Part shown: in pieces, positions 1 through 29,991 of the stretch | How positions within the stretch are numbered: position 1 is the stretch's first letter | How the letters are laid out: each line of letters begins with the position of its first letter | NCBI GenBank assembly: GCA_018302765.1 | Contig: JAGVZG010000027.1 | Coordinates: 1-29,991 of the forward strand | Reading direction: 5' to 3' | Length of the DNA stretch: 29,991 bases | DNA from: Candidatus Woesearchaeota archaeon | GTDB lineage: Archaea > Nanobdellota > Nanobdellia > SCGC-AAA011-G17 > GW2011-AR18 | Translations under genes and position numbers: made by a program | The notes under the pieces: model-generated | Told to the model about the DNA's origin: nothing | The model's input: the letters and a program-made list of their open reading frames with translations, nothing else | Databases searched by the model: none

Positions 1-2
1 AT

Positions 3-101
3 GCTCTAAACTTACCATGCAGAAGCGGATTTAAATTAGAATATATTGCTTCTGCTTCCACAGCAAGCTGTGGGGATAACCCCAGACTCTATTTTAAATA
101 A
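3..101 (+). CDS. Possible 3' end of an upstream gene, or a frameshifted 5' part of the 46..1026 gene (ALNLPCRSGFKLEYIASASTASCGDNPRLYFK*)
   Basis: Frame 3 is stop-free from the window edge to TAA at 99-101 (32 sense codons in very AT-rich DNA). No family recognised. Confidence 0.3.
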   Translation, partial: ALNLPCRSGFKLEYIASASTASCGDNPRLYFK

Positions 102-1026
102 GCAGAGTAAAGAAGGATACTGGCCGGGATTCCCTAAAACATCAAATCTGACAAACTTTATAGTTATTGATTCTATAAAAAAATACGAATGCAAAGAAGC
201 ACTTGAAAAAATAAAAGAATGGACGTTAAACCATAAAGCAAAAGATGGAATAGGTTGGGGTTTAAATGACGATGACAAGGATTCACAAGTAAGTTTTACA
301 GTAAATGCCTTGCTTACATTGTTGCCTTGCAAAGAAAGTGCAAAAAGTAAAGACATAGAAAAAGCAATAGAATTCTTGGAATCAAAACAAATAAAAGACG
401 GTGGCTGGCCTTCATCAAATTTAACATATCCAGCAGAGAGTACAACTTATGCAACTTCCCTAGTATGCTTAATACTACTAAGAACTAAAGACATAAATTC
501 AAAAAACTTGGAGGCAAGTATAAAATTCCTAATAAATTCGCAGCTTCCAGATGGCAGCTGGCCGTTAAAAAAAGGTGAAGAAAAAGGAGTTCATTTTGCA
601 ACTTGCTTTGTTATAAAAACACTTAGATATTATCAGTATTTGAAGGAAAAATTAAAAGAACAAGATGTATATAACTTACTAAAAAATATAGAAAACAAAG
701 AATTAATAATTAATTATTTAATAAATGAATTTGAATCAAGCATAAGAAAAGGATTTTTAATTATTAAGCCAGAAGAAATTTTAGACAAGATTCTTGCAAC
801 AACATCTAGTGCAGTAAAAAGAAGAAAAATAGTGCTTGAAATATTAGAGAATGAAGGTGAAAAAGATACAGCAGATATAATAGATGCTTTAAAAAGATTA
901 GAAGGCTATAAAGGATTGCACAAAAAATCACATTTAGCGCAAATAAAAAATGATATGGATGCTTTACTAAACCTTGGATTTGTAGAAGAACATAACAGAA
1001 AATATTTTTTAGTTAAGAAAATTTGA
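46..1026 (+). CDS. Prenyltransferase/squalene-oxidase-repeat (alpha/alpha toroid) protein with a C-terminal winged-helix-like domain
   Basis: QxxxGxW-type repeats (KQSKEGYWP, KQIKDGGWP, SQLPDGSWP, degenerate KAKDGIGWG), each followed by a TxxxxxxL helix. The C-terminus (LEILENEGEKDTADIIDAL...DALLNLGFVEEHNRKYFL) looks like a wHTH. The start is uncertain (TTG at 46 or GTG at 70; no ATG near the 5' end). Confidence 0.65.
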   Translation: MLLLPQQAVGITPDSILNKQSKEGYWPGFPKTSNLTNFIVIDSIKKYECKEALEKIKEWTLNHKAKDGIGWGLNDDDKDSQVSFTVNALLTLLPCKESAKSKDIEKAIEFLESKQIKDGGWPSSNLTYPAESTTYATSLVCLILLRTKDINSKNLEASIKFLINSQLPDGSWPLKKGEEKGVHFATCFVIKTLRYYQYLKEKLKEQDVYNLLKNIENKELIINYLINEFESSIRKGFLIIKPEEILDKILATTSSAVKRRKIVLEILENEGEKDTADIIDALKRLEGYKGLHKKSHLAQIKNDMDALLNLGFVEEHNRKYFLVKKI

Positions 1027-1191
1027 TAGAAAAAAATTTGAGAGGTATATAGAAAACGTTGAATTAAAAACTGAAATATATGAGTTATATGAAGACAGAC
1101 TAGGTGATTAAAAATTATATTATTTATCTACAACAATTCCAGCTTTGTATTTAGTAAACATTATAAATAAAAGCAGAATAATAACAAAAAT

Positions 1192-1341
1192 TCAATCCAT
1201 AAATCTGCCCCAACCCCATCCTCTAACTTTTTTAAACAAAGCCCTGATTTTATGAGGATCAGCCCCGCAATGAACGCACTTCTTTGGTTCTTTATCAGCT
1301 TCCATTATAAATCTACATACAGTGCATTTCCATTTATCCAT
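1192..1341 (-). CDS. Small rubredoxin-like / zinc-ribbon protein, 49 aa (not in the ORF track)
   Basis: My translation is MDKWKCTVCRFIMEADKEPKKCVHCGADPHKIRALFKKVRGWGWGRFMD*, with WxCxxC...CxxCG. A TATA box (TTATAAAT, 1369-1362) lies ~28 nt upstream of the ATG. Confidence 0.75.
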   Translation of the reverse strand: MDKWKCTVCRFIMEADKEPKKCVHCGADPHKIRALFKKVRGWGWGRFMD

Positions 1342-1361
1342 AGTAAAATAAAGTATTAGTG

Positions 1362-1369
1362 ATTTATAA
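1362..1369 (-). promoter_or_regulatory. Archaeal TATA box for a leaderless transcript of the rubredoxin-like gene
   Basis: TTATAAAT on the minus strand at the expected distance from the ATG at 1341. Confidence 0.5.
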
Positions 1370-1393
1370 CTACTACGTTTTAATAAAAATTTA

Positions 1394-2647
1394 TTATTTT
1401 AATTTTTTTATAAGTTCAGAAACTGAAAGCATTTCCTCTTTTCCAGATTTCATATCTCTTAACTTAAATTTCTTCTTTTTAACCTCATCTTCACCAACAA
1501 AGACCACATAAGGAACACTCAATGTATTTGCATAATCTAGATTTTTAGAAATACTTCTATCCATTAAATCCATATCAGAATTAATATTATTGGATCTTAA
1601 CTCTTCAAGAACTTCTAAAGATTTCTCAACTTGTTTTATAGGTATAACATAAACTTTTGTACTTGTTTTTTCATTTAATTTAACTGCTTTCTCTATTCTA
1701 TCTAAACCAAATGAGATTCCAACAGCAGGATATTTCTGACCATTATTAAGAAAATCTCCAATGATATTATCATATCTTCCGCCACTTACAAGACTTGTTT
1801 TTATCTCAGCATTTTTTAAAAAAGTTTCATAAACAATACCAGTATAATATGCTAAACCTCTAGCTAAAGAAGGATCAAATTCTGCATCAGGAGCATAAGC
1901 TAAAACTTCTTCTATTTCTTTAATCCCTTCACTATTTTTTAAGAATTTCTTTATAAAATCTAATTTTTTCTTATTATTTCCTTCAATACAAATTAATTTA
2001 ATTAATTTATCTATTTGATCACTTGTTAATTTCTTTTCTTTTAATTCTTTTTTTAGACCATCAGAACCTATTTTCTCTAATTTGTCTATTGTTAATGTAG
2101 CACTATTTCTTTTGTCTTTATCTATACTGCAATACTCCATTACTTCATCTAATATTTTCCTATTATTTACTTTAACAACAACAACTAAATTTAATTCTTT
2201 AAAAACATCCAAAATAATATTTATGTATTCAGCATCTGCTAATATAGAAGAAGTCCCAACAACGTCAACATCACATTGCCAAAATTCCCTAAACCTTTCA
2301 GAGGATATAGGCCCATCTCTAAATACCTTACCTACTTCATAACGCTTAAACGGAAGCTTAACTTGAGGATTTAATGATACATACAAACACATAGGAACAG
2401 TTAAATCATATCTTAAAGCTAGATCCCTATTACCTTGATCTTTTAATCTAAAAGTTTCTTTAAGTATTTCTGCACCACCAGCATATTTACTAGCTAAAAC
2501 ATCATACCTTTGTAAGGTTGGAGTTTCTAAAGGTAAATAACCATACAACTCAAAAACTTTTACTAATACATTCATAACTTTATTTCTAACTAACTTCTGT
2601 TCAGAATTTATATTCTTTGTCCCTTTTGCTAATTCTATTTCTGCCAT
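1394..2647 (-). CDS. hisS: Histidine--tRNA ligase
   Basis: Motifs YGYLPLETPT, LALRYDLTVP, KVFRDGPISSERFREFWQCDVD, LARGLAYYTG, GGRYD, AVGISFGLDRI, plus a complete C-terminal anticodon-binding domain. Confidence 0.97.
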   Translation of the reverse strand: MAEIELAKGTKNINSEQKLVRNKVMNVLVKVFELYGYLPLETPTLQRYDVLASKYAGGAEILKETFRLKDQGNRDLALRYDLTVPMCLYVSLNPQVKLPFKRYEVGKVFRDGPISSERFREFWQCDVDVVGTSSILADAEYINIILDVFKELNLVVVVKVNNRKILDEVMEYCSIDKDKRNSATLTIDKLEKIGSDGLKKELKEKKLTSDQIDKLIKLICIEGNNKKKLDFIKKFLKNSEGIKEIEEVLAYAPDAEFDPSLARGLAYYTGIVYETFLKNAEIKTSLVSGGRYDNIIGDFLNNGQKYPAVGISFGLDRIEKAVKLNEKTSTKVYVIPIKQVEKSLEVLEELRSNNINSDMDLMDRSISKNLDYANTLSVPYVVFVGEDEVKKKKFKLRDMKSGKEEMLSVSELIKKLK

Positions 2648-2698
2648 TTTTTTAAAATAATGGAGCGAGTGAGGGGAATCGAACCCCTGTCACAGGAT

Positions 2699-2718
2699 GA
2701 CTGTTTCTACGGTAGAGT
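2699..2718 (-). other. tRNA intron 2, canonical position 37/38, 20 nt
   Basis: Central helix CTGT(32-35)/ACAG, bulges GG|A and TC|A, intron stem TCTA/TAGA. Confidence 0.87.
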
Positions 2719-2723
2719 CCACA

Positions 2724-2745
2724 CTCGAGAAGATCAAAGATCTTT
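2724..2745 (-). other. tRNA intron 1, non-canonical position 32/33, 22 nt
   Basis: Central helix CGGG(27-30)/CTCG, bulges AC|A and AG|T, perfect intron hairpin AAGATC-TTT-GATCTT. The exon-side outer helix is weak, so the BHB is relaxed. Confidence 0.85.
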
Positions 2746-2785
2746 GTCCCGTATTCTACCATTGAACTACACCCGCCATACTCAT

Positions 2786-3385
2786 TTAAACCTCCTTATC
2801 TTGATTTATTAAACTTTCTTTAGTGCCCAGAATCAAAAAGTCACTATACATTATTTTATCATAAACTTGTAAACCATATCTAAATAAAGAATTGCCAGTG
2901 TAAACAATATCAATAATTAAATCTGCAATTCCCTCACTGCAACTCATCTCAACACAACCATTAACATAAATTTTCTTAAAAGTGAAACCTTGATCTTCTA
3001 ATGATTTAAGATATTTGTTTGCGACATTCTTATATTTATATGGCAAACATACTATAAGATTCTTAGGTAAATCTTGTAGAGTATAATTTTTAGAACCAAT
3101 TAGACACAAAGCTGGCTTTCCAAATAAAGCCATTTCATCATCCCATTCAATCCTTTTTAATATTTCTAATTTATAATCTGTTTCTAAATTAAACTCAGTG
3201 TATAAATCCTCTCCTGTGAAACCTATAGCTTTTTTACCCTGATCTTGGAATTGTTGAATCCAAAAAGGAACGTCCTCTCCCCTAACTTCAAATAAGTTTT
3301 TACAATTTATATTAAAAATAGATAATGCCAATTCCCTGTATTTCTTAAGTCCTGAATTCTTAGGAACAACAATGAATACAATCAG
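2786..3385 (-). CDS. hisG: ATP phosphoribosyltransferase, short form without the C-terminal regulatory domain; start codon unresolved
   Basis: HisG motifs EVRGEDVP, IGFTGEDLYTE, FGKPALCL, PYKYKNVA, NGCVE, GIADLIIDIVYTGNSLFRYGL. The frame extends 18 codons upstream of the track's TTG (3331) to CTG at 3385, adding LIVFIVVPKNSGLKKYRE, which resembles the HisG N-terminal strand. An in-frame TAA lies at 3394-3392. Confidence 0.82.
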   Translation of the reverse strand: MIVFIVVPKNSGLKKYRELALSIFNINCKNLFEVRGEDVPFWIQQFQDQGKKAIGFTGEDLYTEFNLETDYKLEILKRIEWDDEMALFGKPALCLIGSKNYTLQDLPKNLIVCLPYKYKNVANKYLKSLEDQGFTFKKIYVNGCVEMSCSEGIADLIIDIVYTGNSLFRYGLQVYDKIMYSDFLILGTKESLINQDKEV

Positions 3386-3472
3386 CGTAATTTACGCTTG
3401 TATCCTCTAAAGGCTGATTTTTAGACTTTAAATTATTAAAAGAAGTTCTTTCAATGTTGATGAATACAATCA
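3372..3472. repeat. 13-bp direct repeat ATGAATACAATCA (3372-3384 and 3460-3472) flanking 75 bp with three inverted repeats
   Basis: Exact 13-mer twice, 88 bp apart. Inverted repeats: AGCGTAA-T-TTACGCT (3384-3398), TCTAAA-N8-TTTAGA (3406-3425) and AAAGAA-G-TTCTTT (3439-3451). Confidence 0.8.
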
Positions 3473-3480
3473 CTTGCCAT
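3451..3480 (-). CDS. Possible leader uORF MASDCIHQH* upstream of hisG
   Basis: First ATG downstream of the TATA box at 3517-3510; two His codons among its last three codons. Function is inferred only. Confidence 0.3.
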   Translation of the reverse strand: MASDCIHQH

Positions 3481-3509
3481 TGTGTGACAATATTGAGAAG
3501 TTCAAGTTA

Positions 3510-3517
3510 TTTATATA
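3510..3517 (-). promoter_or_regulatory. TATA box (TATATAAA) with an A-rich BRE-like sequence; probable promoter of the hisG-tRNA-hisS unit
   Basis: Minus strand reads GAAAAAATATATAAATAAC upstream of the hisG leader. Confidence 0.5.
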
Positions 3518-3591
3518 TTTTTTCATGTACTATTTTTATTGATTCAGTATTATTTATTACCTAAGATTAGATATGTTCACTAAAAACAATT

Positions 3592-4122
3592 TTAATCGCG
3601 TTTAAAAGAACCGCCAACATTGAATAATTTAAAATTTACTTCGACATGAGCTAAATGATCTTCACTGCCATTGTGAGAGTGTCCACAGTCATCAAGATAA
3701 CCAACAACTAAATTTTTTCCTAAACGCTTAGCTAGGGCTGCAGCTTCAACAATATGATGTCCATAGCGATGCCCGCCTGAAGGTAAGTCATGTATGTAAT
3801 GATCACAAAGATGATAAGCCAGATAAACAATCAAATTTGAACTACTAGCTTCTGAACAAAGGTGATCTAAGTCAGATTGCAATGTTTCACTATGAATACG
3901 AGGAGACCTAGAAACCTTCACATTGTCAATATCAAATCTAGATTTTAGCGAGTTGCCTAAGTCAGGTGCAGTTTCCCTCAAATCATAAGAAGGAGAGATT
4001 AGTACATACATTTTGCCATTTATAGGTAAACTATTTGTAACACTATCTAAAAACAAATTTCTATTTTTAATCCTCTCATTATGTGGAAGCTTTCTCGCAT
4101 TTTCTATATAAGTTAAATCCAT
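3592..4122 (-). CDS. Hypothetical protein, His-rich C-terminal half
   Basis: 176-aa ORF with ATG 30 nt downstream of a TATA box; 13 His, 10 of them in the C-terminal half. No family recognised. Confidence 0.7.
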   Translation of the reverse strand: MDLTYIENARKLPHNERIKNRNLFLDSVTNSLPINGKMYVLISPSYDLRETAPDLGNSLKSRFDIDNVKVSRSPRIHSETLQSDLDHLCSEASSSNLIVYLAYHLCDHYIHDLPSGGHRYGHHIVEAAALAKRLGKNLVVGYLDDCGHSHNGSEDHLAHVEVNFKLFNVGGSFKRD

Positions 4123-4144
4123 ACATTACTAATAAGTAGTAAAA

Positions 4145-4152
4145 TATATAAA
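4145..4152. promoter_or_regulatory. Possibly bidirectional TATA element between divergent genes
   Basis: Reads TATATAAA on + and TTTATATA on -; about 30 nt from the ATG at 4122 (-) and 37 nt from the ATG at 4182 (+). Confidence 0.4.
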
Positions 4153-4181
4153 GCTTATGATTAATTTCAAAATAAACAACA

Positions 4182-5054
4182 ATGGACTACAGCATAGATC
4201 TATATTTAGAATTTGAAGAGCATTTTTTTCATACAAGAAAAACAGACACAAAAAGCCCAGATAAAGAAACAGAGATAAGAGAAACTGCATCTAAGTATAG
4301 AAGATTACTTGAACAAAATAGAAGAACTGTAGATGCAATTTTAGTAAACAATTCTGAACCAGAAGGAATTAACAGAGAATTTTATCAAGAGCTTAATGAA
4401 TTAACAAAGTCAGAGAAAAAACCTGCAAATATATTAATAAAAAAATTTAATGCTGAACAATTATTAGAACCATATGGTTTTAATTCATTGAATGAAAATC
4501 AAAAGAGATACATAAATGGAAGACCGTTAAGTCATTTAGTTAGGCTTATACTGCCAAAAGTATACTCAAATGAAACTATAGCAATGGACGAAAATATCAA
4601 GGATAAAGTATTCAAAAATGATTTCCTTTCAGAATTTGGACAGGAATTTATAAAATATATGGCAAGTATAGAAACACCAATATCAGAAGTAAAAGATATC
4701 CATAATTTGATAATAGGTTCAGAAGGAACAAATGCGCAAATATTCTGGACATTAACCCCATATATTTATCACGATTTAAAAGAGAGAAAAAATACTCCAG
4801 AGAAATGTATGAAAAAGATTTTCAACTGGATAAAAAACGATTTAGAAAGAGCAAGAGGAATTGAAGATATTGATGTTAGTTATATAACTTCACTTTCATA
4901 TACTGATTTTTATTATTTCAGTACTGGAACATCAAGAACTTTAAATACCGAGAAATTTGGTATTGACGAATTGGAAGTACTAGGCTATGATGAAAGAATG
5001 CCTACTCACTTAAGAGCAAGATTAATCTCAAAAGTTATATCTAGAGAATTATAA
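4182..5054 (+). CDS. Hypothetical protein (290 aa)
   Basis: Long ORF with ATG start and genome-typical composition; no motif recognised. Confidence 0.75.
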   Translation: MDYSIDLYLEFEEHFFHTRKTDTKSPDKETEIRETASKYRRLLEQNRRTVDAILVNNSEPEGINREFYQELNELTKSEKKPANILIKKFNAEQLLEPYGFNSLNENQKRYINGRPLSHLVRLILPKVYSNETIAMDENIKDKVFKNDFLSEFGQEFIKYMASIETPISEVKDIHNLIIGSEGTNAQIFWTLTPYIYHDLKERKNTPEKCMKKIFNWIKNDLERARGIEDIDVSYITSLSYTDFYYFSTGTSRTLNTEKFGIDELEVLGYDERMPTHLRARLISKVISREL

Positions 5055-5063
5055 TATTAAACA

Positions 5064-6350
5064 TTAATTATTAATAAAAACCGCAACATTGCTGTACCTC
5101 ATATTCACAACAGCAAAATCATCATCTCCATCGTTATTAAAGTCTCCAACTGCAACGTCATAAGAATCAACAAAATTACCTGCTATATAATTTATAGCTG
5201 GATTAAATATACCGTTTCCTCTATTGATTAACACACTTGCAGTTCCGCCAGTTATATTCGCAGTTACTAAATCTAAATATCCATCGTTATTAAAATCACC
5301 TTTTCTTACATTTCTTGTCTGCCAGTCTGTTGAATAATTCCCATCATGCTGAAATACTCCGTTTCCTATATTTTTGAAAATACTTACACTGTTTCCATTA
5401 TAATTCGCTGTTGCAATATCTTCTAAACTATCATTATTAATATCTACATTCAAAGCTGAAGCAACGCCATGACCAGCATGATATTTTACTAAATTGTTAA
5501 AACTGCCATTCCCATCACCAAATGCCACTATTAAATCATCCAAACCACCACTTGTTAATGCAATATCTAAATTACCATCATCATTCCAGTCACATGAAAC
5601 TATAGCTCTCTCATCAATTCCTATTGGCATAAATCTATAATTAGAATAATTTAAACCATTGTGAAAGGCAATTCCATTGTCAAAACTAGCAACCGCTACA
5701 ATATCCAATAAACCATCATTGTTAAAATCTCCTACTGTAACATCAAATGGGCTTCTTTGTGTTGGATAAATATTTATTGTACCAAATATTCCATTCTGGT
5801 TTCCTAAATGTGTCAGATTATTGTAATTTGCATTTGCAGTCAGAATATCATTGCCTAATAAAACAATCTTCCATGGCTGGTATCTTAAGTTATATTTTAC
5901 CTGTGGCTTAAAAGTCCCATTTCCATTTCCCACTAATACGCTAACTGTTCTTTCTCCATTATTTGCAACAGCTAAATCTATATTACCATCATAGTCAAAA
6001 TCACTTGCAACAATGCTTATTGGCAAATATCCTGTAGGATAGTTACCTAATAATTGAAATGTTGGATTTTTTGGAATTTTTGAAGGAATATATAATTCTG
6101 GGGGGATAGTTAAATCCAAAGGCAAGGATAAGTCTTCTACTGTTAAATCAGGAAAAAATAAATCTGTTGTTTTCAAATCATAAGTTATTAAATCAGGCAA
6201 TTCTGTTAAATCTTCAATCTTTAAATCTGGTCTTTGTAAATCTCTTCTAACTGCTAAATCCTGCTTTTTAGATAAGTCTTCATTATAAAAAGTTCCTTCT
6301 CCTGCACTGGCACAACCAAGCAATAATGAAGTTAATAATATTTTATTCAT
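5064..6350 (-). CDS. FG-GAP/VCBS-repeat (integrin-alpha-like beta-propeller) secreted protein, probable lipoprotein
   Basis: Signal peptide with a lipobox-like LLGC (Cys13); six clear D-[FWI]-x-x-D-[GS]-x-x-D Ca-binding repeats plus one degenerate blade. Confidence 0.88.
   Translation of the reverse strand: MNKILLTSLLLGCASAGEGTFYNEDLSKKQDLAVRRDLQRPDLKIEDLTELPDLITYDLKTTDLFFPDLTVEDLSLPLDLTIPPELYIPSKIPKNPTFQLLGNYPTGYLPISIVASDFDYDGNIDLAVANNGERTVSVLVGNGNGTFKPQVKYNLRYQPWKIVLLGNDILTANANYNNLTHLGNQNGIFGTINIYPTQRSPFDVTVGDFNNDGLLDIVAVASFDNGIAFHNGLNYSNYRFMPIGIDERAIVSCDWNDDGNLDIALTSGGLDDLIVAFGDGNGSFNNLVKYHAGHGVASALNVDINNDSLEDIATANYNGNSVSIFKNIGNGVFQHDGNYSTDWQTRNVRKGDFNNDGYLDLVTANITGGTASVLINRGNGIFNPAINYIAGNFVDSYDVAVGDFNNDGDDDFAVVNMRYSNVAVFINN
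6111..6278 (-). repeat. Eleven Asp-Leu units at 5-6 aa spacing forming a linker after the lipobox
   Basis: DLSKKQ-DLAVRR-DLQRP-DLKIE-DLTELP-DLITY-DLKTT-DLFFP-DLTVE-DLSLPL-DL (residues 25-80). Confidence 0.85.
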
Positions 6351-6449
6351 TTATATCTCTACATAGTAATAATTAGTTATAACTATATAAAAGTAATAAA
6401 AATATAAATATTTCTGTTTTAAAATTTGTAATTTACAAGTTACAAAATG

Positions 6450-6731
6450 TTACAATTTATTAAAAAATCCTTCAAGTAAACTATGAAACCTTATCCCAAA
6501 TTTCTGATAATTCCTAACTAAACTCAAATACTGTTTATAATTACCATAGGGTAGAACTTCCCACTCAAAAGACCTCATCTTGTTGTGTTTAATTAACTTA
6601 AATATTAGATAGTCTCTCTTAGTTTTGCCGAATTTATCAGCTTCCTTTAAATCCTCAAACATCATAGAACGTATTCTTTTTGAATTTTTAGCTAACCAAA
6701 CTACTTTTATCGTCCCTCTTTCTATAATCAT
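6450..6731 (-). CDS. Hypothetical basic protein (93 aa)
   Basis: ATG-started ORF filling an otherwise empty interval; TTTATAAA upstream. Confidence 0.65.
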   Translation of the reverse strand: MIIERGTIKVVWLAKNSKRIRSMMFEDLKEADKFGKTKRDYLIFKLIKHNKMRSFEWEVLPYGNYKQYLSLVRNYQKFGIRFHSLLEGFFNKL

Positions 6732-6782
6732 AATTATACAGTATTAACAAAGTTTATAAAAATTTCTCATTGCTTTTACAAT

Positions 6783-7028
6783 GTGGATTTAGAAAATTTG
6801 CCAGATTTGAAAGGAAACTTTGGTCCATTTAGAGTAATAGAAATAGCCGAAGTTACATGGGCAGACGCAAATAGAATAGGTATTTATTATATATTTGGAA
6901 AATTAGATAATAATATTTTAGTTGCTGCAACAGAAGTTAAATTAAATGGGGGAAAAAGAACTGTTAATCAAAATCAACAATTTTATCTAGAAAAAGTAAC
7001 AAACTACAGAATTATAGAAAGATTTTAG
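6783..7028 (+). CDS. Hypothetical small beta-rich protein (81 aa, GTG start)
   Basis: ORF fits exactly between its neighbours; TTTATAAA ~30 nt upstream. Confidence 0.55.
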   Translation: MDLENLPDLKGNFGPFRVIEIAEVTWADANRIGIYYIFGKLDNNILVAATEVKLNGGKRTVNQNQQFYLEKVTNYRIIERF

Positions 7029-7029
7029 T

Positions 7030-8418
7030 TTACTTTTTCTCTGTCAAAGAAACAGTAGAACTTCTAGCAGTAACAGCTCTTCCTAAAAGTAAATATTTAG
7101 CCACAGTTGCAGGCAGTACTAACTTACCCATAGCATTTATTTTTCCTTCAATCCTATAAGAAATTATCTTTTCCTCTCCAGGTTTTACTGAAGGTAAATC
7201 CCATACCAAAATTGTGCCGTCTGGAACAGCTTTAACATGAGAAGGCCTTAGCATCCCATGTTGTGTGGGGGACTTAATTGCACTTGGTACTCTGTCAACA
7301 ATTCTAAGATTATTTACAGTTAATCCGCCCCTATTTCTAACGTTTATTAAAACCTTCATAACTTTTACACTGCCAGTTTCTGTATGCATAGCAAAGACCC
7401 TTTTAACAACAACAACTGCATTTCTCTGCCTTACAACGTACCACACTAACAAAGCAATAATAATAATTAATAGAATAACTATTGGCAGTCTGTAATTAAC
7501 AGCGTAATTTACACTCTTATTACTCTGAGCAGGAACATTCAAGTCCCATTTTACAACATAACCTTCATCTGTTTTCTCAACGCTACTAGGTTCAGGATTA
7601 AAAGAAGCAAATTTATACGAAAACCAACCAAATACCCTTGTAAGTGTTTGCGTCACAGGAGTGTTACCTGTGTTTTCAAAAGTTACTGTTTCTCCAGTCA
7701 ATAAAAATCTTGTTTCAGGTAATGTCAATTGCTTAAGCTCTTGATATTCCTGAACAGAATAAGACAATAATTTATCTATCATTAAATTATTTCCAAGACT
7801 TATTTTTACATTAGTCTCATAATTTCCTCTAAGTGTATCTGGATCTAATTTAACTGGAAATTCCAAGATTGTATCTTCTGATCTGCCCAAACTTAAAGTC
7901 TTGGTAAACTTAAAATGTTCACTGCTTAATTCTAAATCAAGATTATTTAAATTAACAAGGTTTTTATTTTTAACATATAATTTTATAATAGTTCCTCTCC
8001 TAGGATCTATAACTGTATCTGTAGCAAAATTTACATCCAAAACTTCTCTATATCCTAGAACTTGTGCAGTCAAAAGTTTTTCAACATTAGTTAATTGTGT
8101 AGAAACAATAATCCTTACAATATAATTACCAGCCAAGATTTTATTGCCGCTTAAAGGTTTAAATGATATTGAATAATCTTTTGTCTGTCCTGGAGCAATA
8201 GTAAGTTTCATACCTTCTTGATCAAGTAGCCAGTTCAAGTCTGGAGATCTAAATTTCAGCTCTAAACTTGAATCCTCATTGTTTTTAAGGTGTAAAAGAT
8301 AACTGATTTTATCGCCTGGAAGAGATTCAGATTGTACATTGTCATAAGTTACCTCTAAAGCAGATACTGAAGCTATTGTTAATAAAAAAGTAATTAAAAC
8401 TAGTAAGCCTCTTTTCAT
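7030..8418 (-). CDS. Single-pass cell-surface protein with Ig-like (NPCBM-associated/CARDB/DUF11-like) domains on both sides of the membrane
   Basis: N-terminal signal peptide, beta-rich repeats (LHLKNNED, LYVKNKN, TFENTGN), TM helix LPIVILLIIIIALLVWYVV followed by RQR, C-terminal domain INVRNRG...IVDRVP...WDLPSVKPGEEKIISY. Confidence 0.7.
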   Translation of the reverse strand: MKRGLLVLITFLLTIASVSALEVTYDNVQSESLPGDKISYLLHLKNNEDSSLELKFRSPDLNWLLDQEGMKLTIAPGQTKDYSISFKPLSGNKILAGNYIVRIIVSTQLTNVEKLLTAQVLGYREVLDVNFATDTVIDPRRGTIIKLYVKNKNLVNLNNLDLELSSEHFKFTKTLSLGRSEDTILEFPVKLDPDTLRGNYETNVKISLGNNLMIDKLLSYSVQEYQELKQLTLPETRFLLTGETVTFENTGNTPVTQTLTRVFGWFSYKFASFNPEPSSVEKTDEGYVVKWDLNVPAQSNKSVNYAVNYRLPIVILLIIIIALLVWYVVRQRNAVVVVKRVFAMHTETGSVKVMKVLINVRNRGGLTVNNLRIVDRVPSAIKSPTQHGMLRPSHVKAVPDGTILVWDLPSVKPGEEKIISYRIEGKINAMGKLVLPATVAKYLLLGRAVTARSSTVSLTEKK

Positions 8419-8505
8419 ATATGTTTAAATATAATAACCACTATATAAATATTTCTGAAACATAATTTACAAAAAAATATTTTGCTAATTTAATATTCAA
8501 AAATT

Positions 8506-9789
8506 TTAATTATTCCATCTTCTTCTGCTAGAACCTGAACGATTTCCAAAATGTTTCTTTTCTTCACCAAAGGACTTATCTCTTGAATCTCCTCTAAATC
8601 CAGTGTTCTTAGAGTGGTCTCTTGACACTCTAAAATTCCCATCGCCACGCTCTCTTTTCTCATGAAACCTCTGGAATTTTACCATTTCAAAATGTGGAGG
8701 AACTACTTTCTGTATTTGTATTGATCTGTCGCTTAAAACTCTCCTGAAATTTTCATGGTCTCTTTCAGTTAATAATGTAACAGCATCACCCTGCATGCCA
8801 GCACGAGCAGTTCTTCCAATTCTGTGAATATAGTCCTCTGAACTCTTTGGAACATCGTAATTATAAACATGAGATACATTTTTTATGTCTAAGCCTCTGG
8901 CAGCAACATCAGTAGCAACTAATACAGCATTATCGTTTCCCTTCAATACTTCAAGAGCTTTAAGCCTTCTATTTTGTGTTAATCCGCCATGTATAGGAAC
9001 AGCTCTAATATCTTGCATGGATAAATTTCTACTTAAAACATCAACTTCTCTGCGAGTACCACAAAAAACTATAGCCAAACCTTTTAGATTTTTCTTAATT
9101 AGATGAACTAACAAAGAAAATTTTTCAGGTGTTTTAAGGTCATAATAAACTTGCTTTAATAAACACTTATCAACGTGTACATGGCCTTTTATAGTAACCG
9201 GAGATCTCAAATGCCTGTTAATTATATGCATAACTGTTGGAGGCAAAGTAGCGCTGAATAACAAAGTTTGTTTCTTACTAGGAATATATTTCATTATGTC
9301 TTCAACATCGTCAATAAAACCCATCTCAAACATTTTATCAGCTTCATCAAGAACAAAAAACTTGACATTGTTTAAATGAATTGTCTTTCTATTTATATGA
9401 TCTAAAATCCTACCAGGTGTCCCAACAACAATGTCTGCTTTTTTTACAGCCTCAATTTGTGGTTCAATTCCTACACCGCCATAAACACTTGCAACTTTTG
9501 TATGTAAAAATTTTGCAAAACTACGTAAAGCTTCTGTAACTTGAACGCACAATTCTCTAGTAGGCGTCAATACCAAAGCCTGAATACCTTTACCACATTC
9601 TAACTTCTCAAATATAGGCAAACCAAAAGCTGCAGTTTTCCCAGACCCAGTACTGGAATGTCCAAAAATATCCTTGCCTTCTAAAATAACAGGAATACAT
9701 TTCTCTTGTATTTGGGTAAATTCAGTAAATCCTAAATCATTTAAAGCCTTTAATAAATTAGGATTCAAATTTAATTCTTCTATTTTCAT
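8506..9789 (-). CDS. DEAD-box RNA helicase
   Basis: Q motif (FTQIQ), STGSGKT, PTRELC, GTPGRI, LDEADKM, SAT, ARGLD, YIHRIGRTAR; RG/S-rich C-terminal tail. Confidence 0.96.
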   Translation of the reverse strand: MKIEELNLNPNLLKALNDLGFTEFTQIQEKCIPVILEGKDIFGHSSTGSGKTAAFGLPIFEKLECGKGIQALVLTPTRELCVQVTEALRSFAKFLHTKVASVYGGVGIEPQIEAVKKADIVVGTPGRILDHINRKTIHLNNVKFFVLDEADKMFEMGFIDDVEDIMKYIPSKKQTLLFSATLPPTVMHIINRHLRSPVTIKGHVHVDKCLLKQVYYDLKTPEKFSLLVHLIKKNLKGLAIVFCGTRREVDVLSRNLSMQDIRAVPIHGGLTQNRRLKALEVLKGNDNAVLVATDVAARGLDIKNVSHVYNYDVPKSSEDYIHRIGRTARAGMQGDAVTLLTERDHENFRRVLSDRSIQIQKVVPPHFEMVKFQRFHEKRERGDGNFRVSRDHSKNTGFRGDSRDKSFGEEKKHFGNRSGSSRRRWNN

Positions 9790-9844
9790 CTATATTCAAA
9801 CTACTGATACAATACCTAGTTTATAAATAGTATGTTTTTTAGAA

Positions 9845-10375
9845 ATGCATTTAAATTTTAACATTAATATAAAAATATTGGGAAAATTACTAATTGCAGG
9901 GATAGATCCTGGTACAGTTGGAGCATATGCATTATTGGATATTGAAGGTAATATAATACATATTGACTCTGGAAGAGAGTTTAATCTAAGTAAAATAGCA
10001 CTGGAAATAACAAAACACGGCAAAGTGTTTATAATTGGATGTGATGTATATCAATGCCCCTCACTAACAAAAAAACTGGCAAGTATAATTGGCGCTAAAA
10101 TAATAACTCCAGATCATGATTTAAGACACCTAGAAAAAATAAAAATAGTCAATGAGTTCTTAAAGACAAAAAAAGAATTTATAGAACTAAAAAATAAACA
10201 TGAAAAAGATGCATTGGCAGCTGCTCTCTATGGACTAAAGAAAACAAAAACTTTAATCAAAAAAATTGACGATCACCTAAAGCAGAATAATAAAAAGCAC
10301 TTGTTTGAGGAAGTAAAAAGAAGAGTTTTATTAGAAGGAACCCCAATAGCAAAAGCAGTGAAATCATTAAGCTGA
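9845..10375 (+). CDS. DUF460-like protein (RNase H-like fold), short form
   Basis: IAGIDPGTVGAYALLDIEG, IIGCDV, PDHDL, NKHEKDALAAA match the archaeal DUF460/COG2433 N-terminal domain. Confidence 0.75.
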   Translation: MHLNFNINIKILGKLLIAGIDPGTVGAYALLDIEGNIIHIDSGREFNLSKIALEITKHGKVFIIGCDVYQCPSLTKKLASIIGAKIITPDHDLRHLEKIKIVNEFLKTKKEFIELKNKHEKDALAAALYGLKKTKTLIKKIDDHLKQNNKKHLFEEVKRRVLLEGTPIAKAVKSLS

Positions 10376-10936
10376 AATTTTTAGTAATTCTTCTAAAACA
10401 ATTGGAACTTTTTCAACGCCATCATTCTCAGTGTAATGGCCCTTATTCTTTTCAAATATAACTTTTGCATTTAGCTTTTCTTTAAATATTTTAGAATCAG
10501 TTAAAGGCACAAAAGGATCATTTTCAGAAAATATTGAAATAAATTTTTTGCAATGGCTCTTTGTCTTAGCTAAGTTTATTTTAGTTTTTAGCCAAGGCAC
10601 GGCAATTCTCTCTGATTCTTTATCTTCAATATTAACTAGGTTAAACCAGCCTGCAACAAATATTGCACCGCCTATTTTAGTATTTATATTTTGCAAATAC
10701 CTCATAATAGTCTGGCATCCAATGCTATGTCCTACAAAATAAGTATTTTCATCAGGCTTCACAACAATTTTGCTTAAATAACCAACCCAAGAATTAATTT
10801 TAGGTTCATCAGTATCTGGCATTGCAGGAACACTAATTTCAAATCTATTTTCAATTAACTCATTCTTCAACCAAGAAAGCCACTTTTCTTCAGGATGTCC
10901 TCCCCAGCCATGAATTATGAAAACCCTTTTTGTCAT
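10367..10936 (-). CDS. RBBP9/YdeN-family alpha/beta hydrolase
   Basis: IIHGWGG, nucleophile elbow GHSIG, catalytic Asp (SENDPFV) and His (KGHY). Confidence 0.9.
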   Translation of the reverse strand: MTKRVFIIHGWGGHPEEKWLSWLKNELIENRFEISVPAMPDTDEPKINSWVGYLSKIVVKPDENTYFVGHSIGCQTIMRYLQNINTKIGGAIFVAGWFNLVNIEDKESERIAVPWLKTKINLAKTKSHCKKFISIFSENDPFVPLTDSKIFKEKLNAKVIFEKNKGHYTENDGVEKVPIVLEELLKISA

Positions 10937-10966
10937 ACAAACACAAGGATAATATAAATTATAAAA

Positions 10967-13018
10967 CTAACTAATACTGCTTACATGTCCATCTTTTTTT
11001 ATTCTAATAATATTATCAACAAAACTTTCAATTTTAGATTCATGACTTACAATAATAACTTGTCTCATATTTAATTCAGACAAAACACCCCTTATTTTAT
11101 CCAACTGCTCAGAACTAAATCCATCTGTAGGTTCATCTAATATAATTAAATCCTTTGTATTCACTGATGACATAATAGTATTGATTACATGATTTAATGC
11201 AAGCCTATATGCTAAAGCGCAAGCTGTCTTTTCTCCACCGCTTAAATTTTCATATTCTATATCATGACTATTCTGTTCTATTAAAGGAGTAAATTCCTCA
11301 TCAAGCTTAACTTTTATTATGTCATTGTCCATAAGCATAGAAAACCACTTCTGAAATAAAAGATTGAAATCATTGTGCAATTTCAACATAATTTTTCTTT
11401 CTATGAGATCAACAAGGTTGACAAAAAAACCATCTAGCCAGTCCTGCAATTTAATATAGTAATCCAGCTTTTCTTTAGCTTTTTCTTTGTATTCTATCTC
11501 AGATCTTATCTGTATTATATCTTTATTCAACAAATCATAGTCTTTATTGAATAAAGCAACACCAAGCTCTAATTTTTTCTGCTCATCTAACAAAATATCT
11601 AATTCATTCTTAGCTGACTTATAATTAATTTCTATATCTTTGAGTTTAAAAATATCATCTTCCAAATTAGTCTTCTTAAGTAATATTTCCCTAACAAGTA
11701 ACTCAATATCTTCTTGCTCTTTTTTTAAACCCTTAATAATATCTTTCTTTGCCTCCAACTCAGCAAATCTAACTTTAGAAATCTCATATTCTTTCTCTTG
11801 ACTACGATAATTTTGTAAATCTTCCTTTAATTGCTTAATTTTCAGAACCATATCATTTTCTTTCTTATAAAAAATATCTAAATCAGATTCAAATTTTTTA
11901 ATTAATTCATCTTCTCTTTTACTAACTTCATGTTTGTGCTCCTGAAAAACGCCTTGTCTGCATAAAGGGCAAAAATCTAAATTTGTTATCTTTGATTTTA
12001 TTTCTTCACTGTTTAATTTTTTGCTTTTTGTCTCTACTCTTTTATTTGTAATTTCTCTTAATTCCTTATCCAAAGTGTCTAGAAATTTCTCATTTTGAAT
12101 TATTTTTTCTTTTAAACCTTCAAAACCTGATATCTTTATACTGCCTGACAAATCTAAGACTTGTTTTTCAAGAACATTTAATTGGTTTAAAATTCTTAAT
12201 TTCAATTCATCTTTAGATTTTATACTATGATTTACAATCTCAAGTTCATTTCTAAATTCATTTAATTTAGCTATATTTTGCTCAAAATCTGTAATTACTT
12301 GCTTTTTAATAGCTATTAAGCTTGAACTAGCTTCTAATCTTTTTTTATTTATTTCAATTTTATCCTTAACTTTAATCAGCTCCAGTTCTATTTCTTTAAT
12401 CTTTAATCTTTTAGACTCTAAATCAGAAACTAACAACAAATACTCTTTCTTCTTCTGCTTAACTTCGTTTAAAACAATCTTTGAATTTTCTTTTATTCTT
12501 TTATATCTGTCTATATTAAACACTCTTCTTAATGTTTCTATTCTATATTCCTTATCCCCAAGTAATATTAACTTCATCTCTTCCTGTGGGGTATAAACTG
12601 TATATCTATAAATCAATGATTTTTTAGTCAACATCTCTGGAGGATAATTAATTATGTCCAAAATCCTCTGCTTTAATTCAACAGGAGTTAACTCTTGAGT
12701 AATATCATTCAAAGTAATATAACCAGAATTCTGAACTATACCGTTAACAGTTTTCTTCAGTGTTCTCTTAATAATAACATCCTTTTCATCAATAGAGAAA
12801 TTTAAAATAACAAACCCCTCATTCGCACCATTTCTAAGCAAGGCAGATCCAGACAATTCTCCTCTTCTTATTCCAAATAAAGCAAAGTCTACAGCCAATA
12901 AAATTGTACTTTTACCAGAACCTATGTCTCCAGAAAGCAAGGTTACTCCATCTGGAAAAACAAGTTCCTGTTCAATATAGCTCCTTATATTTTTTAATCT
13001 TATTTTTCTCAATAGCAT
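10967..13018 (-). CDS. rad50: Rad50/SbcC SMC-family ATPase
   Basis: Walker A GDIGSGKST, Q-loop, coiled coils with central zinc hook CPLC, signature LSGGE, LDEPT, H-loop VSH; starts 1 nt after mre11. Confidence 0.93.
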   Translation of the reverse strand: MLLRKIRLKNIRSYIEQELVFPDGVTLLSGDIGSGKSTILLAVDFALFGIRRGELSGSALLRNGANEGFVILNFSIDEKDVIIKRTLKKTVNGIVQNSGYITLNDITQELTPVELKQRILDIINYPPEMLTKKSLIYRYTVYTPQEEMKLILLGDKEYRIETLRRVFNIDRYKRIKENSKIVLNEVKQKKKEYLLLVSDLESKRLKIKEIELELIKVKDKIEINKKRLEASSSLIAIKKQVITDFEQNIAKLNEFRNELEIVNHSIKSKDELKLRILNQLNVLEKQVLDLSGSIKISGFEGLKEKIIQNEKFLDTLDKELREITNKRVETKSKKLNSEEIKSKITNLDFCPLCRQGVFQEHKHEVSKREDELIKKFESDLDIFYKKENDMVLKIKQLKEDLQNYRSQEKEYEISKVRFAELEAKKDIIKGLKKEQEDIELLVREILLKKTNLEDDIFKLKDIEINYKSAKNELDILLDEQKKLELGVALFNKDYDLLNKDIIQIRSEIEYKEKAKEKLDYYIKLQDWLDGFFVNLVDLIERKIMLKLHNDFNLLFQKWFSMLMDNDIIKVKLDEEFTPLIEQNSHDIEYENLSGGEKTACALAYRLALNHVINTIMSSVNTKDLIILDEPTDGFSSEQLDKIRGVLSELNMRQVIIVSHESKIESFVDNIIRIKKDGHVSSIS

Positions 13019-13019
13019 T

Positions 13020-14195
13020 TTACAAACCTATCAAATCAGCAATATCCTTTACAACTCTATTATCAAAATCTGAATTTTTCTCTCCTTCAAATTTTTCTTT
13101 GTCCAAAACCTTGATAATATCTAATATTTTATATTCATCAAAAATAGATTGCTTAGAATGTTCTTTAATAACAGATATTTCTATGTCATCAACATTCCTC
13201 AGATCAACAGAAAGCTCATTAAATTCATTAGTAGTCAGCTTATTTGTATTTTTTAACACATAATAAGCATCTTTAAAGTTCTCCAATAAACCCTTAAAAT
13301 TTATATCGCTTAATTTTCCAGATTTAATGCAGCCTTCAATTCTTAAAGTTAATATCTTACCTTTATAATTCTGCACTGTGTCTAAAATATCTTGCTCTAC
13401 CTGTCTAGGAGTTTTATCATTAGCATCTATAAAATAAGATACAACTTCTAGAATATTTAACGGTATATGTTTTGCTTCAACTTTTCCTTCTTTTACATCC
13501 GCAATAAAAAATCCGCCATGCTTCAAACTCTCAAGCTCCTGAAAATTATTTGGATAAATTGGACCAGGGTAAGATATAAGGCCATAACTATTGTGGTATT
13601 TACTATAAACAAAATGAGGATGGCCGCCAGCATAATAATTAAAACCCATTGGCAATATTGACAAAGAACTAGCTTCAACCATTTCAAATTCTTTAGGTTT
13701 TAGCTCATTAATTAAAGTATGAAATAAAAATATCTTAAATCCATCCTCATTCTCAAGATGAACTTTATCTAATTTATCATAGTCTACTATTTCTAAACCT
13801 CCCTTTTTTCCATAAATACCTGTAAGTTTGACTCCTGTTTTGTCTGTAGTAAACTGCAATTTTCCCTCTTCAAATTTCATAACATTAGTTACTAAACCTG
13901 CATTCTCAAGAACATCCAGCATTGTCTTGCCAGAAGCAGAAAAATCATGCGAACCAGGAATTATATAAACAGGAATATCATAATCATTTAATTTGCTTAA
14001 TATTTTTGCTGTTTGTTTTAAAATTTCAATAGAAGGCAAAGCAGTATCAAATAAATCACCAGCAATAATAACAAAGCCGACATGCTCTGTTATACAAATG
14101 TCAACTGCCTTTTCAAAACTTCTTAGATTAATATTCCTTAAAGTGTCTTCCCTCCATCCTCCTATATGGCAATCACTAAAATGAGCAAATTTCAT
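13020..14195 (-). CDS. mre11: Mre11/SbcD metallophosphoesterase nuclease
   Basis: SDCHIG, AGDLFD, PGSHD, LFH, GGHPH motifs; directly upstream of rad50. Confidence 0.92.
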   Translation of the reverse strand: MKFAHFSDCHIGGWREDTLRNINLRSFEKAVDICITEHVGFVIIAGDLFDTALPSIEILKQTAKILSKLNDYDIPVYIIPGSHDFSASGKTMLDVLENAGLVTNVMKFEEGKLQFTTDKTGVKLTGIYGKKGGLEIVDYDKLDKVHLENEDGFKIFLFHTLINELKPKEFEMVEASSLSILPMGFNYYAGGHPHFVYSKYHNSYGLISYPGPIYPNNFQELESLKHGGFFIADVKEGKVEAKHIPLNILEVVSYFIDANDKTPRQVEQDILDTVQNYKGKILTLRIEGCIKSGKLSDINFKGLLENFKDAYYVLKNTNKLTTNEFNELSVDLRNVDDIEISVIKEHSKQSIFDEYKILDIIKVLDKEKFEGEKNSDFDNRVVKDIADLIGL

Positions 14196-14258
14196 AACTG
14201 TAAAAAATTCAAAACGTTTTTATAATTAATTATAGTAGAATAAATACTTCTGTTAATA

Positions 14259-14480
14259 TTACTTAAGAACTTTGATAATTTTTACAGGACAATCCTTGGC
14301 AGCTTGCTCATTTTCAGCAACTTCAACCTGAGTTACATCACGAACATAAAAATCTTTTTTCTTCATTGAGCCTTTAAGTCTTGCTTTACCATCCAAATCA
14401 ATAAACCAGCAGTCAGGCGTATGTTCTATACAAACACCACAACCAATACATTTGTTTCTATAGTGTATTATTTTTAACAT
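14259..14480 (-). CDS. Single-cluster ferredoxin
   Basis: CIGCGVC ... DCPV; overlaps the 3' end of the U32 gene. Confidence 0.88.
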   Translation of the reverse strand: MLKIIHYRNKCIGCGVCIEHTPDCWFIDLDGKARLKGSMKKKDFYVRDVTQVEVAENEQAAKDCPVKIIKVLK

Positions 14481-15720
14481 TTCTATCTCTTAATAAAAAT
14501 AATTTATCATTTTTTCTCACTTTTTCATTTGTATGAACAGTAGCTCTGTTTCCTTTAAAAACAGAATTTACAAACTCACCGTCTTTTATTATGCTTTCAA
14601 CCTTAGACTGAACAACGCCTGTAGTAGGACCAGTAACAATAATTTCATCTCCAACACTTAAAGAACCAGATTGCAAAATAAATTCAGCAATTTTGGATTT
14701 AGCGAAATAATTAATAACACTACCAATTAAAAATTTCTCCTTTGTTGCCTGAGAACCATAAGCACCGCTCCATTCTCCTAATTTTTTTCCTAGATAATAA
14801 CCACCATTCCAAAAACCCCTATTAAATACAGTTTCCAAGTGTTTTATCCATTCAATAACTTTGGCTTTTGTATAAGTCCCATCAAAATAAGAATCAATAG
14901 ATTCCTTATAAGCCTTAGTTACTGCATAAACGTATTCAGGCCCTCTCCCTCTTCCTTCTATCTTGAAAACACTTGCGCCGGAACTTACTAGCTTGTCAAT
15001 AAAGCTTATAGTACAAATATCCTTTGGAGACATAACATATTTATTATCTAAAACTAATTCATCTCCAGTCTCATCATCTATAACTCTGTAAGATCTTCTG
15101 CAATTTTGAAGACAAGCCCCCCTATTGGCAGAAGAATTGAACGTTGCCAAGCTCATATAACACTTTCCAGATATGGCAACGCACATAGCGCCATGAATAA
15201 AAATCTCTATCTTTACTAATTCTCCATTAGGTCCTTTAATTTTCTCTTTCTTAATTTCATTACAAATATCTGTTATCTGCTTCAAAGTTAGTTCTCTAGC
15301 CAGAACAATTATATCTGAAAACCTAGAATAAAATCTAACAGCTTCTATATTGCTGATATTTAATTGCGTTGAGCAATTTGCGCTTAATCCAACTGAATTA
15401 GCATAAACCAAGGCAGCCATATCACTGGCAATAACAGCACTAACTCCAGTTTCCTTGGCTGCGTCACATATCTTCTTCATTAATGGAATGTCATGATCAT
15501 ACAAAACAGTATTAAGAGTTAGATAAGAATTTAAATTATTTTTTTTGCATATTTTCACAATCTTCTTTAAGTCTTTTATAGTAAAATTATCAGCTGACTT
15601 TGCTCTCATATTCAGCTGTTCTACTCCAAAGTAAACAGAATCAGCTCCAGCCTTTATTGCAGCCATTAATGATTCATAAGATCCTACAGGCGCCAATAAT
15701 TCTACATTATTTTTAACCAT
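14458..15720 (-). CDS. Peptidase U32-family Fe-S protein (TrhP-like RNA hydroxylation factor)
   Basis: ELLAPVG, GADSVYFG, LARELTL, FIHGAMCVAISGKC, NRGACLQNCR, SPKD, FKIEGR, plus a C-terminal beta-barrel. Confidence 0.9.
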   Translation of the reverse strand: MVKNNVELLAPVGSYESLMAAIKAGADSVYFGVEQLNMRAKSADNFTIKDLKKIVKICKKNNLNSYLTLNTVLYDHDIPLMKKICDAAKETGVSAVIASDMAALVYANSVGLSANCSTQLNISNIEAVRFYSRFSDIIVLARELTLKQITDICNEIKKEKIKGPNGELVKIEIFIHGAMCVAISGKCYMSLATFNSSANRGACLQNCRRSYRVIDDETGDELVLDNKYVMSPKDICTISFIDKLVSSGASVFKIEGRGRGPEYVYAVTKAYKESIDSYFDGTYTKAKVIEWIKHLETVFNRGFWNGGYYLGKKLGEWSGAYGSQATKEKFLIGSVINYFAKSKIAEFILQSGSLSVGDEIIVTGPTTGVVQSKVESIIKDGEFVNSVFKGNRATVHTNEKVRKNDKLFLLRDRNVKNNTL

Positions 15721-16034
15721 AGAAAGCTGATCTGAATAAATCTATTAAATCTTTTGTTTACTATTTTTAGATTCTAGCATTTATTTTAAGTATCAAGGTT
15801 AATAATCTTTAAGCGCAAATACAAAATCTCACTTTTTTTATCAAAATATGATTTGTGAATAAAAAAATTTATAAATTTTTCTATTTGTAACTACTACATA
15901 ATAGAATATTACTACCACTATAAGTTCCTTCATAATATCAAAAGAAAATAAAAGTAACTGTATTTGTATCTTCATTAATTTCAAACTTCAAGACAAAACA
16001 TTTCATGATATTAATTCATTTTTCTCCTACTAAA

Positions 16035-17372
16035 TCAAAACTTCAATCTCTGTCCATCACTAACGATATGAATATTTTCTCCCAATTTGTAACCTAAACC
16101 TTCAGCCATTTTAGCAACTGAGCTTTCCATTGCCATGTTTCCCTGAGAAGGAATTATGTGCATCGGTTTTACCATTGTTATAAAATCTCTTATGTCTTCA
16201 AGAGAAGCATGGCCAGAACTATGGACGTTAGTAAATATCCTAACTTTAGCTGATTTCAAAGAATTTTCTAAATTATCTCTGTTGGCAATATTCATAGGCA
16301 CAGGTATTGTCCTGCATGAAAAAACTATAATGTCTCCCTCTCTAAAATTAAAAGGAAGTTGCTTATTTACAATTTTATCTAAAACAGAACCAGGCTCACC
16401 TTGCGACCCAGTAGTTATCACCAGATATTTTTCCCTTTTCTCATCTATCTCTTTAAGTTTTCTTTTTCTCTGTCCGCCATAACCTATTATTTCTGCGTCT
16501 CTAGAAAATTTTACAAGGCTTAAATGCTCAGCAGATTCATTGTATTTAACCATGCTTCTCCCAAGTATAACAACCTTTCTCCCTAATTTCTTGCCAAATT
16601 CTATAGCACTTTTTATTCTGGCAATATTAGAAGCAAATGTTGTAACAAAAATTGCTTTACCCTTGCTGTCTGTCTCTAATAAAACTTCTTTTAATAATTC
16701 TCTAGCAACTTTCTCACTTGGAGTTTTGCCTTCCACTAAACCATTGATACACTCAACAACTAAGGCAATTAAATTTCCTTCTTTACCAATTTCTTGTAAT
16801 CTTTTGTAATTTGGCTTATCACCTAACACAGGATCATTATCAAATTTAAAGTCATTGGCATACAAAACAATGCCATTAGGAGTATGGACTGCAATCATTG
16901 CACATTGTAATGTAGAGTGGGACATAGAAATTAATTCTATCTTTATGTTATCAGAGATTTTAATTGTGTCATCCAATTCAACAGAAACAAATTTATTTGA
17001 TAATTTTATATTATCATCTTTTAGTATTGACTTTAAAACTTGTAGAGTATAAGGAGAACCCATTATGGGGCACTTATATTTTTCAGCTAAAAATTGTACA
17101 GCTGCAATATGGTCATAGTGTCCATGGCCTAAAATAATTGCTTTTACCATGTGCTTCCAGTCTTCTATTTTTCTGTCATCTGGAATAGCCCTTATATCCA
17201 TTAATTCTTGGGCAGAAAGCATTTTTGTAGAGCCTTCCTCTTTCTCATAAGTTGAAATGGCCTGTATACTTACACCCATATCTAATATAACAACTTCGTC
17301 TCCAACTCTAACAGCAGTCATATTCCTTCCTACATCAGAATAGCCGCTTACAGCACAAACCTCAATATCCAT
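16035..17372 (-). CDS. rnj: Archaeal RNase J (metallo-beta-lactamase/beta-CASP)
   Basis: SGYSDVGRNMT, ILDMG, HGHYDH, HST, DFKFD, FASNIARI, TGSQGEP, HSSGHA. Confidence 0.92.
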   Translation of the reverse strand: MDIEVCAVSGYSDVGRNMTAVRVGDEVVILDMGVSIQAISTYEKEEGSTKMLSAQELMDIRAIPDDRKIEDWKHMVKAIILGHGHYDHIAAVQFLAEKYKCPIMGSPYTLQVLKSILKDDNIKLSNKFVSVELDDTIKISDNIKIELISMSHSTLQCAMIAVHTPNGIVLYANDFKFDNDPVLGDKPNYKRLQEIGKEGNLIALVVECINGLVEGKTPSEKVARELLKEVLLETDSKGKAIFVTTFASNIARIKSAIEFGKKLGRKVVILGRSMVKYNESAEHLSLVKFSRDAEIIGYGGQRKRKLKEIDEKREKYLVITTGSQGEPGSVLDKIVNKQLPFNFREGDIIVFSCRTIPVPMNIANRDNLENSLKSAKVRIFTNVHSSGHASLEDIRDFITMVKPMHIIPSQGNMAMESSVAKMAEGLGYKLGENIHIVSDGQRLKF

Positions 17373-17402
17373 ATAAATTAAAAAGAAAAGTCCTTTATAA
17401 AA

Positions 17403-18377
17403 TTAGCTAAAAAACCCAGCAGTCAAAATCTGTATACCATATCTAACTAAGAAAAAAACCAACAAAGACAAGCCCAAAAGTACAGGCAGTAATTTTATTC
17501 CTTCTTTTTCCTTTCCCTTGCTAATTAGTCCTATAATAAACGCACCCATTATTGAAGTCGTTATCAATATCAATAAAGCAAAATTAAATATAAAGGAAGG
17601 ACTAATATTTATAGCCTTCACAGCTAACGGTGTATTAAAACTAGCTGCAACACTAGAGGAAAACTGAACATTTTTTAAAGTACTAACTAAAATATCTACT
17701 AAAAATGTGCTTAAGCCAAGCAAGACAGGAGAACCAAATACTATTGCTATGAAAATAAATATAGTGTACATATTAACGCTAGTTCTTATCTTCTTATCAA
17801 CTAATTTCTGATTTTTTAGTTCATTAGAACTCTGCTGAAGCAGATCTGCTAATTTGCCTCCAGATTTTATTCCAGAAATAATCAGATTTATAGTTCTGGA
17901 CAAAGTTTCTGACTGCACTCTTTTTGTCATATTAAACAAAGCTTCCTCAATTGGCTTACCAGCAGTAATTTCCTTTCCAACAATATTTATTTCATATTCC
18001 AAAGGTCCAAACTCGGGCCTGGCAGACAACAGCAAAGCCCTGTCTGTTGTAAAACCAGCTCTTAAATTTGTAGCCATCAACTGCAAAGCATCTGGCAGAA
18101 TCTCATCTACTAATCTAGCTTTTTTATCTGCATAAACTAACAGCCACAGATATAAAACCAAGTACATCAAAACAAAAATAAAAATTCCAAAAATCCAAGT
18201 ATTCACATCATACAACCTACCAAACAATATTCCTAAGATTGCAGCAATCAAGAAATTAAACAAGAATATAAAACCCAAAAAACCATCAGGATTGACATTT
18301 ATGTTTGAGTAAATTAACAAATTTGTATAAAAATTCTTTAACTGCCTGGGATAAATTGAAGCAAATAGTTTATACAT
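17403..18377 (-). CDS. Type II/IV secretion system F-family (TadC/PilC-like) membrane platform protein
   Basis: LPDALQLMATNLRAG, EFGPL, GKPIEEAL, SGGKLADLL; multiple TM helices. Confidence 0.9.
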   Translation of the reverse strand: MYKLFASIYPRQLKNFYTNLLIYSNINVNPDGFLGFIFLFNFLIAAILGILFGRLYDVNTWIFGIFIFVLMYLVLYLWLLVYADKKARLVDEILPDALQLMATNLRAGFTTDRALLLSARPEFGPLEYEINIVGKEITAGKPIEEALFNMTKRVQSETLSRTINLIISGIKSGGKLADLLQQSSNELKNQKLVDKKIRTSVNMYTIFIFIAIVFGSPVLLGLSTFLVDILVSTLKNVQFSSSVAASFNTPLAVKAINISPSFIFNFALLILITTSIMGAFIIGLISKGKEKEGIKLLPVLLGLSLLVFFLVRYGIQILTAGFFS

Positions 18378-18378
18378 T

Positions 18379-19266
18379 TTAAAAACCTATAAGATTAGGC
18401 CTCCTGGTCTTTATCATTCCTAAAAACATTATCTGAAAGAATAATATAAAAACATAAATTCCAAAGAAAACCATCTTTATAGTAGAAGCTTCCTGATAAA
18501 CAAAAGAAGACAAAATTATCAGCATAGTCATTGCCAAAGCAGGCATTATAACAGCAATTATCATATAAAACATAGCCAGTGGGCTAAGCTGTGAGCCATA
18601 CTGCTCTATTTGTATTATCTGTTCTTTTGAAAGATTATTCAGTGTTTCTTCCAAAACAGAAGAAATATTACTGCCTGCCTTCATGCCATTAGAAATCTGC
18701 CAAAGTGCCCTTCTGTAGTACAAGGAAGGACTATTAGTTGCTGAGTCCTCTATAGCGTCAACTGCAGCTAATCCAGAACTAACTTTTTTTACTATATTTT
18801 TAAATTCATTAGAAACTCCACCATAATTCTGGTGCGATATGGCAACCATAGTATCAAATAAAGGAACTCCAGAATTTATATGTATTAATAAAGTTCTTAA
18901 TGCTGGAAGTAAGTTTCTATCTATGTCTCTTATGCGTCTTGAAGCAATTAACTTAGGATAAAACATCTGCTGCATAAAAATAAAAAAAGATATAATAAAA
19001 GAAGCTAAAAATGAAATAAATAAGAAATTAGTTGACAGTAAAAAATAAATTAATAAAAAACTAATAAAAAATATTAAAACAAAATAAACAAAAGTCACAA
19101 CAACGCACATTGAAATATACTCACGCGCATTAAATCCTGAATCAGCTTGCTTTAAGTCCATTTCTAAATAAGGAAAAAAAGGCTTAGGCAGTTCAGCTAA
19201 GCCCATAGCTGATTTTGAAATAGACCTTAATTTATTCTGAGGAATAATGGAAAAAGGTATTTTCAT
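18379..19266 (-). CDS. Second T2SS-F family (TadB/TadC-like) membrane protein
   Basis: LLPALRTLLIHINSGVPLFD, YGGVSNEF, GMKAGSNI; TM helices. Confidence 0.9.
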   Translation of the reverse strand: MKIPFSIIPQNKLRSISKSAMGLAELPKPFFPYLEMDLKQADSGFNAREYISMCVVVTFVYFVLIFFISFLLIYFLLSTNFLFISFLASFIISFFIFMQQMFYPKLIASRRIRDIDRNLLPALRTLLIHINSGVPLFDTMVAISHQNYGGVSNEFKNIVKKVSSGLAAVDAIEDSATNSPSLYYRRALWQISNGMKAGSNISSVLEETLNNLSKEQIIQIEQYGSQLSPLAMFYMIIAVIMPALAMTMLIILSSFVYQEASTIKMVFFGIYVFILFFQIMFLGMIKTRRPNLIGF

Positions 19267-20762
19267 CTTAGTATTTCCTTTACGTTACCTTTGTTCATAA
19301 GCTTAATTAAATTGTCTTTGTTTAAATAAAATTCCCTCATAACTTTCCCTACAGCATCAATCTTTCTTATGCTGTGCTTGACCATAAAATCAAGTATCTT
19401 AATTTTCTCCTTAAGATCTTGGTTGATTTCCTGCTGACTCATTCCAGTATGCCTACCTAAACTATCAAAAAACTTAACGCTTTCAGAATGCTTGATAATT
19501 TCATCAGTAGCTGGCTTCCATCTATAAATTATATTTGGCCTTACAACATTTACTCCCTGCTCCTCTGTTACTAAAAACTCACCAACTTGGTACAGCCTTC
19601 TTATTCCTCTGCGTCTATCTCTAAACATAACAACATTCAAATGCACTGCTTCTAAAAGATTTGAAGGAACATTGATTGGAGGGTTTATCAATCTGCTAAT
19701 AGTTTCAGCTACACTGTCTGCATGCAAAGTAGCATATACACTATGTCCTGTATGCATAGCCTCAAATAATACTTCAGCATCCCTCTGCCTTCTTATTTCT
19801 CCCAATATTATCCTATCTGGCCTCATCCTTAAGCTGTTAATTAAAAGATCGAGCATGGAAACTTCACCTTTGCCTTCAGGATTTGGAAGTCTAGTAACTA
19901 AAGGAGCCCAATACAAAAATTTTGGCAGAAGCAACTCTCTTGTGTCTTCTATGCTTAAAATTCTGTGATTTAATGGTATAAAAGGCATACAAACATTCAA
20001 AAAAGAAGTCTTGCCTGAAGCTGTTCCACCACTTATTATAATATTCATTTCATATTGCATAGCAAGCCATATTAAAGCAAACAATTGGGAAGTAGCTGTT
20101 TTATTTTTTATTAAGTCTGTTACAGTCCAAGGATCGCGTGCAAATTTCCTTATTGTTATTGTATTTCCCTTTGAGGATATTGGATACAAAACAGCATTTG
20201 CCCTATCTCCTGTAACTAAATGCGCATCTAATAAAGGATCTAAAGAAGTAATCTGTCTTCCTACACGCCTTGCTATAATTTCAGAATAGTTATTTATTTT
20301 GGCTTCAGAATCAATAACTACATTTGTAATAAGCCATCCATATCTTTTATGATAAACTCTTACAGGCTCTTGTGAAGAATTTACTACTATTTCCTCTAAT
20401 CCTTCATCCAACAACAAAAATTCAATATCTCCTAAACCAACCATTTCATTCATTAATCTACCTATTAAAACATTTTTAGTTGATTCATCTATATTCGGAA
20501 CTTCCTCTTTCAGCATTAAAGAAACTGCAGTCATAAATTTCTCTTTTATCTTGTCTATTGACTTAGGATCAAGAATTTCAGAAGAACTAAGTGTTATCTT
20601 GGTTACAATGCCTGTTTTTATAGAATCCAAAAGAGCTAATGTAGGAACAGAAAACTTTGGTATTGATAATTCATAATTAGTTGCTCTGTTTTTTAAACCC
20701 ATTATCTTTACTTGAATACTAAATCCATAAGATTTTATTGTATATCCTTCTATTGCTTCCAT
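19263..20762 (-). CDS. Type IV pilus assembly ATPase (T2SS-E / CpaF / PilB-like)
   Basis: LEEIVVN, GGTASGKT, SIEDTREL, LRMRPDRIILGEIR, MHTGH, TLHA. Confidence 0.94.
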   Translation of the reverse strand: MEAIEGYTIKSYGFSIQVKIMGLKNRATNYELSIPKFSVPTLALLDSIKTGIVTKITLSSSEILDPKSIDKIKEKFMTAVSLMLKEEVPNIDESTKNVLIGRLMNEMVGLGDIEFLLLDEGLEEIVVNSSQEPVRVYHKRYGWLITNVVIDSEAKINNYSEIIARRVGRQITSLDPLLDAHLVTGDRANAVLYPISSKGNTITIRKFARDPWTVTDLIKNKTATSQLFALIWLAMQYEMNIIISGGTASGKTSFLNVCMPFIPLNHRILSIEDTRELLLPKFLYWAPLVTRLPNPEGKGEVSMLDLLINSLRMRPDRIILGEIRRQRDAEVLFEAMHTGHSVYATLHADSVAETISRLINPPINVPSNLLEAVHLNVVMFRDRRRGIRRLYQVGEFLVTEEQGVNVVRPNIIYRWKPATDEIIKHSESVKFFDSLGRHTGMSQQEINQDLKEKIKILDFMVKHSIRKIDAVGKVMREFYLNKDNLIKLMNKGNVKEILR

Positions 20763-21250
20763 CTTAATTCCGGTTCTCCAAATGTGGGATAATGCGTATA
20801 TGCTAAACTATGAGATTCAAGTATCTTTCCCCACTGCTCTATCTTGGAATTGTCAATATTAAATAATTTAGAAACTTCAGAAAACTTAACAACATGATAT
20901 TTCTCAATCAGCCTGTACAGCTTATCTAAATCTGTTTCATATTTGTTATGCTTCAGTGCGATAAATCTTCTCATAGAATGTAATTTAACATCTCCAGAAA
21001 CAGGCTGCTTTACAGAAATAACTTTCTTATTAATATGTCTATTTTTGCTGCTGAATTTAATCACAAAAAATCCAACAATAGTAAACAAAGAAAACAATAA
21101 TCCAATATACAATAACCATAAATTAGAAAGCACCACAGAAAATATAAGTAATGAAATACTTACAAAATAAAACATTAAAAAATCCAGACTTTGTCTTCTT
21201 TCAGAAGTATTTTTCACACTATGAGAAGAACGCTTGTACACCTTTTTCAT
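20750..21250 (-). CDS. Membrane protein with a C-terminal winged-helix-like domain, first gene of the ATPase operon
   Basis: Two TM helices, then TDLDKLYRLIE...FSEVSKLF...IEQWGKILE...HYPTFGEP. The ATG at 21250 is preferred over the track's TTG at 21271 because TTTATAA lies ~30 nt upstream; overlaps the ATPase start. Confidence 0.7.
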   Translation of the reverse strand: MKKVYKRSSHSVKNTSERRQSLDFLMFYFVSISLLIFSVVLSNLWLLYIGLLFSLFTIVGFFVIKFSSKNRHINKKVISVKQPVSGDVKLHSMRRFIALKHNKYETDLDKLYRLIEKYHVVKFSEVSKLFNIDNSKIEQWGKILESHSLAYTHYPTFGEPELRWKQ

Positions 21251-21303
21251 TAACGATTTTTTACATTGCAACGTTATAAATATTTGTAATTATTTAAGAA
21301 TAG

Positions 21304-22122
21304 TTACACAATCCTTGGCTTGGCAGCTTTTATAAGTCCAAACTCAGGAAATGAAATATTCACAATGTTATTCATATGAACTTTCAGATTAGTGGCATTG
21401 TTAAAAGTAATTGTAATATTATAAAAAACAGAAGCATTCTGAAAAGTTTTTACTTCAAACAGACCAGCGCCATTTTTATTTAATTTGAGTTCAGAAGGCC
21501 CACCAGAAACTAATCTATTAAATTCAACATCAACGTCACTGCTTAAGTCAACATCTTTCTCCATTTGCAATGTTGAAGTTTGATTTTTAAATACAACAGT
21601 AAAGCTTGTATTGCCACTGCTAAATTCCTTCCAGTCTATATTGTCAATCATAATATCTGACTTATAAACAGTAAATACAACGCTATCTATATCTTTAAAA
21701 TTTGTCATGTAAATACTATCATTGCTAAAATAATAATCTATATTAACAGGAGTTAAATAAATTCTAGTATTGGCAGTAGAGCTATTGTCTATAAAAACAT
21801 GAGTTTCTCTGCTCTCAACAAAAGACTTAAAACCATCATAAAGCAAAATATACTTGTTTAATTTCTCGCTGTCAACTAACTGACTTATTGAAAGCTGTCC
21901 GTCTGCTAAACCAACACTAACTCCAGAATTTCCTAAGAATAAATTCACCAATGCTCCACTTAAAGAATCAAAAAGGCTGTTTGCCTGATTAAACAAAGAA
22001 ACATGAATAGCACTTTCACTAGTATACTGATTCAAATTAAATATTAAAAAAACTAATCCTAAAAAAATAATACTAAGCAAAAATGAAATTATTGTAAACA
22101 TTACTCCTTTACCCATATCCAA
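21304..22122 (-). CDS. Minor pilin-like protein (class III signal peptide)
   Basis: MGKG/VMFTIISFLL hydrophobic N-terminus and beta-rich C-terminus; overlaps the preceding pilin gene. Confidence 0.7.
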   Translation of the reverse strand: MDMGKGVMFTIISFLLSIIFLGLVFLIFNLNQYTSESAIHVSLFNQANSLFDSLSGALVNLFLGNSGVSVGLADGQLSISQLVDSEKLNKYILLYDGFKSFVESRETHVFIDNSSTANTRIYLTPVNIDYYFSNDSIYMTNFKDIDSVVFTVYKSDIMIDNIDWKEFSSGNTSFTVVFKNQTSTLQMEKDVDLSSDVDVEFNRLVSGGPSELKLNKNGAGLFEVKTFQNASVFYNITITFNNATNLKVHMNNIVNISFPEFGLIKAAKPRIV

Positions 22123-22508
22123 TACCTCGCTTCTCCATAGTCTGAACCAACTGCAAAATAACGTTTTCCTGCACCAACAAATCTATCTGACAACTGAATA
22201 TTCCCAGTATCAAAACTAAACCCGTCAGCAGTATATGCAGTTATCCTCATATCATAGCCTGCAGGAAGCAATTCTCTTGTCTTGTTATAAGTCAAATTAG
22301 CATTCAAACTGCCTAAAACCCCTGTATGGTCTAATAATGCTAATATATCGCTGCCAAGTGCAGTCATCTGAAGCTGGCTAAATCCATTATCAGAAGCTTT
22401 TGACACATAATAGACAGAAACAAAATATACCAACGCAAAAATAGTAATAGCAATCAATACGTCCAGAGTAAAGACAACTGCCTTACTTCCATAATGATAT
22501 TTCAACAT
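22101..22508 (-). CDS. Minor pilin-like protein (class III signal peptide)
   Basis: SKA/VVFTLDVLIAITI. Confidence 0.75.
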   Translation of the reverse strand: MLKYHYGSKAVVFTLDVLIAITIFALVYFVSVYYVSKASDNGFSQLQMTALGSDILALLDHTGVLGSLNANLTYNKTRELLPAGYDMRITAYTADGFSFDTGNIQLSDRFVGAGKRYFAVGSDYGEARYWIWVKE

Positions 22509-22953
22509 TTGCTACTCCATCTTTGTATATAACATTCCTTCTTAAGTTGACAGCCTGGCCAGAAGAATAGTTGCCTATTTCCACTATGCTCACATTATCC
22601 TTAACTAATAAAAAATAAAAATTATACAAACCAACATTAGTAGAATTAACTATGTTTGCATATCCTAAATTCTTAAAGGCCTCAAGTTTTTTATCAGAAA
22701 TAATAATACTTTTGCTTGACAAACCTATTAAATCAGGCGTGGAATTAAAATCCTCCCAGTTTTCAGGAACTCCAGGACTTTTTAGTAATTGGTCTGCAAG
22801 CTGAAGAGTATAAAGCTCAACTTCATTACGCATCAAAGCGTCACTAAATCTTAACTGATATACATTCCAGCTAACAAAAAAAGATACCAAAAGTACAATA
22901 AACAAAAATACTGCAAAAAATAAATCCATAATTACTATTTGAGCTTTAAGCAT
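22483..22953 (-). CDS. Minor pilin-like protein (class III signal peptide)
   Basis: LKA/QIVIMDLFFAV; LLKSPGVPENW motif. Confidence 0.8.
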   Translation of the reverse strand: MLKAQIVIMDLFFAVFLFIVLLVSFFVSWNVYQLRFSDALMRNEVELYTLQLADQLLKSPGVPENWEDFNSTPDLIGLSSKSIIISDKKLEAFKNLGYANIVNSTNVGLYNFYFLLVKDNVSIVEIGNYSSGQAVNLRRNVIYKDGVANVEISLWK

Positions 22954-23314
22954 TTTTTATAGTTACAAAACCATTATTGTTTATTATATTTACCCTCCCA
23001 GTAAAAGTTGAATTTATAATGTCGCCTCTATAGCTACAGACACTGCTAGTATTAAAACCTTCAACAATTATAGAACCACTATTGATAAAAACTCTGGAAG
23101 ACACATTAAAATCTATAACAGCTCCGTCCCCTAATTCCACTGCGCTGCTTAAAGCATTAGAAACCCTAAAGCATTCTCTTTTTAATTTAATAACTTTATC
23201 TGAAACTCTAATGCTTGCATTTTTTTCTAGGTAAAAAGAAAAAAATATAAGAAAAATAAAAATCACTAAAGAAATAGCTATAATAAATTCTAGACTTATC
23301 TGGCCAGTTTTCAT
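22946..23314 (-). CDS. Minor pilin-like protein (class III signal peptide)
   Basis: KTG/QISLEFIIAI with +5 Glu. Confidence 0.8.
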   Translation of the reverse strand: MKTGQISLEFIIAISLVIFIFLIFFSFYLEKNASIRVSDKVIKLKRECFRVSNALSSAVELGDGAVIDFNVSSRVFINSGSIIVEGFNTSSVCSYRGDIINSTFTGRVNIINNNGFVTIKNA

Positions 23315-24855
23315 ATAACAACACCTATGTCTGCCTCACTAATATGTGCAACCTTGCCATTCATTGTATTTTGCGGTGCGATCCTTAGTTTCACAAAGTT
23401 GCTCTTGCCTGTGAGCACCGTTTTTGTCACATTGATCTCATTAAAACCACGATTTATACCTGAAACAGCAATATTGTTCATAGCAAATGTTGTTGCATTA
23501 TCAAGAATAATATTTTGTTCATCTGAAGAATAAGCATAAACAATCAATGTATAAGGCAAAACCTCTGAATCTACAGTCTTGACTCTAATAGCATATTCTC
23601 TAAATTCATTCCTAGTTTTATTTAACTGCAATATATAACCTTCATACCGATCTCCAACAGATGTATAATAAAACCTAGCAGAACTTGGCGGCGTATTCTT
23701 ATCATCATCGCTTAAATCTAAAGTATATAACGTCAATGTTGACTGGTTATCTCTAGCAGTAATTCCCAAACCTGAAGAGATCTTAAAATTCCATGCAAGA
23801 TCTGGAACTCTATAATCAAAAGCATTGCCGACAATGCCGCTAGATGAATACACATTAACCAGTGAATTTGGATAAGGACTTTGATATCCTGTATTTCCAG
23901 AAATATCACTAGCAAAGCTTGTATTAATGTACCAAGAACCAACACTTTGTAAACTTATGGAAGTGCCATAAATTCCATCTCCGGCAACACCAGCGCATGT
24001 TCCAACATCACTTAAAGTATAATTTAGCTCTTCCGGCAGAGGGTAATTAAAAGGTGTATTTATAACAACCCAAGCGCCATCTATAGCATCATTATCAGTA
24101 ATAGTTGCATTTACACAAATAGAACTTCCTGCTGTTAAATTAATAGGACTAACCTTTGTATCGCTTACTGAAGGAGGACTTAAATCTAAATTAACCTTGA
24201 AATCAATCAATGAAGAAGAAATCATAACGTTGCCAAAATTGTCAACGCATCTTATATAATATTTATAATCTCCATTAGTCAATCCGCTTAAAGAATTAGT
24301 ATGACTTATGCCAGAACCATCAAAAAAATTTAACATTGAGCTATAGCTCTTGTCAGTAATATCATATTTACATTTGGCAGGCTCATCAGTTGTTACAGAC
24401 AAAGTAATATCACTAACCCTAACTGTACCAGAAGGAGAAACACTAATTACTACAGGCGCTGTTGTGTCATTAGCCAGGCCTACAACAACATTGTTGTCTT
24501 TTGCTTCAATAACTAATCTATAAACTCCAGCAACAACAGGTATTCTACCTGTTACATTAACACTACTGAAAGCAACTGCATCTCCAAGACTGTAAAATGA
24601 AAGTTTTATTGTTTTATTATATATAGAATAATCTTTGATTCCTTGTGGCACATTAATCCAAACATAATCCCTAGAGCCAGACCCCAAAGCATAAACTGCT
24701 TCTGATTTTCTAGCTAATATATTTACTATGTCACTTGCCTGATTTAATCTTGTTGTTCTGTTTGACTCAGACAGAGAATAATAAAAAATAGGTATTAAAA
24801 CTAACAAAACAATGCCTAAAATTATAACATACTCTACTGCTGCTTGTGCCCTCAT
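23311..24855 (-). CDS. Large pilin-like protein with Ig/Fn3-like domains; candidate tip adhesin
   Basis: MRA/QAAVEYVIILG; DTTAPVV, TTDEPAKCKY...YYIRCVDNFGN, DLSPPSV domain boundaries. Confidence 0.8.
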   Translation of the reverse strand: MRAQAAVEYVIILGIVLLVLIPIFYYSLSESNRTTRLNQASDIVNILARKSEAVYALGSGSRDYVWINVPQGIKDYSIYNKTIKLSFYSLGDAVAFSSVNVTGRIPVVAGVYRLVIEAKDNNVVVGLANDTTAPVVISVSPSGTVRVSDITLSVTTDEPAKCKYDITDKSYSSMLNFFDGSGISHTNSLSGLTNGDYKYYIRCVDNFGNVMISSSLIDFKVNLDLSPPSVSDTKVSPINLTAGSSICVNATITDNDAIDGAWVVINTPFNYPLPEELNYTLSDVGTCAGVAGDGIYGTSISLQSVGSWYINTSFASDISGNTGYQSPYPNSLVNVYSSSGIVGNAFDYRVPDLAWNFKISSGLGITARDNQSTLTLYTLDLSDDDKNTPPSSARFYYTSVGDRYEGYILQLNKTRNEFREYAIRVKTVDSEVLPYTLIVYAYSSDEQNIILDNATTFAMNNIAVSGINRGFNEINVTKTVLTGKSNFVKLRIAPQNTMNGKVAHISEADIGVVI

Positions 24856-24967
24856 TCTAATTTTTTTTTATTCAGCAATTAAAAAGATTTGTTTTGACTA
24901 TACAATAGTAAGACAAAGCTTAAATACGGCAATAAAACAAAGTATAGTGAGGCATTATAATTAATAA

Positions 24968-24975
24968 GAGGTGAT
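24968..24975 (+). promoter_or_regulatory. Strong Shine-Dalgarno (GAGGTGAT) of the major pilin
   Basis: AAGAGGTGATCAAATG directly before the ATG at 24979. Confidence 0.75.
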
Positions 24976-24978
24976 CAA

Positions 24979-25458
24979 ATGAAACAGAAAAAAGCTCAAG
25001 CAGCAATGGAATTTCTCATGACATATGGCTGGGCAATATTAGTAGTTCTAATTGCGATAGGTGCATTAGTCTATTTTGGCGTATTAAGCCCAGAAAGATT
25101 TGTGCAAGACAATTGTACATTAACGCCACCGCTAAGTTGTTCTCAGCTTGGTGACTTTGTTGCAACAGCATCTGCTGCTAGCAATGTTAAATTCCAAGTC
25201 CAAAATGGAGCAGGCAGTACTCTAAATATAGCATCTGCTTCTCTCATAGAAACTGATGGAAATATATGTACTAGAGTAGACATTACATCAAGCATTGGTG
25301 ACGGTGGTAAATCAGAATTCGTATTTACTTGTAATGATATAAGTGCACAAACACCAAAAGGAACAAAGTTCAAAGGTGATATAAGCATTACTTATTCATT
25401 GACAGGTGGAACATACAACCAGACAAGTACTGGAAAAATTGCTGTAAGAATACAGTAA
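24979..25458 (+). CDS. Probable major type IV pilin (class III signal peptide)
   Basis: KKA/QAAMEFLMTYGWAILVVLIAIGALVYFG, typical of archaeal pilins; four Cys in the globular domain; strong SD and own terminator. Confidence 0.88.
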   Translation: MKQKKAQAAMEFLMTYGWAILVVLIAIGALVYFGVLSPERFVQDNCTLTPPLSCSQLGDFVATASAASNVKFQVQNGAGSTLNIASASLIETDGNICTRVDITSSIGDGGKSEFVFTCNDISAQTPKGTKFKGDISITYSLTGGTYNQTSTGKIAVRIQ

Positions 25459-25475
25459 TTTTTTTCTTTTTTTTT
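25459..25475 (+). terminator. Oligo-T archaeal terminator after the pilin
   Basis: T7-C-T9 immediately after the TAA. Confidence 0.65.
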
Positions 25476-26328
25476 AATTAACTGCTATAGAAATATCAGG
25501 AATTTCTGCATGATATCCAACAAAAGATGCTTCATAGGATATATCAGAAAGACCATTTAATCCGAATTTACTAATAGATCCAAGGTACAAAAAACGAGCT
25601 TGTGATTTTTCAGGATTAAAAGCTGCAAGATTGAAAGGATGCCAAACTCCTAATGTTGACCATTTTATATGTACTGTTTTATCTATAAACCTCTGAGCTT
25701 CTTTTTTGCCTCCAGTATAAACTATAACTTGGGAATCTCTTACTTCGCCAGAATGATCTAGCAATCTTTCAACAGATTCATTACCGCTAATTGTTTCTCT
25801 AGCTAAACTCAATGGCCTTACTACAGCAAAAGGACTTGTATAGCCTCTTATTATCTTTTCTTCTAAAAACTGATCATAAGCTACCACATCTACATAAGTA
25901 TTGTCAAGAAGCCTGCAATCATTTAACAACACCTTTAAAGGATCTTCATCAAATAAATCAGTAAGTACAAAAGATCTAACGTCACTAACTCCTCCAGTTT
26001 TTCTTTTATGCATTTCCATGGCTAGTTGTAATTTTTCAGGAGGCAAAAGCTTTATCATACCTCCATGCAAAGTAATTACAACATGATCTTCATTGCAATA
26101 CTTATGTGATTTGTCTATTCCTGAAATATCTCCCGAATCTGTAGTACACCAGTTTGAATGTGGGAAATTTCTAATAAGTAATGGCATAATTGCAGGAATT
26201 AAATCTTTGTCTAAAACCTCTCTCTCAGCGTTAAAAATATTATTAACAGGAAGAAGTTTTCCCTTTAGGTCTTTATCAGTCAAGTAATCTTCATCATCTT
26301 TAGCTATTAAATCAAAGTAAATATCCAT
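25474..26328 (-). CDS. Hypothetical cytoplasmic protein with a DGR-variable-region-like (C-type-lectin-fold-like) C-terminus
   Basis: 284-aa ORF ending LGVWHPF...QARFLYLG-x5-GL-x-G-x3-I-x3-ASFVG. The CDS call is solid; the DGR-target interpretation is inference. Confidence 0.6.
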   Translation of the reverse strand: MDIYFDLIAKDDEDYLTDKDLKGKLLPVNNIFNAEREVLDKDLIPAIMPLLIRNFPHSNWCTTDSGDISGIDKSHKYCNEDHVVITLHGGMIKLLPPEKLQLAMEMHKRKTGGVSDVRSFVLTDLFDEDPLKVLLNDCRLLDNTYVDVVAYDQFLEEKIIRGYTSPFAVVRPLSLARETISGNESVERLLDHSGEVRDSQVIVYTGGKKEAQRFIDKTVHIKWSTLGVWHPFNLAAFNPEKSQARFLYLGSISKFGLNGLSDISYEASFVGYHAEIPDISIAVN

Positions 26329-26366
26329 TGTAAAATCAGAAAAAATACTAAAAATTATAAGGCTTA

Positions 26367-27125
26367 CTAAATAACATTCTCTTCTGGATAAAGAACTATT
26401 CCTTTGTCTTTTATCCTAAAAGGTATTATCTTCTCCTCAAACTTGGTTCCTCTCATCTTTATAATTTCAAAAACTCTTCTTCTGACGTTCCCCTTAGTAG
26501 TATTTAAAAGAATCATAACACTATCAACTTCAAAATCAACAAAACTAGCCTTTCGTTTATCAGGCTCAGCTTCCTGTTCAAGCGTTAAAAGTGTTGTGCA
26601 CCCATATTTTGATATTAAGGAAAACAACTCAAGCAAAGCTTCTCTGCCAGCGAGCTCATTAGGAAACAACAAAGTAAAACCATTTATTGAATCAATCACT
26701 AAACGTTTTGCTTTTATTCCCTGCATAGCTCTCTCAATTTCCCCTCCGCCCTCCTGAAGCAATGCCTTAACCTGCTCAGGACTGTATCTTAAAAATATAA
26801 ACTTCTTGGCCTTCTCCAAATCCATTAAATTCCAGCCAAATTTTGACATATACTTATAAAAATTTTCCTTTGTTTCCTCAAAAGAAACATACACACCATT
26901 TTCCCCAACTTCAATGCCTTTAAGCAAAAATTGCAGTGCAAATATAGTTTTGCCAGAACCAGGGCCGCCAGAAACTAAATTAGTGGACCCATCAACAAAA
27001 CCACCTTGTACTAAATTATCTAACCCAACTATTCCAGTAGAAATACGTTTAAAAGCTAAATTCTTCTTTGATTTTTTATTCAGCTTGCTATCTTGCTTCT
27101 TTTTCTTTAGATTTCTTTTTTTCAT
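26367..27125 (-). CDS. Single-domain KaiC-like RecA-superfamily ATPase
   Basis: ISTGIVGLD, GGPGSGKT, SFEE, LVIDSI, KMRGT; Lys-rich N-terminal extension. Confidence 0.9.
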   Translation of the reverse strand: MKKRNLKKKKQDSKLNKKSKKNLAFKRISTGIVGLDNLVQGGFVDGSTNLVSGGPGSGKTIFALQFLLKGIEVGENGVYVSFEETKENFYKYMSKFGWNLMDLEKAKKFIFLRYSPEQVKALLQEGGGEIERAMQGIKAKRLVIDSINGFTLLFPNELAGREALLELFSLISKYGCTTLLTLEQEAEPDKRKASFVDFEVDSVMILLNTTKGNVRRRVFEIIKMRGTKFEEKIIPFRIKDKGIVLYPEENVI

Positions 27126-27694
27126 GGTTCAACAAAGTAATTTCCCTTTCCATCAGAAAGATCTACTACACTATCACAATAACCGCTTAATTTTTTTATA
27201 AATGATTCATCTAACTCCTCTTTTATAGCCAGTAAGATAGTTGCTGCCTTTGACTTTTTATTCTTCTGGGACAGCAAATGAACAAACTTAACTAAATCAT
27301 TAGTACTATTATACAAAGAAAGCGTTGATAATGAATCTATAACTACAAAATTATTTTTAGTGCTTTTCAAACAACCTGCAATATTAATTGAAATTTCAGT
27401 TAGGTCAGAAGGGTGATTAACATAAATAACCTTTGATTTGGCATTGATTGTATCGCCACCAAGTTTGCTTATTGTATCAATAAAACACAGATTGTTATAA
27501 TCTACTTTATACTTTTTCAATAAATCAACAAAGTAAGAATGACTTTTAGTTGCAGAAACAAAAACCAGTTTCCTTGAACCGCTTGAATGTTCTTTAAAAA
27601 GCTTCAAAACAAAACCAACATAGTTTTTTGAATTTATTATAGCTATAACTATATCTCCATATTTAAATTTTAAAATATCATTAAATTTATTCAT
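27122..27694 (-). CDS. Degenerate KaiC/RecA-like protein without a Walker A motif
   Basis: FIDTIS, VVIDSLSTL, YCDSVVDL retained; no GxxxxGKT. ATG at 27694 is preferred over TTG at 27700. Confidence 0.72.
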   Translation of the reverse strand: MNKFNDILKFKYGDIVIAIINSKNYVGFVLKLFKEHSSGSRKLVFVSATKSHSYFVDLLKKYKVDYNNLCFIDTISKLGGDTINAKSKVIYVNHPSDLTEISINIAGCLKSTKNNFVVIDSLSTLSLYNSTNDLVKFVHLLSQKNKKSKAATILLAIKEELDESFIKKLSGYCDSVVDLSDGKGNYFVEP

Positions 27695-27700
27695 AGGCAA

Positions 27701-28432
27701 TCACTTTATATCATGAATAACTATTCCGTCTTTGCTTATCTCAAGAGGATGTATATCTTCTTCATTTCTCGTTCTTCTCATTTTCTTGACTATTAAACTT
27801 CTGGAGTATTTACCACCCATTGGTTCAAAAGAAATTTTAATAACACCATCACACATAAATTCTGCCAGATCACTTTTATCAACTAGGTTTTCAGAAGATT
27901 GCTGAGTGAGTAAAGTAGTAATGCCATTAATATCTTTAAGCTTGTCAGTAAATTCATATATAAATCTCCTGATAGCAAAATCATTAACTTCATTCAATTT
28001 CATATAAGCTGTTGGGATTTTTATAGATAAACTAGACAAAGAATCTATAACTAATCTTTTTGCGCCAAATTTTTCAACTTTACTAAATAACTGCTCCATA
28101 TAACCTTTTTTCAGTTCAAAAGTACGAATTGTTATTAACTGCAATAAACCATCCCTCTCTAACTTAGCTAAATCCCATCCAAACTGCTTTGCCTGTTCCA
28201 ACAAACTGTTCCTATCTTCCTCCAAAGTTATAAAAACGCCTCTTTCATTAAACTTTTTCGCACCATTGAATAAATAATTTAATCCAAATATTGTTTTGCC
28301 TGTACCTGGCTGGCCAGAAAGCAACACTATAGAACCCAATGGAAAACCACCATCAACAAGTTTATCAAATCCCTTGATACCTGTAATCACCCTTCCCATA
28401 ATGTAGTTTTCCATATCTAACTTAAAAATCAT
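27701..28432 (-). CDS. Second single-domain KaiC-like ATPase
   Basis: ITGIKGFD, GQPGTGKT, TLEE, LVIDSL, KMRRT; the true start may be a downstream Met. Confidence 0.9.
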   Translation of the reverse strand: MIFKLDMENYIMGRVITGIKGFDKLVDGGFPLGSIVLLSGQPGTGKTIFGLNYLFNGAKKFNERGVFITLEEDRNSLLEQAKQFGWDLAKLERDGLLQLITIRTFELKKGYMEQLFSKVEKFGAKRLVIDSLSSLSIKIPTAYMKLNEVNDFAIRRFIYEFTDKLKDINGITTLLTQQSSENLVDKSDLAEFMCDGVIKISFEPMGGKYSRSLIVKKMRRTRNEEDIHPLEISKDGIVIHDIK

Positions 28433-28522
28433 TTGGAATAACTCAATAGTAGTTAACTAATTTATTAAAAAGATAAAAAACATCCAAACCAATCATTAAA
28501 AAATTATAAGTTTAATATCTAT

Positions 28523-29215
28523 ATGAAAATAAAAAGAGTGACAAATAGAGGAGATTTGCTTGGGCACTTAAAAGCAAGATATAGTGCATATACTTTTAAT
28601 AATTATTTAAAAAAAAACACTGATGGCTTAGATATAGATATTTATGATTTTTTTTCTGAACACCTGGTAGTTGTAGAAAATAATATGGTAATAGGGACTA
28701 TGAGAATGATTACTACAAACAAAAGAACAGCACTGCAAAAAGAATTGGAAGATATTGTGTGGAGAACAAGTGATAGTTGCTTTGATAAAATTAAATATGC
28801 CTTATATAAAAATAGACTAGAAGAAATAAGAGTTAATCTACTTCCAACTCTAGCTTATTTTGACCTATTAAGTAATATAAAAAGTCTTGGTTATAGAATT
28901 GAAGAAACAGTAGAATTCAGCAGAAATAGTGTACATCCAGAATACCGTGGCAATGGGGTATCAAGAACTTCTCTTACAGCAATTTATGCACTAGCAAGAA
29001 ACTATAATCCAAAATGTGTTATAGGGTCATGCAAACAAGGCGAAGAGCCATTTTATAAAAAACACGGCTATAGTGTAATTGATCATGATATAAAGCCAAA
29101 TCCAATGAATGGTGTGCCATCTGTAGCATTAATTCTAGACTTCAAAAATCTGCCTAGAGAAATTAATGAAAAAGTAGACAGAATAAAATTTGATAGAGAA
29201 ATAGAATTTATTTAG
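28523..29215 (+). CDS. GNAT-fold N-acyltransferase of the LuxI / FeeM (N-acyl amino acid synthase)-like type
   Basis: ARYSAY, GLDIDIYD..SEH, IGTMRM, LLP, VEFSRNSVHPEYRG, PFYKKHGY, PMNGVPSVALILD. Confidence 0.72.
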   Translation: MKIKRVTNRGDLLGHLKARYSAYTFNNYLKKNTDGLDIDIYDFFSEHLVVVENNMVIGTMRMITTNKRTALQKELEDIVWRTSDSCFDKIKYALYKNRLEEIRVNLLPTLAYFDLLSNIKSLGYRIEETVEFSRNSVHPEYRGNGVSRTSLTAIYALARNYNPKCVIGSCKQGEEPFYKKHGYSVIDHDIKPNPMNGVPSVALILDFKNLPREINEKVDRIKFDREIEFI

Positions 29216-29858
29216 TAATAATCTTCCATTTTGTAGCTAACTGATTTTCATAATTTTTATTTAAAAATTTCTCAAATCCATTAATTTGTTTTTTATTCCA
29301 TTTGTCTATCGGCTTGATAATAAACTCACAAAAAACATCTCCTTTGGCAATACACCTTGTTTCTAAACAAAACATTTGTTTTCCGCAAACACCTTCTAAG
29401 CAGCCAGCTGCCAAACCAGCCATAGTAAAATCAACAGGAAATTTTTGTAGGCCTACTAAAGATTTATACTCCTGAGCATATGTAGAACTTGTCTTGAAAA
29501 TAAATTCAAGGCTTTCAAAATCTAATTTTATAATGTCAACTTTACCATGACCTAATAATTCAAACTGACCAACATTAAAATCAAGCAGCCTCTTTTTATC
29601 CAATAATGTGTCTGCATAACCAAACTTCTCATTTACTATTTTTACTCCAGTTTTGGCCTGCAATTTTGCTATAAGATACTGCAAAGGCCTGCATTTACTG
29701 CCAAATTCCTTAAGCAAAATAAAATTTTTATAAACTTCCATCTGAATTGGAGTAAGTATACAAGGAGTATCCCAAAGAACCAGGTCACTGCCTTTATATT
29801 GCAATGCTCTTAGTCTTGCTACTTTCTGTATTATTGGTGGTGGTAAACTAAGTGCCAT
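29208..29858 (-). CDS. V4R (4-vinyl reductase) domain ligand-binding protein, stand-alone
   Basis: LLGHGKV, PVDFTMAGLAAG, ETRCIAKGDVFCEF. ATG at 29858 is preferred over TTG at 29873; 8-bp convergent overlap with the GNAT. Confidence 0.85.
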   Translation of the reverse strand: MALSLPPPIIQKVARLRALQYKGSDLVLWDTPCILTPIQMEVYKNFILLKEFGSKCRPLQYLIAKLQAKTGVKIVNEKFGYADTLLDKKRLLDFNVGQFELLGHGKVDIIKLDFESLEFIFKTSSTYAQEYKSLVGLQKFPVDFTMAGLAAGCLEGVCGKQMFCLETRCIAKGDVFCEFIIKPIDKWNKKQINGFEKFLNKNYENQLATKWKIITK

Positions 29859-29893
29859 TTTAGTTATTATCAAGTATTAATTAATATTTAAAT

Positions 29894-29991
29894 TTAAGCA
29901 ACTGTTATGCCTGAAACAGTTAATGACGTTCCAGTAACAGTAACACTTGTCTTGTCTTTCAACTGTGCCTTGAATGCATCAGGATTCTTTA
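29894..29991 (-). CDS. 3' end of a probable S-layer protein, truncated by the window edge
   Basis: My translation ...KNPDAFKAQLKDKTSVTVTGTSLTVSGITVA* resembles, from recall, the C-termini of Methanococcus-type/DPANN S-layer proteins. Confidence 0.5.
   Translation of the reverse strand, partial: KNPDAFKAQLKDKTSVTVTGTSLTVSGITVA

Follow-up and report, generated by a model that had tools for sequence, protein, structure and literature searches.

Gene content of the locus

The window, by which we mean the whole stretch of 29,991 nucleotides that was analysed, is an entire contig (JAGVZG010000027.1, assembly GCA_018302765.1) of a Candidatus Woesearchaeota archaeon. From position 17403 onwards it carries a type IV pilus (T4P) locus, an operon of KaiC-like genes, a gene for a GNAT acyltransferase and a gene for a stand-alone V4R protein:

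17403..19266, minus strand: two TadC-like membrane platform genes (Pfam T2SSF, E 5e-16 and 1e-14; 59.1 and 54.9 bits)
19263..20762, minus strand: type IV pilus assembly ATPase, VirB11/FlaI-like (Pfam T2SSE, E 2.5e-33, 115.7 bits)
20750..21271, minus strand: membrane protein of 173 aa, directly upstream of the pilus ATPase
21304..24855, minus strand: five pilin-like or minor-pilin genes (514, 122, 156, 135 and 272 aa), each product with an N-terminal hydrophobic helix
24979..25458, plus strand: pilin-like protein of 159 aa, by its class III signal-type N-terminus and its homologues
25474..26328, minus strand: protein of 284 aa, last gene of the KaiC operon, no family match
26367..27125, minus strand: KaiC-like ATPase of the pilus-linked type (KaiC-A, here KaiC252; Pfam KaiC)
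27122..27700, minus strand: inactivated KaiC-like protein of 192 aa (iKaiC; DUF7090)
27701..28432, minus strand: KaiC-like ATPase of the V4R-linked type (KaiC243; Pfam KaiC), first gene of the operon
28433..28522, no strand: AT-rich divergent intergenic region of 90 bp between KaiC243 and the GNAT gene
28523..29215, plus strand: FeeM/LuxI-like GNAT N-acyltransferase of 230 aa, a putative N-acyl amide synthase (Pfam)
29208..29873, minus strand: stand-alone V4R sensor protein of 221 aa (Pfam V4R)
29894..29991, minus strand: C-terminal stub of 31 codons (translation)

The sequence past the V4R gene amounts to 118 nt and holds only the stub, which a sequence-only reading of the same DNA had called a probable S-layer gene. 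Because the final 99 nt of the window recur without a mismatch at the end of contig C10, we take the window end to be an assembly junction.

The acyltransferase and its substrates

The GNAT protein matches Pfam Acetyltransf_5 (PF13444; E 3e-11, 44.2 bits for a cut-off of 22.4) and, over residues 19-67 only, Pfam FeeM (PF21926; E 1e-7, 32.1 bits for a cut-off of 27), and we assign it a FeeM-like fold. Its homologues match the same two families in 40 and 39 of 40 cases respectively. Where the function of a FeeM-family member is known, it is the synthesis of free N-acyl amino acids (Pfam family description). The synthase had been described as LuxI/FeeM-like, and the Pfam matches retain the FeeM or N-acyl amino acid synthase branch of that description while removing it from the LuxI family proper: for Autoind_synth (PF00765) there is no match at E 0.01 in the window GNAT, and one of 40 homologues has a match (E 4e-4). 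Three GNAT relatives show weak Autoind_synth matches (E 3e-5, 1.6e-4 and 4e-4), the best of them exactly at the 24-bit cut-off, and small generic GNATs score as high as acyl-homoserine-lactone (AHL) synthases do. A pattern R / D-x-x-D / R / E-x-S-R is conserved in the family and resembles the LuxI motif.

Compared with FeeM synthases (PF21926/PF13444), the window GNAT differs by having some 40-50 extra residues in a helical insertion, which a structure model places roughly at residues 70-121, and in coming from an archaeon whose genome yielded no ACP. FeeM synthases are found in a fee-type or PEP-CTERM cluster context; the window GNAT is instead paired with a V4R-KaiC sensor.

To this genome, rated 100 % complete, ACP (PF00550), AMP-dependent acyl ligase (PF00501) and both types of SAM synthetase (PF01941, PF02773) gave no match, and the control genomes matched; the ADP-forming CoA ligase domain (CoA_binding_2) was not found in it. 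With neither ACP nor ligases found in the genome, any acyl donor would need to be imported. The LuxI substrates, SAM plus acyl-ACP or acyl-CoA, are likewise not accounted for by the genome, and import from a host is possible.

The V4R protein

The V4R protein matches Pfam V4R (PF02830; E 9e-9, 35.7 bits for a cut-off of 31) and is the only V4R protein in its genome. A profile of this protein and its relatives matches the domains of the phenol sensors MopR (5kbe; E 3.7e-10) and PoxR (5fru; E 3e-9). The window V4R shows a weak colinearity with V4R domains of the MopR/PoxR/XylR type in its N-terminal half and has with them in common the motif E-x2-C-x7-C, formed here with C174, which is invariant in the alignment, and C182. 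In MopR this motif binds zinc. Unlike those regulators, the window protein stands alone, without an AAA+ or DNA-binding output domain, and its likely partner is the KaiC ATPase encoded next door. The GNAT and V4R genes converge with an 8-bp overlap of their 3' ends at 29208-29215, just as had been read from the sequence, and are not co-transcribed.

The KaiC operon combines two KaiC types

Both KaiC243 (Pfam KaiC, PF06745; E 4.5e-57) and KaiC252 (E 4.9e-61) have visible G-x-P-G-x-G-K-T and hhhhDS motifs, with Walker A, Walker B and the catalytic Glu intact, and the alignment of the KaiC243 family shows no variation at the Walker A and B positions. The protein encoded between them matches DUF7090 (36.1 bits, cut-off 27) as well as DUF7504 and remains under the cut-off of the KaiC model (23.1 bits); no Walker A motif was seen in its sequence. 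The trio of KaiC genes proposed to lie divergent from the GNAT gene is thus made up of two active KaiC-like ATPases and an inactivated middle member. Packing is tight, with a 0-bp gap between KaiC243 and iKaiC and a 4-bp overlap between iKaiC and KaiC252. The 90 bp at 28433-28522 may contain promoters. The last gene of the operon encodes a protein with no Pfam, NCBIfam or PADLOC family, and only uncharacterised look-alikes in the Atlas; the loci of relatives contain no homologue of it, and contig C10 has a paralogue.

The two active KaiC proteins belong to different clades in a quick maximum-likelihood tree with SH-aLRT support. KaiC243 falls in a V4R-linked clade (SH-aLRT 98), a set of 26 rows that takes in all 22 V4R-adjacent KaiC proteins, and is 46-53 % identical to the KaiC proteins encoded upstream of V4R in distant genomes. 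KaiC252 falls in the T4P-linked KaiC-A clade (SH-aLRT 97), and in the window's order at least 10 genomes have homologues of it (42-53 % identity) that adjoin T4P genes. The tree places no window protein in the KaiC-B clade; the slot that KaiC-B holds in relatives of the same family is occupied by KaiC243.

The pilus locus

One gene beyond the KaiC genes, after 25474-26328, lies the T4P locus that the earlier reading had placed there, a complete one of the archaeal type with T2SSE, T2SSF and pilin-like genes. ATPase, TadC-like proteins and pilins stand in one locus, and the set is syntenic in relatives. The ATPase scores 275 bits against the NCBIfam FlaI-like model, under that model's cut-off. 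Homologues of the 173-aa membrane protein, which has no family match, directly precede the ATPase in at least 10 relatives. The five pilin-like genes at 21304-24855 are syntenic in relatives as well, the 514-aa product having a weak Class_IIIsignal match under the cut-off, and homologues of the 159-aa protein (35-68 % identity) are found at the relatives' T4P loci. Six proteins of the locus have pilin-type N-termini.

Across the window's order, the T4P locus is accompanied by a conserved set of KaiC-A, KaiC-B and inactive KaiC, and iKaiC homologues adjoin KaiC pairs at the relatives' loci. The association of KaiC with T4P that had been drawn on for the window is accordingly a conserved one (at least 10 genomes of the order) and was already published (Makarova et al. 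2016, PMC4858521); a further KaiC-like protein, CirA, regulates archaellum genes (PMC10983859). Like the KaiC regulators of archaeal T4P and archaellum loci (PMC4858521; ArlH; CirA), those of the window comprise single-domain KaiC ATPases and an inactivated KaiC beside an ATPase/TadC operon. In the window the pilus-linked KaiC operon additionally begins with a KaiC of the V4R-linked clade, and this extra KaiC is accompanied by a ligand sensor and an enzyme.

The pilus/KaiC locus is patchy even inside the window's genus, and no T4P ATPase orthologue was found in the same-genus genomes. In the nearest relative that has the locus (G006) the KaiC set lies at the opposite end of the pilus locus.

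GNAT, V4R and one KaiC type form a recurrent neighbourhood

Neither the GNAT nor the V4R protein was found among 60 close relatives. A profile search for GNAT relatives in 400 genomes of the phylum found seven FeeM-like proteins, from seven different families, and for all seven the gene of a V4R homologue (27-45 % identity) lies no more than 3 kb away, with a KaiC 46-53 % identical to KaiC243 encoded upstream of that V4R. Looking from the V4R side, a KaiC of the KaiC243 type is adjacent in 23 of 27 loci in other genomes, and a FeeM-like GNAT lies on the convergent side of V4R in 13-14 of the 27, abutting or overlapping the V4R 3' end in nine (L068, L079, L080, L081, L111, L113, L115, L123 and L128). 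GNAT, V4R and one KaiC type are therefore a recurrent gene neighbourhood across the class.

Frequent partners of the GNAT genes are a B12-radical-SAM protein (7 loci), a ThiF-like protein (4 loci) and a SAM methyltransferase, either fused or on its own; this company suggests a cassette for small-molecule biosynthesis. The other neighbours at V4R loci are signalling genes (HK, RR, HAMP-PAS, iKaiC), with no nucleases or other effectors among them. Thirteen related operons encode as their first gene a small protein, sm110, with an invariant M-G-x-I-[IL]-S-[ST] start, which resembles the N-myristoylation consensus. For the pairing of a KaiC-V4R sensor with a FeeM-like acyl-amide cassette we found no description in the literature searched.

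The earlier reading had counted a lack of conserved synteny in relatives as grounds for giving it up, and such a lack is not what we see, since GNAT, V4R and KaiC do recur together in many families of the class; the combination of all three with T4P occurs only in the window, and no T4P genes, the ATPase included, lie within ~8 kb in any of the 27 other V4R loci (0/27).

The window copy is reduced and joined to a pilus locus

The window copy has in common with the module of the relatives the tail-to-tail layout of V4R and acyltransferase and a KaiC of the same V4R-linked clade. Elsewhere this KaiC lies directly upstream of V4R, whereas in the window KaiC243 lies beyond the GNAT gene and the unrelated gene stub is found upstream of V4R. 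The small first gene sm110 has no match in the window's genome. No B12-radical-SAM, SAM methyltransferase or ThiF gene adjoins the GNAT gene in the window, and the radical-SAM and ThiF homologues of this genome are all distant and lie on contigs C10 and C11. With KaiC displaced and the small gene and tailoring partners missing, the window module may be decaying.

From gene order and family membership, the window appears to be the junction of two separately conserved modules, one for the pilus and one for the sensor and enzyme. What is new here is the coupling of the V4R-KaiC-GNAT module to the pilus locus, seen in one genome only.

A possible link between an acyl amide and the pilus

Our preferred reading, to which we give a probability of roughly one half, is that a pilus module with its own KaiC regulators has been joined to a reduced copy of the class-wide KaiC-V4R/FeeM-like module and that ligand state is thereby passed to the pilus. 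The GNAT would acylate an amine, drawing on a thioester donor that is imported or comes from the host, and so yield an N-acyl amide of hydrophobic character. Related over its full length to the effector-binding domain of MopR and PoxR, the V4R protein would bind this amide or its precursor, and the ligand-bound form would alter the activity of its partner KaiC243. In most genomes the output is probably sm110. In the window's genome ligand state would probably be relayed to pilus assembly or expression, as sm110 is missing and KaiC243 heads an operon with iKaiC and KaiC-A.

Weighing against this reading are the restriction of the junction to one genome, the reduced state of the module, the lack of a home-made acyl donor and the convergent orientation of the GNAT and V4R genes. 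The parts of this reading differ in strength. That GNAT, V4R and KaiC243 work together is likely. It is a more tentative suggestion that the V4R ligand is the product of the cassette, as opposed to a substrate or an outside compound, and we are somewhat more doubtful still that the pilus is the output in this genome. The sequence-only reading had gone further, to quorum or host sensing, which is a supposition, as are a diffusible GNAT product and its binding to V4R.

One explanation for the position of the triad beside the pilus genes is accident: a rearrangement would have brought it there, and GNAT, V4R and KaiC243 would act on a target unrelated to the pilus, as elsewhere. We consider this somewhat improbable. 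The lack of T4P genes near the other V4R loci speaks for it, as do the rearrangement relative to G006 and the patchiness of the whole locus within the genus. GNAT and V4R were not found in 60 close relatives, the other genomes of the genus are without the T4P ATPase orthologue, and the whole may have arisen by a neutral rearrangement of recent date. Against it, KaiC243 abuts iKaiC, which overlaps KaiC-A, and fills the KaiC-B slot of same-family relatives; in addition, the absence of sm110 from the genome means that another output is needed.

Alternatively the GNAT may make no signal at all. It could acylate a protein (for example the small operon protein of relatives, at its N-terminal glycine, or KaiC or V4R) or build a membrane amino-lipid, with KaiC-V4R controlling the GNAT in response to some hydrophobic molecule from outside, for instance a lipid of the host. 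The invariant start of the small protein in 13 operons would fit a protein target, but that protein is absent from the window's genome. A lipid product is suggested by a weak OlsB match and by the lipid N-acyltransferases within Acetyltransf_5; the genome's lack of its own acyl-donor synthesis fits a scavenged lipid, and the V4R relatives MopR and PoxR sense exogenous phenols. The partner enzymes of the relatives, however, resemble small-molecule tailoring enzymes, and the products of characterised FeeM members are free. On balance we regard this alternative as unlikely.

It is much less probable that the module serves conflict or defence, with an enzyme producing a messenger on infection, V4R sensing it and the ATPase as the effector. 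V4R-based immune systems with an enzyme-made messenger that binds V4R were proposed in a 2026 preprint (bioRxiv 10.64898/2026.10.19.760177), a TIR-domain fusion occurs in one member of the GNAT family, and the distribution is patchy and accessory; PADLOC matches, however, are at the P-loop level only, and the neighbours are of the signalling kind described above.

Tail-to-tail synthase and receptor genes, as for GNAT and V4R, are also known from esaI/esaR-type loci. Least credible of all is a true LuxI-type AHL quorum-sensing pair with V4R in the place of LuxR: the layout, the conserved pattern and the weak Autoind_synth matches of some relatives favour it, but the window GNAT has no such match, generic GNATs score equally well, the relatives' partner enzymes are unlike those of AHL systems, the putative receptor is a V4R with a KaiC ATPase and not a LuxR-type transcription factor as with LuxI synthases (PF00765), and an AHL signal is unlikely because no ACP, acyl-CoA ligase or SAM synthetase was found in the genome.

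Significance

In archaea, KaiC-like ATPases are regarded as major hubs of signalling, but almost none has an input or output tied to a defined chemical. The V4R-KaiC sensor with its FeeM-like acyl-amide cassette is a concrete candidate input for KaiC signalling, and in the window the type IV pilus becomes a plausible output, through a sensor-type KaiC in a pilus-linked KaiC operon. The proteins are few and small and therefore approachable without cultivating the organism.

We can further imagine, as a speculation with rather low odds, a host-dependent archaeon in which an N-acyl amide, made by the cell or modified from host material, is read by the V4R-KaiC pair and, as a lipid-like cue, gates pilus assembly and thereby attachment to surfaces or to the host. 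If true, this would be the first described enzyme-receptor-relay-output circuit for an archaeal pilus, and acyl-amide signals would gain a new type of receptor, one that is not a LuxR. Host attachment is central to DPANN-type symbionts and little understood, and a chemical switch on piliation would, if true, be of interest for their biology.

Gene layout of the window

Genes were called from an ORF listing combined with Pfam and NCBIfam scans.

Table. Genes of the region, with coordinates, strand and family matches
28523-29215, +, GNAT (FeeM/LuxI-like N-acyltransferase), 230 aa; Acetyltransf_5 E 3e-11, FeeM E 1e-7
29208-29873, -, V4R protein (stand-alone, sensor-type), 221 aa; V4R E 9e-9; convergent with the GNAT, 8-bp overlap
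27701-28432, -, KaiC243 (KaiC-like ATPase); KaiC E 4.5e-57
27122-27700, -, iKaiC (inactivated KaiC), 192 aa; DUF7090, without Walker A
26367-27125, -, KaiC252 (KaiC-like ATPase); KaiC E 4.9e-61
25474-26328, -, unknown 284-aa protein; no family
21304-25458, mixed strands, six pilin-like genes; pilin-type N-termini
20750-21271, -, 173-aa membrane protein, conserved together with the ATPase
19263-20762, -, VirB11/FlaI-type ATPase; T2SSE E 2.5e-33
17403-19266, -, two TadC-like genes; T2SSF E 5e-16 and 1e-14

These calls confirm the layout described in the sequence-only reading, with a GNAT that is divergent from the KaiC genes and overlaps V4R convergently, and a type IV pilus (T4P) locus of ATPase, TadC-like and pilin-like genes one gene beyond the KaiC run. 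The three KaiC-like genes of that reading hold for KaiC243 and KaiC252, but the middle one is inactivated. The run is separated from the GNAT by 90 bp and contains one 0-bp gap and one 4-bp overlap. The 284-aa protein that closes the KaiC operon has no homologue at the pilus loci of relatives; a paralogue lies on contig C10 of the same genome (about 86.5-87.3 kb), and its ESM Atlas look-alikes are all uncharacterised.

Only 118 nt remain 5' of V4R, so that all there is of the reported S-layer gene is a 31-codon C-terminal stub. Since the last 99 nt of the window (29893-29991) are identical to the end of C10, the contig end upstream of V4R is an assembly-graph junction. The first 96-99 nt (1-99) match the ends of contigs C1, C4 and C24, and judged from these matches both window ends are such junctions at repeats. 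The window is the whole of contig C13 (29,991 bp). The genome comprises 1.02 Mb in 28 contigs, with a GC content of about 30% and a completeness rating of 100%; relatives in the collection range from 0.5 to 1.9 Mb, which fits a DPANN-type archaeon.

The acyltransferase belongs to the FeeM branch

The GNAT is rare: of 1.84 billion representative proteins, only 92 reach E <= 1e-3 and 7 reach E <= 1e-10. Its alignment-based AlphaFold model is confident (pLDDT 96); generic 140-residue GNATs score about as well as AHL synthases do. The residues R19, D42, R61, E131 and R134 are invariant among aligned relatives. Acetyltransf_5 matches 40 of 40 of these relatives and FeeM 39 of 40, and the Pfam scan of the GNAT gave no Autoind_synth match. 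On these grounds we assign the enzyme, within the GNAT fold, to the branch of FeeM and the N-acyl amino acid synthases, which makes it a relative of LuxI from outside the LuxI family. In the family alignment A1, one distant member carries a TIR domain, another a receiver domain, and several members of 400-480 aa are extended at the N-terminus by about 160 aa that match nothing in Pfam. A metagenome search with the GNAT gave a single weak locus with uninformative neighbours, and genome contigs gave none.

GNAT, V4R and KaiC genes recur together across families

No GNAT match turned up in 60 genomes from the window's genus, family and order, where V4R gave just two matches, both weak. In 400 genomes sampled from throughout the phylum, a profile built from the GNAT and its nearest relatives detected seven genuine FeeM-like relatives, each in a different family of the window's class. 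All seven have a V4R homologue (27-45% identity over nearly its full length) no more than 3 kb away, and a KaiC with 46-53% identity to KaiC243 precedes that homologue. We reject the reading of the GNAT as an ordinary acetyltransferase present by chance, since all FeeM-like relatives in the phylum sample are V4R-linked.

Starting from V4R, homologues were found in 27 of the 400 genomes. The tallies include the unpublished genomes G427 (GNAT profile search), G280 and G391 (V4R search), all three outside the neighbourhood analysis, which covered 27 V4R loci, 25 from the phylum sample and 2 from the order sample; two of them end at V4R at contig ends. GNAT counts rest on a Pfam check that left out the pure methyltransferases L116:5545-6231 and L120:9535-10314, clustered by BLAST through methyltransferase-GNAT fusions.

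Table. Neighbours of V4R at 27 loci
V4R-type KaiC adjacent, mostly translationally coupled to V4R: 23
sm110, a conserved ~100-aa protein, before KaiC: 13
FeeM-like GNAT convergent with V4R: 13-14
of those 13-14, touching or overlapping the 3' end of V4R, like the window: 9
another type of GNAT at that place: 4
ATPase of a T4P locus no further than about 8 kb away: 0

The expected synteny of GNAT, V4R, KaiC and T4P genes is therefore upheld for the first three, which recur in seven families, but not for the pilus, whose ATPase is near none of the 27 loci.

Genes co-directional with the GNAT encode B12-binding radical-SAM enzymes at 7 loci (in one case as a fusion with a SAM methyltransferase), methyltransferases, several of them fused to the GNAT, and ThiF-like proteins (4 loci). 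Also common in these neighbourhoods are histidine kinases, receivers, HAMP-PAS proteins and iKaiC genes. The overall picture resembles a cassette for small-molecule biosynthesis set opposite a sensor operon, and the methyltransferase fusions are a hint that the N-acyl product is methylated, as an N-acyl amino acid methyl ester would be. An N-terminal SAM methyltransferase is often fused to the FeeM-like domain (L081:7672-9087, L122:5973-7250, L123:4968-6218, L128:1854-3140), and L076:10585-13164 joins a B12-radical-SAM enzyme to a methyltransferase.

The first-gene product sm110 (L076:14563-14877 (-), L080:6513-6812 (+), L113:12690-12995 (+) and 10 more, alignment A4) begins invariably with M-G-x-I-[IL]-S-[ST] at all 13 loci, a start that we take to resemble the eukaryotic N-myristoylation consensus (MGxxxS/T). 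Its gene adjoins the N-acyltransferase cassette. Pfam and PDB relatives were not found, the sole match being MazE/AbrB-like (E 0.16), and a search of the window's genome gave no match.

Family searches of that genome found no ACP, AMP-dependent ligase, CoA_binding_2 domain, or archaeal or bacterial SAM synthetase, while control genomes matched each time; acyl donor and SAM would thus need an outside source. AHL quorum sensing, a rival explanation, loses ground here: these gaps weigh against an AHL-type signal as well as against autonomous biosynthesis, and are compatible with modification of host-derived material.

The sensor and the two types of KaiC

The V4R family profile matches the phenol-sensor domains of MopR (E 3.7e-10) and PoxR (E 3e-9), with weak colinearity through the N-terminal half, and also MJ1460; the V4R protein is thus equivalent to a complete effector-binding domain. 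It is the only V4R copy in the genome and contains an E-x2-C-x7-C motif. Codon 6 of the ORF is an in-frame ATG, with a TTTAAATA box some 25-30 nt upstream of it (29858-29896, -); the V4R transcript may accordingly be leaderless and begin at 29858, not at the TTG at 29873. In some relatives a double-length protein of 360-400 aa, apparently a tandem V4R, occupies the same post-KaiC position (L081:9088-10290, L120:8318-9520, L121:8298-9467, L124:2-1084).

In a quick maximum-likelihood tree of 61 KaiCs, of which only the starred branches are reliable, KaiC243 falls inside the V4R-linked clade (SH-aLRT 98) and KaiC252 inside KaiC-A, a pilus-linked clade (SH-aLRT 97). The second pilus type, KaiC-B (SH-aLRT 100), has no member in the window.

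Of the 60 genus-, family- and order-level genomes, 22 carry a homologue of KaiC252. Among 20 loci fetched, a KaiC-A gene (42-53% identity) adjoins pilus ATPase, TadC and pilin homologues in at least 10 genomes of different families, often accompanied by an iKaiC and by KaiC-B, a second KaiC of about 30% identity. Published work already places KaiC ATPases at archaeal T4P loci (PMC4858521), and the KaiC-like CirA regulates archaellum genes, with genetic support (PMC10983859). The same-genus genomes G001 and G002 (73% and 87% complete) showed orthologues neither of the pilus ATPase nor of KaiC243, iKaiC or KaiC252, and the pilus-KaiC locus as a whole behaves as accessory.

Same-family relatives carry the set iKaiC, KaiC-B and KaiC-A, which in genome G006 lies between the RNase J and TadC genes. 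RNase J and TadC are direct neighbours in the window, and KaiC243-iKaiC-KaiC-A stands at the opposite end of the pilus locus. This difference indicates that KaiC genes were kept with the pilus locus through rearrangement, and that a sensor-type KaiC now heads the operon.

A proposed junction of two modules

In our reading, two modules meet in this region. Because their adjacency is conserved across families sharing only 30-45% protein identity, GNAT, V4R and KaiC243 probably act together (we estimate about 70%). In the simplest mechanism, the V4R ligand would be a hydrophobic amide from the cassette, or its precursor, and V4R would modulate KaiC; both the chemistry and the direction are inferred.

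Protein or lipid acylation is a rival explanation in whose favour the N-terminal motif of sm110 speaks. Chance adjacency could apply to the meeting with the pilus locus, seen in one genome, and is opposed by the tight packing of KaiC243 with iKaiC and KaiC-A. Defence found no support in a PADLOC scan, which returned no defence-family match.

To return to the joint action of GNAT, V4R and KaiC243, the copy in the window is reduced, with sm110 and the tailoring enzymes missing, and rearranged, with KaiC no longer upstream of V4R. In relatives, sm110 is likely the usual output. With sm110 missing and KaiC243 packed into a pilus-linked KaiC operon, the pilus might be the output in this organism, a plausible though tentative proposal that rests on one genome.

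No coupling of a FeeM-like or GNAT enzyme to V4R-KaiC is described in the full-text literature searched, whose scope did not take in Makarova et al. 2017 (mBio), the key reference for KaiC hubs. What is new in the window is the coupling of this module to a pilus locus, together with the replacement of a KaiC.
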